Origin: Phycisphaerae bacterium
GTDB lineage: Bacteria > Planctomycetota > Phycisphaerae > WQYP01
DNA: 64,000 nucleotides
Reading direction: 5' to 3'
Assembly: GCA_035524355.1 (NCBI GenBank)
Contig: DATKPA010000035.1
Location: 12,425-76,424 of the forward strand
In this document: piece after piece, positions 1 to 64,000 of the stretch
Numbering within the stretch: position 1 is the first letter of the stretch
How the letters are laid out: the number at the start of each line of letters is the position of its first letter
The notes under the pieces: model-generated
Seen by the model: the letters and a program-made list of their open reading frames with translations, nothing else
Told to the model about the DNA's origin: nothing
Databases searched by the model: none
Made by a program: the position numbers and the translations under genes

Positions 1-278
1 CATTTGGCTTGTAGAAGGTCGTTGAGGATGACATCGCCGTACTGGAGGTTGGTGTAGCCGTTGTAGAGGCCTGTCTGGATGGGTTTGGGGATGATTTTGG
101 TGTAAAGGTCGGCGGCGGGCTTGAGAGCGATTTTGTCGAAGCCGTCGTCGACGTTGTACATGAAGCGGTTGTAGCCTTCCCAGGGATCGGTCTTCTGGAA
201 ATCGGCGCATCCGGCGAGCGCGGTGCAGAGGATACAGAGTGCGACGGAGCGAGCGCGGCGCAGAAGGGTGGCGGGCAT
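1..278 (-). CDS. mlaA: VacJ/MlaA family lipoprotein (partial, runs off window start)
   Basis: Manual translation from ATG at 278: MPATLLRRARSVALCILCTALAGCADFQKTDPWEGYNRFMYNVDDGFDK. It has a lipobox LAGC and the MlaA 'DPxEGxNR' motif, an AGGAG SD upstream, and follows mlaC. Confidence 0.85.
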   Translation of the reverse strand, partial: MPATLLRRARSVALCILCTALAGCADFQKTDPWEGYNRFMYNVDDGFDKIALKPAADLYTKIIPKPIQTGLYNGYTNLQYGDVILNDLLQAK

Positions 279-304
279 GAACGAATCTCTCCTGAGCGTG
301 GCCA

Positions 305-958
305 TCACTTGGCGGCTCCGGCGTTCTTGTCGTGCAGGAGCTTGATGAGGTGATCAATGCCACCATTGGCAATGATCTCCTGGAACTGGGATCGGAAATT
401 GGTGACGAGGCTGACGCCGTCGATATTGAAGTCGATGATTTTCCACGCCCCCCCGGCCCCGCTGCGGTTGCGGAGGCGGTAGTCGACCTTGGCGACTTCC
501 TTGCGAGGTCCGCCGTTTTCGGAGCCGATGATGCTGGTGGTGATGGTGACATCGCCGTTGGATTCGGTGCGGTCGCCGATGACTTTGACGTCTTCATCAG
601 TGTAATCGTCGGCGGTGTGTCCATAGGTGGAAGTGAGGTGTTTTTTGTACTCCTCGCTGAAATCCTTTTTCTGCTGGTCGGACATTTCGCGCCAGTGTCG
701 TCCGAGTGTGAGGCGGCAGAGGGTGTCGAAGTCCATGTTGTCGTAGGCGATCTGTTGGATTTTCTGGCGGCGGTCATCCTTGGAGGTTTTGGGGTCGCGG
801 AGGATGGTAAGAACGTCGGCGACGAGCTTGTCGATAAGAGCGCGCGGGGAGCTGGCGGCGTCGGCAGGTGGAGGTGACGCGGGGTCTGCGACGACGGGAA
901 GTGCGGTGAAGAGGCAGGCAGCGATGAAACAGGGAAGGGCGTTGCGGAGGACTTTCAT
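305..958 (-). CDS. mlaC: MlaC/Ttg2D phospholipid-binding periplasmic protein
   Basis: Signal peptide. Motifs 'MDFDTLCRLTLGRHW' and 'VDYRL...WKIIDFNIDGVSLVTNFRSQF'. Start trimmed to ATG 958 (AGGAA SD). Confidence 0.9.
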   Translation of the reverse strand: MKVLRNALPCFIAACLFTALPVVADPASPPPADAASSPRALIDKLVADVLTILRDPKTSKDDRRQKIQQIAYDNMDFDTLCRLTLGRHWREMSDQQKKDFSEEYKKHLTSTYGHTADDYTDEDVKVIGDRTESNGDVTITTSIIGSENGGPRKEVAKVDYRLRNRSGAGGAWKIIDFNIDGVSLVTNFRSQFQEIIANGGIDHLIKLLHDKNAGAAK

Positions 959-979
959 GAGAGTTCCTGTGCTCAAGGA

Positions 980-1489
980 TTACTGGAGTTTCGGAGCGGC
1001 GGCGGTGGCCGCGGGCCTGGTGCTTGAGGAGTCGCCAGAGCTCTTGGTGACGCCATAGACCAGTTGACCTAATAAGCGTTCGAGGATGACCGCCGACTCA
1101 GTCATGGTGATACGGTCGCCGGACTTGAGCAGTTTGTCGTCGCCGCCGAGTTGGAGGGAGATGTAGCGGTCGCCGAGCATTCCGGAGGTGACGATGGAAG
1201 CGGTGGTGTCGTCGGGGAGCTTGAGGTCGCCCTGAAGGTCGAGATCGACTCGGGCACGGTAGCCGTTGTCGAGGGATATTCTGGAGACTTCACCGACGCG
1301 AACGCCGGAGATGACGACGGGAGCGCCGACGGCGAGGCCGCCGATTTCATCGAAGCCGGCGGAGAGTTTGAGCTCGCGACCGCCGGGCCAGGAGATGCCG
1401 CCGATGCTGATGGAGAGGTAAGCGAGCGCGAGGATGCCGGCGAGGACGAAGACGCCGACCATGAAGTCACGGGTTGGAGTTCGATCCAT
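980..1489 (-). CDS. mlaD: MlaD (MCE domain) outer-membrane lipid asymmetry protein
   Basis: N-terminal TM 'DFMVGVFVLAGILAL' and MCE motifs 'GGLAVGAPVVISGVRVGEV' and 'TSGMLGDRYISL'. Start ATG 1489 is a guess. Confidence 0.9.
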   Translation of the reverse strand: MDRTPTRDFMVGVFVLAGILALAYLSISIGGISWPGGRELKLSAGFDEIGGLAVGAPVVISGVRVGEVSRISLDNGYRARVDLDLQGDLKLPDDTTASIVTSGMLGDRYISLQLGGDDKLLKSGDRITMTESAVILERLLGQLVYGVTKSSGDSSSTRPAATAAAPKLQ

Positions 1490-1493
1490 GGAT

Positions 1494-2273
1494 TCAGACT
1501 CCCCAAAGTGCAGTGATGACATAGTCGAACAAGAGGACGGTGACGGAGGCGACGACGACGGTGGAGGTGGTGGCGGAGCTCACGCCGGTGGAGGTGGGCT
1601 TGCAGGTGTAACCGCGAAAGGTGGCGATGGAGGAGAGGAGGAAGCCGAAGACGAGGGACTTGACGATGCTGCCGAGGATGTCGTTGTGGAAGTCGACGGA
1701 GTCCTTGAGGCTGGCCATGTAGCTGCCGGGGTCACCGCCCATGAGACCGACGCCGGCGATATAACCGCCGAAGAGTCCGCAGACGATGAAGAGCGCGGTG
1801 AGGAGAGGCATGGAGGAAAACATGGCGAGTGCGCGGGGTTTGATGACGAGGTGCATGGGGTCGATGGAGAGCATGCGGAGGCCGTCGAGTTGTTCGGTGG
1901 CGACCATGGTGCCGATCTCGGCGGTGGTGGCGGAACCGGCGCGGCCGGTGACGAGGAGAGCGGCGAGGACGGGGCCGAGCTCGCGAACGAGGCTGAGGCC
2001 GACGAGGGCGCCGAGGGAGCGTTCAGCGCCGAAGCGGACGAGGGTGTGGTAGCCTTGGAGGCCGAGGACCATGCCGACGGCCACACCGCTGACGCAGACG
2101 ATGACGAGTGAGAGAACGCCGAGCTTGTAGAGTTCGCGGATGAAATCGGAGGAGCGGTTCGGGCGGATGAAGAGGGTCCGGACGACATCAGCGGTGAAGA
2201 TGGCGAGGCGGCCGAGTTCGCGGACGAAGCGGATCGAGGCGGCTCCGAGCTGGGAGACGGGGTTGTTTCTCAT
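1494..2273 (-). CDS. mlaE: MlaE ABC transporter permease
   Basis: 'RELGPVLAALLVTGRAGSATTAEIGTMVATEQLDGL' MlaE signature. Confidence 0.93.
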   Translation of the reverse strand: MRNNPVSQLGAASIRFVRELGRLAIFTADVVRTLFIRPNRSSDFIRELYKLGVLSLVIVCVSGVAVGMVLGLQGYHTLVRFGAERSLGALVGLSLVRELGPVLAALLVTGRAGSATTAEIGTMVATEQLDGLRMLSIDPMHLVIKPRALAMFSSMPLLTALFIVCGLFGGYIAGVGLMGGDPGSYMASLKDSVDFHNDILGSIVKSLVFGFLLSSIATFRGYTCKPTSTGVSSATTSTVVVASVTVLLFDYVITALWGV

Positions 2274-3100
2274 GACCGGCCCCCTTCGAAAAGGCTCCCC
2301 CCCCCTACCGCGGCGGGCGAGGTGGTGAGGGAGGCTTCGTCGAGGAAGTCGAGGACTTCGGGATCGTTGCTTTGGCGGAGTTCGGCGGGCGAGCCTTCGA
2401 CGGCGCGATTTTTGAGGAGCAGGAGGATGTGGTCGGCCATGCGCATGGTGGAGGGGATGTGGTGGGAGACGACGATGAGGGTCATGCCGGACTCGCGGTT
2501 GATACGGACGAGGAGTGATTCGATGCGTTTGATGGAGACGGGGTCGAGTCCAGAGAAGGGCTCATCGCACATGAGAATGAGGGGGTGTCGGAGGATGGCG
2601 CGGGCGAGAGCGACGCGGCGGAGCATGCCGCCGGAGAGCTGGCCGGGGAGGAGGCGGTCGACATCCTGGACGCCGACGGACTGGAGTGCGGCGTGGATTT
2701 CGGAGGCGATTTGCAATTCGCCGAGGGGAGGCTGGATGCGACGTTCGCGAAGAGGGATGGCGAGGTTGTCAAAGACGGTGTAGGAGTCGAGGAGAGCCCC
2801 GCCCTGGAAGACCATGCCGAGCTTTTGACGGACCTGGAAGAGAGCGCGTTGGGAGAGCCTCGTGATTTCCTCGCCGTCGACGACGATACTGCCGCGCTGA
2901 GTACGGATGAGTCCGCCGATGAGGCGGAGGATGGTGCTTTTCCCTGAGCCGCTGCCGCCGAGGATGACGGAGATGCGTCCCTTGGGGAATCCGCAGGAAA
3001 GGGAGTCGAAGACCTTCCGCGTACCGAAGCACATTCGTACATCATTTAGGGAGACATGGAACACCGATCTCTCAGGCTCCTTGAAAACAAAACGCAACAT
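2270..3100 (-). CDS. mlaF: MlaF ABC transporter ATP-binding protein
   Basis: Walker A GGSGSGKS, signature LSGGM, Walker B LMCDEP. ATGA overlap with mlaE. Start uncertain (ATG 3100 or GTG ~3064); the ORF-track extension to 3313 looks non-coding. Confidence 0.9.
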   Translation of the reverse strand: MLRFVFKEPERSVFHVSLNDVRMCFGTRKVFDSLSCGFPKGRISVILGGSGSGKSTILRLIGGLIRTQRGSIVVDGEEITRLSQRALFQVRQKLGMVFQGGALLDSYTVFDNLAIPLRERRIQPPLGELQIASEIHAALQSVGVQDVDRLLPGQLSGGMLRRVALARAILRHPLILMCDEPFSGLDPVSIKRIESLLVRINRESGMTLIVVSHHIPSTMRMADHILLLLKNRAVEGSPAELRQSNDPEVLDFLDEASLTTSPAAVGGGSLFEGGRS

Positions 3101-3460
3101 CGCCCCACTACGATAGGCGCGCCGAGGTGGCGATTTCTGCCTATCGGAAGCATCATAATGGTTTTTGGCGATTTGGCGACAGGATGCCGCATGGGGATGG
3201 CCAGGGGAATTTGTTTGGTGGGATGGCGCCGCCCAACTACAATGAGAGCCGGGGATTGGGCGGTGGACTCCGCATACTCGATTTCCAACACAATCCTCCT
3301 CTCGTGAAAACACGCGCAGTGGACTGGCGGCAGGGAACGAAGTGGCACGTCACGGATGATACATTCGTACATATCAAATTCTTAATATATCTTTCCGAAT
3401 CGAGGGTAGTCATAGGGAGAGAGCTGTAACAGGTCGAGAGAATAACCTTCAAAGGAAGGA

Positions 3461-5161
3461 GTGTGGACCATGGCAGGAAGATCAGCAAAGCGCACGTCGG
3501 GGTGGAAGCAGAGGAAAGAGCGGCTGATCGAAGCACTGGAATCGCGGATTCTGCTGACGGGATATTCGGGGACCGATACGTTCGATTCGGGGCCGGGCGC
3601 GTTCGAGATTCAGGAGCTCACGACGGTGGCGACGGCGACGACGTACATCCGGCTGGACTCCACCGGCGCGAACATTCAGATCTACAATGCCTCCACTCCA
3701 ACGGGCACGCCGATGACGTTTCCGGTGGGGAGCGTTTCGTCGATCAATGTCAGCCCGACGACGGGGAACGATCTGCTCGTGGTGGATTACAGCAACGGCG
3801 ATCCTGTTCCGTCCGGCGGCATCAGCTACACGGGCGGGGGCAGCAGCGCCGGGAACACGCTGCAGATCATCGGGGCTTCCACAGCGGATGCTTTCACGCT
3901 GCATGCCGGATCGGTCGTTCACGGAAGCGGTACGGTGACGTACAGCAATATGCTTAACTTGACGCTCGGCACAGGCGCGTTCACCACGGGCGATGATTTG
4001 AATCTGCTTGACGTCAAGGTGAACACCCAGACCGTTCTGAACGCGACGACGATTGAGCATATCGGGCAACTTACCGTGAATCCCGGCGGAACCGCCACGC
4101 TCAGCGGATTCTTCGGGAACATGATCGTGAACGGCTCGGTGCAGCTCGTTCCGGACGGAACCAACGCGGCCACCTGCGCGCTCAATAACCTGCTGCTCGC
4201 CGGAAGCACCAACAACTGGTCGGGGCAATTCGATCTGACGAACAACAAGCTGATTGTCGAAACGACGGCGGGAAACAAGGCGGCGACTCTGGCGACGATA
4301 CGCAACCAGGTACTCTATGGGATGACGCACTCGACGGGGATTGTGAGCACGGCCCTGCCGGCCGGGACGCTCATCGCGGTGATTGACGCCGCGATGACGA
4401 CACTGACAGCCTTTGGCGGGGTGGCGATCGATGCGAATTCGATTTTGATAGGGCCGGAGCTGGCCGGCGATGCGGATGTGAGCGGAAATGTGGATTTGAC
4501 CGATCTCTCCGCGGTTCTCAACCATTTCGGCGCCATGACGCCTGACTGGACCAGCGGGAACTTTGATTACACGGCCACCGTGAATTTGACGGACCTGTCG
4601 TACGTTCTGAACAACTTTGGCGCATCAATAGCGAATCCGACCGGCGCGACCCCCGCTGCGCAGCCGGCTGCTGGTTCGCAGGAAACGGAAGTTCCGACGG
4701 ACTTGTCCGCAGCGGCTACTGATTCATCGAGTTCAGTTCCGGGAACGATCCTGACTTCTGCGGTTGCGATTCCGGTCGGCGCGGAGGCCGGTGATGAAAT
4801 CGCGCCTTCGAACAGTACCGGCCAGTTGCTGCCGGATAGGGTTATTGTGCCGACGGGACTTGCCGCGGCCGGAGTTCCGGCGCCGATCACTTCGGTGATT
4901 GGCGCGACCACGCCGTCGGTACCGGCGCAAATCAGCGCACAGATCGCGATATTGCCGACTACCCCGCTGATCTCGCATGCCTCTTCGGTGTCGTTGCGGC
5001 CGGGCAATGCAGGGCATCCGGTGCACTCGACGACACTTTCACCGCGCGTCCAAGCGGGACATAGTTCCGGCATTGCGACATATGCGCCCCGCGGGCACCG
5101 CCATTGGCTGGCGGGAGGAGATCGGAAGCACGATCTCGATCCAGAGGCGCTTGACGTGTAA
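3461..5161 (+). CDS. Planctomycete-type secreted/surface protein with C-terminal dockerin-like repeat pair
   Basis: N-terminal 'LIEALESRILL' (planctomycete export signature). Thr/Gly/Ser-rich beta-strand body. Duplicated 'GDADVSGNVDLTDL...GNFDYTATVNLTDL' dockerin/EF-hand-like repeats and a low-complexity tail. Confidence 0.7.
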   Translation: MWTMAGRSAKRTSGWKQRKERLIEALESRILLTGYSGTDTFDSGPGAFEIQELTTVATATTYIRLDSTGANIQIYNASTPTGTPMTFPVGSVSSINVSPTTGNDLLVVDYSNGDPVPSGGISYTGGGSSAGNTLQIIGASTADAFTLHAGSVVHGSGTVTYSNMLNLTLGTGAFTTGDDLNLLDVKVNTQTVLNATTIEHIGQLTVNPGGTATLSGFFGNMIVNGSVQLVPDGTNAATCALNNLLLAGSTNNWSGQFDLTNNKLIVETTAGNKAATLATIRNQVLYGMTHSTGIVSTALPAGTLIAVIDAAMTTLTAFGGVAIDANSILIGPELAGDADVSGNVDLTDLSAVLNHFGAMTPDWTSGNFDYTATVNLTDLSYVLNNFGASIANPTGATPAAQPAAGSQETEVPTDLSAAATDSSSSVPGTILTSAVAIPVGAEAGDEIAPSNSTGQLLPDRVIVPTGLAAAGVPAPITSVIGATTPSVPAQISAQIAILPTTPLISHASSVSLRPGNAGHPVHSTTLSPRVQAGHSSGIATYAPRGHRHWLAGGDRKHDLDPEALDV

Positions 5162-5277
5162 CATGGGCGTTCGAAGGGGGTTTTGCGGGAAATCGGCAAG
5201 TATCTATAATTCCGAGGAACCGTTGCCGCCGGTCGAGCGCCGCAATGCACACAACCTTCATGTGCGAGATCTGCTGA

Positions 5278-5508
5278 ATGAAGCCTCCCAAGAACTACAT
5301 TGAGTCATACAAACTGGAAGGCGTGAATTACCAGCTGGAAATTGAGGAGGATGCGGGGGGATTCTGGGGGGCGTGGAAATGCCTCGAATGCAAGCAGAAC
5401 GGGCCGAGCACGCCAAAGTGCGGGTCGAAGGAGGAAGCGATGCAGGGGGCGATCCGGAACCTTGGGCCGCACCATCAGGTGATGCACGGGCTGCAGCGGA
5501 AGTTTTGA
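5278..5508 (+). CDS. Small hypothetical protein with HicB-like N-terminal pattern and CxxC
   Basis: 'YQLEIEEDAGGFWGAWKCLECK...CGSKEEAMQGAIRNL' loosely resembles the HicB fold. No clear SD. Confidence 0.45.
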   Translation: MKPPKNYIESYKLEGVNYQLEIEEDAGGFWGAWKCLECKQNGPSTPKCGSKEEAMQGAIRNLGPHHQVMHGLQRKF

Positions 5509-6044
5509 ACGGGACGTAATTGATGGGATTGCGGGGCGGGAGCCTGTACATTTCATGGCGTCTTCTCTGGCGTTGACTGCATCGCGGCGGGCGATCGCGG
5601 ACGTGGCGAGTACGCTTCCCGCTTCGAGTTGCCCTACCGTCGGGGAGCGGATTCCGTAGGAAGATCGGGCCATTCTTGGGGCGTGTCGTCCTGGGAGGAG
5701 GAGCACCTGCGGGGGATCGCGGCGCGGCTGCAGAGGTCAAAAAGCGGCTGAAATGCAGAGTTTGGCGTTGTTTTCCGCCGGCGGGCGCATCGAAGATTCC
5801 TGGGGAATCCCCCGATTGGGAGAGGGATTCGGGCGTTTGATGCACGAAATGAGCGGATTTTTCCGCAGAAAACTTGCTGAGTTTGCGTCGGCGGTTTATA
5901 AAGTTGCCAAAGAATTGCAGTGAAACAGCGAGTCATGCCGAAATAAACAATCGAAAATGCCTGTAAAACAAGGCTATTCGTTGAAACCGAACATCGTTAA
6001 CAAGTCCCTCATTCCTGGAAACCATTTTTAGAAAGGACCACACT

Positions 6045-6356
6045 ATGGCTGCAAAGGCCGCCACCAAGAGCGAAATCCTCACCAGCATCGCGACCACTAC
6101 GGAACTCTCCCGGAAGCAGGTTGCTTCGGTGTTTGATGCGCTTGGCGATCTGATCGGCAAGAACATCGGCAAGAAGGGCCCCGGCATCTTCGCGGTTCCC
6201 GGCCTGATGAAGATCACGGTCGTCAACAAGCCCGCGACCAAGGCTCGCAAGGGCATCAACCCGTTCACCAAGGAAGAAGTGATGTTCAAGGCGAAGCCGG
6301 CGCGTCGCGTCGTCAAGGTTCGCCCCTTGAAGGCCCTCAAGGACATGGCTAAGTAA
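6045..6356 (+). CDS. hup: HU/IHF family DNA-binding protein
   Basis: 'TKSEILTSIATTTELSRKQV...PGLMKITVVNKPATKARKGINPFTKEEVMFKAKPARRVVK'; AAAGGA SD. Confidence 0.92.
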   Translation: MAAKAATKSEILTSIATTTELSRKQVASVFDALGDLIGKNIGKKGPGIFAVPGLMKITVVNKPATKARKGINPFTKEEVMFKAKPARRVVKVRPLKALKDMAK

Positions 6357-6381
6357 GCCAGTCGCCTGCTACAGAATGATG

Positions 6382-6422
6382 CAACCCCCTCGCCGCTTTC
6401 GGCGCCGAGGGGGTTGTCTTTT
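6382..6422 (+). terminator. Intrinsic terminator after hup
   Basis: Stem CAACCCCCTCG / CGAGGGGGTTG followed by TCTTTT. Confidence 0.8.
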
Positions 6423-6597
6423 GATTCTTCCGGCTTTTTGATCTGTGTGCGCGCCGAATACCGTCAGGTTGCGGTGATGGCGGCGCCGGCGAGGGTCGAA
6501 TACGCGACGCTCCTCTCGCGGCAGCACACGGCCCCTCCCCGGCTATTGGAGATGTGCCAAACAAAAGGAGGAGGCCGAGGGGAGGAGGCCGAATCCG

Positions 6598-9500
6598 CTA
6601 CAGCACCACGTTCAGCAGGCTGCCCCGCGCATCATACGGCTCCAGAACGATCTGATCGCCCGCGAGCTTGTCGTCCGGAATGACCGTGATGCGTTTGTTG
6701 GACTTCTCTTCGAGGTCGACGAGCGCCTTGCGCTTGCGGTTCAGGAGGAACGTCGCGACGGTGGGATAGGCGCGAAGGTCGATGCGCGTGACATCCAGCC
6801 GCGTCGCGCCGGCGGCGAGGCGCCGCATGACGTCGAGGCTCAGCGACTCGGGCGTTTTGATGAGCGCGCTGCCGTGGCAGTGCGGGCAATCCATGTAGAT
6901 GCTGCGCTTGAGCGAGGGCCGGACGCGCTGGCGGGTCAGCTCGATCATGCAGAACTGCGACATGCGGAGGACCTTGGTTTTCGCGCGATCGTTGGCGAGT
7001 TCTTCCCGCAGCAGCCGCTCGATCTCCCGCTTGTGGCGTTCTTCGCGCATGTCGATGAAGTCGATGACGATCACGCCGCCAAGGTCGCGCAGCCGGAGTT
7101 GGCGGACGACTTCCTTGAGCGCTTCCTTGTTCATGTTGAAGGCGGTGAGTTCGGCGTCGCGCTGTTCGCGGTAGCGGCCGGAGTTCACATCGATGGCGAC
7201 GAGGGCTTCGGTGGAGTCGATGACCAGCGAGCCGCCGTTGTTCAATTCCACGCGGCGCGAGTTGATCTTTTCGATTTCGCGTTCGACGCCGAATTTCTGG
7301 AACAGCGGCATCGTGCCGGTGTAAAGCTCCACGATGCCGGCCGCGCGAGGATCGACGATGGAGAGGAAGTCGCGGATGCGGCTGGCCACCTGCTCATTGT
7401 CGACGATGATGCGGTCGATTTCATCGCTGAAGACATCGCGGATCGTGCGGATGACGAGGTCGGATTCCTGGTAGAGTTCGACGGGCGCCTTGTGCGTGCG
7501 GATGCGGTTCGCGATCACCTTCCACATGCGCACGAGGTAATTCAGATCGCCCTGCAGTTCCTTCTTGGCGACATCGGTTCCGGCGGTGCGGATGATGAAG
7601 CCGAGATTCTTCGGCGGATTGAGCTCCTGCAGCGTGCGTTTCAATTCGCGGCGTTGATCGAGGTCTTCGATTTTGCGCGAGACGCCGAGCTGCGCCATGC
7701 CGGGCATCATAACGAGATAGCGTCCGGGGCAGGAGACGTAGGTTGTCAGCGTCGGGCCCTTGGTGCCGATGCCTTCCTTGGTCACCTGGACGATGACTTC
7801 CTGGCCGCGGCGCAGGCACTGCTGGATGGGCGGACGTTCGCGGCGCGGCGTCTTGCGGCCGACCTTTTCCATCGGCTTCATGTGGCCGTCGTCGAGATCC
7901 GCCTCGTCGTCGCCGAATTCGTCTTCGTCCTCGAACTCCGAGTTGTAGGCAGAGCCGAAATCGGCAGGCTCTTCCGGCTCGGCGATCGCGGCTTCCTTGG
8001 CGTTGACCGCTTCGGTCGAATCGCCCACATCCGTGTTCTCGCCGTCGTCCTCATGCGCGTGCTCTTCCGGGGCGTGCGACGGCGCATCACTGACCGCCGT
8101 GCCGTTTTCGGATGCAGCAACTTCCGCTGGCGGCGCATCGGGAGACTCCGCATGCGCTTCCACGCTGATCTCCTGCGGCTGCTCCGACTGCGACTGCGGT
8201 TGTTCTTCATAGCTGACGCCGGGCGATTCTGCATTCACGACCTGGGCGAGCGGCGGATGCTCTTCGACAGGCGCCGAGCCCGCGGGCGCTCCATTCTGCA
8301 CCGGCGTTGCGGGCGGCGGCTGGAATCCCTGCGGCGCGGGCGGGACCGGCCCCGCGGGCACACGCTGCTGCGCCGGACCGGCAGTGGCAGTGCGCCGATG
8401 CTGCTGATGCTGCGGCATGCGCGGCTGCATCTTCTTCGGGAAATACTGCGGATGCACATCCGAAATATGCAGGAAACCGTTCTTCCCAATGCCAAAATCA
8501 ATGAACGCCGCCTGGATCGACGGCTCCACGTTGGTCACGCGGCCCTTGTAAATGTTGCCGATGTGCGATTCCGTCGACGAGCGTTCCATGTACAGCTCTT
8601 CCAACAGCCCGCGACGGATCACCGCGATGCGGATCTCCTCTCCTTCCACGACGTTGATGAGCATGTCGCGGCCGGTGAGTTCCCGACGCTTTGGTTGCGG
8701 CGTCAGGCTCTCATCAATTTCGATGTCTTCCGCAAATGACGCCGGCGGCCCGATCGTCGTTTCGCCGGAGGAAGGCCCCTGCAGCGCCGAACCGCCCGGC
8801 GCCAACGCTTCCGCGGCCGCGGCAAACGGCTGCGGCGGCAACGGCTGCAAATCGTTTTGCACCGGCTCCAGCGCGGCGCCACCGTCGTTCACCGGCGGCA
8901 ATTCCGCCATCGGCTCGGCGCGGCGATGCTGCGGCGCATGTTGCGGGGCGTGACGATGCTGCTGCGGAGGACGCTGACCCTGATGCGAAGGTTGCCCCTG
9001 GGTGTGGCCCTGGTGGCGCTGGTCGGGACGCTGCTTGTCGCCCCGATGCTGCTGATGCTGCGGTTGCCCGCCCCCACCGCCGCCGCGATTCTGCTGCTGG
9101 CCGCGCTGATCGTTCCGATGCTGCTGGCCCTGGTTGTGCCGCTGCTGGGGGTGCCCCTGCTGCGGTCCGCGATGATGCGGATGCTGCGGGCGCGGCTGCT
9201 GGTGCGGAGGACGCACGTCGGGTTGCTGGGCGTCGGCTGCGGGCGTGGCCGGCATCTGCTCAACCGGCGTTGTTTCGGACGGCGGCTGCGTTTCAGGCGA
9301 GCCGGGCGTTCCGGGCACTCCGAACGGGCGCGGCGGACGGAACCCCGTCGGCCGGAATTGATGACGTGTCGCCCCCTTGGAAAAGCTCATCCGCCCGCCG
9401 GGTGCGGGACGAATCAATGCCGGACGCATGCCCACGCGCGGCGGACCGGGTGTAAACGCCGGACCTGCATGCGGATCGCTCGTCATCGATGTACCACCTT

Positions 9501-9939
9501 GCTCCGGCGGCGTTGGCTCCGGTGCCTGCGGCGCTTCCGCAATCGGCTGTGGCGGTGCCGACGGAGGAACTTCCCGCCGCGGCTCTTCCACGACGGAAGG
9601 CACTGCGGCAGGCGGAAGCTCAATCGCCGGCTCCACTGAGGCGCCGGCGTTTTCGATCGTCGCAGTCTTGGGTGCCGGCTTCCGCCGGGAACTCGCCGCA
9701 CGTGTCCGCGGCTTCTTCGCTGGCGTGGCCGGCGTTGAGGGCGCTTCCGCAGCGCCTTCCGCCGCCGCTCCGGACGAACGTGACCGCCCGCGGCCGCCGC
9801 GCGTGCCGCGACGCCGCGGTTTCTTCGCGTTGCCGCCGCTCTCGCCGCCGGCATCCGGCGCGGGGAATGGAGTGTTGGATTGATTGGAAATAGACGGATT
9901 GCCCGATTGCGGGCCGTTGGGGGAATTTTCAGCGCTAAT
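6598..9939 (-). CDS. rne: Ribonuclease E/G family endoribonuclease with long disordered N-terminus
   Basis: S1 motif 'GNIYKGRVTNVEPSIQAAFIDFGIGKNGFLHISDV' and catalytic 'ALVAIDVNSG...DLGGVIVIDFIDM'; Zn-link CPHC. The ORF track starts at GTG 9636, but the frame is open to 10029. 9939 is a proposed ATT start (see findings). Confidence 0.9.
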   Translation of the reverse strand: MSAENSPNGPQSGNPSISNQSNTPFPAPDAGGESGGNAKKPRRRGTRGGRGRSRSSGAAAEGAAEAPSTPATPAKKPRTRAASSRRKPAPKTATIENAGASVEPAIELPPAAVPSVVEEPRREVPPSAPPQPIAEAPQAPEPTPPEQGGTSMTSDPHAGPAFTPGPPRVGMRPALIRPAPGGRMSFSKGATRHQFRPTGFRPPRPFGVPGTPGSPETQPPSETTPVEQMPATPAADAQQPDVRPPHQQPRPQHPHHRGPQQGHPQQRHNQGQQHRNDQRGQQQNRGGGGGGQPQHQQHRGDKQRPDQRHQGHTQGQPSHQGQRPPQQHRHAPQHAPQHRRAEPMAELPPVNDGGAALEPVQNDLQPLPPQPFAAAAEALAPGGSALQGPSSGETTIGPPASFAEDIEIDESLTPQPKRRELTGRDMLINVVEGEEIRIAVIRRGLLEELYMERSSTESHIGNIYKGRVTNVEPSIQAAFIDFGIGKNGFLHISDVHPQYFPKKMQPRMPQHQQHRRTATAGPAQQRVPAGPVPPAPQGFQPPPATPVQNGAPAGSAPVEEHPPLAQVVNAESPGVSYEEQPQSQSEQPQEISVEAHAESPDAPPAEVAASENGTAVSDAPSHAPEEHAHEDDGENTDVGDSTEAVNAKEAAIAEPEEPADFGSAYNSEFEDEDEFGDDEADLDDGHMKPMEKVGRKTPRRERPPIQQCLRRGQEVIVQVTKEGIGTKGPTLTTYVSCPGRYLVMMPGMAQLGVSRKIEDLDQRRELKRTLQELNPPKNLGFIIRTAGTDVAKKELQGDLNYLVRMWKVIANRIRTHKAPVELYQESDLVIRTIRDVFSDEIDRIIVDNEQVASRIRDFLSIVDPRAAGIVELYTGTMPLFQKFGVEREIEKINSRRVELNNGGSLVIDSTEALVAIDVNSGRYREQRDAELTAFNMNKEALKEVVRQLRLRDLGGVIVIDFIDMREERHKREIERLLREELANDRAKTKVLRMSQFCMIELTRQRVRPSLKRSIYMDCPHCHGSALIKTPESLSLDVMRRLAAGATRLDVTRIDLRAYPTVATFLLNRKRKALVDLEEKSNKRITVIPDDKLAGDQIVLEPYDARGSLLNVVL

Positions 9940-10154
9940 GGCTACACCTTGAAGTTGTCGGATCGCGCTGCCTGACCGCTTTTCGCGTCGGCGCTGCGTA
10001 GTCCTTTTGTCTTGTCCGGGCCATGCGACTTACGTTTTTTTTCGTCGCGAGACAGGTCCGAATCTGCACATAAGTGTAACAGACCTGGCGCGCGAGTCAA
10101 AACAACACAACTTTTTCCCCAGCGATCTCTGCGACCTTTAGAGTGCGTAACCGA

Positions 10155-12470
10155 TTACCGCGTCTGCAGATGCGCCACCACCAGCCGAATCTGCTCGTAG
10201 GGCACCGTCTCATTCAACGCCAAAAAAATCGGCTTCAACCGCTCCCCCCCCACCTGCCGCATCACCTGATGCACCTGATCGTACGTCCCCTGCGGCACCC
10301 ATGCCCCGATCGACGCCGGACGCTCCGCCAGGATGAACTCCGCCAAATACTCGTTTGTCGTCGAGCGCGCCCGCCCAATCGCCTGCGACACCTCCTCCAC
10401 CGTCGCCCCCTGCCGGAACATCTGAAATGCCCGGGACTTCTCCGGGTTCACCCGCGTCCCGCCTGTGCCCCCCCCACCCATCGGCCGCACCGGCTCCGGC
10501 GCCTTCGGCGGCGCTGTCATCTGATCCGTCGTGAGCCCCTTCGCCTTGCAATGATCCGCAATGAACGGCACAAACCTGGACCCCAGGTCCTTCAGCTTGT
10601 TTTCCCCGATCCCGTACACCAGCCGGAAATTCTGCATCGTCGTCGGACGCATCCGGGCCATCTCCCGCAGCGTTGCATCCGAGAAAATCACGTACGGCGG
10701 CACCCCGCGTTCCCCCGCGATCTGCTTCCGCAACCCGCGCAATGCCTCGAACAGCTCGTGATCCACGCCCTGCCACGAAATCTCCTCGCCGCGCGTCTTG
10801 CGAGCCTCCGTCGCGGACTTCCGCACGATCTGCACCAGCCGCACGGGCTTCTGCCCCTTCATCACGGCCAGGGAATCGCGCGAGAACTTCACGATCGGCA
10901 CGCTGCGCCCGGACGAGAGCTGCAGATTTTCCTGCGTCAGCGCCCCCTGCCCGATCAACTGGTGGATGAAATCGCGCAGTTCCGTCTCCGAATGTCCGGA
11001 CAAGAGCCCGTACGTCGAAAGCTTGTCGTGCCCGAGTTGTCGGATACGGTCGGTGTTGGCCCCGCGCAGAATCGAGACAATATGCCCGACGCCGAAGCGC
11101 TGATCCGTCCGTGCGATGGCGGAGAGAATTTTCTGCGCAATCACCCCCGCTCCGTCCACGCTTGTCGTATCGCCGAGGCAATGATCGCACGCCCCGCATC
11201 CCGCGGCCGTTTCGCCTCCCGGCCACTCGTATTTCTGGCCGAAATATTCCACCAGTGCCTGATGCCGGCATGTCGCGCCGCGAGCGAACCGATCCATGTC
11301 GTCGATGTGCTTCAGCGCTGAAGGAATAAAATCCGCCGCCACGGGCGTTCCCGCGTTCTCCGCCTCCGCCGCCGATTTTTCGATCAGCATCCGCCAGGTC
11401 ATCGCATCCTGCCCCGAATGCAGCAGCACGCACTCCGCCTCCAGCCCGTCGCGCCCGGCACGCCCCGTCTCCTGCTGATATGCCTCGATCGACTTGGGCA
11501 TTCCTGTGTGCAGCACAAAGCGAATGTTCGACCGGTCGATGCCCATGCCGAACGCGATCGTCGCCACGATCAGGTCCGCCTCTTCCTCGATAAACGCCTC
11601 CTGCGCCTTCCGCCGCTGGTCCGGCGTCATGCCCGCGTGATACCCGATCGCCTTCCGCCCCAGGGATTGCGTTGCATTGAGCGTCGCCGTGATTTCGTCG
11701 ACATCCTTCCGCCGGAGGCAGTAAATAATCCCCGCCTCATTCTTGTGCCGGTCGAGCACCTCGCCGATCTGCGCGAACAAATCCCGCCGCGGCAGAATCC
11801 GATACGTCAGATTCGGCCGATCGAAATTACCCACCAACAGTTCCGAATCCACCAGGGCCAACTGTTCGGCAATATCGCTCCGCACCTGCTCCGTCGCCGT
11901 CGCCGTGAAGGCATGAATCGCGCACTCCGGGAACATCTGCTTCAGATTCGCCAGTTGCCGATACTCCGGCCGAAAATCGTGGCCCCAGTGGCTGATGCAG
12001 TGGGCCTCATCAATCGCAAAGGTCCGCACGCCCGCCTCGCGCAGCATGTTTCGCAACGACTCCCCCCCACCGATCAACCGCTCCGGCGACATGAACAGCA
12101 GATGCAGATTCCCCGCCCGCAAATCACTCCCGACCTGCCGCCGCTCGTCGGGACTCAGCGACGAATCCATCTGCGCCGCCGCCACCCCCAGCTCGCGCAA
12201 CGAATCCACCTGATCCTTCATCAACGCAATCAGCGGCGACACCACCACCGTCGGCCCGCCCCCATTCTGCGACAAATACAACGCCGGCGCCTGATAACAC
12301 AGCGACTTCCCCCCACCGGTCGGCAACACCACCACCGAATCCCGCCGCTCCAGCATCGCCCGCATCGCCGGCTCCTGCAGCGGCCGTAGCGTCCCATACC
12401 CCCACGTCTTCTGTATCAACTGAAGCAGAGAATCCAACGCTGGATCCTGCGCCTCCGCAGCGGTCGTCAT
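10155..12470 (-). CDS. recQ: ATP-dependent DNA helicase RecQ (with RQC, HRDC and C-terminal HTH)
   Basis: 'LPTGGGKSLCYQ', 'IDEAHCISHWGHDFRPEY', 'QETGRAGRDG', Zn-binding CGACDHC, HRDC 'LRGLRKQIAGERGVPPYVIFSD'. Start ATG 12470 with GGAG SD. Confidence 0.95.
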   Translation of the reverse strand: MTTAAEAQDPALDSLLQLIQKTWGYGTLRPLQEPAMRAMLERRDSVVVLPTGGGKSLCYQAPALYLSQNGGGPTVVVSPLIALMKDQVDSLRELGVAAAQMDSSLSPDERRQVGSDLRAGNLHLLFMSPERLIGGGESLRNMLREAGVRTFAIDEAHCISHWGHDFRPEYRQLANLKQMFPECAIHAFTATATEQVRSDIAEQLALVDSELLVGNFDRPNLTYRILPRRDLFAQIGEVLDRHKNEAGIIYCLRRKDVDEITATLNATQSLGRKAIGYHAGMTPDQRRKAQEAFIEEEADLIVATIAFGMGIDRSNIRFVLHTGMPKSIEAYQQETGRAGRDGLEAECVLLHSGQDAMTWRMLIEKSAAEAENAGTPVAADFIPSALKHIDDMDRFARGATCRHQALVEYFGQKYEWPGGETAAGCGACDHCLGDTTSVDGAGVIAQKILSAIARTDQRFGVGHIVSILRGANTDRIRQLGHDKLSTYGLLSGHSETELRDFIHQLIGQGALTQENLQLSSGRSVPIVKFSRDSLAVMKGQKPVRLVQIVRKSATEARKTRGEEISWQGVDHELFEALRGLRKQIAGERGVPPYVIFSDATLREMARMRPTTMQNFRLVYGIGENKLKDLGSRFVPFIADHCKAKGLTTDQMTAPPKAPEPVRPMGGGGTGGTRVNPEKSRAFQMFRQGATVEEVSQAIGRARSTTNEYLAEFILAERPASIGAWVPQGTYDQVHQVMRQVGGERLKPIFLALNETVPYEQIRLVVAHLQTR

Positions 12471-12578
12471 ATGGCTCTCCGGGTGCCCGAACGCCCCCAA
12501 CTCTATCCAAACCCCCGCATTTTTTCGATTCAAAATCCGGAAAACCCGATGAACCCCCACTCCTACTCCACCGACGCT

Positions 12579-12613
12579 CGCCGCCTCGGGCGGCGCGGGG
12601 CCAATGTGCTCTC
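12579..12613. repeat. REP-like hairpin, family A copy 1
   Basis: CGCCGCC-TCG-GGCGGCG-CGGGGCCAATGTGCTCTC; second copy at 14597-14630. Confidence 0.6.
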
Positions 12614-12710
12614 GACAAACAATTGTGCCCTCACCAACGCTTGCGACGTCGCGGCGATCGTCGCGCGCAGCCCCGCCCCCCCTCCCCCCCCCGACACGTT
12701 CCAAATCGTC

Positions 12711-12926
12711 TTACGACTTCGGATTCTTCGCCGCCTCAAACCCATCGCACCCGCTGATCGGCGTCACCTTCAAATGCAGCGATGCATGCCGCGGATGACC
12801 ACAGTCATCCACCAGCACCTCCGGCGCATTGCGCTTCACGCGAATCGACACCAGGTCCGGTTGATTCGCATGCTCTTCGCCGAAGTGAGCACACAATCCA
12901 CACTGACCTTCATGAAGTGCAACCAT
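12711..12926 (-). CDS. Small 4-Cys protein (HiPIP-like cysteine spacing)
   Basis: Strong SD AAGGAG. Sequence MVALHEGQCGLCAHF...DDCGHP...VTPISGCDGF. Confidence 0.7.
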   Translation of the reverse strand: MVALHEGQCGLCAHFGEEHANQPDLVSIRVKRNAPEVLVDDCGHPRHASLHLKVTPISGCDGFEAAKNPKS

Positions 12927-13151
12927 GGCTTTCTCCTTTGAATTCGCAATATTCCCCCCTTTCTCTATTGGTATTATTAGCCGTTGGATTGAGTGATTTC
13001 AGCCCTTTTCCCCGCAGATTTTGCAAATGAGAATCAGTCGCATCTGGGTTGCCAATAATTCCTTTACTTCACTCCTCAATTTCCGGGCCCGGTTCCATTA
13101 TGCTACCGGGCTCGTGGCGAGATGATGCCGTTACAACATGCTGGAGTTCTC

Positions 13152-14561
13152 ATGCCGTACCCATTCTTCCCTCATCCCCGCACCGCACTCGCAATTCTGC
13201 TTCTCGCCTCGCTCCGCTTTGCAATGCCCGTCCACGCCGCCGATCCCCTCCCGCCGATGGATGACCGCATTGTGGTCCTGCTCAGCATCGACGGCCTTGC
13301 CGCCTACTACATCGACGATCCCAAGTCCGATATCCCCAACCTCCGCGCTCTCATCGCCGATGGCGCTCGCGCCGCCAGCATGAAGGCCTCCACCCCCACC
13401 GTCACCTGGGTCAACCACGCCACCCTCGTCACCGGCGTCAATCCCGAAAAACACGGCGTCGTCGGCAACAACTACTACGACCGCGCCACCAACAAACGCA
13501 TCACTCTCATCTCCGATCCTGTCTACGACAAAGACCAGATCGTCAAAGTCCCCACCGTTTACGATCTCGCCAAAGCTGCCGGCCTTCGCACCGCCGGCAT
13601 CCGCTGGCCCGCCACACGCAACGCCAAAACCCTCGACTGGTGCATCCCCGACGTCGCCACCGACGCCATCCTCCACAAATACACCACCCCCGAACTCTTC
13701 AAGGAAGCCACCGCCGATCATATCTGGGCCGACGGCGAAGCGCAAGATAGAACCAGCGACACCCGCATCGTCTCCGACAAAATGTGCACCGACGTTTTCA
13801 ACATGGTCGTCCACAAGCACCGCCCCCAACTCGCCCTCCTGCACCTCATCAACGTCGACCACATCGAGCATCTCGACGGCCCACGCACCCCCGAAGCCTA
13901 CGCCGCCGTCAAAGCCGCCGATGCCCAGGTCGGGCTCGTCTGGCAGGAACTCGAAAAGGATTTCCCCGGCAAGGCCACCCTTGTCGTTGTCTCCGACCAC
14001 GGATTCTCCCCCAATGAACACCGCATCAACCCCTCCGACATTCTCGAGAAGGCCGGCCTGCTGGAAGTGAAAAACCTTCACGTCGTCGGCGGAAAAGTCC
14101 GTGCCGTCGTCCAGGGCGGCTCCGTCCTCCTCTACATCCTCGATGATGCCAACCATGCCGCCATCGCTCAGCAGGTCACCGACGCCTTCACTCCCGTCGA
14201 CGGCATTTCCAAAATCGTCCCCACCGACCACCTCAACGACTACGGCGTCGCCACCCCACAACAAGACCCCCACGCGCCCGACATGATCCTCTTCGCCAAA
14301 GAAGGCTACTACTTCGGTGATACCTCCAACGGCGCTATTCCCGAAAAGGTAAAACCCGAGCACAAAGGCAGTCACGGCCACGAAGCCGAAATCCCCGACC
14401 TCCACGCCGTCTTCATGGCCCGCGGCGTCGGCATCAAGCCCGGCGCACGCCTTCCCGAAATCTCCAATCTCGACGTCGCTCCCACCGTCGCAGCGCTCCT
14501 CAATGTCCCGATGCCCAACACCGATGGCAAATCCCTCCTCGACACCATCAACGCCCCCTAA
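13152..14561 (+). CDS. Alkaline phosphatase superfamily, nucleotide pyrophosphatase/phosphodiesterase (NPP) type
   Basis: Signal peptide; 'LLSIDG', 'PTVTWVNHATLVTG', 'DHIEH', 'SDHG', 'GSHG' metal/catalytic motifs. Start ATG 13152 follows GGAG. Confidence 0.9.
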   Translation: MPYPFFPHPRTALAILLLASLRFAMPVHAADPLPPMDDRIVVLLSIDGLAAYYIDDPKSDIPNLRALIADGARAASMKASTPTVTWVNHATLVTGVNPEKHGVVGNNYYDRATNKRITLISDPVYDKDQIVKVPTVYDLAKAAGLRTAGIRWPATRNAKTLDWCIPDVATDAILHKYTTPELFKEATADHIWADGEAQDRTSDTRIVSDKMCTDVFNMVVHKHRPQLALLHLINVDHIEHLDGPRTPEAYAAVKAADAQVGLVWQELEKDFPGKATLVVVSDHGFSPNEHRINPSDILEKAGLLEVKNLHVVGGKVRAVVQGGSVLLYILDDANHAAIAQQVTDAFTPVDGISKIVPTDHLNDYGVATPQQDPHAPDMILFAKEGYYFGDTSNGAIPEKVKPEHKGSHGHEAEIPDLHAVFMARGVGIKPGARLPEISNLDVAPTVAALLNVPMPNTDGKSLLDTINAP

Positions 14562-14596
14562 AGCATCTACTGAAATCACGCAGTTTCATCAAAGCC

Positions 14597-14630
14597 CGCC
14601 GTCTGCGACGGCGCGGGGCAATGTGCACTC
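14597..14630. repeat. REP-like hairpin, family A copy 2
   Basis: CGCCGTC-TGC-GACGGCG-CGGGGCAATGTGCACTC, between convergent genes. Confidence 0.6.
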
Positions 14631-14670
14631 AATCCCGCACCGCACTCGCCGCATCAAAACTGGAACTGTT

Positions 14671-16092
14671 CTATCCGATCTCCACCACTTCCTCCTTCGC
14701 CGGCACAATCCCCTTCTCGTCAATCACAAAGATCAATCCGATGAGAAATATCCCCATAAAGACGACAGCACTGCCAAAAGCCGCGATAAAGCCGAAGGAA
14801 TGCGCGATCATGGTGACAAGGATCGAACTGTATGCCCCCATCAGGTTAAGCACGCCGTTGTACACGCCGTAAACGAACGCGGAACTTCGGGGAGATGGGG
14901 CGAGGTCCACCGCATTTACGCCCCACGCGCCAACACTGGCATTCATGACCATCAGCGACAGACCGATGAGCACCACCGTCGGGACAACGAGCCGCAATTC
15001 CGAGGTCTTCAATGCCACGAGCATCATGATGATCATCATGCCCATCGGCACGCCCGCGCCGAGCTTGCGCCCCTTGGCATGGCCGAATTTCGCCACCAGT
15101 CCATCGTTGATCGGACCCGAGATGAGAAAACCAATGAAACCCGCAAGATAAGTAAGGCTCGTCCACGAGGCACTCTTCACGATGGAGAGATTGAACGTTT
15201 CGTACATGTACGTAGGAAGCCAATTGAGGAACGTGAAGAGGACGTAGCCGAACGTCAGAAAGGTGAGAAACACCCCGATGCCATTTCTCGTCAGCATCAC
15301 CCGCAGAGCCTGCTTCATTTCCGCACCGCTAAGTGGCTCCTGTTTTTTCTCTACTCGGGTCGCCGTCGCGCCGCTGACACCCTGGATGAAGCGCAACTCG
15401 CGCTCGTTGATCCAGGGATGCGACTGCGGCATGTCGCGCACCAGCGCGTACCAGATCGGAATCCACAGGATTCCCAGCGCGCCGAAAATGATGAAGGTCC
15501 ACTGCCACCCCAGCCAATAAACAATCCAACCCGAGATCCACACGCCGACCATCGAGCCGACGAATTGTCCGGAGCCGGCGAGTGTGAACGCGCGGGAGCG
15601 CTCGCTGGGCGCCGACCAGGTGCTCGTGGCCTTGGCATTGATCGGCCAGATCGGCGCTTCACCGGCCCCCATGAGACCGCGGATGAAGCACCACGATACC
15701 ATGCTGTAGGCCACGGCGGTCAGGATGGTGAAGATCGACCACCATCCGATGGCGAAGGAGGCCGCCTTGCGGATGCCGAGTTTGTCCGCGAACCAGCCGC
15801 CGGGAAAGTTGCATAGCGCGTAAGCCAGTCCCCAGATGAAAGAGATGCGGCCCATCTGGGTGATGTCGAAGTTGCATTGCTTTTCGATGAGCGGGACGGA
15901 GACGGTGAAGTTGGCGCGGTCCATGTAGTTGATCACGACCGCGATGAACATCATGAAGAAAACGAGGAATCGGATGCGGGTCCTGGGCCCGGATTCGAGC
16001 GAAGGTTCCGGCGGGGCGGACGACGGGCCGGAGGCGTTCGGATGGGACTGACACGGCAGGTCTGGCACGGTTTTAACTCCTGACTTTTCCAC
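14671..16092 (-). CDS. MFS transporter, anion:cation symporter (galactonate/hexuronate-like) family
   Basis: 'VINYMDRANF', 'GGWFADKLGIRK', 'RGLMGAGEAP', 12 hydrophobic segments. Start uncertain. Confidence 0.85.
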   Translation of the reverse strand: MEKSGVKTVPDLPCQSHPNASGPSSAPPEPSLESGPRTRIRFLVFFMMFIAVVINYMDRANFTVSVPLIEKQCNFDITQMGRISFIWGLAYALCNFPGGWFADKLGIRKAASFAIGWWSIFTILTAVAYSMVSWCFIRGLMGAGEAPIWPINAKATSTWSAPSERSRAFTLAGSGQFVGSMVGVWISGWIVYWLGWQWTFIIFGALGILWIPIWYALVRDMPQSHPWINERELRFIQGVSGATATRVEKKQEPLSGAEMKQALRVMLTRNGIGVFLTFLTFGYVLFTFLNWLPTYMYETFNLSIVKSASWTSLTYLAGFIGFLISGPINDGLVAKFGHAKGRKLGAGVPMGMMIIMMLVALKTSELRLVVPTVVLIGLSLMVMNASVGAWGVNAVDLAPSPRSSAFVYGVYNGVLNLMGAYSSILVTMIAHSFGFIAAFGSAVVFMGIFLIGLIFVIDEKGIVPAKEEVVEIG

Positions 16093-16196
16093 TGCGGGAG
16101 ATCGAGGTGGTGATTTCCGCAGCGTTTATACACAACCTGCGCCACGGAGCCCAGCCCGTTGCCGATCAACCCGAAAATCAAAGGTATTCACGAGGT

Positions 16197-16943
16197 TCAA
16201 TGAGAGGTGGCACGAATCTGCATCAACATCGGCTTGCGCGGATCCCCCTGCTCGATCGCGCGTTGCGACAGAACCACAAAACCCGCACGCCCAAGCTCCG
16301 CGATCACCTGCTCCGCAGTGAAGAGCCTGCGATACGGCGCGAACCACTCGCCGTCCGATTTGAAAGGCCTGTCGACGCCAGCCGGATCATTCACCTTGAT
16401 CGACAACACGCCCTGCTTATCAATGCGATAGTTGCCCTGAACGACCAGCCGCGGATGCGAAATCATCGTCTCGATCAGGAAAAGCCCGCCCGGCTTCAGC
16501 AATCGATGAATGGCCGCCAGCGCGCACTGGCGATGCTCGTCCCACACGAGACAGTGCAGGCAATGCCCATCCACGATCAGATCGTAACGCTCCGCCTGTT
16601 CCGGCATGTTGCAGATGTCCGCCGAATCAAACTGCACCTTCAATCCGCGCGCTGCCGCATTCTGCTGAGCCATCTCGAGCGCCGTCGGAGAGACATCGAT
16701 TCCCCGCACTGCCAATCCTCTGCCCGCCAGAAAGCACGCCACTGGTCCGCTGCCGCACCCGATCTCCAGCGCGGCAAGTCCTTCCAACGGCGTTGCGATC
16801 GCCGCCAGCGCATCCTCCAGGAATGGCCGCAGGACAAATTTGTCGAAGCTCGCGTCCGGATCCGATTGTTCGTCCCACGACGTCTTCCCCGCTGCTCGCA
16901 GCTTCTGGAAGGTTCGATCGTCGGCATGGTAAGAGCGGCTCAT
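16197..16943 (-). CDS. Class I SAM-dependent methyltransferase
   Basis: 'ALEIGCGSG', 'GIDVSPTAL', 'YDLIVDGHCLHCL', 'LLKPGG'. Start ATG 16943 (or 16946), probably leaderless. Confidence 0.85.
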   Translation of the reverse strand: MSRSYHADDRTFQKLRAAGKTSWDEQSDPDASFDKFVLRPFLEDALAAIATPLEGLAALEIGCGSGPVACFLAGRGLAVRGIDVSPTALEMAQQNAAARGLKVQFDSADICNMPEQAERYDLIVDGHCLHCLVWDEHRQCALAAIHRLLKPGGLFLIETMISHPRLVVQGNYRIDKQGVLSIKVNDPAGVDRPFKSDGEWFAPYRRLFTAEQVIAELGRAGFVVLSQRAIEQGDPRKPMLMQIRATSH

Positions 16944-17072
16944 CATCCGAATAGTACCGACAATTCGCGGGAAGGATGACACAATTCCCCACTGCCCCCG
17001 CCACATTCACGATCGCATTTGTGCGCGCACACGTGACTTCCCCCCCCCCCACATCCCGAATCATCACCCACC

Positions 17073-17139
17073 CAATCCCTACTATTCCTATCGGAGATAG
17101 GGGGAGACCGCCATTGAGACACACACCTTGGCGGTCTGG
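17073..17139 (-). repeat. 67-bp dispersed repeat, family B copy 1 (hairpin plus tail)
   Basis: Reverse complement matches 47031-47097 at 62/67 positions, ungapped (manual alignment). Confidence 0.85.
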
Positions 17140-17195
17140 TATTGGGGGGACGGACTTCTCCCTCATCCAATGTGAAACCTGAATTCTGAATCCCC

Positions 17196-18056
17196 CTACT
17201 TGCCCGCCTCCGTCGCCGCCGCCCCAATCCCGGCCTTCGCAAACGCCGCCGCCTGCCCCGCCTTCGCTGCCGCCGCCTCGCTCTTGTAATCAAACAGCGT
17301 GCCCACCCGCCCCGCCACCGTCGCCGACACCGCCCCCTTCTTCCCGAACAGATTCTCCATCAGCAGCTCATCTGATTCGCGCGGCGTCGTGCCATTCTTG
17401 ATGGCCCCCGCCAGCAGTTTCTCATCCCCCATGATCTTGTCCATCGCGGCCATCACCTGCTTCCCATCGACCTTGAGGGTGACCTGGTCCGAACCCGTCT
17501 TCTCAAAGATGCTCGTCGCCGTCACTTCGCCCGGCAGCTCAAACGTCATCTCCAACTTCAGGTTATTGAGCAGCAACTGCATCGCCGGCTGCTGCTGCTT
17601 GTAATTCGCCCGCGCCGTGGCAATCGCCTGCGCCACCTGTTCGTCGGTCATCTGTGGTGATGCAGGCTGGCTCGCGGCCTGTTCTTTCTGCATTTTGAAC
17701 GTATAAGTCCCATCCGCATTTTTATCCCACATCGTCTGGAAGGGCCTATCCAGCCGGAACTTCGAGACGTCGGCAAAATAAACAGTCGCCCGGATGTGGG
17801 CCCGCCCGTCCGCCGCCGCTTCGATGGTGAAATCGTTCCAAGCCGCCGCCCCCTGCGTGTGCTGGATCATCTGCTCTGCATAGGTCCGCCCAAAGGCGAC
17901 CACGTCGGGCCCGGGGGACGCCACCAGCACATCCACCACCGCCTTTCCGGACCCATCCGCGTTCAGGGTCCCCACTTCCTTGCGTTCCACGCACGAGGCG
18001 AGCGTCAGCAACCCCGCAGCGATTCCGATCATTGCAAGCAGGCGGCGAACGTTCAT
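17196..18056 (-). CDS. Hypothetical lipoprotein
   Basis: MNVRRLLAMIGIAAGLLTLASC lipobox; GAAGGGG SD. Confidence 0.7.
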   Translation of the reverse strand: MNVRRLLAMIGIAAGLLTLASCVERKEVGTLNADGSGKAVVDVLVASPGPDVVAFGRTYAEQMIQHTQGAAAWNDFTIEAAADGRAHIRATVYFADVSKFRLDRPFQTMWDKNADGTYTFKMQKEQAASQPASPQMTDEQVAQAIATARANYKQQQPAMQLLLNNLKLEMTFELPGEVTATSIFEKTGSDQVTLKVDGKQVMAAMDKIMGDEKLLAGAIKNGTTPRESDELLMENLFGKKGAVSATVAGRVGTLFDYKSEAAAAKAGQAAAFAKAGIGAAATEAGK

Positions 18057-18159
18057 GACACCCCTTCGCTCTCTCCGGAAAAAAACGCCCCGCGCTGTTG
18101 TGCGCGGGGCGGTGCGAATCGTTGCACGATTCCTGACGATCATATGCTGGAAAACTGCG

Positions 18160-20004
18160 TTAATCCTCAACAATCGTCTGCTTGACGACTTCTTCGATTG
18201 TCGTCAGGCCTTCGAAAATCGACATGAGACCGGATTGCCGCAGCGTGCGCATACCGCGTTTCTTGGCCGCGTCGCGCAGCAGATTGGTCGACGCGTGGGC
18301 CATGATCATGTCGCGGATTTCATCGTCGAAGATCATGATTTCGTAGATGCCCAGACGTCCCTTGTAGCCGGTGTTGTTGCAGAAATCGCAGCCGCGGCCG
18401 CGGTAGAACTGCTTACCCTTCACGTCTTCGGGCAGCAGTTCGAGTTCCATCAACTGCTCTTCGGTCGGATCATACGCTTCCTTGCACTTCACGCAGACGC
18501 GCCGCACGAGACGCTGGGCGATGACGCCTTCGACGGTCGCCGTGATAAGGAAGGGCTCGACGCCGAGGTCGAGCATACGCGCGACGGACGATGGCGCATC
18601 GTTCGTGTGCAGGGTCGAGAAGACCAGGTGGCCGGTCAAGGCCGCCTGAATCGAGATCACCGCAGTTTCTTTATCACGGATTTCGCCGACCAACACGATG
18701 TCCGGGTCCTGACGCAGAATGGACCGCAGACAGGACGCGAACGTGAGGTCGATTTCGGTCTTGATCTGCACCTGGATGATGCCGTCGATATCGTATTCGA
18801 CGGGGTCCTCGGTGGTGATCAGCTTGTCTTCGATGTTATTGAGTTCGTTGAGCGCCGCGTAGAGCGTGGTGGTTTTGCCGGAGCCGGTCGGGCCGGTCAC
18901 CAGCACGATGCCGTTGGGCTTGTTGATGAGCTGACGGAAGACGCGGAGATCGTCGTCGCGCATGCCGATCTTGTCGAGGTCGAGCTGGACGTTGGAGCGG
19001 TCGAGAATACGCATGACGACGGATTCGCCGAAGATCGTGGGCAGGACGGCGACGCGCAAATCGACCGACTTGCCCTGTACGACGAGCGGAATGCGGCCGT
19101 CCTGCGGCATGCGTCGTTCGGCGATGTCGAGGTTGGCCATGACCTTGATACGGGAGGTGATCGCCATCGCGATGTGCTTTGGCGGCGGGACCATTTCGTA
19201 GAGCACGCCGTCGATGCGGTAGCGCATCTTGAATTCGTCTTCGAACGGCTCAAAGTGGACGTCGGAAGCCTTGTCCTTGATCGCCTGCAGCAGCACCATG
19301 TTGAGGAGGCGCTTGACGGGATTCGATTCGGCCAGGTCTTTGAGGGTTTCGAGGTCGATCGATTCGCCGCGGGATTCGAGGGCCTTGACCGTGGCATCGC
19401 TGGTGATTTCGTTCATGAGGGTCATGAGCGATTCCTGCTTGGCGTCGTAATGCTTCGCCAGCAGCTTGTTGATCGCATCGGCGTCGGCCATGGCGGCGAC
19501 GACGTTCATGTTCAAGAAGGTGCGGAGGTCGTCGACCGCGCGGAAGTTTTCGGGCGAGGCGATGACGACCTTGAGGGTCCCCTGTCCGCGCGGATCAAAC
19601 TCCACGGGGACGAGCTTGTAGGAGGTCGCCATTTGGGCCGGCACTTTGTCGATGATGTCCTTCGGGATGTCACGATCGGTGAGGTCGTACATCTCGAGGC
19701 CCTGCTGCGCGGCGAGAGCGAGGTTCCGATCGCGGTCGGAAATCATGCCGAGGTCGACGAGGATCTGGCCGATGGGGGTGCTGGTCCCCTTCTTTTTCTG
19801 CTCCGCCTGGAGCGCGAGGGCCTGGTGCACCTGTTCGCGCGTGAGCCGGCCCATCTTGATGAGCACGCGGCCGAGGGGACGGCCCTTGAGCTGGTCGATC
19901 GGCGGCATCTTCATTCCACCGCCACCGCCGCCGCCACCGGAAGCGCCGCCTCCTGAACTACCTACGGGACGGGGCTGCGGGGATGTTTTCAAGGGCTCTG
20001 TCAT
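18160..20004 (-). CDS. pilB: GspE/PilB family type IV pilus / T2SS assembly ATPase with MshEN motifs
   Basis: GPTGSGKTT, 'RQDPDIVLVGEIRD', 'LTGHLVFSTLHTND', Zn-binding CVKC/CDFC, N-terminal 'RPLGRVLIKMG...QALALQ'. Confidence 0.93.
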   Translation of the reverse strand: MTEPLKTSPQPRPVGSSGGGASGGGGGGGGMKMPPIDQLKGRPLGRVLIKMGRLTREQVHQALALQAEQKKKGTSTPIGQILVDLGMISDRDRNLALAAQQGLEMYDLTDRDIPKDIIDKVPAQMATSYKLVPVEFDPRGQGTLKVVIASPENFRAVDDLRTFLNMNVVAAMADADAINKLLAKHYDAKQESLMTLMNEITSDATVKALESRGESIDLETLKDLAESNPVKRLLNMVLLQAIKDKASDVHFEPFEDEFKMRYRIDGVLYEMVPPPKHIAMAITSRIKVMANLDIAERRMPQDGRIPLVVQGKSVDLRVAVLPTIFGESVVMRILDRSNVQLDLDKIGMRDDDLRVFRQLINKPNGIVLVTGPTGSGKTTTLYAALNELNNIEDKLITTEDPVEYDIDGIIQVQIKTEIDLTFASCLRSILRQDPDIVLVGEIRDKETAVISIQAALTGHLVFSTLHTNDAPSSVARMLDLGVEPFLITATVEGVIAQRLVRRVCVKCKEAYDPTEEQLMELELLPEDVKGKQFYRGRGCDFCNNTGYKGRLGIYEIMIFDDEIRDMIMAHASTNLLRDAAKKRGMRTLRQSGLMSIFEGLTTIEEVVKQTIVED

Positions 20005-20063
20005 GGTTCACCGATCGCTGGTTCTCTTGAGTTCTCTGGTTCGTCTCTTTACGACAATGGAAA

Positions 20064-21209
<1,146 letters not shown>

Positions 21210-21269
21210 TCTTGTTTGCTTCCGCTTTAGGGTTAGTGCTTATCGTGATCCACATACCGCGGTCGGGCG

Positions 21270-22997
21270 TTACTGGTCGATGACGATACCTTCCGCCTGG
21301 GTGACGCGAGCGATCTCCGTCGCGGTGCTGATGCCGTTGAGCACTTTGACCTTCCCGTCATCCAGCAGCGACTTCATGCCGGCGGCCTTGGCGGCCTTGC
21401 GGATCACGTTCGTGGGCGCACGCTTGAAGGCCATTTCGCGCACTTCGTTCGTCATGACCATCATTTCAAAGATTCCTTTGCGCCCGCGGTAACCCGTGTT
21501 GTTGCACGCCGGGCATCCCATGGGACGCATCACATTCCGCCCCGCGAGTTCCTTGTCGGTGATGCCGAGGAGCGCCAGCGCCTTGCGATCCGGATCCGGG
21601 TCCGGCTGCTTGCATTCGTTGCAGAGGGTACGAATCAGGCGCTGGGCCATGACCGCCTGGATCGAAGACGCAACGAGGAAGGGCTTTACGCCCATATCGA
21701 TCAAGCGTGTGATCGCCGACGGCGCATCATTCGTGTGCAGCGTGGAGAAGACCAGGTGGCCGGTGAGAGCGGCCTGAATCGCCACTTCCGCCACTTCGAG
21801 GTCACGGATTTCACCGACCAGGATGATGTTGGGCGCCTGACGCAGCATCGAGCGGAGGATCTTTGCAAAGCTCAGCCCGATCTGCTCCTTCACCTGGCAC
21901 TGGTTGATGCCCGCGAAGTTGTATTCCACGGGGTCTTCCGCGGTAATGATCTTCTTGTCCGGCTTGTTGAGTTCCTGCAACGCGCCATACAACGTCGTGG
22001 TTTTGCCCGACCCTGTAGGCCCGGTCACCAGGAAGATCCCGTTCGGCCGCGAGATGATCTTTTTGAACTTGTTGTAATCGTCTTCTTCGAACCCCATCGA
22101 CTGCACGCCGATCTTCACATTGTCCGGCCGCAAAATACGGAGGACGATCGATTCCCCGTGATACCCCGGGAGCGCGGACACGCGGAAATCGATGGGCTTC
22201 TCGTCGATCAACATTTTGATACGCCCGTCCTGCGGCAACCGCTTCTCGGCAATGTCCATGCCGGACATGATCTTGATACGCGCCGACACGGGCCCCTGCA
22301 TGCGTTTGGGAATGTTATCGCGTTCCACGCAGACGCCGTCGATGCGATACCGCACCCGCACGCGGTCCTTCATCGGTTCGATGTGAATATCCGACGCCCG
22401 CGCCTTGCACGCCTCCGTGATGATCGCCGTGACCAGCTTGATGATCGGGGCATCGTCATCCCCGCCTCCGCCCACTTTCAGGTCGATCGATGCACCGCGG
22501 TCGAGCGATGAACCGCGGTCGATCGAGGCGGCATTCCGCACGGCTTTATCGATGGATGCGTTCTCGTCGGCAAAGATGCGGTTGATATGCGATTTGATCT
22601 TCGACTTCACGCCAAGGCACGTTTCCAGCTTCGTGTTCAAGCGGAACTTCAGGGCGTCGATCGTATCGATGTCGGTCGGGTCACCGATGACGATCCGCAG
22701 CACGCCGTTCTGCTTATCGAGCGGGAGCACCTGGTGCTTCTTGATCAGGTCGGGGGGAATCAGGTTGAAATTGGAGGCGGCCATCATGGACTTGTCGAGG
22801 TCGATGAACTCCATTCCGTATTGAACGGCGAGGCCTTTGGTCACCTGGTCCTCAGTGGCAAGTTTGAGGTCCAGGATGACTTCATGGAGAGGCCGCCGGG
22901 TCCGGCTGGCTTCCTGGGTCGCCTTCGCCGCCTGGTCAGGTTTCAAAACGCCCATTTCCAGAAGGACGTCCGTCAGCTCTTTTTTGTTCCTGGCCAT
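21270..22997 (-). CDS. pilB: Second GspE/PilB family assembly ATPase
   Basis: GPTGSGKTT, 'RQAPNIILVGEIRD', CNEC/CPAC Zn motifs; degenerate MshEN-like N-terminus. Confidence 0.92.
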   Translation of the reverse strand: MARNKKELTDVLLEMGVLKPDQAAKATQEASRTRRPLHEVILDLKLATEDQVTKGLAVQYGMEFIDLDKSMMAASNFNLIPPDLIKKHQVLPLDKQNGVLRIVIGDPTDIDTIDALKFRLNTKLETCLGVKSKIKSHINRIFADENASIDKAVRNAASIDRGSSLDRGASIDLKVGGGGDDDAPIIKLVTAIITEACKARASDIHIEPMKDRVRVRYRIDGVCVERDNIPKRMQGPVSARIKIMSGMDIAEKRLPQDGRIKMLIDEKPIDFRVSALPGYHGESIVLRILRPDNVKIGVQSMGFEEDDYNKFKKIISRPNGIFLVTGPTGSGKTTTLYGALQELNKPDKKIITAEDPVEYNFAGINQCQVKEQIGLSFAKILRSMLRQAPNIILVGEIRDLEVAEVAIQAALTGHLVFSTLHTNDAPSAITRLIDMGVKPFLVASSIQAVMAQRLIRTLCNECKQPDPDPDRKALALLGITDKELAGRNVMRPMGCPACNNTGYRGRKGIFEMMVMTNEVREMAFKRAPTNVIRKAAKAAGMKSLLDDGKVKVLNGISTATEIARVTQAEGIVIDQ

Positions 22998-23356
22998 GAG
23001 AACCTGCTTTCGAGTTGTAACTATGCTTCCGCAGAGCCCGGAGATGCACGACCGTGCAGTAAACTTTCGCGCAAGTCACTGCTAGTCGATTGCGTGCTAA
23101 ACCGCTGGGTTGCCGAAGCGTGCGACTAGTGGGAACGCCATCATTCTGCTCATCTTACGTAGGGGCGAGAGTGCCGGTCAAGGTGACGTGCCACGCATTC
23201 CCGCGGCAATTCCGCGCGACGCCAGGCGGGGCTCGCCGCAGGTTGTCTGAGTCCCCAGCCTGCGGGCCGTCACAATGGGCAATACCTTCCCGTTGACCCC
23301 GCTCCCGGCCGTCCCGTAGACTTCCTCCCGTCGCCTCCCTCAAGGAAACATCCCAC

Positions 23357-23959
23357 ATGAAACCCATCTCCGCCCGCAAATTTGAGAACCTCGCCGGTTT
23401 TGAAGGCTTCAGCGAGCGGTCGCTCCGGGAACACTATCGCCTCTATGAAGGTTATGTCACCAAGTACAACTCGCTGATGTCCAAGCTCCGGAGCATCCAG
23501 TCCGTTGGCAACATACATGCAGATTCCGACAGCGAATCCCTCAAGGTCGACATCACCTTCGCGCTGGGCGCGATCAAGAACCACGAGGTCTACTTCGAAA
23601 TCCTCGGAAACGAGGGGGAGGAGCCGGAGGGGGCGCTTGCGGAGGAGATCGTGAGCTCGTTCCACAGCGTGCCGCAGTACCTTGTGGACCTGAAACAAAC
23701 CGCATTAATGGGCCGGGGATGGGCATGGACTGCCTACGATCTGGACGGCCGGTATCTGTTCAATTACGAGGGGGGCGCCCACAATGGCCTGCCCGTGTGG
23801 AACGCCGTTCCGATCGTCGCGATCGATCTGTACGGTCATGCGTACTTCTACGATTTTGGCAACAACAAGGTCGCGTACGTTGAAGCGGCCATGAAAGCGA
23901 TCAGTTGGACGAGCGTGGCCAAGCGTTTGGCCGCCATCAAAAGCCACCACGGGCATTAA
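23357..23959 (+). CDS. Fe/Mn superoxide dismutase family protein (divergent)
   Basis: 'EHYRLYEGYV', 'NHEVYF', 'GWAW', 'PIVAIDLYGHAYF...YVEA...ISW'; AAGGA SD. Confidence 0.8.
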   Translation: MKPISARKFENLAGFEGFSERSLREHYRLYEGYVTKYNSLMSKLRSIQSVGNIHADSDSESLKVDITFALGAIKNHEVYFEILGNEGEEPEGALAEEIVSSFHSVPQYLVDLKQTALMGRGWAWTAYDLDGRYLFNYEGGAHNGLPVWNAVPIVAIDLYGHAYFYDFGNNKVAYVEAAMKAISWTSVAKRLAAIKSHHGH

Positions 23960-24081
23960 TTTCCCGTGAGCTGCTGAAGACGGGGAGGGTAGTGGTGATA
24001 TTTCCGATGCCGCCAACGGGTTGGGGAAAGCCAGCGAAGGCGCGGCGCGGTGACGGTGAACCGCTTGCATTCCGGCCAAAT

Positions 24082-24113
24082 AAAAAGACCCGCACCGTGA
24101 GGCGCGGGCCTTT
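24082..24113 (-). terminator. Intrinsic terminator after rplT
   Basis: On the minus strand: AAAGGCCCGCGCC-TCAC-GGTGCGGGTCTTTTT. Confidence 0.75.
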
Positions 24114-24141
24114 ATGTTGAAGCGATCAGGGTCCCGGCGTT

Positions 24142-24504
24142 TTACTTCACGCCGAGGGCTTCCTTGGCCTTGGCGACGATCTGGTCGAAAGCGGCCGGAT
24201 CGGCGATGGCGATTTCGCTGAGCGACTTGCGGTTCAGAGTGATTTTGGCCTTGAGCAGGCCGTTGATCAGTTGGCTGTAGCGCAGGCCGCGCATCTGTGC
24301 GGCGGCGGAGAGGCGGGTAATCCAGAGTCCGCGGTACTCGCGTTTTTTGATTTTGCGGTCCTGGAAGCGGTGATTACCGGCGCGAAGCAGGGTTTCGTGC
24401 GCTGTCTTGTACAGTTTTGAACGGCCGCCGACGAATCCCTTGGCGCGCTTGAGGAGTCTCTTGTGGCGCTGTTTACGGGCAGCTCCGATACGAACGCGGG
24501 GCAT
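24142..24504 (-). CDS. rplT: 50S ribosomal protein L20
   Basis: 'MPRVRIGAARKQRHKRLLKRAKGFVGGRS...RKIKKREYRGLWITR...LNRKSLSEIA'. Confidence 0.97.
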   Translation of the reverse strand: MPRVRIGAARKQRHKRLLKRAKGFVGGRSKLYKTAHETLLRAGNHRFQDRKIKKREYRGLWITRLSAAAQMRGLRYSQLINGLLKAKITLNRKSLSEIAIADPAAFDQIVAKAKEALGVK

Positions 24505-24590
24505 GATGACCTCCGAATGTTTTCAGTTAAAAGTTCAAAGTTCCAAATACGAACGAGAGCACAATCCGGCGATGCCATCGCCGGATTTAT

Positions 24591-24794
24591 TTACCGAGCG
24601 CCAGGTCCAAGCAGCCGAATCATCTTTTCGGCGAACGGCCCGGTGATGGTGGTGGTGCCACGCAGACGGCGGCGGCGGTTGCCGGACTTACCGGACTGGA
24701 GGTGCCCCTTGTTGTGCTTGTGGAACTTGACCTTGCCGCGGGCGGTCACCTTGACCCGCTTTTTGATACCCTTGTGGGTTTTCATTTTGGGCAC
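24591..24794 (-). CDS. rpmI: 50S ribosomal protein L35
   Basis: GTG start 7 nt after AGGAGG; MPKMKTHKGIKKRVKVTARGK...KSGNRRRRLR. Confidence 0.96.
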   Translation of the reverse strand: MPKMKTHKGIKKRVKVTARGKVKFHKHNKGHLQSGKSGNRRRRLRGTTTITGPFAEKMIRLLGPGAR

Positions 24795-24820
24795 GCGTGT
24801 GCCTCCTGCAACAATCACCC

Positions 24821-24847
24821 AAAGCGCACCGTCCGACGGCACGCTTT
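24821..24847 (-). promoter_or_regulatory. 12-bp hairpin in the rpmI-rplT leader (candidate r-protein leader element)
   Basis: AAAGCGTGCCGT-CGG-ACGGTGCGCTTT, 13 nt upstream of the SD. Confidence 0.45.
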
Positions 24848-24954
24848 ACTGGAGCTCTCAGGGGGGCGTCGTGGACGCCGCTTCAGACCCCGGCCCGGTG
24901 AAGAGAGTCAGGTAATATACAGAACTGGATGGCCTGCGTCCACCATGGCCGCCG

Positions 24955-25596
24955 CTATGCCGAAACGAGCCCATGCTTTACCGCGAACATGATGAGCGCC
25001 GCATTGTTGCGCAACCCCAGCACTTCCATCATGTGGTATTTGTGAAACTCCACAGTCCGCGCCGAGATTTCAAGCGACGTTGCAATTTCCTTCGCAGAAC
25101 GCCCCTCCGCCAGCAGTTGAAGGATCTCTCTCTGACGGGAAGTAAGCTGCGTCGCCGGCTGATCGGAAGCATTCGGCCCGGTCCGCATGGCGTGGAGAAT
25201 CTCGCCGGTCAATGACGGGGTGATGTACACGTTACCGCTCAGCGCGGTGCGGATGGCAAGGATGAGTTCTGACGGCGCCGCGTGCTTGAGAACGAAACCG
25301 GACGCCCCCGCCTCCAGCGCCCGCCGCGCGTAGGCGATTTCCTGGTGCATGGTCAGAAAGACCGCCTTCATCCGCGGCATGTCTTTGCGCAACTGGATGA
25401 ACGCATCGATGCCATTCAACCGCGGCATTGCAATATCCGCCACAATGATGTCCGGCTGCAGTTTCTTCGCCGCATCGATCATCGCGCGGCCATCCTCGAC
25501 AACGCTGACGAGGTTGAATTCCTCCGCCAGCAGCGAACGCAACCCTTCCACGACGATCCGATGATCATCGGCAAGCAATACGCGTGGACGACTCAT
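24955..25596 (-). CDS. NarL/LuxR family response regulator
   Basis: REC 'VLLADDH...DIAMP...GFVLK' plus HTH 'LTSRQREILQLLAEGRSAKEIA...TVEFH'. Confidence 0.93.
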   Translation of the reverse strand: MSRPRVLLADDHRIVVEGLRSLLAEEFNLVSVVEDGRAMIDAAKKLQPDIIVADIAMPRLNGIDAFIQLRKDMPRMKAVFLTMHQEIAYARRALEAGASGFVLKHAAPSELILAIRTALSGNVYITPSLTGEILHAMRTGPNASDQPATQLTSRQREILQLLAEGRSAKEIATSLEISARTVEFHKYHMMEVLGLRNNAALIMFAVKHGLVSA

Positions 25597-27638
25597 AGGA
25601 TGCCCTCCGTCAACGGGACCCAGATCACAACCATGGTTCCGCCGCCCGGTTTGCTGTCGACGGAACAGGTGCCCCCAAGCAGCCGCGAGCGCTCGCGCAT
25701 GCTCGCAAGGCCGAGACCTCGCCGATTTCGACGGAGGGTTGTATCGAAACCGACACCGTTATCTTCGATGACCAGTTGCACGCCGCCATCCACGCCCCAC
25801 AAGGAGACCTCCACCTTCGAAGCCCGACCATGCCGGGCGGCGTTGCGCAGCGACTCCTGGGCGATGCGGAACAACGCGATCGCCATGTCGCTCGGAATGG
25901 CGAGTGGAAGCTGGCGCAGACTCACGTGAGTGACGACCGACTCGCGCCGCGAAAACTCGTCGCACTCCGCCGTGAGCGCATCGACCAATCCCAGGTCGAT
26001 CACGGCCGAGGGGTGCAGTTGGTAGGAGAGAGCGTGCACGTCTTGGCTCAATCGCGCGAGTCCCTCGCGCACCCCCTGGATCAAGTCGCCGGCGGCCGTA
26101 TCCAGGCATGGCGATCGTTCCACGCGGCCAACATCAATGGCCAGCCTCGCCAGACGCTGCGTCACATCATCATGCAGTTCGCGCGCCAGGCGGGCGCGCT
26201 CCTCTTCCTGCGCATGGATGAGCCGGCCGCTCAAATCCTGGGCCGCGCGCTCGGCTTCAATCCGCTCGGTCATGTCCACGAAGGAACCGATGAATCCGCA
26301 AAAGAGGTTCTTTGCATCAAAACGTGGAACGCCGCTGTTGGTCATCCACCGATACGCCTCGTCGCGCCGCCGCAGTCGGCATTGCGCCACGAACGGCTGA
26401 CGCCGCTCGAATCCCCGCTCCACATTCTCCATGAACTCCTGCAGATCCTCCGGGTGAATCCCTGATGTCCACCCCTTTCCCGACTCCTGCTCAATGCTGC
26501 GGCCCGTGAAATCCAGCCACCGCTTGTTGACGAAGAACAGCTTATTCTCCGCATCGGTCATCCAGATCAGCACGGGCGCCGAGTCCGCGATGATCCGGAA
26601 CCGCGTCTCGCTTTCCCGCAGCGATTCCTCGGCCTTCTTGCGCTCCGAAATATCCCGCACAAATCCGGTAAAGACCCGGTTGTTCCCCAGCTTCGTCTCC
26701 CCGATCGACAACTCGATCGGAAACGTTGTTCCATCCTTGTGCTGCCCGACCAATTCCCGTCCCACGCCGATGATCTTTGCGTTCCCCGTCTCAAGGTATT
26801 TCCGCAAATAGCAGTCGTGCTCCATCCGGTACGGCTCGGGCATGAGCACGCTGACGTTCCGACCTTCCAGTTCCCCTTGCGCATATCCAAAAATCCGCTC
26901 GGCCATCAGATTCGCCGACTGGATGACGCCGCGCGGGTCGATTGTGATGATCCCCTCCGCCGCGGTGTTCAGTATTGCCTCCAGCAGCGCCTCGTTGTGC
27001 TGCAGCGCGATATCCGACGACTTCCGCGCCAAGGCATGCGTGAAGAGATGGCCGACGAGTTCGAACCGCTTGACCGTTTCTGGCGACCAAGACCGCTCCG
27101 CCAGCGTCGACCCAAAGGAAAGCGACCCGAGCCAATCCTCTCCCGTCCAGAGCGGCACGACCACCGTCGATTTTGTCTGGTATTGCCGCAGAATCTCCCG
27201 GTCCAGAGCCGCCTCCGGGGGAAGATCATCAAGCCGATCGATCACCACAGTCCGGCCGCTCTGAATCTTCTCGAAAATCCAGGGGAACAGCGAGCGGCCA
27301 TCCATTCGTCTGTAGACCGGCGGGGTCTCAGCGCTGTTGAGAATCCACCGGGCGTCGCTGAGCAGTTCCTCTCTCGGCGTTTCCGTGAACTCGGGGAATT
27401 CCGCGGGCTGATACACGTGGGTCAGCATCATTTCGGTCGAAGCTCCCGGCGACTTCTGCCAGAGCGTGGAGCGATCCAGCCCGAACCCCTCACAGAGCAG
27501 ACGCTGCGCCCGTTCCAGGGCCGCATCCATCTGATTGGGAGGCAGATTGATGAACCGCGCGGACATCTCGCACATCAGCGACTCAAACCAATCGCCCGCT
27601 TGAGCGCGCTCTGTCGGCATCTCTGCTGTGAAGCTCAT
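25593..27638 (-). CDS. GAF-PAS-PAS sensor histidine kinase (HisKA_3/NarX type) with FixL-like heme PAS
   Basis: PAS1 'LMPEPYRMEHDCYLRKYLETGNAKIIGVGRELVGQHKDGTTFP'; H-box 'EERARLARELHD'; 'ESLRNAARH', 'EDNGVGF', 'GLGLASMRER'. Confidence 0.9.
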   Translation of the reverse strand: MSFTAEMPTERAQAGDWFESLMCEMSARFINLPPNQMDAALERAQRLLCEGFGLDRSTLWQKSPGASTEMMLTHVYQPAEFPEFTETPREELLSDARWILNSAETPPVYRRMDGRSLFPWIFEKIQSGRTVVIDRLDDLPPEAALDREILRQYQTKSTVVVPLWTGEDWLGSLSFGSTLAERSWSPETVKRFELVGHLFTHALARKSSDIALQHNEALLEAILNTAAEGIITIDPRGVIQSANLMAERIFGYAQGELEGRNVSVLMPEPYRMEHDCYLRKYLETGNAKIIGVGRELVGQHKDGTTFPIELSIGETKLGNNRVFTGFVRDISERKKAEESLRESETRFRIIADSAPVLIWMTDAENKLFFVNKRWLDFTGRSIEQESGKGWTSGIHPEDLQEFMENVERGFERRQPFVAQCRLRRRDEAYRWMTNSGVPRFDAKNLFCGFIGSFVDMTERIEAERAAQDLSGRLIHAQEEERARLARELHDDVTQRLARLAIDVGRVERSPCLDTAAGDLIQGVREGLARLSQDVHALSYQLHPSAVIDLGLVDALTAECDEFSRRESVVTHVSLRQLPLAIPSDMAIALFRIAQESLRNAARHGRASKVEVSLWGVDGGVQLVIEDNGVGFDTTLRRNRRGLGLASMRERSRLLGGTCSVDSKPGGGTMVVIWVPLTEGIL

Positions 27639-27962
27639 AGGCCTCTTTCCAGATGGCCACTTTTAACGTTCTTTAACAAACAACCGCTACTGTGTCCCCG
27701 ATCCGCACGCGAGTTTTCCCACACATCTCTCGCCGTTGTGCCCCACTCTCCGGATCGCGGACGCGCTCCCATTGGGAGCCCTTCTGACAGGATGACCCAT
27801 ATGTTACCGGCTCCCACCCGCCCCTGTCAGCATAATTATTTCAATATATGACATTCTCAGCATCGGTATTTTCCTTATCCAAACCTCGTATTCTTACGAG
27901 TTAACGACCAGCACGCGGCGAAGTATAGGTAATCGTCAGGCGACTCACGCAGGGGATCAATC

Positions 27963-28766
27963 ATGTCCGAAGCGCAAACGACCGACCGCAAATTCAAAAA
28001 GAAGAAGTACGAAAAAGAGCTCCGCCGTTTACAGGGGAAGCTCTGCGACCTGCAGGCCTGGGTGAAGCATAAGGGCCTCCGGGTCATCATCGTTTTTGAA
28101 GGACGCGACGGCGCAGGAAAAGGGGGCACCATTCGTGCCATCACCGAACGCGTCAGCCCACGTGTTTTTCGCGTCGTTGCGCTGCCCGCGCCTTCCGATC
28201 GCGAGAAATCCCAGATGTACGTCCAGCGTTACATGCAGCATTTCCCGGCCGCCGGTGAAATCGTCATCTTCGATCGCAGTTGGTACAATCGCGCCGGCGT
28301 CGAACACGTCATGGGCTTCTGCACCGACGATCAGTACAAACATTTCCTCAAGGTCTGCCCCGAATTCGAACATCACCTGACCGCCAACGGCGTCATCCTG
28401 ATCAAATACTGGCTCGAAGTGAGCAGCAAGGAACAGGAACGCCGCTTCCGCGCCCGCATCGAAGACCCCATCCGGCAGTGGAAGCTCAGCCCGATGGACC
28501 TCCCCTCCCTGAGCCGCTGGTATGATTATTCCCGCGCCCGCGACGTCATGCTCAAGGCCACCGACACAAAGCACGCCCCCTGGCACGTACTCCGATCCGA
28601 TGACAAGAAGCGAGCCCGCCTGAACTGCCTCGCGCATCTGCTCAAGCAGATCCCCTACAAGAAACTCCCCAGAGAGCGCATCGAGCTTCCCGACCGCTCC
28701 AAAAAGGGCGAGTACGACGATCAGAAATCCCTCAGGGGCCGGCGCTTCGTTCCGGAGAAGTATTGA
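27963..28766 (+). CDS. ppk2: Polyphosphate kinase 2
   Basis: 'FEGRDGAGKGGTI', 'FDRSWYNRAGVE', 'WKLSPMD', 'DDKKRARLN'. Confidence 0.95.
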   Translation: MSEAQTTDRKFKKKKYEKELRRLQGKLCDLQAWVKHKGLRVIIVFEGRDGAGKGGTIRAITERVSPRVFRVVALPAPSDREKSQMYVQRYMQHFPAAGEIVIFDRSWYNRAGVEHVMGFCTDDQYKHFLKVCPEFEHHLTANGVILIKYWLEVSSKEQERRFRARIEDPIRQWKLSPMDLPSLSRWYDYSRARDVMLKATDTKHAPWHVLRSDDKKRARLNCLAHLLKQIPYKKLPRERIELPDRSKKGEYDDQKSLRGRRFVPEKY

Positions 28767-30490
28767 TGCCCCCCGCATTGCCCGACACGCCGAAACCCGA
28801 ACCTCAGCCAAGTGCGGCATCCTTCCTCAGCCGGATCACGCCGGGCCTGCACGCCGCGTTCGGAGGCGGACCCGCGGCAATCCGCAGCGACCTCATCGCC
28901 GCCGTCACCTTGGCCGCCTACCTTCTCCCCTCCAACATCGGCGACGCCACCCTCGCGGGTCTCCCCCCCGAAGCCGGCCTCTACGCCTGCCTCTTCTCCG
29001 GCCTCGTCTTCTGGATCTTCTGCAGTTCACAACACACCACCATCACTGTCACCTCGGCCATCTCGCTCCTGATCGGGACTTCCCTCGGCGGTCTTGCCGG
29101 CGGAGACCCGACACGCTTCTGGGCCCTGGCCTCCTGCACCTGCCTCATCGTAGGCGCCATGGCATTCATCGCCTGGGCCCTTCGCGCCGGCGCGCTCGTC
29201 AACTTCATCTCGGAGACCGTGTTGATCGGTTTCAAAGCCGGCGTCGCTCTGCACCTCACCTCCACCCAGTTGCCCAAGCTCTTCGGCTTCAAAGGCAGCC
29301 ACGGCGATTTCTGGGAGCGCATGGGCTGGTTCTTCACGCACCTGCACGAGACCAACCCGCTTGCACTCACGTTCGGCCTCGCCGCGCTGGCCATCCTTGT
29401 CGCCGGAAAGGTGTTCCTCAAGAACAAGCCCGTGGCGCTTTTTGTGATGATCGCCGGCATTCTCATCGCCTCGATTGTGCCGATGAGCGATCGCGGCGTG
29501 TCGCTGCTCGGCGAAATCCCCCACGGCTTGCCCCACGTCCAACTGCCGCCGGTGGAATTGCACGATTTGAACGACCTGCTCCCCCTGGCCATGGCCTGCT
29601 TCATGCTCGCCGCCGTCGAAACCGCCGCCATCGGCCGCACGTTCGCGCTCAAGTATCGCTACAAACTCGACATCAATCAGGAACTGCTGGCCATCGCCGC
29701 CGCCAACATCGCCGCCGGATTCGGGCGCGGTTATCCGGTAAGCGGCGGCATGTCCCAATCGCTGGTCAATGAAAGCGCCGGCGGCCGCTCCCCGCTCTCG
29801 GGGTTCGGCGCGGCCTGCATCGTCCTGCTGGTCGCGGTGTTTCTCTCCGGACTGCTGCGCAACCTGCCGCAACCGGTCCTCGCCGCCATCGTGCTCGTCG
29901 CCGTGACGGGCCTCTTTAAAATCTCCAGCTTGAAGCGACTCTGGCACTTCAACCGCGCCGAATTCTTCGTCGCCATGGCCGCCCTCGCGGGTGTCCTCTG
30001 TTCGGGACTGCTCCGCGGCGTCCTCATCGGCGCGGTCCTCTCGATCATCATTCTCCTCCGCCGCGGCTCCAGGCCCCACACCACCCAGCTCGGACGCGTG
30101 CCCGGCTCCCAATATTTTGCGGATGCCATTCGACACCAGGAAAACACCCTGGAACCCGGCATCTTCGTCTTCCGTGTCGACAGCTCGCTTCTCTATTTCA
30201 ACGTCGACTACGTGCGCGACAGATTCTTTGAACTACTCAATGAGCGCACCGACAACATTCGCCTCGCCATTTTCTACCTCGGCACAACCCCGTTCGTTGA
30301 TATCGCCGGAGCCGATCTTCTCCTCGAACTCGCCGAAGCCTTGAACGCCCGCAACATCACCTTCCGCCTCGCCGAAGCCCACGGCCAGGTGCGCGATGCC
30401 CTCCGCCGCGCCGGTCTGGAAGATCACACCGGCATTCACGCCAATGAAACCGTCAGCGAAATCGTCGCCGCAGCACTCGCGCAGGCCTGA
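28766..30490 (+). CDS. sulP: SulP (SLC26) family anion permease with STAS domain
   Basis: TGATG overlap with ppk2; 'GLPPEAGLY', 'GGMSQSLVNESAGG', C-terminal STAS 'VFRVDSSLLYFN...PFVDIAG'. Confidence 0.92.
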   Translation: MPPALPDTPKPEPQPSAASFLSRITPGLHAAFGGGPAAIRSDLIAAVTLAAYLLPSNIGDATLAGLPPEAGLYACLFSGLVFWIFCSSQHTTITVTSAISLLIGTSLGGLAGGDPTRFWALASCTCLIVGAMAFIAWALRAGALVNFISETVLIGFKAGVALHLTSTQLPKLFGFKGSHGDFWERMGWFFTHLHETNPLALTFGLAALAILVAGKVFLKNKPVALFVMIAGILIASIVPMSDRGVSLLGEIPHGLPHVQLPPVELHDLNDLLPLAMACFMLAAVETAAIGRTFALKYRYKLDINQELLAIAAANIAAGFGRGYPVSGGMSQSLVNESAGGRSPLSGFGAACIVLLVAVFLSGLLRNLPQPVLAAIVLVAVTGLFKISSLKRLWHFNRAEFFVAMAALAGVLCSGLLRGVLIGAVLSIIILLRRGSRPHTTQLGRVPGSQYFADAIRHQENTLEPGIFVFRVDSSLLYFNVDYVRDRFFELLNERTDNIRLAIFYLGTTPFVDIAGADLLLELAEALNARNITFRLAEAHGQVRDALRRAGLEDHTGIHANETVSEIVAAALAQA

Positions 30491-30865
30491 CCTCTCTCCT
30501 CTCTCCACTCGCGCAAAACTTGCCCCTTTTCTCAATTCTGCAAATGTCACCCAATGCCGCATGCGCAAATCCTTGCCCTATCACGCTTCATCCCCGCTTT
30601 AACCGGTAATTTTCGGCGCTGGAACCTCGTAATCTTACGAGTTCATCCCCGTCACGCCTTCCCGTATACGTACACGCGTCAGCACGCTTGCAAGTGCAGA
30701 ATGTCAACGACGTGCATCAGCCGTGCGAAGAGCACATGGAGCTGTCCTGCATCTCCTGTCGTTGGCTTGCGCATGTCCAGGCGAACTGCTCACGATGCCT
30801 CTTCTCAAACCGGCTCATGCGACTACGTTCCACGCGATGAGGCCTCCGTCCCCTCGGGAGTTACC

Positions 30866-32458
30866 ATGTCAAAGCGCTTTGTTCCTCTCACCGTTGCAGT
30901 TCTCTTCGGAGTCTTGTCCCAGGGATGTGAGTGGATCAAGAACGGATTCAAGGTCGGGCCCAACTACTCCCCGGCGCCCGTCCCCCTCGCCAACAATTGG
31001 ATTGACTACCAGACTCCGGCCGCCACCGAGCCGGCAACTCAGGCCGCCACGCAGCCCGCAACCCAGCCCACGGCTACAAATCTGGCCACGTGGTGGACGG
31101 TCTTCAATGACCCCGTCCTCAACTCCCTCATGCACGATGCCTACGCACAGAGCCTCACCCTCCGCGCCGCTGGCGAGCGCATCGCCGCCGCCCGCGCCAA
31201 CCGGGACATCGCCATCGGCAACCTCTTCCCGCAGACCCAGCAGGCCGCCGGCGCCTACACCTGGAACAAATCCAGCGAGGACACCCACTTCCACAACAAG
31301 GACCAGTGGTTCCAGGATTCCAACGTAGGCCTCAACTTCGGCTGGGAAATCGATTTCTGGGGTCGCTACCGCCGTTCGCTCGAATCCTCCGACGCCAGCC
31401 TCGACGCCTCCATCGCCGACTACGACAACGTGATGGTCATCCTCCTCTCGGATGTCGCCACGAACTACGTCCAATACCGCACCTACCAGGAACGTCTCGC
31501 CCTCGCCCACCAGAACGTCGAGATTCAGCGCCAGGCCTACGAACTCGCGCAGCACAATTTCAACGCTGGCGCCACGACCGAACGTGACGTGCAACAAGCC
31601 AGGCAGGCCTATGAACAGACCCGCGCCTTGATCCCGCAATTCGAGCTGGGCATCCGCCAGGCCAACAACGCCATCTGTGTCCTCCTGGGCATCCCCGTCC
31701 AGGATCTTTCGTCGCGCCTCGGCGACGCCGGCATACCCGCCGCTCCCGTGGAAGTCGCCATCGGCATCCCCGCCGATCTCCTCCGCCGCCGGCCCGATGT
31801 CCGTGAAGCGGAACGCCTCGCCGCCGCGCAAAGCGCCCTCATCGGCGTACAGGAAGCCGCCCTCTATCCCCACTTCTTCATCAACGGCACCATCGGCGTC
31901 AATGCCGACAGCTTCCACGAAATGTTCCACACCCCCGGCAGCATGGCCGGCGGATTCGGGCCCTCCTTCCAGTGGGACATTCTCAACTATGGCCGGCTTG
32001 AAAACGCCGTCACCTCCCAGCAGGCGATCTTCCGCGAATTCATCCTCCGCTTTCAACAAACCGTCCTCATCGCCAATCAGGAAGCCGAAGACGCGATCAC
32101 TTCCTTCGCCAAATCCAAGGAGCAGGCCGACCTCGAATCCCTGAGCGTCGCCGCCGCCCAGCGCACCGTGCAGATCACCTACGACCAATATCGCCACGGG
32201 GCCATCGATTTCACCCCCGTCTTCATCTTTGAAACCACGCTGACCCAGCAGCAGGACTCCCTCGCCGTGACACGAGGCAACATCGTCCTGAGCGTCGTCA
32301 ATCTCTACCGCTCACTGGGCGGCGGCTGGGAAGCAAGGCTACAACCCGAAGGCATCGTAGGCCCGCCCACCACAGCACCATCCATCGAGCGCGTACACAC
32401 GGGCCCCGAAGGTCTTCTGATGCCGACGACCACCAAGCCCGCAACCAATCCCTCCTGA
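30866..32458 (+). CDS. RND outer-membrane factor (NodT/OprM/OprN family) lipoprotein
   Basis: Start ATG 30866 after GGGAG; lipobox LSQGC; 'KVGPNYSPAP', 'WEIDFWGRYRR', 'LLRRRPDVREAER', 'LYRSLGGGW'. Confidence 0.9.
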   Translation: MSKRFVPLTVAVLFGVLSQGCEWIKNGFKVGPNYSPAPVPLANNWIDYQTPAATEPATQAATQPATQPTATNLATWWTVFNDPVLNSLMHDAYAQSLTLRAAGERIAAARANRDIAIGNLFPQTQQAAGAYTWNKSSEDTHFHNKDQWFQDSNVGLNFGWEIDFWGRYRRSLESSDASLDASIADYDNVMVILLSDVATNYVQYRTYQERLALAHQNVEIQRQAYELAQHNFNAGATTERDVQQARQAYEQTRALIPQFELGIRQANNAICVLLGIPVQDLSSRLGDAGIPAAPVEVAIGIPADLLRRRPDVREAERLAAAQSALIGVQEAALYPHFFINGTIGVNADSFHEMFHTPGSMAGGFGPSFQWDILNYGRLENAVTSQQAIFREFILRFQQTVLIANQEAEDAITSFAKSKEQADLESLSVAAAQRTVQITYDQYRHGAIDFTPVFIFETTLTQQQDSLAVTRGNIVLSVVNLYRSLGGGWEARLQPEGIVGPPTTAPSIERVHTGPEGLLMPTTTKPATNPS

Positions 32459-32497
32459 ACGAGGAATTCGCGCACCTGGTGCCGAGGAGTTCTCTGT

Positions 32498-33688
32498 ATG
32501 AAATACCACAAGCGAATCTCAATGATGCTGATCTCGGCGGCAGCCCTCGCGATCGCCGCCTGCGAACCGGCCGCCCAGCCGGCCGCCCCCGCGCCGCCCA
32601 AGGTCAGCGTCGCCCATCCGGAAACCCGCGATTACGTGGAAGCTGACGACTACAACGGCTGGATCAGCGCCGATCAATCCGTCGACGTCCGCGCCCGCGT
32701 CAGCGGCCATCTGCAAAGCATCAATTTCACCGATGGCCAACTCGTTAAAAAGGATCAGGTCCTCTTCCAGATCGACCCTCGCCCCTTCGAGGCCGACGTC
32801 GCCCGCGCCACCGATCAACTCCACATCTACGAGGCCCAGGTCACCGCCGCACAAAAGGAGGAAGCCCGCCTCAAGGAACTTCAATCCAAGGGCGGCTCCA
32901 GCCAGAGCCAGGTCGACAAGGCCGAGGCCGATCGGATCTCTCTCGAAGCCCAGGTCGAAGGCGCCAAACACGAAATTGACCGCGCCAAGCTCAATCTGGA
33001 ATACGCACGCATCACCGCCCCCTTCGCCGGCCGCATCAGCAACTCCATCCTCAGCGTCGGAAACCTCGTCAACGCCGGCGGCAGCGTCCCCGTGCTCACC
33101 ACCATCGTCTCCATCGATCCCGTCTTCGTGAACTTCTCCATCGACGAACGCGCCATGCAGCGCTACATGAACATGCATAAGACTCAATCCGGCGAGGCCC
33201 GCTCCGGAGCCCTCAAAGCCTCCCAGCTACCCTTCCAATTCCAGCTCGAAACCGAAAAAGACTTCCCCCACGAAGGCATCCTCGATTTCATCGACAACCA
33301 GGTCGACCAACAGACCGGCACCATCAACGTCCGCGGCACGATTCCCAACCCACAGGGCCTCTTCGTCCCCGGTTCCCGCGTCAAGATCCGCGTCCCCATC
33401 AGCGCCTCCCGTTCCGTAATGCTCGTCCCCGACACCGCCATTCTCAGCGACCAGGACAAACGCTACGTCCTCGCCCTCGATGACAAAAACGTCGTCCAAC
33501 GCCGCGACATCTCCACCGGAAAACTCCTCGACGACGGCATGCGAATCGTCCTTCCGAACGCCGAAGGCAAGAACCTCTCCCCCGACGACTGGATCGTCGT
33601 CCTTGGCATCCAATCCGCACGCATCAATTATCCCGTCGAACCGATCAAGCCGTCAGCCCCGCCTGCGACAACCATGGCCAGTCAGTGA
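32498..33688 (+). CDS. RND periplasmic adaptor (MFP, MexE-like)
   Basis: Lipobox IAAC; 'VDVRARVSGHL', 'LFQIDPRPF', 'ITAPFAGRIS', 'DNQVDQQTGTI'. Confidence 0.92.
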   Translation: MKYHKRISMMLISAAALAIAACEPAAQPAAPAPPKVSVAHPETRDYVEADDYNGWISADQSVDVRARVSGHLQSINFTDGQLVKKDQVLFQIDPRPFEADVARATDQLHIYEAQVTAAQKEEARLKELQSKGGSSQSQVDKAEADRISLEAQVEGAKHEIDRAKLNLEYARITAPFAGRISNSILSVGNLVNAGGSVPVLTTIVSIDPVFVNFSIDERAMQRYMNMHKTQSGEARSGALKASQLPFQFQLETEKDFPHEGILDFIDNQVDQQTGTINVRGTIPNPQGLFVPGSRVKIRVPISASRSVMLVPDTAILSDQDKRYVLALDDKNVVQRRDISTGKLLDDGMRIVLPNAEGKNLSPDDWIVVLGIQSARINYPVEPIKPSAPPATTMASQ

Positions 33689-33720
33689 CGCCCCACATCC
33701 CCTGACACCCGAGGTGTTTC

Positions 33721-36700
33721 GTGATCTCCCATTTCTTTATTGACCGGCCGATCTTCGCATCGGTGCTCTCCATCGTCTTCCTCATCGTCGGCTTCGTCGC
33801 GCTCACCACGCTCCCCATCGCCCAGTATCCGGATGTCGCCCCTCCGACTGTTCAGGTCACCGCGACCTACCCCGGCGCCAGCGCCCAGACCGTTGCCGAC
33901 ACCGTCGCCACCCCCATCGAACTCCAGATCAACGGCGTCGAACGCATGCTCTACATGACCAGCCAGTCCACCAATGACGGCCAGCTTAACCTCAACGTCA
34001 CCTTCGAGCTCGGCACCAACCTCGACATGGCCCAGGTCCTCGTCCAGAACCGCGTCTCCATCGCACTCGCCAGTCTCCCCGAGGAAGTCAAACGCATCGG
34101 CGTCACCACCAAAAAGAAATCCCCCTCCATCCTCCTCTGCGTCAACCTCATCTCCCCCGACAACCGCTACGACCAGCTCTACCTTTCCAATTTCGCCACC
34201 CTCAACGTCAAGGACGATCTCGCCCGCATCAAGGGCGTCGGCGATGTCGCCTTCCTCGGCCCGCGCGATTATTCCATGCGCGTCTGGGTCGATCCCGACC
34301 GCCTCGCCTCCCTCCAGATGACCACCTCGGACGTCATCAAGGCCATCCAGGAACAGAACCTGCAGGTCGCCGCCGGCCGCATCGGCCAGCCACCCATTCC
34401 CCCCACCGCCAATGTTCCGTTCGATCTCCCCATCAACACCCAGGGCCGCCTTGTCTCCGAGGAGCAATTCGAAAACATCATCGTGAAGACCGGCGCCAAG
34501 GGCCAGAACGTCTATTTGCGGGATGTCGTGCGCGCGAAGAAATACGATGCCAACGGCAACGTCATCCAGAGAGGCGTCGAACTCGGCGCCAAAAACTACG
34601 ATGTCTCCAGCTACCTCGGCGACGGTAAGGACAAACGCTTCCCCGCCGTCACACTCGCCGTCTTCCAGCTCCCAGGCTCCAACGCCATCCAGACTGCCGA
34701 CGCCATCAAAGCCAAGATGGAAGAACTCAAATCCCGCTTCCCCGCCGGCATCGACTACCGCATCGTCTACGACACCACCGTCTTCGTCAAAGAATCCATC
34801 ACCAGCGTCTACCACACCCTCATCGAGGCCTTCATCCTCGTCTTCATCGTCGTCCTCGTCTTCCTCCAGAACTGGCGCGCCACCATCATCCCCATGGTCG
34901 CCGTCCCCGTCGCCCTCATCGGCACTTTCGCCGTCATGAGCCTCCTCGGCTTCTCCCTCAATAACCTCTCTCTCTTCGGCCTCGTCCTCGCCATCGGCAT
35001 CGTCGTCGATGATGCCATCGTCGTCGTCGAAAACGTCGAGCGACTCATGGCCACCGGCCTCAACCCGCGCGACGCCTCCCGCAAAGCCATGGACGAAGTC
35101 ACCGGTCCCGTCATCGCCATCTCCCTCGTCCTCTGCGCCGTCTTCGTCCCCACCGCATTCATGGCCGGCATCTCCGGCCAGTTCTTCAAGCAGTTCGCAC
35201 TCACCATCGCCGTCTCCACCGTCATCTCCGCCTTCAACTCCCTCACCCTCAGCCCCGCCCTCTGCGCCCTGCTCCTGAAACCTCACGGCCACGGCGAGCA
35301 CGGTCACGCCGAGGCCCTTCCCAAACTCGGCATCGCCATCATCGGCGGCCTCATCGCCTACGTCGTCGCCCTCCCCTATGTCGCCCCCCTCTTTGGCATT
35401 CACCTTGGCGGACATGGCGAAGAAGTCGTCGCCACCACCGGCCCCACCGTCCTGCTCCTGAAAATCGGCGTCTTCGCTGCCGGCGCAATCGCCGGCTACT
35501 TCCTCGGGTACTTCGTAAATTTACTCCTGGGCGCACTCTTCAAAGGCTTCAACAAGGCCTTCGATATCGCCATCGCCGCGTACGGCAGCACCGTCGCCCT
35601 CCTTCTCAAACTTTCCGTCATCATGCTCTTCATCTACGCCGGCTTCCTCGTCCTCGTGGTCCTTGGCTTCAAGGTAGTTCCCGTCGGCTTCATCCCCGAC
35701 CAGGACAAAGGCTACCTCGTCGTCAACGCCCAGCTCCCCGACGGCGCCAGCGTCCCGCGCACCGAAGCCGTCGTCGCACGCCTCAGCCAGATCGCCCGCA
35801 ACACCCCCGGCGTCGCCTACACCATCGACCTCCCCGGATACTCCACACTCCTCAGCACCAACCTTACCAACGCCGGCGGCATGTTCATCATCCTCGAACC
35901 CTTCGAAGATCGCGCCGGCAAACCCGAACTCAGCGCCCAATCCGTCCTCCGCTCCCTCCGCAAACAATTCGCCGAAGTCCTCGACGCCCGCGTCGCCACC
36001 TTCAACGCCCCGCCCGTGGATGGCATCGGCAGCACCGGCGGCTTCAAGCTTCAGGTCCAGGATAAACGCGCCGCCGGCCTGCGAACCTTGCAAGGCGCCG
36101 TGCAGAACCTCGCCCGCGAAGGCAACCAGAACCCCAAACTCGCCGGCCTGTTTTCCAGCTTCTCCGTCAACCAGCCGCAACTCTTCATCGACATCGACCG
36201 CGAAAAGGCCAAGGCCCAGGGCGTCTCCCTCGACGAAATCAACAAAACTCTCCAGGCGTCCCTCGGCTCCTTCTACGTCAACGACTTCACCTTCCAGAAC
36301 CGCAACTGGCAGGTCAACGTCCAGGCCGACCCCAACTACCGCCTCCGCATCGAAAACATCAACTCCCTTGAGGTCCGTAACATCAACGGTACCCGCGTCC
36401 CCCTCAGCACCCTCATCAAAGTCCGCGACACCTCCGGCCCCGCCATCGTCAACCACTACAACCTCTTCCCCTCCGCCGAAGTCAACGGCGCCACCGCCCC
36501 CGGCGTCAGCTCGGGCCAGGCCATCTCCATTATGGACAACCTCGCCGACACCAACCTCCCCTCGACCATGGGCTACGAGTGGACGGAGCTCACCCTCCAG
36601 CAGATCCTCGCCTCCAAGGACCTCATCACGAAACTCGTCTTCCCCCTCGCCGTCATCTTCGTCTTCCTCGTCCTCTCCGCGCAATACGAAAGCTGGACCC

Positions 36701-37182
36701 TCCCCGCCGCCATCATCCTCATTGTCCCGATGTGCATCCTCGCCGCCTTCGTCGGCGTGATGATCGCCCACCTCGACAACAACATCTTCGTCCAGATCGG
36801 CCTCGTCGTGCTCATCGGCCTCGCCGCCAAAAACGCCATCCTCATCGTCGAATTCGCCAAGCAGCTCGAAGACCAGGGCAAGGAACTCCGCGAAGCCACC
36901 ATCGAGGCATGCCGCCTCCGCCTCCGCCCCATCCTCATGACCTCACTGGCTTTCATCCTCGGCGTCGTCCCCCTCGTCCTCGCCAAAGGCGCCGGCGTGG
37001 AGATGCGCTTCACCCTCGGCGTCGCTGTCTTCAGCGGAATGCTCGGCGTCACCATCTTCGGCATCTTCTTCACCCCAGTCTTCTACACCGTTATCCGCTG
37101 GCTCACACGAAAGAAAACCCCGGCCGAAGCAGCTCCGAAAGCGGCCCCCGCACAGCCAGTCGCAACCGCCGGCGCTCATTGA
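33721..37182 (+). CDS. HAE1 RND efflux permease (MexF-like)
   Basis: 'FFIDRPIFA', 'LAIGIVVDDAIVVVEN', 'LAAKNAILIVEFA', 'RLRPILMTS'. Confidence 0.95.
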   Translation: MISHFFIDRPIFASVLSIVFLIVGFVALTTLPIAQYPDVAPPTVQVTATYPGASAQTVADTVATPIELQINGVERMLYMTSQSTNDGQLNLNVTFELGTNLDMAQVLVQNRVSIALASLPEEVKRIGVTTKKKSPSILLCVNLISPDNRYDQLYLSNFATLNVKDDLARIKGVGDVAFLGPRDYSMRVWVDPDRLASLQMTTSDVIKAIQEQNLQVAAGRIGQPPIPPTANVPFDLPINTQGRLVSEEQFENIIVKTGAKGQNVYLRDVVRAKKYDANGNVIQRGVELGAKNYDVSSYLGDGKDKRFPAVTLAVFQLPGSNAIQTADAIKAKMEELKSRFPAGIDYRIVYDTTVFVKESITSVYHTLIEAFILVFIVVLVFLQNWRATIIPMVAVPVALIGTFAVMSLLGFSLNNLSLFGLVLAIGIVVDDAIVVVENVERLMATGLNPRDASRKAMDEVTGPVIAISLVLCAVFVPTAFMAGISGQFFKQFALTIAVSTVISAFNSLTLSPALCALLLKPHGHGEHGHAEALPKLGIAIIGGLIAYVVALPYVAPLFGIHLGGHGEEVVATTGPTVLLLKIGVFAAGAIAGYFLGYFVNLLLGALFKGFNKAFDIAIAAYGSTVALLLKLSVIMLFIYAGFLVLVVLGFKVVPVGFIPDQDKGYLVVNAQLPDGASVPRTEAVVARLSQIARNTPGVAYTIDLPGYSTLLSTNLTNAGGMFIILEPFEDRAGKPELSAQSVLRSLRKQFAEVLDARVATFNAPPVDGIGSTGGFKLQVQDKRAAGLRTLQGAVQNLAREGNQNPKLAGLFSSFSVNQPQLFIDIDREKAKAQGVSLDEINKTLQASLGSFYVNDFTFQNRNWQVNVQADPNYRLRIENINSLEVRNINGTRVPLSTLIKVRDTSGPAIVNHYNLFPSAEVNGATAPGVSSGQAISIMDNLADTNLPSTMGYEWTELTLQQILASKDLITKLVFPLAVIFVFLVLSAQYESWTLPAAIILIVPMCILAAFVGVMIAHLDNNIFVQIGLVVLIGLAAKNAILIVEFAKQLEDQGKELREATIEACRLRLRPILMTSLAFILGVVPLVLAKGAGVEMRFTLGVAVFSGMLGVTIFGIFFTPVFYTVIRWLTRKKTPAEAAPKAAPAQPVATAGAH

Positions 37183-37218
37183 TCTCAATCTTTGCAAGGC
37201 AGCTTGAAGCACCCGACC

Positions 37219-37536
37219 ATGAAATCGCCACTCCGCTCCAACCTCTCCATCAAGTGGATCATGCCCCCCCTCATGGTCCTGCCCGTCATCATTGTCTCCA
37301 TCGTCCTCATCACCCTCGACTACCAGACCAGCCGCCGCTCCATCCGCGAACTCGCCGACCGCCCTGCCCGCGACATCCAGACCGCCCTCTACGGCCGCGT
37401 CAAAGTGTACTGCTCCGGCCACGCCATCGAAGACGACGTCACCTTCGTCGTCATCAAATTCACTGAAATCAAAAGCGACTCCCGTTCCGCAGCGGAGGCC
37501 TGCGTCGCATCAACACTCGAAGGAGATTCCCCATGA
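37219..37536 (+). pseudogene. Internally deleted remnant of a membrane SpoIIE/PP2C-type phosphatase
   Basis: An N-terminal TM segment is joined directly to a PP2C-like C-terminus 'HAIEDDVTFVVIKF'; only 105 aa. Confidence 0.55.
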
Positions 37537-38090
37537 AGCGATTCCCTTCCGCGATGCTTGCCCTCACGCTCGCTGTCTTCACCCCAGGGTGCGCCAGTTT
37601 CACCCACGAACACGGCGAACTTGGCGGTGCGCTCGCCGACGACAGCAAGGCGGCACTCGCGCAACTTCGCAGCAAGTCTCCAGCCGCCGAAGCTCTCGCC
37701 CGCTCCGCCAAAGCCGTCCTCGTCTTCCCCGTCGTCTACAAGGCCGGCTTCATCGTCGGCGCTTTCTCCGGCGATGGTGCCCTCATCGACGAGGGCAAAG
37801 TGGTCGACTTCTACAACACCTCCGGAGGCTCCTACGGCCTCCAGGCCGGCGCTCAAGGCTACGCCTATGCCCTCTTCTTCATGAACGACAAGTCCCTCGA
37901 CTACCTCGAACATTCCGCCGGATGGGAAATCGGCGTCGGCCCCACCGTCACCGTCGTCGATCAGGGCCTCGCCGCATCCCTCACCACCACCACCGCACGC
38001 GACGATGTCTACTGCTTCTTCTTCAACCAGAAAGGTCTGATGGCCGGTCTCGGACTCCAGGGATCCAAGATCACCCCCATCAGTCGTTAG
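37533..38090 (+). CDS. YSC84/SYLF-domain lipid-binding lipoprotein
   Basis: Lipobox-like 'TPGC'; 'AKAVLVFP...KAGFIVG...G', 'GGSYGLQAG', 'QKGLMAGLGLQGSKI'. Confidence 0.8.
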   Translation: MKRFPSAMLALTLAVFTPGCASFTHEHGELGGALADDSKAALAQLRSKSPAAEALARSAKAVLVFPVVYKAGFIVGAFSGDGALIDEGKVVDFYNTSGGSYGLQAGAQGYAYALFFMNDKSLDYLEHSAGWEIGVGPTVTVVDQGLAASLTTTTARDDVYCFFFNQKGLMAGLGLQGSKITPISR

Positions 38091-38181
38091 CTCTCCACCG
38101 CCTCATCGTGGGGCGATCTCAACGACGCGGCGCGTTGCCTCGTCCGTCCGAATCATGGGTCCAATCGAAAAGGAGACGTAT

Positions 38182-38793
38182 ATGCCGCGTTTGCTCAAAC
38201 CTGCCCTTTTGCTCACGGCCGCATGTCTGTTGCTGCCCGCCTGCTCGCAGACCAAGGTCCCCCAGGACCTCGCCGACAGCCTCCGCAGCGTCCAGTCCGA
38301 TCTGAATGGCGTTCGCGCATCGATTGTCAGCACCACCAACGCCCTCAAGGATGTCCGCGACAATCGTGGCTCCAATATCCAGCCCCAGTTCGTCGTCTTT
38401 ACCGACAACCTCGCCACTCTCGAATCCAAGGTCGGCGGCACGCAGGTTTCCCGCGATATTACCGTCGACAAGATCAATGCCTTCTTCCAGAAATGGGATC
38501 AGCAGATCAACCAGATCCAGGATCAGGACGTCGCTCGATCTGCACGCGAACGCCAGAAAGAAATCCAGGCCTCCTTCGCGAACTTGAAGGACAAGGTCCA
38601 GGCGCTCAAGAACGCCTATCGTCCCTACTACTCCAGTTGCGTCGACGTCAGGACCACATTGGGCTCCGATATGACCCCGCAGGGCGCCACCATCGCCCGC
38701 CCCGCCATGAACGCCGCCATCGACCAGTCCTCGGCCGTCCTTTCTAAGTTGGACGACGTCAACAAGACCATCAACAATATGACCAGTCCCTGA
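38182..38793 (+). CDS. Helical lipoprotein (DUF2959-like)
   Basis: AAGGAG SD; lipobox LPAC; coiled-coil with 'FFQKWDQQINQIQDQDVARSARER'. Family call is tentative. Confidence 0.6.
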   Translation: MPRLLKPALLLTAACLLLPACSQTKVPQDLADSLRSVQSDLNGVRASIVSTTNALKDVRDNRGSNIQPQFVVFTDNLATLESKVGGTQVSRDITVDKINAFFQKWDQQINQIQDQDVARSARERQKEIQASFANLKDKVQALKNAYRPYYSSCVDVRTTLGSDMTPQGATIARPAMNAAIDQSSAVLSKLDDVNKTINNMTSP

Positions 38794-38803
38794 TCCCGCA
38801 AAC

Positions 38804-38837
38804 AAGGCAGCTCCCGCGCCCGCGCGGGAGCTGCCTT
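38804..38837. terminator. Strong hairpin / terminator
   Basis: 15-bp perfect stem AAGGCAGCTCCCGCG / CGCGGGAGCTGCCTT with a 4-nt loop. Confidence 0.75.
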
Positions 38838-38862
38838 CAATTAAGCCAGCCTGCGCCGCGAA

Positions 38863-38934
38863 TCGCAGTACACCCACTCCGACCGCGGCCAGTTTCCCAA
38901 CATCGCGGCCCGAATCGCCATATTGAAAGATTGG
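38863..38934 (+). pseudogene. Remnant of an arylsulfatase 3' end
   Basis: Translates SQYTHSDRGQFPNIAARIAILKDW, colinear with the intact sulfatase end SQYTQADRDQLPAIAARVAAARD* (43553-43624). Confidence 0.8.
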
Positions 38935-38964
38935 GCCCTGCGTTCCACGTGAGGTTGAGGAAAT

Positions 38965-39336
38965 ATGAAAAAGCTGCTGATATTTGCAGGCCTTGGAGAA
39001 ATCGCCGCCGGCATGCTGCTTCTCATCGCCCCGTCGCTCGGAGCACGCCTGCTGCTTGGCGCGGAACTCACCGGCGTCGCCATCCCGGTCGCGCGTGTGG
39101 CAGGCATTGCCTTGCTTTCGCTCGGCCTGGGCTGCTGCTCCGGCTCCGTCTGGCTCGCCATCTGGATCTACACCACCCTCGCAGCCCTCTACCTCGCGTA
39201 TCTCGGCGTAGCCACCGAATGGACCGGCATCCTGCTCTGGCCCGCCGTCGCCGCCCACGCCGCCCTCACCGTTTTCCTGATCAAGCCCCAAAACGCACCT
39301 TCGCCGCGGCCAGCATCCACGATTCCGCTGGTATAG
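38965..39336 (+). CDS. Small 4-TM membrane protein, copy A
   Basis: Paralogue of 43655-44026 ('LTGVAIPVARVAGIALL', 'WTGILLWPAVAAHAALT'). Confidence 0.8.
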   Translation: MKKLLIFAGLGEIAAGMLLLIAPSLGARLLLGAELTGVAIPVARVAGIALLSLGLGCCSGSVWLAIWIYTTLAALYLAYLGVATEWTGILLWPAVAAHAALTVFLIKPQNAPSPRPASTIPLV

Positions 39337-39387
39337 CGCCGCCGCAGACGGCAACAACTTCGCGACCCCAAACGCCCTCAATCGGAG

Positions 39388-40881
39388 ATGGTCATGTTCA
39401 CCCGCAAAACCAAGGCATTCGCCCTCATCGCACTCTTCATGAACGCCCAGGCCGCAACTCTCCTCGCCCAATCCACGCCCCCCGCCACCGCTCCCGCAGC
39501 CGCCCCAAATCCCCCCCCAATCACCGATGCCGAGCTCGAACAACTCGTCGCCCCCGTCGCTCTCTATCCCGATTCCCTCCTCTCCCAGATTTTCATGGCG
39601 TCCACCTACCCCCTCGAAGTCGTCCAGGCCGACCGCTTCGCCAAGGCCAACCCCAAACTCACCGGCGACGCCCTCACGAAGGAACTCGAAAAGCAACCCT
39701 GGGACGCCAGCGTCAAATCCCTCGTCAACTTCCCCACCGTCCTCGCCATGATGAGCGAAAAACTCGACTCCACCATCAAGCTCGGCGACGCCTTCCTCGA
39801 CGACCAGGCCCGAGTCTTGAACGCCGTCCAGAAACTTCGCGCCAAGGCCCAGGCCGAGGGCAACCTCAAGACCAACGAACAGCAGGTCGTCAATGTCGAA
39901 GCCGCGCCTCCGCCTGCTTCCTCCTCCACCACGGTCTACACCCCCTCCACCACTCAGATCATCACCATCGAACCCGCCAACCCCCAGGTCATCTACGTCC
40001 CCACTTACAATCCCACCGTCGTCTACGGCACCTGGCCCTATCCCGCTTACCCCCCCTACAGCTACTATCCCCCCGGTTACACCGCCGGCGCCGCACTCGT
40101 CGGCTTCGGTGTGGGAATGGCCGTCGGCGCCGCATGGGGCTACGCCTGGGGCAACTGCAACTGGAACGGCGGCGACGTCGACATCGACTACAACCGCAAC
40201 ACCAACATCAACACCAACATCGATCGCTCCAAATACCAGCAGAACCGCCAGGCCAACCAGGCCGATCGTCAAGGCAATCGCGATACCCGCCAGACCGACC
40301 GCCAGGGCAACCGCGATTCCCGTCAAACCGATCGCGGCGGCGCCGGCGGCGGAAACAAATGGCAGCACGACCCCTCCCACCGCCAGGGCGTCGCCTACCG
40401 CGACAACGCCACCAACCAACGCTACGGCGGCGCCGACAACCGCGCCGTCCAATCCCGCGAAGCCTATCGCGGCCGCGCCGACACCGGCCGCCAACAAATC
40501 AACAACGGCGCCGCCAACCAATACCGCGGCCAGAATGCACCCTCCCCCTCCAACCGCCCCAACACCGGTCAGGCGGGTGCTGGAAATCAGAACCGCCCCA
40601 ATGCCGGTCAGGCCGGCGGCGCGCAGAACCGCCCCTCCAACGGTCAGACGGCCAACCCCGGCCAGAACCGCCCCAGCTCCAATCAACGCGGTAACTCCGC
40701 AACCCAGAGACCCAGTGGCGGCAGCAGCGGCGGCGGCTTCTCCGGCGCCGGCGGCGGCGGCAACTCCACCCGCAGCGCCAGCCAGCGCGGCAGCACCAGC
40801 CGCAGTTCCAGTGGCGCCAGCCGCGGCGGCGGTGGCAGCCGCGGTGGTGGAGGTGGACGCGGTGGTGGCGGACGCCGCTAA
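39388..40881 (+). CDS. DUF3300 family protein, copy A
   Basis: 'ELEQLVAPVALYPDSLLSQIFMASTYPLEVVQA', 'WDASVKSL', 'VIYVPTYNPTVVYG', 'WGNCNW'; Gly/Arg/Asn-rich tail. Confidence 0.9.
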   Translation: MVMFTRKTKAFALIALFMNAQAATLLAQSTPPATAPAAAPNPPPITDAELEQLVAPVALYPDSLLSQIFMASTYPLEVVQADRFAKANPKLTGDALTKELEKQPWDASVKSLVNFPTVLAMMSEKLDSTIKLGDAFLDDQARVLNAVQKLRAKAQAEGNLKTNEQQVVNVEAAPPPASSSTTVYTPSTTQIITIEPANPQVIYVPTYNPTVVYGTWPYPAYPPYSYYPPGYTAGAALVGFGVGMAVGAAWGYAWGNCNWNGGDVDIDYNRNTNINTNIDRSKYQQNRQANQADRQGNRDTRQTDRQGNRDSRQTDRGGAGGGNKWQHDPSHRQGVAYRDNATNQRYGGADNRAVQSREAYRGRADTGRQQINNGAANQYRGQNAPSPSNRPNTGQAGAGNQNRPNAGQAGGAQNRPSNGQTANPGQNRPSSNQRGNSATQRPSGGSSGGGFSGAGGGGNSTRSASQRGSTSRSSSGASRGGGGSRGGGGGRGGGGRR

Positions 40882-40936
40882 CCAGAAATTCCTCTGAGGC
40901 AACGGGCCCAATCCTCGAACACCCACAGGAGATGCC

Positions 40937-43624
40937 ATGCTCACCCGAAAAACCTACCGATCGGCCCTCGCCATAACCAGTCTCACTGTGGCCGTTTTCC
41001 TCACCTCACGCTTCTCCCCCGCACAAAACGTCGCTCCCGACCCCGGTTCACCCAGTGCCACCACCACCATCTCCGGCAAGCAACTCCCGGCGCCCGATCC
41101 CGCCTTCGGCGGCGTCATCAGCACCAAAGCCGTCGACTCCAAACCCTGGTGGTCCCCACGCATCGTCCCCCCGAAGAAAGCGCCTAACATCCTCCTCATC
41201 ATGACCGACGACTGCGGCTTCGGCGCCCCTGGCACCTTCGGCGGCGTTATCCCCACCCCGGCACTCGATCGCATCGCCCAAACCGGCCTCCGCTACACCC
41301 AGTTCCATTCCTGCGCACTCTGCTCCCCAACCCGCGCCGCACTCATCACCGGACGCAACCACCACGTCGCCGGATACGGCGTCGTCGGCGAGGCCGCCAC
41401 TGGCTACCCCGGATACGACTCCGTCATCCGCAAAGAATGCGGCACCATCGGCAGAATCCTCAAGGACAACGGCTACGCCACCGCCTGGTTCGGCAAGGAC
41501 CACAACACCCCCTTCTACCAGGCCAGCCAGGCCGGCCCATTCGACCAGTGGCCCATCGGCATGGGCTTTGACTACTTCTACGGCTTCCTTGGCGGCGACA
41601 CCAGCCAGTGGCAGCCCAACCTCTTCCGCAATACCACCGCCATCTACCCCTTCCAAGGCAACCCCAAATGGAATCTCACCACCGCCATGGCCGATGACGC
41701 CATCGGCTACATAAACCAGATGAGCGAGGTCGCCCCGGACAAACCCTTCTTCGTCTACTACGTCCCCGGCGGCGTCCACTCCCCGCACCACCCGACGCCG
41801 CAATGGATCTCCAAGGTCAGCGACATGCACCTCTTCGACAACGGCTGGAACAAACTCCGCGACACCATCTTCGAGAACCAGAAACGCCTCGGCATCCTGC
41901 CTGCCGACGCAAAGCTCACGCCCTGGCCCAAGGACCTGCCCCAGTGGGACACCCTCTCCTGGGACGAAAAAAAACTCTTCATCAAGCAGGCCGACGTCTT
42001 CGGCGCCTACCTCGCCTACACCGACCATGAAATCGGCCGCGTCATCCAGGCTGTCCAGGACATGGGCAAGCTCGACGATACGCTCATCATCTACATCAGC
42101 GGCGACAACGGCGCCAGCGCCGAGGGCATGCTCAACGGAACCCCCAACGAATTCACCACCTTCAACGGCGTCGCAGTCCCGGTCAAAGACCAGTTCCTCT
42201 GGTATGAATTCTGGGGCTCCGAGCGCACGTTTCCGCACTTCGCCGCATCCTGGGCATGGGCTTTCGATACGCCCTTCCAATGGACGAAACAGGTCGCCTC
42301 ACACCGCGGCGGCACGGCGCAGGGCGTCTGCATGTCCTGGCCAGGCCACATCACCGACGTCGGTGCCATCCGCAGTCAATTCCACCACGTCATCGACATC
42401 GTCCCCACCATCCTCGAAGCCACCGGCATCCCCGCGCCCGACACCATCGATGGCATCAAGCAACGCCCCATCGAAGGCATCAGCATGGCTTACACCTGGG
42501 ACAAGGCCAACGCCAATGCGCCCACCCGCCACACCACTCAATATTTCGAAATGCTCGGCAATCGCGCCATCTACCACGACGGCTGGATCGCCGCGACAAC
42601 GCCGGTCACGCTCCCCTGGGAACTTAACACCAAACCGCCTCCCGACGTGATCACCGGCTACAAGTGGGAACTCTACAACCTCAAGGACGATGTTACCGAG
42701 TCCAACGACCTCGCCGCCCAAATGCCCGACAAAGTGAAGGAACTCCAGGACATCTTTTATTCCGAAGCAAAAAAATACAATGTCCTTCCCATCGACAACT
42801 CCACCCTCGCCCGCTTCCTGACGCCCCGCCCCAGTTCCACCGCGGGCCGAACCGAGTTCACCTATTCCGGCGAACTTGTGGGCGTCCCGGCCGCTTGCGC
42901 CCCGAATATCCTGGCCAAGGACTTCACCATTGAAGCCCTCGTCGAGATCCCTCGCGGCGGCGCGCAGGGAATGATCGTCACCGAAGGTGGCCGCTTCGGC
43001 GGCTACGGCTTGTTCCTTAGCCACAGCTACAACTATTGGCTCGAAAGTCCGGTGCTCCGCATCACGGGCATGACACTCCTGTTCGCTGGTGTACTCCTGA
43101 CCTGGGCCAGCAAAGGTTGGCTCTGGTCGCGCTGGAAACTGCGCATCGGTTACGGAATGCTCCTGCTCGGTTCCTTCTGGTTGGTTGCCCTGGTGACCAC
43201 GAGTATGGCGGACCTCGGCAAAGGCAAACCCGTCTTCCTTTACAACCTGCTCGATCTTCAGCGCACGATATGGGAAGGCCCCGAATTAAAGGCCGGCACC
43301 CACACCGTACGCTTCACTTTCAAGTACGACGGCCCCGGCTTTGGCAAGGGCGGCACCGGCGTGCTCTACGTTGACGACAAGGAAGTCGACAGAAAGTCCA
43401 TGGAGCACTCGACCCCCGTCATGTTTCCTGAAGATGAAACGTTCGACGTCGGTGCTGACACCCACACGCCCCTTGCGCTTCTGGAGTATCGCTATGACTG
43501 CCCCTTCAGGTTCACCGGCAAAATCAACAGGCTGACCTATAAGCTCGGCCCATCGCAATACACCCAGGCCGACCGCGACCAGCTCCCGGCCATCGCCGCC
43601 CGGGTCGCTGCAGCCAGGGATTAG
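40937..43624 (+). CDS. Arylsulfatase (Cys/formylglycine type) with LamG-like C-terminus
   Basis: Signal peptide; 'PNILLIMTDD', 'CSPTRAALITGR', 'FGKDH', 'SGDNG', 'RAIYHDGW', 'ELYNL', 'ETFDVGADT'. Confidence 0.93.
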   Translation: MLTRKTYRSALAITSLTVAVFLTSRFSPAQNVAPDPGSPSATTTISGKQLPAPDPAFGGVISTKAVDSKPWWSPRIVPPKKAPNILLIMTDDCGFGAPGTFGGVIPTPALDRIAQTGLRYTQFHSCALCSPTRAALITGRNHHVAGYGVVGEAATGYPGYDSVIRKECGTIGRILKDNGYATAWFGKDHNTPFYQASQAGPFDQWPIGMGFDYFYGFLGGDTSQWQPNLFRNTTAIYPFQGNPKWNLTTAMADDAIGYINQMSEVAPDKPFFVYYVPGGVHSPHHPTPQWISKVSDMHLFDNGWNKLRDTIFENQKRLGILPADAKLTPWPKDLPQWDTLSWDEKKLFIKQADVFGAYLAYTDHEIGRVIQAVQDMGKLDDTLIIYISGDNGASAEGMLNGTPNEFTTFNGVAVPVKDQFLWYEFWGSERTFPHFAASWAWAFDTPFQWTKQVASHRGGTAQGVCMSWPGHITDVGAIRSQFHHVIDIVPTILEATGIPAPDTIDGIKQRPIEGISMAYTWDKANANAPTRHTTQYFEMLGNRAIYHDGWIAATTPVTLPWELNTKPPPDVITGYKWELYNLKDDVTESNDLAAQMPDKVKELQDIFYSEAKKYNVLPIDNSTLARFLTPRPSSTAGRTEFTYSGELVGVPAACAPNILAKDFTIEALVEIPRGGAQGMIVTEGGRFGGYGLFLSHSYNYWLESPVLRITGMTLLFAGVLLTWASKGWLWSRWKLRIGYGMLLLGSFWLVALVTTSMADLGKGKPVFLYNLLDLQRTIWEGPELKAGTHTVRFTFKYDGPGFGKGGTGVLYVDDKEVDRKSMEHSTPVMFPEDETFDVGADTHTPLALLEYRYDCPFRFTGKINRLTYKLGPSQYTQADRDQLPAIAARVAAARD

Positions 43625-43654
43625 AGTCCCACGTTCACGTGAAGTCGAGAAGAC

Positions 43655-44026
43655 ATGAAGACACTGCTCATACTCGCCGGCCTCGCTGAAATGGCCACCG
43701 GCCTGGCACTCCTTATCGTTCCGCCACTTTGCGGACGCCTCCTCTTCGGCACGGAACTCGCCGGCGTCGCCATCCCCGTGGCGCGCGTCATGGGAATTGC
43801 CCTTTTGGCGCTTGGCGTAGGCTGCTGCTCCGGCTCCATCCTCTTCGCACTATGGATCTATACCACCGCCGTCGCAGTGTACCTGGCGTATCTCGGCATC
43901 GGCATGCAATGGACCGGAATCCTGCTCTGGCCCGCCGTCGCCGCACACGCCGCCTTGACCGTGCTGCTCACCAAAGCCCGATTCGCACCCTCGCCGCAGC
44001 CGCCAACCACTGTCCCGCAGGTATAG
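43655..44026 (+). CDS. Small 4-TM membrane protein, copy B
   Basis: Paralogue of 38965-39336. Confidence 0.8.
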   Translation: MKTLLILAGLAEMATGLALLIVPPLCGRLLFGTELAGVAIPVARVMGIALLALGVGCCSGSILFALWIYTTAVAVYLAYLGIGMQWTGILLWPAVAAHAALTVLLTKARFAPSPQPPTTVPQV

Positions 44027-44069
44027 CGTCGCAGCGAACTGATGCCTCCAACTCTCGATCGGAGACGCC

Positions 44070-45434
44070 ATGGCCACCCGAAAAACCAAAGCACTCGCCC
44101 TCATCGCTCTCTTCATCCACGCCCAGGCCGCATCGCTTCTCGCGCAAACCGCCGATTCCGCCCCTCCGGCCGCGCCTCCCTCCGCCCCGCCCCTCTCCAA
44201 TGAGGAACTCGATCAAATCGTCGCTCCCATCGCACTCTATCCCGATTCCCTCCTCTCCCAGATCTTCATGGCCTCCACCTACCCGCTCGAAATCGTCCAG
44301 GCCGACCGCTTCGCCAAGGCCAATCCCAAGCTCACCGGTGATGCCCTCACCACCCAACTCGAAAGCCAGCCCTGGGATCCCAGCGTCAAATCCCTCGTCA
44401 ACTTCCCCACCGTCCTCGCCATGATGAGCGAGCACCTTGATTCGACCATCAAGCTCGGCGACGCCTTCCTCGCCGATCAAAAATCCGTGATGGACGCCGT
44501 CCAACGCCTCCGCGCCAAGGCCCAGGCCGCCGGAAATCTCCAGACCACCCCGCAGCAAACAGTCATCATCGAGCAGGTGCCCCAAACCACCGTCCAGGTC
44601 ATCCGCATCGAGCCCGCCACCCCGCAGGTCATTTACGTCCCGACATACAACCCGGTGGTCGTCTACGGCCCATGGCCCTATCCGACCTACCCCCCCTACT
44701 ACTACCGTCCCCCCGGTTACGTTGCGACTTCCGCCGTCATCGGATTCGGCGTCGGATTCGCCTGCGGCGCCGCCTGGGGCTACGCCTGGGGAAACTGCAA
44801 CTGGAACAACAACAACGTCAACGTCAACATCAATCGAAACACCAATATCAACACCAACATCAACCGTTCCAAGTACCAGAACAACGTCAACAACAACGGA
44901 AACTGGCAACACAACCCCGCCCATCGCCAGGGCGTTGCTTACCGTGACAACACCACCGCTCAGCGCTTCAACAGCGCCTCATCCAATCAGGCGATTCAGT
45001 CCCGCGAAGCCTATCGCGGTCGCTCCGACACCGGCCAACAGAATGTAAATCGCGGCGCTGCCGATCAATCCCGCGGCCAGAATGCCGCCTCCCCCTCCAA
45101 CCGCGCCAACGCCGCACAGACTGGAATCCAGAACCGCCCAGCCTCTGGACAGACCGCCAATCCCGGCCAGAATCGCCCCAACACCACCCCGACCGGCAGC
45201 GCCGCGCAGAACCGCCCTGCCAATAGCACCGGAAACTCCGCCAGTCAGAACCGTGCCACCAACACCGGATTTAGCGGCGTCGACGGCGCCGGCAACGACA
45301 CGCGCAGCGCCAGCCAGCGCGGCAGCACCAGCCGCAGTTCAACTCCCAACTCCGCCGGCGCTAGCCGTGCCAGCCCGCCTTCTTCCGGTGGAGCCGGCCG
45401 CGGTGGCGGTGGTGGCGGCGGCGGCCGCAGATAA
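44070..45434 (+). CDS. DUF3300 family protein, copy B
   Basis: 'ELDQIVAPIALYPDSLLSQIFMASTYPLE'; GGAG SD. Confidence 0.9.
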   Translation: MATRKTKALALIALFIHAQAASLLAQTADSAPPAAPPSAPPLSNEELDQIVAPIALYPDSLLSQIFMASTYPLEIVQADRFAKANPKLTGDALTTQLESQPWDPSVKSLVNFPTVLAMMSEHLDSTIKLGDAFLADQKSVMDAVQRLRAKAQAAGNLQTTPQQTVIIEQVPQTTVQVIRIEPATPQVIYVPTYNPVVVYGPWPYPTYPPYYYRPPGYVATSAVIGFGVGFACGAAWGYAWGNCNWNNNNVNVNINRNTNINTNINRSKYQNNVNNNGNWQHNPAHRQGVAYRDNTTAQRFNSASSNQAIQSREAYRGRSDTGQQNVNRGAADQSRGQNAASPSNRANAAQTGIQNRPASGQTANPGQNRPNTTPTGSAAQNRPANSTGNSASQNRATNTGFSGVDGAGNDTRSASQRGSTSRSSTPNSAGASRASPPSSGGAGRGGGGGGGGRR

Positions 45435-45497
45435 CCGTGGCCTGTCCGGCTTTCGTCCAACTTTCGTCTTTCGGCAGCTCAAAAAAAGGAACCGACC

Positions 45498-46463
45498 ATG
45501 TGCCTCCCCATCTTCCAGAAGCATCCTTTGCTCCTCCTCTTCGTCTTCCTTCTCTCAAGTTTTTCCGCTGGCTGCGCTTCGCAGAAAACCTTCTCCGATC
45601 CCGACCTCGCCGTCGATGCCCTGGTCTCCTCTTTCCGCACCAACGATCAGGATCAGACCCGCCGCATCCTCGGCCCCGCCGGCGATGAACTCCTCTTCTC
45701 CGGAGATCCCGTCGAAGTCCAAACCGGACTCCAGAAATTCCTCCACGCCTACGACGAGAAACACGAACTCAGCGCCAATGACGACGGCACCGTGACCCTC
45801 TCCGTCGGCGACGACGAATGGCCCATGCCCATCCCGCTCGCCAAAAACGATAAGAATGCCTGGTACTTCGATACCGAGGCCGGAAAGGATGAAATCCTCA
45901 ACCGCCGCATCGGACGCAACGAACTCGACACCATCCAGACCATGCTCGCCATCAACGACGCCCAGCGCGAATACGCCGAAACCGATCCCGACCACGACGG
46001 TGTCCCCGCCTACGCCCAGAAATTCCTGAGCGACCCCGGCAAAAAGAACGGACTCTACTGGCAGACAAAGGAAGGCGAGCCCGACAGCCCCCTCGGTCCC
46101 CTCGTCGCCACCGCCGCCAGCCAGGGCTACACCCATGCCACAAACGACGAACCCCAACCCTACCGCGGCTACTTCTACCACATGCTCACCGCCCAGGGTC
46201 CTTCCGCCCCCGGCGGCGCTCGCGATTACATCGTCAACGGCCAGATGCTCGGCGGATTCGCCGTCGTCGCCTACCCCGCCACCTACGGCAACTCCGGCAT
46301 CATGACCTTCATCATCAACCAGGACGGCACCGTCTACCAGCGCGACCTCGGCGAAGACACCGCCAAGCTTGCCATCCAAATCACCACCTTCGACCCTGAC
46401 GACAACTGGAAGAAAGTCGACGCCAAAGACGAAACTCCGCCCACCACCCAGCCGGCAAATTAA
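45498..46463 (+). CDS. DUF2950 family protein
   Basis: 'WPMPIPL', 'RRIGRNELDTI', 'GKKNGLYW', 'SPLGPL', 'PATYGNSGIMTFIINQDG'; follows DUF3300 as usual for this pair. Confidence 0.9.
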   Translation: MCLPIFQKHPLLLLFVFLLSSFSAGCASQKTFSDPDLAVDALVSSFRTNDQDQTRRILGPAGDELLFSGDPVEVQTGLQKFLHAYDEKHELSANDDGTVTLSVGDDEWPMPIPLAKNDKNAWYFDTEAGKDEILNRRIGRNELDTIQTMLAINDAQREYAETDPDHDGVPAYAQKFLSDPGKKNGLYWQTKEGEPDSPLGPLVATAASQGYTHATNDEPQPYRGYFYHMLTAQGPSAPGGARDYIVNGQMLGGFAVVAYPATYGNSGIMTFIINQDGTVYQRDLGEDTAKLAIQITTFDPDDNWKKVDAKDETPPTTQPAN

Positions 46464-46515
46464 GTGCACCCGCGACGGGGATCGATCCCCCCGCGAAAGG
46501 GATCGATGCAAAAAC

Positions 46516-46550
46516 AAAACGCCGCGACCACTCCGGTCGCGGCGTTTTTT
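46516..46550. terminator. Bidirectional intrinsic terminator between DUF2950 and iscA
   Basis: AAAACGCCGCGACC-ACTCC-GGTCGCGGCGTTTTTT. Confidence 0.85.
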
Positions 46551-46570
46551 ATCAATTCGGGCAATCCCAC

Positions 46571-46900
46571 TCAGGCGGAGAACGAGCTGCCGCAGCCGCA
46601 CGTGTGCGTCGCGTTGGGGTTCTTGAACACGAACCCGCGGCCCATCACCTCGTCCTTAAAGTCGATCTCCGTCCCGTTGAGGTACAGATACGACTTGCGG
46701 TCCGCGAGGATCTTAATTCCATGGCATTCCATGATTTCATCGTTTTCTGGCGCCGATTCCGTCAGGTCCAGAACGTAGGAGAACCCCGAGCATCCGCCGC
46801 CTTTGACGCCAACGCGAAGCGCCACGCTCTCCGCCAACCCCTGATCCTTGATGATGGACCTAATTTCCTTCGCCGCCGCTTCCGAAAGTGTAATGGCCAT
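46571..46900 (-). CDS. iscA: HesB/IscA/SufA A-type Fe-S carrier
   Basis: 'MAITLSEAAAKEI', 'GVKGGGCSGFSY', 'NPNATHTCGCGSSF'; AGGAG SD. Confidence 0.95.
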   Translation of the reverse strand: MAITLSEAAAKEIRSIIKDQGLAESVALRVGVKGGGCSGFSYVLDLTESAPENDEIMECHGIKILADRKSYLYLNGTEIDFKDEVMGRGFVFKNPNATHTCGCGSSFSA

Positions 46901-46943
46901 GAATGGGCTCCTGAGTTCAGTAGAACGTAAATCGTTGCCAATC

Positions 46944-46973
46944 ACTATAGTCGGCGGTCCGCCATCAAGGCAA
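46944..46973 (-). promoter_or_regulatory. Candidate sigma70 promoter of iscA
   Basis: TTGCCT-N18-TATAGT on the minus strand. Confidence 0.55.
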
Positions 46974-47030
46974 GAAGCGCTTTTCCGGGAAAACATCGAG
47001 GGGAATTGGCGGCACCCAGACCGCCAAGAC

Positions 47031-47097
47031 CCAGACCGCCAAGGTGCGTGTGTCAATGGCGGTCTCCCCCCAACTCCGATAGGAATTGTAGGGATTG
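47031..47097 (+). repeat. 67-bp dispersed repeat, family B copy 2
   Basis: 62/67 identity to the reverse complement of 17073-17139. Its left end carries a perfect 15-bp tandem duplication, ACCCAGACCGCCAAG x2 (47014-47043). Confidence 0.85.
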
Positions 47098-47190
47098 AAT
47101 AAAAATAATCGCATCAGCGTAGATGGCTGTGAGTGGAGGCGCGAGCGGGGATGGGAGGATAGGGATTTGTGCGAAGGGAGCGGTTTGGTA

Positions 47191-47207
47191 TTGAAATTGA
47201 GTCTCAA
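47191..47207. promoter_or_regulatory. Candidate iron-responsive operator (Fur/Rrf2-type) upstream of sufB
   Basis: TTGA-AATTGAGTC-TCAA palindrome (TGA-N9-TCA), ~30 nt upstream of a TAGAAT hexamer at 47236. Confidence 0.5.
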
Positions 47208-47357
47208 CACGCTGGGTTTTTTGCCCCAGTTCCCCTAGAATGTGGTCTCTGGGTGGCTTCGGCGGAAGCCGGGGCATCGGGGAGGCGGATTGCCGGATTA
47301 TAGCGGCACCAGGAAGAAGATCGCGGGTCCTCGCCGGACAGCGCTGGGAGTAAAGCA

Positions 47358-48812
47358 ATGCCTACTTCAACCGAAACAATCGAAGAGCTGGCCAGCCAGG
47401 AATACAAATGGGGCTGGAGCGCCAACGTGGAAGCGGACGAAGCGCCGCCGGGGCTGAATGAAGAGATCGTGCGGTTCATTTCGGCAAAGAAGAAAGAACC
47501 GCAGTGGATGCTGGATTGGCGCCTGAAGGCGTATCGGCACTGGCTGACGATGAAGGAGCCGAACTGGGCAAAGGCGGAGTATCCGCCGATCGATTACCAG
47601 GCGACGAAGTATTACTCGGCCCCGAAAGCGAAGCCGAAGTCGATCGATGAGGTCGATCCGGAACTGCTTGCCGTCTATGAGAAACTCGGGATCCCCCTTC
47701 ACGAGCGGGAAGCGTTGTTGGGAATCGAGGAGCCGAAGGTTGCCGTCGATGCGGTGTTTGATTCCGTGTCGGTGACGACGACTTTTCAGAAAAAGCTCGG
47801 GGAACTGGGGATCATCTTCTGCGGATTCGGGGAGGCGGTGCAGAAGCATCCGGAGCTGGTGAAGAAGTATCTGGGAACGGTGGTGCCGTACTCGGACAAT
47901 TTCTTTGCGACGTTGAACTCGGCGGTGTTTACGGACGGGTCGTTTGCGTACATTCCGAAGGGCGTGCGCTGCCCGATGGAACTGTCGACGTACTTCCGCA
48001 TCAATGCGCGGAACACGGGGCAGTTTGAGCGGACGCTGATCATTGCAGATGAGGGGGCTTACGTCAGTTATCTTGAAGGGTGCACGGCTCCGCAGCGGGA
48101 TGAGAATCAGTTGCATGCGGCGGTGGTGGAACTGGTGGCGCTTCCGGGCGCGACGATCAAGTATTCCACGGTGCAGAACTGGTATCCGGGCGATCCGAAG
48201 AGCGGGAAGGGCGGGATTTATAATTTTGTGACGAAGCGCGGGAAGGCGTTTGAGAATTCGAAGATCACGTGGACGCAGGTGGAAACCGGGAGCGCGATCA
48301 CGTGGAAATACCCGAGCTGCATTCTGCAGGGGGATAATTCGGTTGGGGAGTTCTATTCGGTGGCGCTGACGAATCATTATCAGCAGGCGGATACCGGCAC
48401 GAAGATGATTCACATCGGGAAGAACACGAAGAGCACGATCGTTTCGAAGGGCATCTCGGCGGGCTTTGGGCAGAATACTTACCGTGGATTGGTGAAGATC
48501 ATGCCGAAGGCGGAGAATGCGCGGAATTACACGCAGTGCGATTCTTTGCTGCTGGGGGACAAGTGCGGGGCGCATACTTCGCCGTACATTGAGGTGAAGA
48601 ATAAGTCGTCGCGTGTGGAGCATGAGGCTTCGACGTCGAAGATTGGCGAAGATCAGTTGTTCTACTGCAAGACGCGCGGGATTGCGCTGGAAGATGCGAT
48701 CAATATGATTGTGTCGGGGTTCTGCAAGGAAGTGTTCCGGGAGTTGCCGATGGAGTTTGCGGTGGAGGCGCAGAAGTTATTGGGGGTGTCACTCGAAGGC
48801 TCCGTGGGTTAA
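47358..48812 (+). CDS. sufB: Fe-S cluster assembly protein SufB
   Basis: 'YKWGW', '[12 protein letters not shown]', '[12 protein letters not shown]', '[16 protein letters not shown]'. Confidence 0.97.
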
Positions 48813-48815
48813 GTG

Positions 48816-49019
48816 ATGCCAAAGAAGATACGGGAATTGAAAAGCATGCTCAGGAACGCAGGTTGGATTCTTATTGAAGGGGGGAAGGGGAGCCATACGA
48901 AGTGGATGCATCCGCGAGTTGCGAGGCGGTTGATCCTCTCCGGAAAAGATGGAAGTGACGCAAAGAAGTACCAGGAAAAGGATGTCGCACGCGCGATCCA
49001 GGAGACGTCCGGTGAGTAA
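48816..49019 (+). CDS. hicA: Type II toxin HicA (dsRBD-fold mRNA interferase)
   Basis: 'KIRELKSMLRNAGW...GKGSHTKWMHP...LILSGKDGSD'; GSH catalytic motif. GTG 48813 or ATG 48816 start. Confidence 0.88.
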   Translation: MPKKIRELKSMLRNAGWILIEGGKGSHTKWMHPRVARRLILSGKDGSDAKKYQEKDVARAIQETSGE

Positions 49020-49311
49020 GAAAGCGGTCGAGAAAGCGAACAAATACAGCGTCATCATCCAGTGGTCTGAGGAAGATGAGGCGTTTGTGGCGACGCTTCC
49101 GGAATGGGGCGGATGCCACACGCACGGCGCAACGTACGAGGAGGCGGCGAAGAACGCGCGAGAGGTCCTCGAATTGCTCATCGAGACGGAACAAGAGGAA
49201 GGTCGCGAGTTGCCTCCGGCCCACGGGTTCATGTTTCCGGGGCCAACTGGCTTTACGTACGAACTTAATCATCTCACTCCAGTACGAAAGGTTCGGCATG
49301 TCACTGCTTGA
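49012..49311 (+). CDS. hicB: Type II antitoxin HicB (short form)
   Basis: GTG start after CAGGAG; 'YSVIIQWSEEDEAFVATLPEWGGCHTHGATYEEAAKNAREVL...LP'. Confidence 0.9.
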   Translation: MSKKAVEKANKYSVIIQWSEEDEAFVATLPEWGGCHTHGATYEEAAKNAREVLELLIETEQEEGRELPPAHGFMFPGPTGFTYELNHLTPVRKVRHVTA

Positions 49312-50074
49312 GATTCGGAATTTGCATGCGGAAGTCGCCGGCGGCGGGCGGAAGATTTTGAAGGGGGTCGATCTGACGATCGATACCGGGGAAATTCACG
49401 CGATCATGGGGAAGAACGGGTCGGGGAAATCGACGCTTTGCCAGGTGCTGGCGGGGCGGGAGGTGTATGAAGTGACGGAGGGTCAGGTTCTTTTTCATGG
49501 GAAGGATCTGCTGGAAATGGCTCCGGAAGAACGGGCGCGCGAGGGAATGTTTCTCGGATTCCAGTACCCCGTTGAAATTCCGGGCGTCTCCACGAGTTAC
49601 TTCCTCAAGGCTGCGGTCAACGAGACCCGCAAGCACCATGGCCAGCCAGAACTCAATGCCGCGGAGTTTCTCCATTTGATCAAGGAAAAGATGAGCCTGC
49701 TGGAAATGGACTCCACGTTCATGAACCGGGCCATCAACGAAGGGTTCTCCGGCGGTGAGAAGAAGCGAAATGAGGTGTTCCAGATGGCGGTGGTGAGTCC
49801 GCTGCTGGGCCTGCTCGACGAAACGGACTCGGGTCTGGATATCGACGCGCTCAAGACGGTCGCCAACGGGGTCAACAAGATCCATCAGTCGGACAAGAAC
49901 AAGGCGATTCTGCTCGTCACGCACTACCAGCGGCTGCTGAACTACATCGTGCCGGACAAGGTGCACGTGATGATGGATGGGCGGATCGTGAAGAGCGGCG
50001 GCAAGGAACTGGCGCTGGAGTTGGAAACGCGCGGGTACGATTGGATTGAAGATGAAGTGGCCTCGAAGGCCTGA
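49298..50074 (+). CDS. sufC: Fe-S cluster assembly ATPase SufC
   Basis: 'MGKNGSGKST', 'FQYPVEIPGV', 'FSGGEKKRNE', 'LDETDSGLDIDAL', 'VTHYQRLL'. Confidence 0.97.
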   Translation: MSLLEIRNLHAEVAGGGRKILKGVDLTIDTGEIHAIMGKNGSGKSTLCQVLAGREVYEVTEGQVLFHGKDLLEMAPEERAREGMFLGFQYPVEIPGVSTSYFLKAAVNETRKHHGQPELNAAEFLHLIKEKMSLLEMDSTFMNRAINEGFSGGEKKRNEVFQMAVVSPLLGLLDETDSGLDIDALKTVANGVNKIHQSDKNKAILLVTHYQRLLNYIVPDKVHVMMDGRIVKSGGKELALELETRGYDWIEDEVASKA

Positions 50075-50142
50075 TGTAGGCGCATGCTTCCCCGGCCCAA
50101 AGGCCGGGGCTAAACCGGAAAGACCAGACGGGGTTATTCAGG

Positions 50143-51501
50143 ATGACCAGTTTGCTTGAACAAACGAATAGTTTTGTGAAGAGCTTCGAAACCACACCGG
50201 GGCACTCGCGTCCGTGGGTGAACGAGCTGCGCGAGAGCGGCATCGACGCGTTCCGCCGGCTTGGGTTTCCGACGACGAAGCAGGAAGAATGGCGCGACAC
50301 GAACGTTGCCACCGTGGCGAATACGACGTTCGCGCCCGCGCCGGTGGTGACCGGCCAGACGACCATTAATCTGTTCAACCAGTACACCTTCGGCAAGGAG
50401 GCCGCCGCCGAGCTCGTGTTCATCAACGGCCACTTTGATGCCCATCTGAGCACGGTCAGCGCGCTTCCAAGAGGGATTCGGGTGCAGAGCCTTGAACAGG
50501 CGTTCCAATCTGATGCCGTGATCCTCGAAAAGCATTTGGGGAAGCATGCGAAGATTTCGGAGCATCCGTTTGCCGCGCTGAATACGGGGTTTGTGCGTGA
50601 AGGGGCGTTTGTACACGTCGCGCGCGGGGCCACATGCGAGAAGCCGATTCACCTGCTGTTTTTGACGGTGGCGACGGGGCAGACGATCGCGAGTCATCCG
50701 CGCGTGCTGGTGATTGCAGAGGAGAACAGCGATTCGTCGATCGTGGAGACGTATGCGGGCACGAACGGGGCGATTTATCTGACGAATGCGGTCACGGAAA
50801 TCGTGCAGGAGAAGAATGCCCGCATCGATCACAACAAGCTGCAGCAGGAGGGGAGCGACGCGTATCACATTGCGCTGATGCAGGTGAATCTGGCGACTTC
50901 CAGCCTGTTTGTGAGTCACTCAACGAGCATTGGGAGCAAGCTGACGCGGAATGATCTGCATGTGTTCCTTGGCGGCGAACGTGCGGAAGCCACGCTGAAT
51001 GGCCTTGTGCTGGCGAAGGGCGAACAGCATATCGACAACCACACGCTGCTGCACCACGAGAAGGCACATTGTCCGAGCCATGAGCTGTACAAGCACGTGC
51101 TCGGGGATAATGCGACGGGGGTGTTCAAGGGGAAGATTTTTGTGCAGAAGGACGCGCAGAAGACGGACTCGAAGCAGACGAGCAAGTCGCTGCTTCTGAC
51201 GGATACGGCGTTCATGAATTCGCAGCCGGCGCTGGAGATTTATGCGGATGACGTGAAGTGCACGCACGGTTCGACGATTGGGCCGGTGGATGAGAATGCG
51301 GTGTTTTATTTGATTTCGCGCGGGTTGAGTTTGGCGCAGGCGCGGCATCTGATGACGTATGCGTTTGCGGCGGATATCACGCGGCGTATTCGGGTGGGGC
51401 CGGTGCGGGCGCGGATTGAGGATTTCATGGCGGCGCAGCATGGGTTGCCGCTGGATCTGCGGATTGCGGATGAGGCGCGGCATGATGTGGCGCTGCTGTG
51501 A
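50143..51501 (+). CDS. sufD: Fe-S cluster assembly protein SufD
   Basis: 'PTTKQEEWR', 'FAALN', 'FKGKIFV..DAQKTD', 'PALEIYADDVKCTHGSTIG'. Confidence 0.95.
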   Translation: MTSLLEQTNSFVKSFETTPGHSRPWVNELRESGIDAFRRLGFPTTKQEEWRDTNVATVANTTFAPAPVVTGQTTINLFNQYTFGKEAAAELVFINGHFDAHLSTVSALPRGIRVQSLEQAFQSDAVILEKHLGKHAKISEHPFAALNTGFVREGAFVHVARGATCEKPIHLLFLTVATGQTIASHPRVLVIAEENSDSSIVETYAGTNGAIYLTNAVTEIVQEKNARIDHNKLQQEGSDAYHIALMQVNLATSSLFVSHSTSIGSKLTRNDLHVFLGGERAEATLNGLVLAKGEQHIDNHTLLHHEKAHCPSHELYKHVLGDNATGVFKGKIFVQKDAQKTDSKQTSKSLLLTDTAFMNSQPALEIYADDVKCTHGSTIGPVDENAVFYLISRGLSLAQARHLMTYAFAADITRRIRVGPVRARIEDFMAAQHGLPLDLRIADEARHDVALL

Positions 51502-51534
51502 TCGAGCGCACATGATGGGTGCGCGGTAAGTCAC

Positions 51535-51568
51535 CACAGAGTCACAGAGGACACAGAGACGCACAGAG
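51535..51568 (+). repeat. Short direct repeat CACAGAG x4
   Basis: CACAGAG at 51535, 51543, 51552 and 51562. Confidence 0.8.
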
Positions 51569-51580
51569 ATTTGGAATTGG

Positions 51581-51613
51581 AAAGGGGCGATCAGGTGCCT
51601 GATCGCCCCTTTT
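51581..51613. terminator. Bidirectional terminator after sufD / GT41
   Basis: AAAGGGGCGATCAGG-TG-CCTGATCGCCCCTTTT followed by a T-run. Confidence 0.85.
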
Positions 51614-51643
51614 GTTTTTTTTGCGGTACGGCCTGCGGGCCTT

Positions 51644-51666
51644 CATGGGCGGGACGCCCATGCCAC
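51644..51666 (-). repeat. REP-like palindrome, family C (single copy in window)
   Basis: On the minus strand: GTGG-CATGGGCG-TCC-CGCCCATG (tetranucleotide foot plus GC hairpin). Confidence 0.45.
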
Positions 51667-51675
51667 AATGCCACG

Positions 51676-53466
51676 TTACCCGATATAGATGGGGTCGCGT
51701 TTGCCTTCTTTTTTTAGCTGGTCGTGGTTGGCGATGAGGTAGTCGATGGTTTGGAGGAAGTATTTGGCGGGTTCGGTGCTGTAGATGGTGGCATCGAGAT
51801 CGACGGGGAGGAGGCGGTTGTGGATTTCGGCGCGGTAGGCGTCGTCGTGGATCATGCGGTCGGCGAGGTTGAGGTATTCGTCTTCAGTGGTGGCGGTGCA
51901 TTCCTTCATGCCGACGAGGCGGAGCATTTCCGGGCCGATGCGGTTGTACCACTTGGTGCCTTCCCAGGAGATGGTGGGCAGCCGGAGCCAGAGGGAGTCG
52001 GAGATGGTGTTGCAGCCGCCGAAGTGGAAGGAGTCCATGGAGAAGTGGCCTTCCTCCATGAGGTTCATATAGCGTTCGTAATCGAGCTGTGGGAGGACTT
52101 CGACATGCTTTTCGCCGAGCTGTGCCCGGAGGTCGCGGACGAAGGGGATGTGGTCGTTTGCGCGGGCGGTGGAGTAGCCGATGAAGAGGCGGAAGACGAT
52201 GGGGCGTTTCGAGCGTTCGATGAGCTTCTTGAGCGTGAGGACGAAGGGGTAGTTGACCTTCTGGGTGTTCCAGGAGCAGTTGATGATGATGCGTCCGTCG
52301 TCCTTGGGTTTGCCGCCGATGGCTTTGTAGGTCGGTTTGTTGTGAATGACGCCCATGCCGGGGATGAGGACGAGGCGTTCGGAGTAGTTGACTTCGGGGT
52401 TTTCGGGGAGTTCGACGTCTTTGCCGCTGACGTAGTAATCCATGTCGGCGCCCCAGGTGCTGACGGAGTGGCCGGGCCAGCAGAGCTGGATGGGGGCGAT
52501 GCGGCGATTGGCGAGGAGGATGCTTTCCATGCACATGCCGACGTCGGGGTAGATGACGACCTGGTAGTCGTTGTCGCCGAGCTTGGACATGTTGGGCTGG
52601 CCGGTGGGGAGCGTGTTGACGACGTAGGTTTCGTCGAAGAGGCTGGTTTCCTGCGGGGCGTACTGGCCGAGCTCGAAGAACGTGAGGTGGTATTTTTCCT
52701 TGAGCGCCTTGAGGTAGTGATAATAGTTGCGGTAGACGGAATGTCCGGATTTCCAGTTCGCGCAGAGGACGGCGATCTTTTTTGGGTTCGGCCGGCTGAC
52801 GATGCGCGGCAGCATCTTCTCATAGCGCTGGATCGAGGCGTTCACGTGGGTCTTGATTTTCGTGTCGACTTTGCCGTCGATGTAGGTGGCGCCGAAGAAG
52901 ACTTCCTGCACATCCTGCGGGATGAAGAGGTTGGGGTGGCTGAACTCGAAGTGCTCCTTGAGGTTGTTCCATTCGAGCTCATTGAGGGTGGCGCTGTAGA
53001 AGATGCTGGCGTACTGGAGGTACCAGCGGGAGGCGATTTCGGGGGCGAGGTCGAAGAGGGCCTTGCGGTCGAACTTCACGGTGTTGCGGGCGTTGTAGAG
53101 CGTGAGCACCTGGACGAAATTGGCGGTCTGATCGCGCAGGATTTCGAGCCAGGGGTCGGTGTTCTTGAAGGAGGAGATGGAGACGAGGTTGCAGATGGTG
53201 CGGTTCATGTCGACGAAGTGGACGATGAAGCGTTCCGGGACGCGGAAGTCCGGCTGCGTGAAGATGAAGAGGAAGTTCTTCAGGAAGGAGTTGATGAAGT
53301 AGCGGCCCGGGCCGTCGAGCTGCTGCATCGTCTGGATTCGAAAATACTGCAGCACGTTGAGCATCTGCTCGCACATTTCCTCGGTGCGGCCGGCGCGGTA
53401 AAGATCGATGAGTGCCTGGGAATTGAACGTCGGAGGCGGGAGTGGCGCGGGTGCAGGCCGTGTCAT
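51676..53466 (-). CDS. GT41 family (HMW1C/SPINDLY-like) protein glycosyltransferase without TPRs
   Basis: 'HSVYR', 'YPDVGM', 'RIAPIQ..WPGHSVST', 'YSERLV', 'DSFHFGGCNT', 'LPTISWEG'. Confidence 0.8.
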   Translation of the reverse strand: MTRPAPAPLPPPTFNSQALIDLYRAGRTEEMCEQMLNVLQYFRIQTMQQLDGPGRYFINSFLKNFLFIFTQPDFRVPERFIVHFVDMNRTICNLVSISSFKNTDPWLEILRDQTANFVQVLTLYNARNTVKFDRKALFDLAPEIASRWYLQYASIFYSATLNELEWNNLKEHFEFSHPNLFIPQDVQEVFFGATYIDGKVDTKIKTHVNASIQRYEKMLPRIVSRPNPKKIAVLCANWKSGHSVYRNYYHYLKALKEKYHLTFFELGQYAPQETSLFDETYVVNTLPTGQPNMSKLGDNDYQVVIYPDVGMCMESILLANRRIAPIQLCWPGHSVSTWGADMDYYVSGKDVELPENPEVNYSERLVLIPGMGVIHNKPTYKAIGGKPKDDGRIIINCSWNTQKVNYPFVLTLKKLIERSKRPIVFRLFIGYSTARANDHIPFVRDLRAQLGEKHVEVLPQLDYERYMNLMEEGHFSMDSFHFGGCNTISDSLWLRLPTISWEGTKWYNRIGPEMLRLVGMKECTATTEDEYLNLADRMIHDDAYRAEIHNRLLPVDLDATIYSTEPAKYFLQTIDYLIANHDQLKKEGKRDPIYIG

Positions 53467-53659
53467 ACGTCAAAACCTCTCAGGGGAAACTGAAATAGGG
53501 ATGTGTACGGACCGCTAAGTATACCGGCGATCGCGCGGCGGCCAAGCGTTTCAATATTACCGGGCGTTGGGCGTTGGCCGGGGCGAACGCCGCTTGCGGG
53601 AGACCCGTCATCGGAAGGCGGATTAGTCGCAAGCGTCGCGGAAGGCTACAATCATGATC

Positions 53660-55450
53660 ATGACGCTGCAGGCTGAAAACCGCATGGGCACCTCGTCCCC
53701 GGTGAAACTCCACTGGGATGTGGATCGCATTCGCGCCGACTTCCCCATCCTCTCGACCACCGTTTCACGTCCCTCCCCCCCCCCCACACACACGCCCAGG
53801 CCGCTGGTGTACCTGGACAATGCGGCGACGACGCAGAAACCGCGTGCGGTCATCGATGCGATCGTCCGGTATTACGAATCTCAGAACGCGAACATCCACC
53901 GCGGGGTTTACCAGCTCAGTCAGACGGCGACATCCGCCTATGAGGGCGTGCGCGAGAAAGTGCGGTCGTTCGTGAACGCCCGTGAGAGTGCCGAGATCAT
54001 TTTTACTCGCGGGACGACGGAGGGGATCAACCTTGTCGCGAGCAGTTGGGGCCGCACGAACCTCCGGGCAGGAGATGAGGTGGTCGTCAGCCACCTTGAG
54101 CATCACTCGGACATTGTTCCGTGGCAGATGGTCTGCGAGGCGACGGGCGCGACGCTGAAGGTCATTCCGATTAATGACAGGGGGGAACTCGTTCTGGAGG
54201 AGCTTCAGCGCTTTCTTGCGGGCGGGCATGTGAAGATCATCGCGGTGAATCATGTGAGCAATTCTCTGGGGACGATCAATCCTGTTGGCGAGATCTCCCG
54301 CATGGCGCACGCTGCGGGGGCCCGCGTTCTGATCGATGGCGCGCAGTGGGTCGCGCACGGGAAAACCGACGTGCAGGCCCTGGACGCGGACTTTTACGTC
54401 TTCAGCGGGCACAAGCTGATCGGGCCAACCGGCATTGGCGTTCTTTACGGGAAGCGCGAACTGCTCGATGCGATGCCGCCCTACCAGGGCGGCGGCGACA
54501 TGATTGCGTCGGTCACTTTCCCCAGGACGGAGTACGCTGCGCTTCCGAACAAATTCGAAGCAGGCACGCCGGATATTGCGGGTGTCGTCGGTCTGGGCGC
54601 GGCCATCGATTACATCAACGCGCTCGGGCTTGATCAGATCGGGAGCTATGAGCACGCGCTTCTCACGTACGCCACTGAGAAGTTAAGTGGCGTACCCGGG
54701 CTGAAGATCATCGGCACCGCCGCGAAGAAGGCCGCAGTTGTTTCCTTCATCATGGAAGGACATTCGACGCTCGACATTGGAATGAAGCTCGATCAGGAAG
54801 GCATCTGCGTGCGCACCGGCCACCATTGCTGCCAGCCGGTGATGGAGCGGTTCCAGATTGGGTCCACGGCGCGGGCCTCATTTGCGTTCTACAACACGCG
54901 AGAGGAGATCGACGCGCTCGTGGCCGCCCTGCACAAGATAGCAGGCTCCAAATCGGCTACGCGGGACTTCGCTCCGCACGCCGCCCCCGCCACGGTTGAA
55001 TATCCGAAAGCCACGGCGCCATCGCCCCGTGCTGCGGCCGCAAAACTCGCCGAAGACTTCGAGCTCCTTGGCGAACGCGACGCGCGTAATGAATACGTCC
55101 TGGACCTCGCGGATCGCCTTCCGCACACCTTCGACCTGCTCAAAAAAGTCACGCCGCGCGTGCAGGGGTGCATGAGCCAGGTGCATCTGCTGGCCCGCAG
55201 ACAGCCGGGCTCCACCGACATTGTTGAATTCGTCGCCGACGCCGATGCCGACATCGTCCGCGGCCTGATTGCCGTGCTGCAACGCATCTACTCCGGCCAG
55301 CACGCCAAGGACATCCTCGGCTTCAACATCGAGGAATTCTTCAACCGCATCGGACTCGACGGCTTCATTACGTCGCAGCGACGCAACGGCCTGGCCGGCA
55401 TGGTTGCAAGAATCCGTGAGCGCGCAAAGGAAATCGCCGACGGCAAATAA
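53660..55450 (+). CDS. sufS: SufS cysteine desulfurase fused to C-terminal SufE
   Basis: 'YLDNAATTQKP', PLP-lysine 'SGHKLIGPTG', 'RTGHHCCQP'; SufE part 'VQGCMSQV...ADADIVRGLIAVL...ITSQRRNGL'. Start 53660 is inferred from TACAAT-N7-ATG (alternatives 53654, 53684). Confidence 0.93.
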   Translation: MTLQAENRMGTSSPVKLHWDVDRIRADFPILSTTVSRPSPPPTHTPRPLVYLDNAATTQKPRAVIDAIVRYYESQNANIHRGVYQLSQTATSAYEGVREKVRSFVNARESAEIIFTRGTTEGINLVASSWGRTNLRAGDEVVVSHLEHHSDIVPWQMVCEATGATLKVIPINDRGELVLEELQRFLAGGHVKIIAVNHVSNSLGTINPVGEISRMAHAAGARVLIDGAQWVAHGKTDVQALDADFYVFSGHKLIGPTGIGVLYGKRELLDAMPPYQGGGDMIASVTFPRTEYAALPNKFEAGTPDIAGVVGLGAAIDYINALGLDQIGSYEHALLTYATEKLSGVPGLKIIGTAAKKAAVVSFIMEGHSTLDIGMKLDQEGICVRTGHHCCQPVMERFQIGSTARASFAFYNTREEIDALVAALHKIAGSKSATRDFAPHAAPATVEYPKATAPSPRAAAAKLAEDFELLGERDARNEYVLDLADRLPHTFDLLKKVTPRVQGCMSQVHLLARRQPGSTDIVEFVADADADIVRGLIAVLQRIYSGQHAKDILGFNIEEFFNRIGLDGFITSQRRNGLAGMVARIRERAKEIADGK

Positions 55451-55466
55451 CTGCGGCAAACAACCG

Positions 55467-55928
55467 ATGACCGACTCTTCCAGGAAGCTCTCGCTGCACC
55501 AGGCCCAGACCGCCGAAGACCACGCCGCCCGCATCATGCGGGAGAAAATTGGCGATGTGCGCGAACTGGCCAAGGCCCCCGCGCCTTCAACGCCCATTGC
55601 TGAAGGCATCTCCGCTCCGGATCAGCGGGCGCTTCACGACAAGATTGTCGCCGCTCTGCAAACCGTGTTCGACCCGGAAATTCCGCTCAACATTTACGAC
55701 CTCGGCCTGATCTACAAACTCGCCATCGATCCGGCCAACGCCGTCAAGGTGCAAATGACGCTCACCGCCCCCGGCTGCCCGGTGGCGGGTTCCATTCTTG
55801 CCGAAGTGAAACGCAAGGTTGAAGCGATTCCCGAGGTGCCGAAGGTCGATGTCGAACTGGTCTGGGATCCCCCCTGGACGCGCGATCGGCTTACGGAAGC
55901 GGCTCGTCTGGAACTCGGATTATTCTGA
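55467..55928 (+). CDS. sufT: SufT / DUF59 (MIP18) Fe-S maturation protein
   Basis: 'LQTVFDPEIPLNIYDLGLIY', 'MTLTAPGCPVA', 'LVWDPPWT'. Confidence 0.9.
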   Translation: MTDSSRKLSLHQAQTAEDHAARIMREKIGDVRELAKAPAPSTPIAEGISAPDQRALHDKIVAALQTVFDPEIPLNIYDLGLIYKLAIDPANAVKVQMTLTAPGCPVAGSILAEVKRKVEAIPEVPKVDVELVWDPPWTRDRLTEAARLELGLF

Positions 55929-56519
55929 TTGCGTCGCCGGCGCCGGCCCTGGCGGAGGCACCGGCACTCCACCGGATTTGAACATCGGTGGAGGCGGCGG
56001 GGGCAGCGGCACGGGTTGCGACGGCATCGTCGCGGCACGCTCCGACACGCCCGGCGTCAACGGCACCTTCCGCTTCGCCGCTTCTGAAATCAGATATCCC
56101 GCGGGAATCGTCTCCGGCCCCGGCTCCCGTGAAATCCCGACACGAATCGTCACCTCTGGAAGCGCATAAGGCTGCACATACCCCGGATCGTACCCATATC
56201 CCCAATACGCATGCCGCCCACGTCCGTAATACACTGCCCCGTAATTCCCAGGATAATAGTAGCTCCCGTAATCCAGATACACTTGCTGGTCCAGAATCTC
56301 GAAGTACGGATCATTCCGCAGCACCGCCAGCTCCGCCGACCGCACCAGGCAATACCACCGCGCTTCTCCCACCGGCATGTCCGCATCACCCGTGAATGTC
56401 ACTTCATAGGAATTCGGCCCGATCGGCACGTCCGTATAACCCACCCCGCCGGTCAAGGGATGATACACATTGCATCCCGCCAGAATCAGCGAAGTCAGAA
56501 GCAGCAGTCGCTTGAACAT
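55920..56519 (-). CDS. CC0125/CC1285-like lipoprotein
   Basis: Lipobox LAGC; 'GYTDVPIGPNSYEVTFTG...YCLVRSAELA...YFEI'; Pro-rich tail. Confidence 0.65.
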   Translation of the reverse strand: MFKRLLLLTSLILAGCNVYHPLTGGVGYTDVPIGPNSYEVTFTGDADMPVGEARWYCLVRSAELAVLRNDPYFEILDQQVYLDYGSYYYPGNYGAVYYGRGRHAYWGYGYDPGYVQPYALPEVTIRVGISREPGPETIPAGYLISEAAKRKVPLTPGVSERAATMPSQPVPLPPPPPPMFKSGGVPVPPPGPAPATQSE

Positions 56520-56579
56520 AGTCACCCCCGGAAGGAACAACATCATCGTAGAGCGCCCTTCGCCGTGAAGCGAGCGCCA

Positions 56580-57047
56580 TCACAGCTTCGCCACCTGCCG
56601 GAGCGCCTCGTAAAGCACAATTCCCGCTGCCGTCGACACATTGAGCCCGCGAGAATTCTCAGCCATGGGAATCCTCACCACCCGCTCCCGATGCCGCTCC
56701 AACAACTCCGCGGGCAGCCCCGCCGATTCCTTGCCGAAAAAGATCCACGCGTTGGGCTCGAACCCCGCCGACCAGTGCGCCGGCCCATCCAGCCCGGACG
56801 TGAGCCAAATCGGCTCCGTCCCGATCCGCCCCATCAGCGCCGCGAGATCATCATGCACCGTCATCGCCACATGCTGCAGATAATCCATCCCCGCCCGCTT
56901 GAAATGCCTGTCCGAGAGGAAGAATCCCAGCGGCCGCACCAGGTGCAGCTCCGCCCCCGTCGCCGCGCACAGTCGGGCGATGTTCCCCGTATTCTGCGGA
57001 ATTTCCGGTTCCACAAGAACAATCCTGAGATGGTGCGACGCAAGCAT
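56580..57047 (-). CDS. trmL: tRNA (cytidine/uridine-34-2'-O)-methyltransferase TrmL
   Basis: 'IVLVEPEIPQNTGNIARLC', 'RAGMDY', 'FGKESAGLP', 'RGLNVS'. Confidence 0.93.
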   Translation of the reverse strand: MLASHHLRIVLVEPEIPQNTGNIARLCAATGAELHLVRPLGFFLSDRHFKRAGMDYLQHVAMTVHDDLAALMGRIGTEPIWLTSGLDGPAHWSAGFEPNAWIFFGKESAGLPAELLERHRERVVRIPMAENSRGLNVSTAAGIVLYEALRQVAKL

Positions 57048-57054
57048 GGCTGAA

Positions 57055-59043
57055 TTATCGCTCATTGCGCGGGACAGTCGTTTCGCGGTCATCCTTCTTG
57101 CGGGCTTCGTTCTCCTGTTCGTTTGCATCCGGATCCGGCGGGGTCGGCGGGGCCTTCTGCGACACCACCAGTGTCCGCGCAAACAAATCCCCCAGCCGCT
57201 GCCGCTGCTGCGACATGAAAATGTAAATGATCAGAATCCCGGACAGCAGCTCCGGCACCCGCACCAGGTTCCGAAGCAACACCGCCGCCACCGTCGGGGA
57301 TCGCCCATCAATCATCAGCACCTGCATTCCCAGAATCGCCTTCCCGATCGATCGGCGGAAGAACAGCTCCCCGATCGTCACGTGCAGGAGATACGCCCCC
57401 AGCACATACATCAGCAGCGGCGCGTTCAGCAGTTCCTCCGGACTCGCCAACGCCGCAAACCATGTCGCAAACATGCCGGTGAAGGCCCCCGTATCGAACA
57501 TTCCCATCACCGCGCTCACCACGATCAACGGTATCCCCAGGTCAATCCCGAACCCGAACGCCCGCATGTGCAGCGGCGCCACCTCCAGGTCCGACGGCAG
57601 CTTGGGCGTCATCGGCTGTTGCCGCCATTGCCACAATGACAGGAACAGCACCAGAATCATTATCACCATGGCGATGTTCTGTACGATCTCCACCTGGTGT
57701 TGCGGCGTCCGCGCCTCCACGAGCGTCGGCTGCGTCACCGCCCGCCCGCGCTGGTCGAAAATCTGGCACATCAGCGCGTGGTCCTTCGACGTGCTGATCA
57801 CCGCCAGCGAATTCTCCGCCGGCCCCACCACGATGTTCGCCGGCGACTCATCCGGCGCCGGCTGTCCGAGCGACAACGGCGGCAGAAAATTCCGCGGCGG
57901 CAGCGTCAAATCCGCCGCCGACGTCGGTTCCGTCATCATCCACCCGCCCCGCAGCACCACTTCCTGCGGCGAAATCACCGGCCAGACCACGTACAGCGTC
58001 TGATCGAGCAGCGCCGTCATCAGCCGCGTGCTGGGGGGCAACGGTTCTTCCAGCCGCGACATGACCCCCTTCGACCACTCCGCATTCGGCTTGGTCACAT
58101 CCAGCGAGCGCGCCACCAGCGTCGACGCCGCCGCCGGATCCACCCACATGACAATCAGCCGACCGCCGACGACGCCCGCCGCCACGAACGCGCGATCCCC
58201 CGGCACTTCGTCGGTCGAGATTTTCGAAGGCGCTCCAAGGGGCGGAAGCACCGTCCAATGCCCCGCACAGTACGCGTACGCATTGACCAGCACGGGCCCG
58301 GGCACAGGCTGCGTTGCGGCCGACGGCGCGGTCGCGGCCGCAGTCGCCGGCCGCGTGCTCAGCGTATACGGATTGTCGAATGGATTCTCCACGCCCGGCA
58401 ATGTCGTGGACGGCGACCGCATCTTCATCGGTTCCGGCATCAGCCGATCCCCCGGCTTCTTCGCATCCCACGGCTGTGCGCCAAGCGTCACCGTAAAAAT
58501 CTGCTGCGACGAGGCCGCCGTTGCCAGAAGCGTGTGATCCCGGGGCAGACACGCCCGCGGATCGTGGCTGTCGAGCGTAAATCGCGTGAAAGCGCCCGGC
58601 GCAAGCACGTATGCGGCCGGGGGAGAACTCGCATTATCCAGCGTGCTCGCCGCCAGCCCCTGGGCGGAACCTCGGGCATACGACACGCCATCGATCTGAC
58701 AAAGAGACCACACCCCCGAATTGCTCGACCGCTGCAGCAGTCGATACGCCGGACTGTTGTCGACGACCAGCGGGCAGATCACCCAAATATTCTTCGCATC
58801 CCCGGCGGCGAGCAGCTCAGGCGCTTCGGTGCCGTTCGGTGCGTTCGTCGCGGGGGCGCTCGCCGGCGGCGGGATCAGCCGCGTTGCCGACGTGGAAGCC
58901 TCCGTCGTCGCCTGCGATGCCGCGGCACCACCTCCCTGCGTTTCCACCTGCGTCCGGAGCGAAATGATCAGAAAGAGAATGAACGGTGCAAGCAGAGCGG
59001 CGAACAGGATCGCCGTCCATGTGCTGCGGTTGTAATTTGCCAT
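57055..59043 (-). CDS. Membrane protein with large periplasmic domain and C-terminal RDD domain
   Basis: N-terminal TM; 'APLHMRAFGFGIDL', 'SIGKAILGMQV', 'QRLGDLFARTLVV'. Confidence 0.8.
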   Translation of the reverse strand: MANYNRSTWTAILFAALLAPFILFLIISLRTQVETQGGGAAASQATTEASTSATRLIPPPASAPATNAPNGTEAPELLAAGDAKNIWVICPLVVDNSPAYRLLQRSSNSGVWSLCQIDGVSYARGSAQGLAASTLDNASSPPAAYVLAPGAFTRFTLDSHDPRACLPRDHTLLATAASSQQIFTVTLGAQPWDAKKPGDRLMPEPMKMRSPSTTLPGVENPFDNPYTLSTRPATAAATAPSAATQPVPGPVLVNAYAYCAGHWTVLPPLGAPSKISTDEVPGDRAFVAAGVVGGRLIVMWVDPAAASTLVARSLDVTKPNAEWSKGVMSRLEEPLPPSTRLMTALLDQTLYVVWPVISPQEVVLRGGWMMTEPTSAADLTLPPRNFLPPLSLGQPAPDESPANIVVGPAENSLAVISTSKDHALMCQIFDQRGRAVTQPTLVEARTPQHQVEIVQNIAMVIMILVLFLSLWQWRQQPMTPKLPSDLEVAPLHMRAFGFGIDLGIPLIVVSAVMGMFDTGAFTGMFATWFAALASPEELLNAPLLMYVLGAYLLHVTIGELFFRRSIGKAILGMQVLMIDGRSPTVAAVLLRNLVRVPELLSGILIIYIFMSQQRQRLGDLFARTLVVSQKAPPTPPDPDANEQENEARKKDDRETTVPRNER

Positions 59044-59148
59044 GCGGGGTATTGTAGCGGCGACGGTGCGCGGCGAAAGCGAACTTCCATCGTTCTCCTT
59101 CGTATTACTCCTGTCGCCCCGCTCGTCCTTTGTGGTAAAGTTCCCGCC

Positions 59149-60084
59149 ATGAAAATTCTGATCACCGGCTCCTCAGGTCAAATCGGCACTAACCTGGCCC
59201 TTGTGCTTTCGCAGCGCGGCGATTCCGTCCTCGGCGTCGACAAACGCCCCAACACCTGGACCCGGAAATTCCCCACCGAAATCCACGACCTGACGAAGCC
59301 CATCTCTTCCGCGCCCACGGGCATCCGCAACTTCGCCCCCGACCTCATCGTCCACCTCGCCGCCTGGGCCAAGGTTCACCAGCTCGTCAAGGAACCGGAA
59401 AAATCCCTCGAAAACGTCAGCATGAGTTTCTGGGCGCTCGAACTTGCCCGTGCCACCGGCGCGCCCATCGTCTTTGGCTCCTCGCGCGAGGTCTACGGCG
59501 ACGTGCTCCGCCACGTCACCGACGAATCCATGGCCGACTTCGTCATCGCCGAGTCCCCCTATTCCGCCAGCAAAATCGCCGGCGAAGCCTTCTTCTCCAG
59601 CTACGCCCGCTGCTACGGAATCAAAACCCTCGTCTTCCGCTTCTCCAACGTCTACGGCCGATACGACAACGATCTCGCCCGCATGGAACGCGTCATCCCC
59701 CTCTTCGTCCGCAAAATCTCCCGCGGCGAACCCATCACCGTCTTCGGCCGCGACAAAATGCTCGACTTCACCTACATCGACGACTGCGTTTCGGGCGTCA
59801 TCGCCGGCATCGATGCCCTCCGCGCCGGCCGCGTCACCAACCAGACGATCAATCTTGCGTACGGGCAGGGCCAAACCCTCTACGATCTCGTCACGCTCAT
59901 CGAACTCGCCACCGGCAAGACCGCCGATGCCACTTACTCTGCCAGCCAGACCGGTGAAGTCACCCGCTACGTCGCCGACGTCTCGAAAGCCCGCCAACTC
60001 CTCGCCTATTCGCCCCAAACCCCGCTATCCCGCGGCATCGGCCTTTACGTGCAATGGTGCCGGGAGACTGGTTTCATCGGCTGA
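59149..60084 (+). CDS. NAD-dependent epimerase/dehydratase (extended SDR)
   Basis: 'MKILITGSSGQIG', 'HLAA', 'YSASK', 'RFSNVYG', 'DFTYIDD'. Confidence 0.92.
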   Translation: MKILITGSSGQIGTNLALVLSQRGDSVLGVDKRPNTWTRKFPTEIHDLTKPISSAPTGIRNFAPDLIVHLAAWAKVHQLVKEPEKSLENVSMSFWALELARATGAPIVFGSSREVYGDVLRHVTDESMADFVIAESPYSASKIAGEAFFSSYARCYGIKTLVFRFSNVYGRYDNDLARMERVIPLFVRKISRGEPITVFGRDKMLDFTYIDDCVSGVIAGIDALRAGRVTNQTINLAYGQGQTLYDLVTLIELATGKTADATYSASQTGEVTRYVADVSKARQLLAYSPQTPLSRGIGLYVQWCRETGFIG

Positions 60085-60223
60085 TGCCAATATCTGTTAA
60101 GTCGGCAAACGCGCGCCACAGACAGGTTGTCGGCCCGTATGAGTAGTGCCGTTCTCCGCACGACACGCCTTGTCCGGGAAGATACACTTGCTGGAGTTGT
60201 TCCGACGTGTTTCCGAGACCCTC

Positions 60224-61585
60224 ATGTCCGATCTCTTCGAGCCCATGCGAAAGAAAAACCGCGACGCCACCATGCCCCTCGCCGCGCGGATGCGGCCGCG
60301 CACGCTCGACGAATTCGCCGGCCAGACCCACATCCTCGGCCCCGGCAAGCTCCTCCGCCGCATGATCGAAGCCGACCGCCTCACCTCCCTGATCTTCTAC
60401 GGCCCGCCGGGCACCGGAAAAACCACCCTCGCCCACCTCATCGCCCTTCACACCAAATGCCACTTCGTCGAGATGAACGCCGCCGCCGTCGGGGTGAAGG
60501 AAGTCCGCGAAGTTCTCGCCGACGCCAAAGCCCGCCTCGGCGACACCGCCCAGCGGAGCGTCCTCTTCCTCGATGAAATCCACCGCTTCAACAAGGCCCA
60601 GCAGGACATCCTCCTCCCAGACGTCGAAATGGGCCAGATCATTCTCGTGGGTGCCACCACGGAAAATCCTTTCTTTTCCGTCAATTCCGCCTTGGTTTCC
60701 CGCTCCCAGATCTTCCAGTTCCAGTCCCTCACAGAAGCGGAAATACGCTCAATCATTTGGGCCGCATCGTCCGATAAGGAAAGAGGATATGGCAATCTGC
60801 CGCTCGACCTGAAACCCGAGGCCGTCGAGCACTGGGTCACCGTTTCCGACGGCGACGCCCGCCGTGGCCTCACCGCTCTGGAGATCGCAGTTCTCTCCGG
60901 CGGCAAACGGGAAAACAATGCCGGCGGTAGAATTGTCATCGATCTCGAAGTCGCCCAGGAGTCCATTCAGCGGAAGGCCGTCGTTTATGATGCCACCGGT
61001 GATCAGCATTACGATGCCGCCAGCGCTCTCATCAAGTCGATGCGCGGCAGCGATCCCGACGCCGCTCTCTATTGGCTGGCCCGCATGCTCCACGCCGGCG
61101 AGGACCCGCGATTCATCGCACGCCGCATCGCCATTCTCGCCAGCGAAGACATCGGCAATGCCGACCCCGCGGCACTTATTCTGGCAGGCGCCATGATCAA
61201 CGTCGTCGAACTCATCGGTATGCCCGAGGCCCAGCTCACACTGGCCCAGGCCGTCGCTTACATGGCCTGCTGCCCCAAGAGCAACGCCGCCACCATCGGC
61301 ATCAGCGAGGCCCTGGCGGATGTCGAGAACAACCGCACCATTCCCGTGCCACGACACCTGCGAGATGCCCACTACCAAGGCGCCAAGGAACTCGGCCACA
61401 CCGGATATAAGTACGCTCACGATTACCCCGAAGGCTACGCCCCCCAGGAATACCTGGGTGTCGAAAAGCATTACTACCGCCCCACCGATCGCGGAAAAGA
61501 GGCGGTGTTTAAGGCCTATCTCGATAAACTGGCTAAAATCCGGGCAGAGTACCCGCCGGGCAGCGAGGAAACGAGCAAGCCATGA
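60224..61585 (+). CDS. rarA: Replication-associated recombination protein A (MgsA)
   Basis: 'PLAARMRP', 'YGPPGTGKTT', 'FLDEIHRFNKAQQD', 'SMRGSDPDAALYWL', 'SEDIGNADP'. Confidence 0.96.
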   Translation: MSDLFEPMRKKNRDATMPLAARMRPRTLDEFAGQTHILGPGKLLRRMIEADRLTSLIFYGPPGTGKTTLAHLIALHTKCHFVEMNAAAVGVKEVREVLADAKARLGDTAQRSVLFLDEIHRFNKAQQDILLPDVEMGQIILVGATTENPFFSVNSALVSRSQIFQFQSLTEAEIRSIIWAASSDKERGYGNLPLDLKPEAVEHWVTVSDGDARRGLTALEIAVLSGGKRENNAGGRIVIDLEVAQESIQRKAVVYDATGDQHYDAASALIKSMRGSDPDAALYWLARMLHAGEDPRFIARRIAILASEDIGNADPAALILAGAMINVVELIGMPEAQLTLAQAVAYMACCPKSNAATIGISEALADVENNRTIPVPRHLRDAHYQGAKELGHTGYKYAHDYPEGYAPQEYLGVEKHYYRPTDRGKEAVFKAYLDKLAKIRAEYPPGSEETSKP

Positions 61586-62205
61586 GCAAAAACCTCATTC
61601 GCGCCAACATGAAAGAGTTTCTTGCCCGCATGACGCCCGAGGAGCGCCACGCCCGCTCGCTGGCCGCCTGCCACAACCTCATTACCACCCGGGAATTCAA
61701 GCAGGCCCAGATGATCATGATCTTTCTCTCGATGCCGATCGAAGTGGAAACCAGCACGCTCGCCGTCGAAGCCTGGCAGGAAGGGAAAAGCATTGCCGCG
61801 CCGCGCATCGACTGGAATACCAAGAAGATGGAACCCGTTGAGATCAAGAGCCTCGACGTCGGTCTGCAGACCAGGCCGGTCCTCGGGAACCAGACCCCAT
61901 CCGGCGCTCAAAGCATCCGCGAACCCGTCTCCGGCACCGTCGTGCCCCTCGCGCTCATCGACATGGTCGTCATCCCGGGCCTCGCCTTCGATCGCCGCGG
62001 ATACCGCGTCGGCCGCGGCCGCGGATTCTACGACCGTTTCCTCGCCCAGCAGGATTTCCAGGGCATCCGTGCCGCTCTCTGCTTCCATGAGCAATTGCAG
62101 ATTGATGCGCTTCCCTGCGAGCCGCACGATATCCCGATGAATTTGGTCGTCACCGATAAGGAAGTGGTCCGCTGCTCCAGCCACGGCGGACGCAACCACG
62201 GTTAG
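61582..62205 (+). CDS. ygfA: 5-formyltetrahydrofolate cyclo-ligase
   Basis: 'EVET', 'IREP', 'IPGLAFDRRGYRVGRGRGFYDR', 'EPHDIPM'. Confidence 0.92.
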   Translation: MSKNLIRANMKEFLARMTPEERHARSLAACHNLITTREFKQAQMIMIFLSMPIEVETSTLAVEAWQEGKSIAAPRIDWNTKKMEPVEIKSLDVGLQTRPVLGNQTPSGAQSIREPVSGTVVPLALIDMVVIPGLAFDRRGYRVGRGRGFYDRFLAQQDFQGIRAALCFHEQLQIDALPCEPHDIPMNLVVTDKEVVRCSSHGGRNHG

Positions 62206-62235
62206 CCCAATTCCTTGTCGTTCGAGCACCAGCAC

Positions 62236-63279
62236 ATGGCCCGATATGGACGTAACAAAAACTCTGGTTGGGGCGCCGTCTCCACGTGGACGATCCTCGC
62301 CCTGATCGCCGGCTGGGGGCTGTGGCAGCTCGCACAGTTCCGCCACACGCTCCTCGCGCAAACCGCGACGGCCCGCACGGAATCCGTGCCCCAGAACACC
62401 GCCGATTCGGACACCGACCCCGCCGCAACCGAGAGTGCCTCCCCCTCGCCGGCAGCCCCAGCCCCGCCGATTCAGGTCGCGCAGGCCAATGCCACGCCGG
62501 ATGATGATACCGTCGGCGACGGCAGCAGCGCCGTCGGCGGCAGCACCCCCTCCGTCGAGATCGACTCCGACCCGGAAGCCAACGTGCTCATCGCCCGCGG
62601 AATCGCCGACCTCGACGACGGCCGCATCATCGAGGGCCGCACCGCTCTCAATTCCGCCCTCGCAATCCTCGAAGACGCGCCCGCCAGCGACCCTCGTCCC
62701 GCCCGGCTGCGGCGGCAACTCACCGATCTGAACGAAGGCATTTTCCTGGGATCCGCGATCCTGCCTGAAGATGCCGCAGCACGTTACATCGATATCCACT
62801 ACGGCGATTCTTTCCTCAAGATTGGCCGACGTTATTCCATCTCCGCCGATTTTCTGCAAACGATCAATCCGACGCTTAACCCCCGAAATCTGAAGCCCGC
62901 CAGCGGGGTCAAGATTGTCGAAGGGCCGTTTCGCCTCAGGCTCGTCAAGCACAATCACCGGCTCGATTTGTTTGCCCGCGACTGGTACGTCCGCAGTTAC
63001 CCTGCCCAATTGGAAGTCGGAAATTACCTCCCTGCAGGCACTTACCGCATTCGTTCGGCGGGCAAAATCCGCGTCGGGGATCGCGTCTGGATCGGATTCG
63101 ATGGCGCCGACTCCGGCACGCGCGACATCTCCCTGGGGTGGATCTACGGTGATGCAGGCCCGCGCGCCGGCAACCCCGCCGACGACCGCTCCACCGGCTT
63201 GAAACTCGCAGACAACGACCTCGCGCAAGTCTACAATTTAGTCGTAGAGAACCGCTCCCTTCTCCACGTGGAACCCTGA
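62236..63279 (+). CDS. Membrane-anchored LysM plus degenerate L,D-transpeptidase (YkuD) domain protein
   Basis: N-terminal TM; LysM 'GDSFLKIGRRYSISADFLQTINP'; YkuD-like 'RLDLF..YVRSYP...PAGTYRI...WIGF'; catalytic H and C absent. Confidence 0.75.
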   Translation: MARYGRNKNSGWGAVSTWTILALIAGWGLWQLAQFRHTLLAQTATARTESVPQNTADSDTDPAATESASPSPAAPAPPIQVAQANATPDDDTVGDGSSAVGGSTPSVEIDSDPEANVLIARGIADLDDGRIIEGRTALNSALAILEDAPASDPRPARLRRQLTDLNEGIFLGSAILPEDAAARYIDIHYGDSFLKIGRRYSISADFLQTINPTLNPRNLKPASGVKIVEGPFRLRLVKHNHRLDLFARDWYVRSYPAQLEVGNYLPAGTYRIRSAGKIRVGDRVWIGFDGADSGTRDISLGWIYGDAGPRAGNPADDRSTGLKLADNDLAQVYNLVVENRSLLHVEP

Positions 63280-63329
63280 GCGCCACCTCGATTTACGTTT
63301 CGAGAGACCGTTTAATCTGGATTCGCCCG

Positions 63330-63806
63330 ATGGCCGTCAAAGTACAGTGCAGCCGATGCAATGCAACCCTCGAACTGGATGAGGGTTTCCGAGGGGGCGT
63401 TTGCCGCTGCGGGTGCGGGGCCCTGCTGCAGGTGCCGCGGTCTGCCACGGAAGGGGCGGCCAAGGTTCGCCCCGCCGGACCGCCGACTGCGCAGCAGCCC
63501 GCGCTTCGTCCCACTTCTGAGAGCGCCCAATCGACCCTTTCCGATCCCCGGAGCAACACCCTCAGCGGCATCTCGGGGTCCGGTTTGCCACGCCCAGTCC
63601 CCGTCGCACACTCCCCAAAAGCCAGGAGCTCCCGTTCGCGGAGCGGCAAAGGAGCACCCACTTCCCCCACTGCGCCGCCAGCTCCTCCGCCGACCAAAAC
63701 CTCCGCAACAAGCCGGCCCAAATCGTCACCCCGCCTGCCGCTTTTGATCGCACTGATGATCGCGGCCGTTCTTCTCGTCGTTGCAGCGGCCTACCTGCTG
63801 CGTTGA
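63330..63806 (+). CDS. Zn-ribbon / Pro-rich / C-terminal TM hypothetical protein
   Basis: 'VQCSRCNATL...CRCGCGALLQVP' and a hydrophobic C-terminus; a common planctomycete architecture. Confidence 0.65.
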   Translation: MAVKVQCSRCNATLELDEGFRGGVCRCGCGALLQVPRSATEGAAKVRPAGPPTAQQPALRPTSESAQSTLSDPRSNTLSGISGSGLPRPVPVAHSPKARSSRSRSGKGAPTSPTAPPAPPPTKTSATSRPKSSPRLPLLIALMIAAVLLVVAAAYLLR

Positions 63807-64000
63807 GTCCGTGCCGGCTCCGCGCCGTGACATCCCCGCCTCTTGCCCTTATCTTCAACGGCTTTCCGGATTATTCGTCGGAGCCTCCCCTCCCCCGTCT
63901 GTGGGCTCGGACTCCCATCGCAGTTCAAGCGGAGACCCTGGTGCTCTCAAATTCGTCCATCCTGTCGGCAACCCTGCTGCTTCCCGTCCTTGGCGGTTTG

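Follow-up and report, generated by a model that had tools for sequence, protein, structure and literature searches.

In many bacteria, the pace of RNA processing and mRNA decay is set by RNase E, an enzyme whose abundance is under tight control. This control is known mainly from E. coli, where the enzyme cleaves the leader of its own mRNA and where the rne gene starts at AUG. Starts at AUU are established for infC, pcnB and a few other genes. In E. coli, infC encodes IF3, the very factor that selects against AUU starts, so that the gene regulates itself in a closed loop. The pcnB gene of the same species encodes poly(A) polymerase I, an enzyme of RNA metabolism whose overproduction is toxic and whose low level is ensured by its AUU start. 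The control of pcnB has been discussed (PMC3561954, PMC2939334), and the weakness of AUU, AUA and AUC starts has been measured in E. coli (PMC5499595, bioRxiv 10.1101/063800). In Enterococcus faecalis, a rare ATT start attenuates the expression of ebpA, for which the annotated downstream ATG was wrong (PMC4447247).

We describe here the rne gene of a Phycisphaerae bacterium, located in a window of 64,000 nucleotides (the whole stretch of DNA that was analyzed), for which an ATT start is proposed. The gene resembles infC by its near-cognate AUU, its good Shine–Dalgarno sequence, its deep conservation and its nature of a dosage-sensitive housekeeping gene. The two systems differ in that IF3 itself acts upon the AUU codon, whereas RNase E has no role in start-codon selection, and any link between RNase E and IF3 would be one-way. 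In addition, the infC gene of this bacterial family always has ATT, whereas the third base of the proposed rne start drifts among T, C and A. The closest functional analogy is pcnB, in which a weak AUU start throttles an RNA-decay factor. However, poly(A) polymerase I belongs to another protein family, and the putative weak start of rne is kept across the Phycisphaerae family, AUC and AUA included. The ebpA case concerns a pilus gene of a Firmicute and was experimentally shown, whereas the ATT start of rne is proposed here by comparison. Finally, the leader of the gene is long, structured and conserved, like the E. coli rne 5′ UTR (Rfam rne5, with hairpins hp2 and hp3). It differs from the latter in that the predicted leader, with its ~127 nt and two hairpins, corresponded to no Rfam family: a search of positions 9700–10250 gave no match at E ≤ 1, the enterobacterial rne5 included.

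Results

The rne Frame and Its Product

The rne gene is encoded on the minus strand. Its frame is interrupted by an in-frame TAA at positions 10032–10030 and is then open for 131 codons (10029–9637) devoid of any canonical start, the first ATG, GTG or TTG being the GTG at 9636–9634. An earlier note on this DNA had described this open frame, together with a basic motif, KKPRRRGTRGGRGRSRSS, and both were found in the window sequence, the motif being encoded by the rne frame at 9825–9772. We propose that the full coding sequence (6598–9939, minus strand) comprises 1113 codons, from an ATT at 9939–9937 to the stop codon at 6600–6598. The product would be 1113 residues long, versus 1012 from GTG 9636, which is the default start for a gene caller. 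The extension of ~130 codons put forward in the earlier note stood as an open frame, of 131 codons; its translated part was shortened to the 101 codons running from ATT 9939 to GTG 9636. The 30 codons from 10029 to 9940 are 5′ UTR and lie outside the translated extension. When relatives were searched in six frames, the sister species G001 matched the extended frame over its entire length (residues 1–1143), with 77% identity and no stop, and other genera matched most of it.

The membership of the product in the RNase E/G family was apparent from the Pfam matches, which included the S1, the RNase E/G catalytic and the C-terminal thioredoxin-like domains. The match to RNase_E_G (PF10150, E = 1.5e-96) covered the whole 270-position model, and that to the thioredoxin-like small domain (PF20833) had an E-value of 1.7e-19. 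The S1 match (PF00575, E = 7.7e-5) was limited to the first half of the domain because an insertion interrupts it. The first ~440 residues of the ATT-initiated product form a disordered extension rich in Pro, Ala, Gly, Gln and Arg, which carries the conserved Arg/Gly-rich motif KKPRRRGTRGGRGRSRSS at residues 39–56.

Conservation of the Codon and of Its Shine–Dalgarno Sequence

The ATT at 9939–9937 is preceded by a Shine–Dalgarno sequence, AAGGTG (9950–9945), with a 5-nt spacer (tagcc). The earlier note had proposed this in-frame ATT as a candidate start, and both elements are present in the window sequence. Among 36 species of 13 genera, which belong to one Phycisphaerae family and are represented by related metagenome-assembled genomes rather than by independent samples, the aligned codon was ATC in 22, ATT in 12 and ATA in 2 (hereafter ATH), and never ATG, GTG or TTG. 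The codon of G015 was read by eye. G004, in which rne is split over two frames and the N-terminal motif was not matched by the regular expression, was omitted from the counts. Five more genomes were left out: G005, G013, G033 and G046, which have no rne N-terminal region owing to contig ends, and G012, in which just the 3′ part of rne is present at a contig start. GAGG or AAGG was observed at positions −11 to −8 before the aligned codon in every species compared, hence in all genera. In every genus read, an isoleucine codon followed (T)GAGG(T/G/C) and a 6-nt spacer, 39–62 codons before the Arg/Gly block.

Aligning the rne 5′ regions of relatives, as the earlier note had suggested, showed that the flanks of these two elements had diverged, whereas the peptide encoded downstream was conserved; the ATT and its context are more than a chance occurrence. 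An ungapped information profile was calculated from −40 to +29 for 12 genus representatives, anchored on the ATH codon. Positions −11 to −8 (GAGG/AAGG) held 1.19, 2.0, 1.59 and 2.0 bits, and positions 0 to +3 (AT[C/T/A]A) held 2.0, 2.0, 1.08 and 2.0 bits. Elsewhere, one bit was exceeded at −30 and +27 only (1.02 bits each), the rest being below. The conserved island is thus composed of just the Shine–Dalgarno and start blocks, which designates a ribosome-binding site and not a conserved peptide.

An in-frame stop was present one to eight codons 5′ of ATH in 30 of 35 species; it was most often the TGA of TGAGG, and in G043 it was a TAA immediately followed by the ATT. The codons between this stop and ATH were variable. 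G040 had an ATG among them, and genus g3 a non-conserved TTG, which is TAG in G048; apart from these, they included no start. Six species from four genera (G000, G002, G034, G036, G016 and G045) lacked any canonical start from the upstream stop to the Arg-rich motif, and three further species lacked one between ATH and this motif. Read-through of the in-frame TGA upstream of ATH was considered and rejected, as more stops and no start codons were present further upstream. In the clade of the window, the rne frame is open upstream of ATT; substitutions there were non-periodic and the spacing was not a multiple of three. It is because of the upstream in-frame stops that the codon is taken for a start and not for a conserved isoleucine, the variation of the third base alone being indecisive since ATH represents all of the Ile codons. 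Initiation of rne translation at ATT 9939–9937 behind AAGGTG is strongly supported by this comparison. In some lineages, a canonical codon is found close by. In genus g3, an ATG was present three codons after ATH, ~16 nt from GAGG, in 10 of the 10 species sampled, and in L145 an ATG was present two codons after ATH, 11 nt from AGGTG. In these two cases translation could in fact begin at the downstream ATG, with ATH as a relic.

Onset of the Coding Signature

The substitution pattern was analyzed in three pairs of genomes, each pair from within one genus. Between G000 and G001, the two species of the window's genus, the differences over 99 aligned codons counted from ATT were distributed 28/16/55 by codon position, with a dN/dS of 0.19. 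These codons correspond in the window to positions 9936–9637, a segment of 100 codons that is lost to gene calls restricted to ATG, GTG and TTG. Counted from ATH, the g2 pair gave 9/3/29 and the g3 pair 7/6/27, both with a dN/dS of 0.15. In the 90 nt upstream of ATT, the differences between G000 and G001 were 5/4/4 and no periodicity was visible. In these comparisons, a coding-like pattern of substitutions begins at ATH and is absent upstream. The GC content by codon position did not resolve the coding onset: between 9900 and 9600 all three positions were GC-rich because of the Arg/Gly/Ala/Pro-rich composition.

At the protein level, a block of the RRRRGGRGRGR type was aligned in all 13 sequences of alignment A1, and its residues R44, G48 and R50 were invariant. 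A second conserved N-terminal motif, FTPGPPRVGMRP...RMSFSKGATRHQFRPTG, is encoded at 9456–9322 on the minus strand and displayed in the same alignment the invariant residues R183, S185, F186, R192, F195, R196 and P197. Conserved coding sequence was found to reach upstream of every canonical start in rne.

The infC Gene as an Internal Control

As a positive control, infC was located in the genome of the window and in 19 relatives. Every family member had GGAG followed, after 7–8 nt, by ATT AGC CAG CAC. The product read from this ATT, (M)SQHGLRCNEQIRI..., carried, ahead of the conserved NEQIR block, the short N-terminus that is usual for this protein. The known non-canonical start of infC was thus recovered, indicating that the method detects such starts in these genomes. 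The rne gene of the window shares the anatomy of infC, down to the ATT AGC. The control and the retention of ATH with GAGG/AAGG by 36 species of 13 genera together support the candidate start of the earlier note.

Predicted Promoter and Leader RNA

A predicted sigma-70-type promoter, TTGACT–16 nt–TACACT with a TG before the −10 box, was found at 10100–10073 on the minus strand (one found versus 0.1 expected). The similarity between G000 and G001 starts exactly at its −35 box, and its −10 box, TACACT, was seen again in G010, G017 and L145. Transcription of rne would start near position 10066 and produce a leader of ~127 nt. This leader was more conserved than the coding region which follows and showed no codon periodicity.

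A consensus fold was derived from five sequences belonging to three genera. It contained a 5′-terminal hairpin 1 (10062–10015), in which the ATG at 10024–10022 is part of the 3′ arm, and a hairpin 2 (9998–9966), in which GCAGCGCCG ... GGCAGC frames an inner stem that varies. Compensatory changes were observed in hairpin 1: A-U to G-C at columns 24/41, U-A to C-G at columns 7/54, and G-C to A-U. In the inner stem of hairpin 2 the sequence varied between genera and the pairing was mostly kept. Minimum free energy folding of the leader alone was no better than that of shuffles (z = +0.73), so that the proposed structure is drawn from the comparative fold. A small stem, in which GGUGU would pair with codons downstream of AUU, was also considered and was too weak to be claimed.

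Other Possible Starts

Were translation to begin at GTG 9636, the first canonical codon, or at ATG 9486, the upstream segment would be a long 5′ UTR, kept open by GC-richness. It is true that long open frames are frequent in GC-rich DNA and that the GC content of the three codon positions gives no information in 9900–9600. Gene callers do pick such starts in some relatives, with P0003, for example, beginning MSTDPHAG. However, purifying selection acts on the protein segment encoded between ATT and GTG 9636 (the 28/16/55 distribution and the dN/dS of 0.19), and upstream of this GTG lies the Arg/Gly-rich motif, which all 13 aligned genera share. No Shine–Dalgarno sequence precedes GTG 9636 (gccggcgcctcaGTG upstream), nor was one seen before the canonical starts downstream of ATH in the family loci inspected. 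G001 has no start codon at the corresponding site, its first canonical codon after ATT being at +154, and across the family the canonical codons sit at non-homologous positions. A canonical start therefore appears very unlikely, and GTG 9636 was rejected as the true one. The public gene calls of relatives, 950–1212 aa in length, have non-homologous start points, which is what overlooking a non-canonical start would produce. Some of these calls drop the Arg-rich motif and others add leader-encoded residues.

Two other possibilities involve the ATG at 10024. The earlier note had described a 29-codon ORF running from this ATG to a TAG which overlaps the ATT (ATTAG), and this ORF, MARTRQKDYAAPTRKAVRQRDPTTSRCSH (10024–9935, minus strand, TAG at 9937–9935), is present in the window sequence. 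Its termination at AUUAG might deliver ribosomes to the weak ATT, as a genus-specific coupling added to the non-canonical start, and would then determine how much RNase E is made in this genus. The overlap and the ATG-started ORF exist in both species of the genus (G000 and G001), ATTAA is associated with a GTG-started ORF in G010, and ATTAG is seen in G017. Yet G017 has no start codon in that frame, nine other genera lack such an ORF, and a search among relatives for a uORF conserved across the family found the stop overlap with an ATG uORF in G000 and G001 only. ATG 10024 has no Shine–Dalgarno sequence and sits in the 3′ arm of the conserved hairpin. The peptides of G000 and G001 differed by seven non-synonymous and two synonymous codons, and the nucleotide differences were 4/5/4 by codon position, without periodicity or any mark of purifying selection. 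The conservation of the region is accounted for by RNA structure, and the uORF, judged incidental, is read as a by-product of this structure. The coupled initiation imagined in the earlier note is consequently regarded as very unlikely. The second possibility is that ATG 10024 is the start of rne, the two frames being joined by a programmed frameshift or separated by an assembly indel; the earlier note had mentioned frameshifting, and had named such an indel as a refutation of its proposal. CGCATGG is conserved in seven relatives, and gene callers use its ATG in genus g17 and L146, where it shares the frame of rne; an extended product starting from the in-frame hairpin ATG is possible in those two. 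On the other hand, the distance from ATG to ATT was 85, 85, 95, 99, 99, 82 and 78 nt, so that all three frames occur, which means that ATG 10024 is not a general rne start and that no fixed frame relation exists for a frameshift. The identical 85-nt spacing of G000 and G001, which are independent assemblies, argues against an indel artifact. Substitutions between ATG and ATT were non-periodic (5/4/4), and nine genera have no ATG but in-frame stops just before ATH. A start at ATG 10024 is highly improbable. The best explanation overall is an AUU-initiated rne expressed from a structured leader, with a weak start that would limit RNase E synthesis, and we give it a probability of roughly 0.8.

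Discussion

On comparative grounds, rne joins the weak-start genes of the infC and pcnB type, and does so family-wide, with AUC and AUA in addition to AUU. A full-text search of the literature, made in a limited collection, retrieved no report of an AUU or AUC start in rne. We propose the following sequence of events for the expression of the gene. The rne mRNA would be transcribed from the promoter at 10100–10073 with its structured leader of ~127 nt. The AAGGUG, 5 nt upstream, would place the AUU (9939–9937) in the P site, and an RNase E of 1113 residues would be made. By analogy with infC and pcnB, the AUU would pair imperfectly with the initiator tRNA and be disfavored by IF3, leading to low RNase E synthesis, which may be tied inversely to IF3 activity. 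The sparsely translated rne mRNA may in turn stay exposed to RNase E, providing a feedback control.

By the same analogy, the weak start probably throttles RNase E synthesis. Across the family, the third base of the codon is T, C or A, and never G. A single transversion would turn ATT or ATC into ATG, which was never seen despite several changes of the third base; this points to a selection for weakness. In sister lineages, the rne starts were assigned by eye from the Shine–Dalgarno context. In the forms with long N-termini the start was mostly TTG (11 loci) or GTG (4 loci) and less often ATG (~6 loci), the TTG and GTG standing behind AAAGGA or GAGG. The short forms of these lineages start at ATG, giving M(A/S/P)KEMLINV. 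The TTG and GTG starts suggest a wider preference for weak rne starts. It might be speculated that weak initiation is a selected design of RNase E across the class Phycisphaerae, with AUU, AUC or AUA in this family and mostly UUG or GUG in the sister lineages with long N-termini. It would couple RNase E, as the main mRNA-decay enzyme of the cell, inversely to IF3 activity and, through it, to the condition of the translation machinery, with the feedback of the leader added, but this generalization is at present rather doubtful. If true, the fidelity of initiation would be connected with RNA turnover in the whole cell, a link which is not known to have been described for rne.

The proposed start also has consequences for annotation. 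Gene finders limited to ATG, GTG and TTG cut ~100 residues off RNase E or add spurious leader-encoded ones, and the public RNase E entries of the family therefore have non-homologous N-termini. The Arg/Gly-rich motif that is lost from the truncated calls is probably RNA-binding. For the biology of the family, the weak start would add a layer of translational control to RNase E, and the rne gene of these Phycisphaerae would offer a natural system for studying how IF3-dependent discrimination of start codons may feed into RNA turnover.

Genomic Surroundings and Leader of rne

On the minus strand, the gene preceding rne in the window encodes a recQ-type helicase of 849 aa (10155-12704), and the convergent downstream gene on the plus strand codes for an HU-like DNA-binding protein (103 aa; 6045-6356). 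The upstream gene is a different one in the sister species, as similarity with the window begins only at the rne promoter. The rne leader forms two hairpins on the minus strand, at positions 10015-10062 and 9966-9998, and a comparison of three genera showed compensatory base changes in both. Hairpin 1 starts 3-4 nt past the predicted transcription start and carries a conserved CGCAUGG in its 3' arm. The leader matched no Rfam family. This hairpin leader may constitute the RNase E feedback element of the window's clade.

An In-Frame Stop Codon at the Shine-Dalgarno Sequence

A conserved T (0.81 bit) stands just 5' of GAGG, at position -12 from the proposed ATT, ATC or ATA start codon of rne; nine genera have it (for example at the rne loci L008, L011, L012, L015, L017, L019 and L023). 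Together with the GA of GAGG it forms a TGA in frame with rne, and the genera devoid of this T possess a different in-frame stop, TAA, within five codons. Since the T adds no pairing to the usual anti-Shine-Dalgarno sequence, it may have been selected as a stop blocking in-frame entry from upstream.

The RNase E Protein

A long insertion interrupts the S1 domain (columns 650-870 in an alignment of 13 RNase E sequences). It is variable, acidic and disordered, and is located at about 7870-8460 on the minus strand of the window. In the window the insertion covers about 190 residues, against about 40-60 for the majority of the other genera; it is flanked by ...HISDVHPQYFP on one side and HMKPMEKVGRKTPR on the other. 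The Pfam S1 match covers the first half of the domain only. A second conserved N-terminal motif (9322-9456, minus strand), common to all genera of the family, has the consensus PG..R.V.RA.PG...H.GRRSFGG..R.RHQFRPSG, which reads FTPGPPRVGMRP...RMSFSKGATRHQFRPTG in the window; it gave no Pfam match. In one relative (L004, G004:C2:619300-622673), the N-terminal and catalytic parts of rne lie in different reading frames with a 4-nt overlap. As this genome is in only 10 contigs, the split is probably a long-read indel error and not a real frameshift.

Start Codons of infC and of rne in Other Lineages

The infC start in the family (L101, L133-L144) is the classical conserved ATT: GGAG is followed after 7-8 nt by ATT AGC CAG CAC, encoding (M)SQHGLRCNEQIRI, with the ATT at L101:1486-1488 (G000:C83) in the window's genome. 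In more distant Phycisphaerae, the candidates at the equivalent position are ATT, ATC or ATA.

The rne starts of other Phycisphaerae lineages were assigned by eye. A conserved TTG (L-A-K/D...) was observed at L042, L048, L063, L069, L073-L075, L077, L081, L086 and L094, and a GTG at L070, L091, L093 and L096. Most rne genes with a long Lys/Arg-rich N-terminal extension start at TTG or GTG behind AAAGGA or GAGG; the start of the short-N-terminus forms, in Tepidisphaeraceae and others, is ATG (MAKEMLINV). The prevalence of TTG and GTG in the long-N-terminus forms suggests that weak rne starts are selected class-wide in the Phycisphaerae.

Follow-up and report, generated by a model that had tools for sequence, protein, structure and literature searches.

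A HicAB toxin–antitoxin pair lodged between sufB and sufC in Phycisphaerae is probably an exchangeable cassette of an essential operon

The usual picture of a toxin–antitoxin (TA) module is that of a mini-operon which regulates itself and lies in an island or between operons. Selfish elements are also known from the SUF machinery in the form of the mycobacterial SufB inteins, protein-splicing elements inside the sufB reading frame whose imprecise loss is lethal. Among HicAB systems, those of Escherichia coli K-12 (6HPB), Burkholderia pseudomallei (6G26), Yersinia pestis (HicA3B3, 4P78) and Streptococcus pneumoniae (HicBA, 5YRZ) have been characterised, and a C-terminal RHH or HTH autoregulatory domain of HicB is found in characterised systems but is not universal. 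In solved HicAB complexes, the N-domain of HicB covers the catalytic histidine of HicA (PMC6159526, PMC8138530). Short stand-alone proteins of the HicB/UPF0150 type are represented by Thermus thermophilus TTHA1756 (2YZT) and TTHA0281 (2DSY), as well as by cyanobacterial HicBs of 68–75 aa that occur with a HicA. For TA islets located between core genes, finally, a published model proposes spread by homologous recombination of their flanks and loss by pseudogenisation of the toxin (Belot, Rocha, Van Melderen et al., Mol Biol Evol 2026, PMC13617665).

The window analysed here, a stretch of 64,000 nucleotides from a Phycisphaerae bacterium, carries a hicAB pair within its sufBCD genes. A gene for a sufA-like A-type Fe-S carrier (46571–47056, minus strand; Pfam Fe-S_biosyn, E=4e-20) is divergent from sufB (47358–48812, plus strand, 484 aa; SUFBD_core, E=2e-79), and the intergenic region between them (47057–47357) appears, from position only, to be the sole place with room for an operon promoter; no sigma-70-like site was called on its plus strand and no inverted repeat was found in it. 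The sufB stop codon (TAA, 48810–48812) is followed after 3 nt by hicA (48816–49019, plus strand, 67 aa; stop TAA at 49017–49019), the spacer being an in-frame GTG (48813). The ATG at 48816 is taken as the real hicA start because the homologues all begin with MPKKIRELK. The adjoining hicB (49012–49311, 99 aa) has the same orientation and overlaps hicA by 8 nt, its GTG start at 49012 lying 7 nt after a Shine–Dalgarno AGGAG (49000–49004, plus strand; duplex energy -7.4 kcal/mol), and it overlaps by 14 nt the gene for the SufC ATPase (49298–50074, plus strand, 258 aa; start ATG at 49298; ABC_tran, E=9e-21). Downstream of sufD (50143–51501, plus strand, 452 aa; SUFBD_core, E=7e-78; SufBD_N, E=1e-23), a strong terminator-like hairpin (51580–51613, plus strand) with a 15-bp stem and a T run closes the transcription unit, and a GT41-like gene on the opposite strand (51676–53466) separates sufBCD from a sufS-sufE fusion (53654–55450, plus strand; Aminotran_5, E=3e-143; SufE, E=1e-30). 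The preliminary description of this DNA had reported the sufB stop, the position of hicA, its overlap with hicB and the 14-nt overlap of hicB with sufC, and every coordinate was reproduced base for base.

The same description had stated that the pair has no room for a promoter or terminator of its own and shows no visible transposase or target-site duplication. The spacing agrees with this, and a consensus scan of positions 48600–49400 called no promoter-like or terminator-like site. The list of open reading frames around the locus contained no transposase-like one, no repeats were seen at the cassette edges on reading the junction sequences, and no compositional anomaly was found at the locus. 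The flanks are highly conserved, with the last 150 residues of SufB 93–97% identical to relatives in the family of the window and sufC 92% identical to that of a same-genus genome (G001). In line with an essential suf, the genome, a metagenome-assembled genome (MAG) of 85% completeness, yielded no IscU/NifU scaffold.

The earlier assignment of the two small genes to HicAB proved right, as both profile matches lie above their cut-offs and the predicted folds and Foldseek matches agree. HicA scores 37.3 bits (E=3e-9) with the PF07927 (HicA_toxin) profile, whose curated cut-off is 27, and its AF2 model (pLDDT 89) shows a dsRBD-like alpha-beta-beta-beta-alpha fold (helix 5–14, strands 18–20, 27–32 and 35–42, helix 51–65). 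The top six Foldseek matches (5YRZ_B, 1WHZ, 4P78_C, 6G26_E/F and 4C26) are all HicA toxins, at probabilities of 0.96–1.0. The predicted catalytic residues are Gly25-Ser26-His27, a triad that is invariant across 31 homologues, and the protein aligns across GGKGSH with the S. pneumoniae HicA, in which His36 is essential. The hicA product is thus a member of the HicA family with a dsRBD fold and, judged from sequence and model, a putative RNase.

HicB scores 39.4 bits with PF15919 (HicB_lk_antitox; cut-off 27), the match covering only profile positions 1–58 of 123. Its AF2 model consists of a beta-beta-beta-alpha core at residues 15–63 (pLDDT 82–87), corresponding to a partial RNase H-like fold, and the top 16 Foldseek matches are all HicB N-domains (rmsd 1.4–2.6 Å). 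The preliminary description had noted a HicB of 99 aa that lacks a C-terminal RHH or HTH domain, and had proposed structure prediction of this end. Pfam, AF2 and Foldseek agree with that observation: no Pfam domain was found past residue 70, no part of a DNA-binding domain was aligned by Foldseek, and residues 70–99 are predicted as a disordered tail with pLDDT below 50. A HicB of this kind is not unusual, since the two other HicBs of the same genome and approximately 70 cyanobacterial relatives are likewise short. The tail bears the clade motif FMFPGPTGFTY; the tail motifs F[MQ]YPGPSGFTY and LFHYPGADVVD are conserved and lineage-specific, and occur only in suf-embedded forms.

A canonical autoregulated type II TA operon has its own promoter and an operator under repression by antitoxin or TA complex. 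These features appear to be lacking here, the consensus scan having called no promoter-like site and HicB having no DNA-binding domain. The spacing strongly implies that hicAB would be expressed from the suf promoter, and a single sufB-hicA-hicB-sufC-sufD transcript would start ahead of sufB and end at the hairpin that follows sufD. Translation may similarly be chained: only 3 nt separate the sufB stop from the hicA ATG, and the hicB GTG, overlapping the end of hicA behind its strong AGGAG, would form the next link. Comparison of spacers shows that the last 25 or so codons of hicB run through the ancestral sufB-sufC spacer, including the SD-like AAAGG of sufC, and the sufC ATG lies within the 3' end of hicB, where the old spacer and its ribosome-binding site survive. 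Predicted Shine–Dalgarno strengths of hicA and hicB did not differ consistently across loci. At the protein level, the HicB N-domain would neutralise HicA by covering the catalytic histidine.

A synteny search, which the preliminary description had suggested, showed that hicAB recurs between sufB and sufC in two Phycisphaerae families. All close HicB homologues with a readable context sit between these two genes. The cassette was found in 3 of 45 genomes of the family of the window, and in 32 of 141 species and 24 of 76 genera of a second family (f6, MAGs labelled Tepidisphaeraceae by NCBI), where every strong match (32/32) lies at this site. The same holds for eight of eight metagenome look-ups, on contigs up to 2.3 Mb, and ten of ten named Phycisphaerae matches are suf-embedded, with about 70 cyanobacterial relatives standing alone. 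Inserts longer than 250 nt occupy 22 of 53 junctions in f6 and 6 of 13 in f18, compared to 5 of 85 elsewhere in the phylum. As all genomes are MAGs, absences are less certain than presences, but empty junctions were read directly; that of the same-genus sister G001 lacks the cassette and measures 48 nt.

This distribution bears on a further reading, in which the pair is a neutral insertion of recent date confined to this genome, or arose as an artefact of assembly. The empty junction of the sister and the incompleteness of the MAG would fit it, but the arrangement is shared by more than 35 independent species-level genomes and by metagenome contigs, the pN/pS ratio is far below 1 for both genes, and the nearest homologues of the cassette are only 77–90% identical. 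An artefact is excluded because the arrangement recurs in independent assemblies that include multi-Mb contigs, and a private neutral insertion is refuted by the recurrence between sufB and sufC together with the pN/pS values, so that we regard this reading as wholly improbable. The earlier proviso that the pair might be confined to this strain likewise fell away, as the arrangement is widespread despite the empty junction in the sister. The cassette is consequently not a strain-specific accident, yet it is not a vertically fixed component of the operon either.

HicABs of at least three lineages are found in the slot. Their tree conflicts with that of SufC, and an AU test rejects a single clade for the three cassettes of the family of the window (p=1e-4). 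Part of this conflict could stem from ancestral tandem arrays whose copies were then lost differentially. Sister hosts bear different cassette types. In two near-identical hosts (L049 and L051), the suf genes show a pS of 0.21–0.29 and 93–95% nucleotide identity, whereas the cassettes show a pS of 0.73–0.84, a pN of 0.06–0.10 and approximately 78% identity; one breakpoint coincides with the stop codon of sufB, the other lies approximately 47 nt inside sufC. The evidence for exchange comes from such sister lineages because the relatives of the window's own cassette are too diverged (about 78% nucleotide identity) to reveal a recombination breakpoint, and none was found in it. Both hicA and hicB are under purifying selection. 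Such persistence across two families is also what is expected of a useful function.

The slot is not reserved for single hicAB pairs, as ParE-Phd, DUF3990 with a partner, tandem hicAB pairs, and GxxExxY, IVP, Rieske and rhodanese genes were also found there. Decay tends to affect the toxin: hicA is truncated or missing and hicB kept in four cases (G321, G192, G341 and L047), a further locus (L133) has an in-frame stop in the toxin gene, and antitoxin-only arrays occur in L047 and G236, the latter with an orphan Phd. Relics are present as a sufC5'::sufB3' fragment in L049 and a sufB3' fragment in G316, both of which have their start at one and the same point, the NMIVNGF codons. None of the junctions examined showed a recombinase or transposase. 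As to integron-type cassettes with an attC-like site, no shared repeat was noticed at the cassette boundaries on reading the junctions, and no integrase in the flanks examined.

Taken together, we think that hicAB is probably a promoterless, addictive TA cassette residing in an intra-operon hotspot and exchanged by recombination anchored in sufB and sufC. The preliminary description had offered a selfish module in an essential operon as one alternative, and it is this alternative that the patchy spread, the unrelated TA families, the swapping, the toxin-first decay and the relic sufB ends favour. A dedicated slot directly after the sufB stop would accept interchangeable promoterless cassettes in the two families, with gain and swapping through the highly conserved 3' sequence of sufB and 5' sequence of sufC, either by homologous replacement or by homology-facilitated illegitimate or microhomology joins. 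Retention would result from purifying selection and presumably addiction, reinforced by a deletion barrier in that only precise excision would spare sufC and sufD, and loss would proceed mainly by decay of the toxin first.

A possible alternative is a domesticated stress module, in which iron limitation or oxidative stress would raise HicA along with SUF, and faster turnover of the tail-bearing HicB would free the RNase, leading to growth arrest or reshaped mRNA pools, possibly including the suf mRNA, until Fe-S supply recovers. The operon-internal spacing, a HicB devoid of an autoregulatory domain, the purifying selection on both genes, the tail motifs confined to suf-embedded forms and the retention of the cassette by 23% of species in one family would all suit such a role. 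It is, however, at odds with the absence of the cassette from the same-genus sister and most relatives, with a slot that is equally open to ParE-Phd, DUF3990 and further small genes of the selfish type, with alleles that are swapped rather than co-inherited, and with antitoxins that stay while toxins decay; moreover, co-transcription lifts toxin and antitoxin together, so that activation needs an extra step. Since the cassette is not vertically fixed, its conservation gives no specific support for a coupling to Fe-S stress, and we consider domestication unlikely, if still worth bearing in mind. Anti-phage cargo acting by abortive infection, with the suf junction as a permissive, well-expressed core-gene defence hotspot, appears quite unlikely. 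Diverse, fast-turnover content at one site between core genes would be expected of it, PADLOC gives DUF3990 a match to its candidate systems PDC-M13 and PDC-M10, other bacteria are known to have core defence hotspots (PMC10250203), and TA systems can act in phage defence. On the other hand, HicA, HicB, ParE and Phd have no PADLOC match, no recognised multi-gene defence system was seen in about 60 junctions, and TA loci rarely cluster with defence systems (Belot et al. 2026, PMC13617665). In a rather speculative and, to us, unlikely proposal, the junction would be an integrase-free exchange site, through which promoterless TA and other small cassettes would pass between lineages that have short sufB-3'/sufC-5' arms. 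With expression from the suf promoter, cassette dosage would follow the demand for Fe-S clusters, and the host would gain a growth arrest or abortive response that is triggered by stress and tied to Fe-S cluster assembly.

If the hotspot reading is correct, a set of TA modules devoid of promoter and operator lives inside an essential operon and overlaps its cistrons. From such a conserved operon, selfish genes could draw their expression, protection from deletion and the homology arms needed to spread horizontally, all at once, and the operon could shelter selfish cassettes over long periods while letting them be exchanged. For annotation, this means that small genes within suf operons should not be called Fe-S factors by guilt of association: the Rieske and rhodanese genes in the slot are probably accessory factors, whereas HicAB, ParE-Phd, DUF3990, GxxExxY and IVP genes probably are not. 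The locus would also be a natural system for studying toxin:antitoxin balance in which transcriptional autoregulation plays no part, and for asking whether a toxin can be released at a time set by a hijacked stress regulon of the host.

Compared to the characterised HicABs, the suf pair shares the dsRBD-like HicA with its Gly-Ser-His and the fold of the HicB N-domain, and its gene order, hicA-hicB, is that of E. coli. It differs in that a HicB devoid of RHH or HTH cannot operate HicB-operator autoregulation, and in that the pair has no promoter of its own, overlaps flanking essential genes and carries a clade-specific disordered tail motif in HicB. The closest sequence relatives outside Phycisphaerae are the short stand-alone pairs (57–71% identity in the HicB N-domain, 56–67% in HicA), whose HicBs likewise lack a DNA-binding domain; these pairs, however, stand by themselves, frequently as tandem arrays, were never found beside suf, and have no C-terminal tail motifs. 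Similar to the islets of Belot et al., the suf cassettes are TAs that have the interval between two core genes to themselves, show no genes of mobile elements, and share a patchy distribution, repeated independent acquisition, toxin-first pseudogenisation and recombination anchored in the flanking core genes. In contrast to these islets, the flanks are neighbouring cistrons within a single essential operon, the cassettes lack promoters and are, as their spacing suggests, translationally chained, the slot has stayed in use across at least two families, and the relics suggest that homology-facilitated illegitimate joins took place at a defined point of sufB. The core defence hotspots of Pseudomonas aeruginosa (PMC10250203) resemble the suf junction in being fixed sites between conserved genes with variable accessory content, but they hold multi-gene islands between operons, whereas the suf slot holds single cassettes of 0.3–1.5 kb inside an operon and no recognised defence systems. 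Unlike the SufB inteins, finally, the suf cassettes carry no homing endonuclease and are separate genes between cistrons.

The coordinates given in the preliminary description for the sufB–hicA–hicB–sufC–sufD locus were reproduced exactly from the ORF list and the sequence, with all five genes on the forward strand. The Pfam-supported sufB (47358–48812) ends in a TAA codon at 48810–48812, after which lie two candidate hicA starts, GTG 48813 and ATG 48816; the latter was chosen since all homologues open with MPKKIRELK, giving a protein of 67 residues (stop 49017–49019; Pfam HicA_toxin, 37.3 bits). Translation of hicB would begin at GTG 49012, 7 nt from a perfect upstream AGGAG (49000–49004), and end at 49311, yielding 99 residues whose match to HicB_lk_antitox (39.4 bits) covers no more than the initial 58 positions of the 123-position profile. 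The ATG of sufC (49298) overlaps hicB by 14 nt, and sufD follows at 50143–51501, both Pfam-supported. The 3' end of hicB retains the old spacer including the sufC ribosome-binding site, as seen when the same-genus genome G001 (CTCACTGGCTGAAAGGTAAAC) is set against the window (CTCACTCCAGTACGAAAGGTTCGGC), and the insertion point therefore lies directly after the sufB stop codon.

Consensus scans found neither promoter-like nor terminator-like sites within the hicAB cassette, and placed a terminator-like hairpin (15 bp followed by a T run) downstream of sufD at 51580–51613. Within the sufA/sufB intergenic region, an operator search detected no inverted repeat, and a consensus scan of the + strand gave no sigma-70-like site. 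The G+C content at the locus is unremarkable. No IscU/NifU-type scaffold was found in the window genome, an 85%-complete MAG of 128 contigs, and SUF is therefore probably its only Fe–S assembly system. A DUF2950 protein is encoded just upstream of the suf region (45498–46463; Pfam E=5e-112), and an opposite-strand gene for a 596-aa GT41-like glycosyltransferase (51676–53466) separates sufBCD from a sufS–sufE fusion (53654–55450, +). At the loci labelled Tepidisphaeraceae, sufSE directly follows sufD, and Rrf2–sufA precedes sufB.

By sequence and fold, both proteins are members of their families. The alignment-based AlphaFold model of HicA (pLDDT 89) displays an alpha-beta-beta-beta-alpha fold, and its best six PDB matches are all HicA toxins. 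Gly25-Ser26-His27 is invariant among 31 homologues and aligns with the GGKGSH motif of Streptococcus pneumoniae HicA, in which RNase activity depends on the histidine (PMC6159526). In the HicB model, a beta-beta-beta-alpha core (residues 15–63) is predicted with confidence, and the tail (residues 70–99) is disordered. All of its best 16 PDB matches are HicB N-terminal domains, none of them aligned over the DNA-binding part, and together with the disordered tail this bears out the earlier suggestion that HicB lacks a C-terminal RHH or HTH domain. The idea that a HicB without a DNA-binding domain is special was nevertheless rejected, since the HicBs at two other HicA loci of the same genome (65–78 aa) and approximately 70 cyanobacterial relatives are equally short. 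Among suf-embedded HicBs, two motifs are conserved in the tail, F[MQI][FY]PGP[ST]GF[TS]Y and LFHYPGADVVD, which never occur together; both are predicted to be disordered and are absent from free-standing relatives (HicB alignment A1). The window carries the former at 49222–49254.

The preliminary description had proposed looking for hicAB between sufB and sufC in relatives, and the arrangement proved to be recurrent among the genomes compared, all of which are MAGs. In the GTDB family of the window (45 species), where the usual sufB–sufC spacer is 21–141 nt, hicAB occupies the spacer in G000, G005 and G031, each of a different genus, while the spacer of the same-genus G001 is empty (48 nt). 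Protein searches returned many HicA and HicB homologues at 60–90% identity; contig look-ups placed eight of eight between sufB and sufC, with HicB identities as low as 51%, and among named genomes all ten Phycisphaerae matches (MAGs labelled Tepidisphaeraceae, Tepidisphaerales or "Phycisphaerales" by NCBI) were suf-embedded, the cyanobacterial matches being free-standing. In a class-wide profile search, strong matches were confined to two families. In the second of these (f6, labelled Tepidisphaeraceae by NCBI) they occurred in 32 of 141 species and 24 of 76 genera, and every one of the 32 fetched loci read sufB–hicA–hicB–sufC–sufD. Across loci, hicA usually starts 3–6 nt past the sufB stop, and the 14-nt hicB/sufC overlap is identical in nine. 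A private or neutral insertion in the window genome is refuted.

The cassette is not a fixed component of the suf operon. In the HicA+HicB tree, at least three lineages occupy the sufB–sufC slot: type I, with the F[MQI][FY]PGP[ST]GF[TS]Y motif and including the cassette of the window; type II, with LFHYPGADVVD; and type III, which lacks a tail motif and clusters with a free-standing pair of a Schlesneria MAG. The SufC tree has a conflicting topology, hosts that are sisters by SufC bear differing cassette types, and monophyly of the three cassettes found in the window's family was rejected by an AU test (p=1e-4). In the sharpest case, the comparison of the loci L049 and L051, the suf genes showed a pS of 0.21–0.29 (93–95% nucleotide identity), as opposed to 0.73–0.84 (~78%) for hicA and hicB, with steps in divergence at the sufB stop and ~47 nt inside sufC. 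The cassette allele is thus far older than the split of the two hosts, which implies allelic replacement via recombination in the suf flanks, and the low pN of the cassette genes relative to pS (0.10 for hicA, 0.06 for hicB) indicates purifying selection on both. The evidence for recombination is drawn from these sister lineages and not from the window's own locus, where comparison with G001, G004 and G010 (~78% nucleotide identity) was uninformative as to breakpoints.

Two loci retain scars. L049 has the order sufB, ParE, Phd, relic, hicA, hicB, sufC. In its relic, 75 nt from the 5' end of sufC, sharing ~85% identity with the resident gene, are joined to ~105 nt from the 3' end of sufB at an 18-nt microhomology between the sufC DILKGV and sufB MIVNGF codons. 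The genome G316 reads sufB, hicA, hicB, relic, ORF90, sufC; its relic comprises ~133 nt from the 3' end of sufB, shares ~88% identity with the resident gene and opens at the same NMIVNGF codons as the sufB part in L049. A search for relic suf fragments across the 26 junctions >150 nt in the gene set found that of L049 only; the G316 relic was found separately. Both relics are what would be expected if one end had been joined through sufB homology and the other by an illegitimate or microhomology event, or if microhomology had led to duplication of the slot. Ancestral presence followed by plain loss was rejected as a complete explanation on account of the AU test, the contrast in synonymous divergence and the relics.

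The slot also receives other genes. Among genomes with both genes on one contig in the class and phylum samples, sufB–sufC inserts >250 nt were present in 22 of 53 in f6 and 6 of 13 in f18, a further family, against a low base rate of 6% (5 of 85) in Planctomycetota outside Phycisphaerae. Occupants include ParE–Phd pairs (G336, G371, L049 and, in another class, G694, with ParE at E=1e-20), a DUF3990 gene with a small partner (G156, G004), tandem hicAB pairs (G470), antitoxin-only arrays (L047/G406, G236) and small membrane ORFs. Genes for 23S-rRNA-IVP four-helix-bundle proteins (PF05635; L175–L180 in f18) and GxxExxY PD-(D/E)XK proteins (PF13366; L188, L190 and L191 in family f76) are found there as well, in other Planctomycetota families. 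Proteins of both kinds have been described from intervening sequences of rRNA genes, and their presence at the slot suggests that they also target conserved operons. A Rieske [2Fe-2S] ferredoxin (~105–130 aa) and a DUF1858-like protein with a rhodanese domain (~180–196 aa), encoded in L177–L180 (f18) and in L181, L182 and L184 (families f12 and f21), are plausibly genuine SUF accessory factors.

Decay is toxin-first, with hicA truncated or gone and hicB kept in G321, G192, G341 and L047, and with an in-frame stop in L133. In L047/L148 (G406; 2960–5600), hicB shares the sufB–sufC interval with a Phd-like gene and a 223-aa ORF whose C-terminus resembles HicB, and a second Phd-like gene is situated between sufC and sufD; only antitoxin-like genes and no toxin were detectable in this suf operon. 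In L011 (G004; 560–1500), the closest relative by SufC, the DUF3990 gene is seemingly frameshifted (141 aa + 72 aa) beside a 96-aa partner, and a 1-nt insertion in sufB, real or a MAG error, swaps the last residues EGSVG for GRIRGLNRDEQPTQ. In three genomes of one genus (G017, G035, G026; L013–L015), REP-like units (CACAGAGGACACAGAGAACACGGAG), some inverted, fill the otherwise empty spacer. Several planctomycetotal SufB matches lie in open frames of 600–1089 aa compared with the usual ~485 aa (G550, G515, G696, G694, G648 and others), which could reflect extensions, fusions or inteins.

The reading we consider probable is that hicAB is a selfish, promoterless cassette in an intra-operon hotspot. 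Judging from the sequence, hicAB would be transcribed from the suf promoter and translated in a chain through sufB–hicA–hicB–sufC, with the RNase toxicity of HicA neutralised by the HicB N-domain. The cassette may then be retained via addiction, and also since only a precise deletion would spare sufCD. A weaker ribosome-binding site for hicA as a general means of setting the toxin:antitoxin ratio was dropped: it holds in the window (−5.2 vs −7.4 kcal/mol for hicB) but fails across 21 loci (medians −6.1 vs −6.5). The coupling of Fe–S stress to HicA through its place in the suf operon, also raised in the preliminary description, fits the anatomy and the tail motifs conserved in HicB; it is nonetheless unlikely, because the slot is also used by unrelated cassettes and stands vacant in close relatives. 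An anti-phage role seems more doubtful still; PADLOC returned no match for HicA, HicB, ParE, Phd or IVP, and DUF3990 alone matched, to candidate systems.

No description of TA (toxin–antitoxin) cassettes in suf operons was found in the literature searched. The module of the window is not a canonical autoregulated TA operon. A published model proposes that compact TA islets lying in core-gene intervals propagate through homologous recombination in their flanks and erode via toxin loss (PMC13617665), and the L049/L051 replacement and the relics fit this model. While the evolutionary behaviour of the suf cassettes is alike, the interval here separates two cistrons of a single essential operon, and the slot is reused by several TA families in at least two bacterial families; this intra-operon interval and its reuse constitute the new element.
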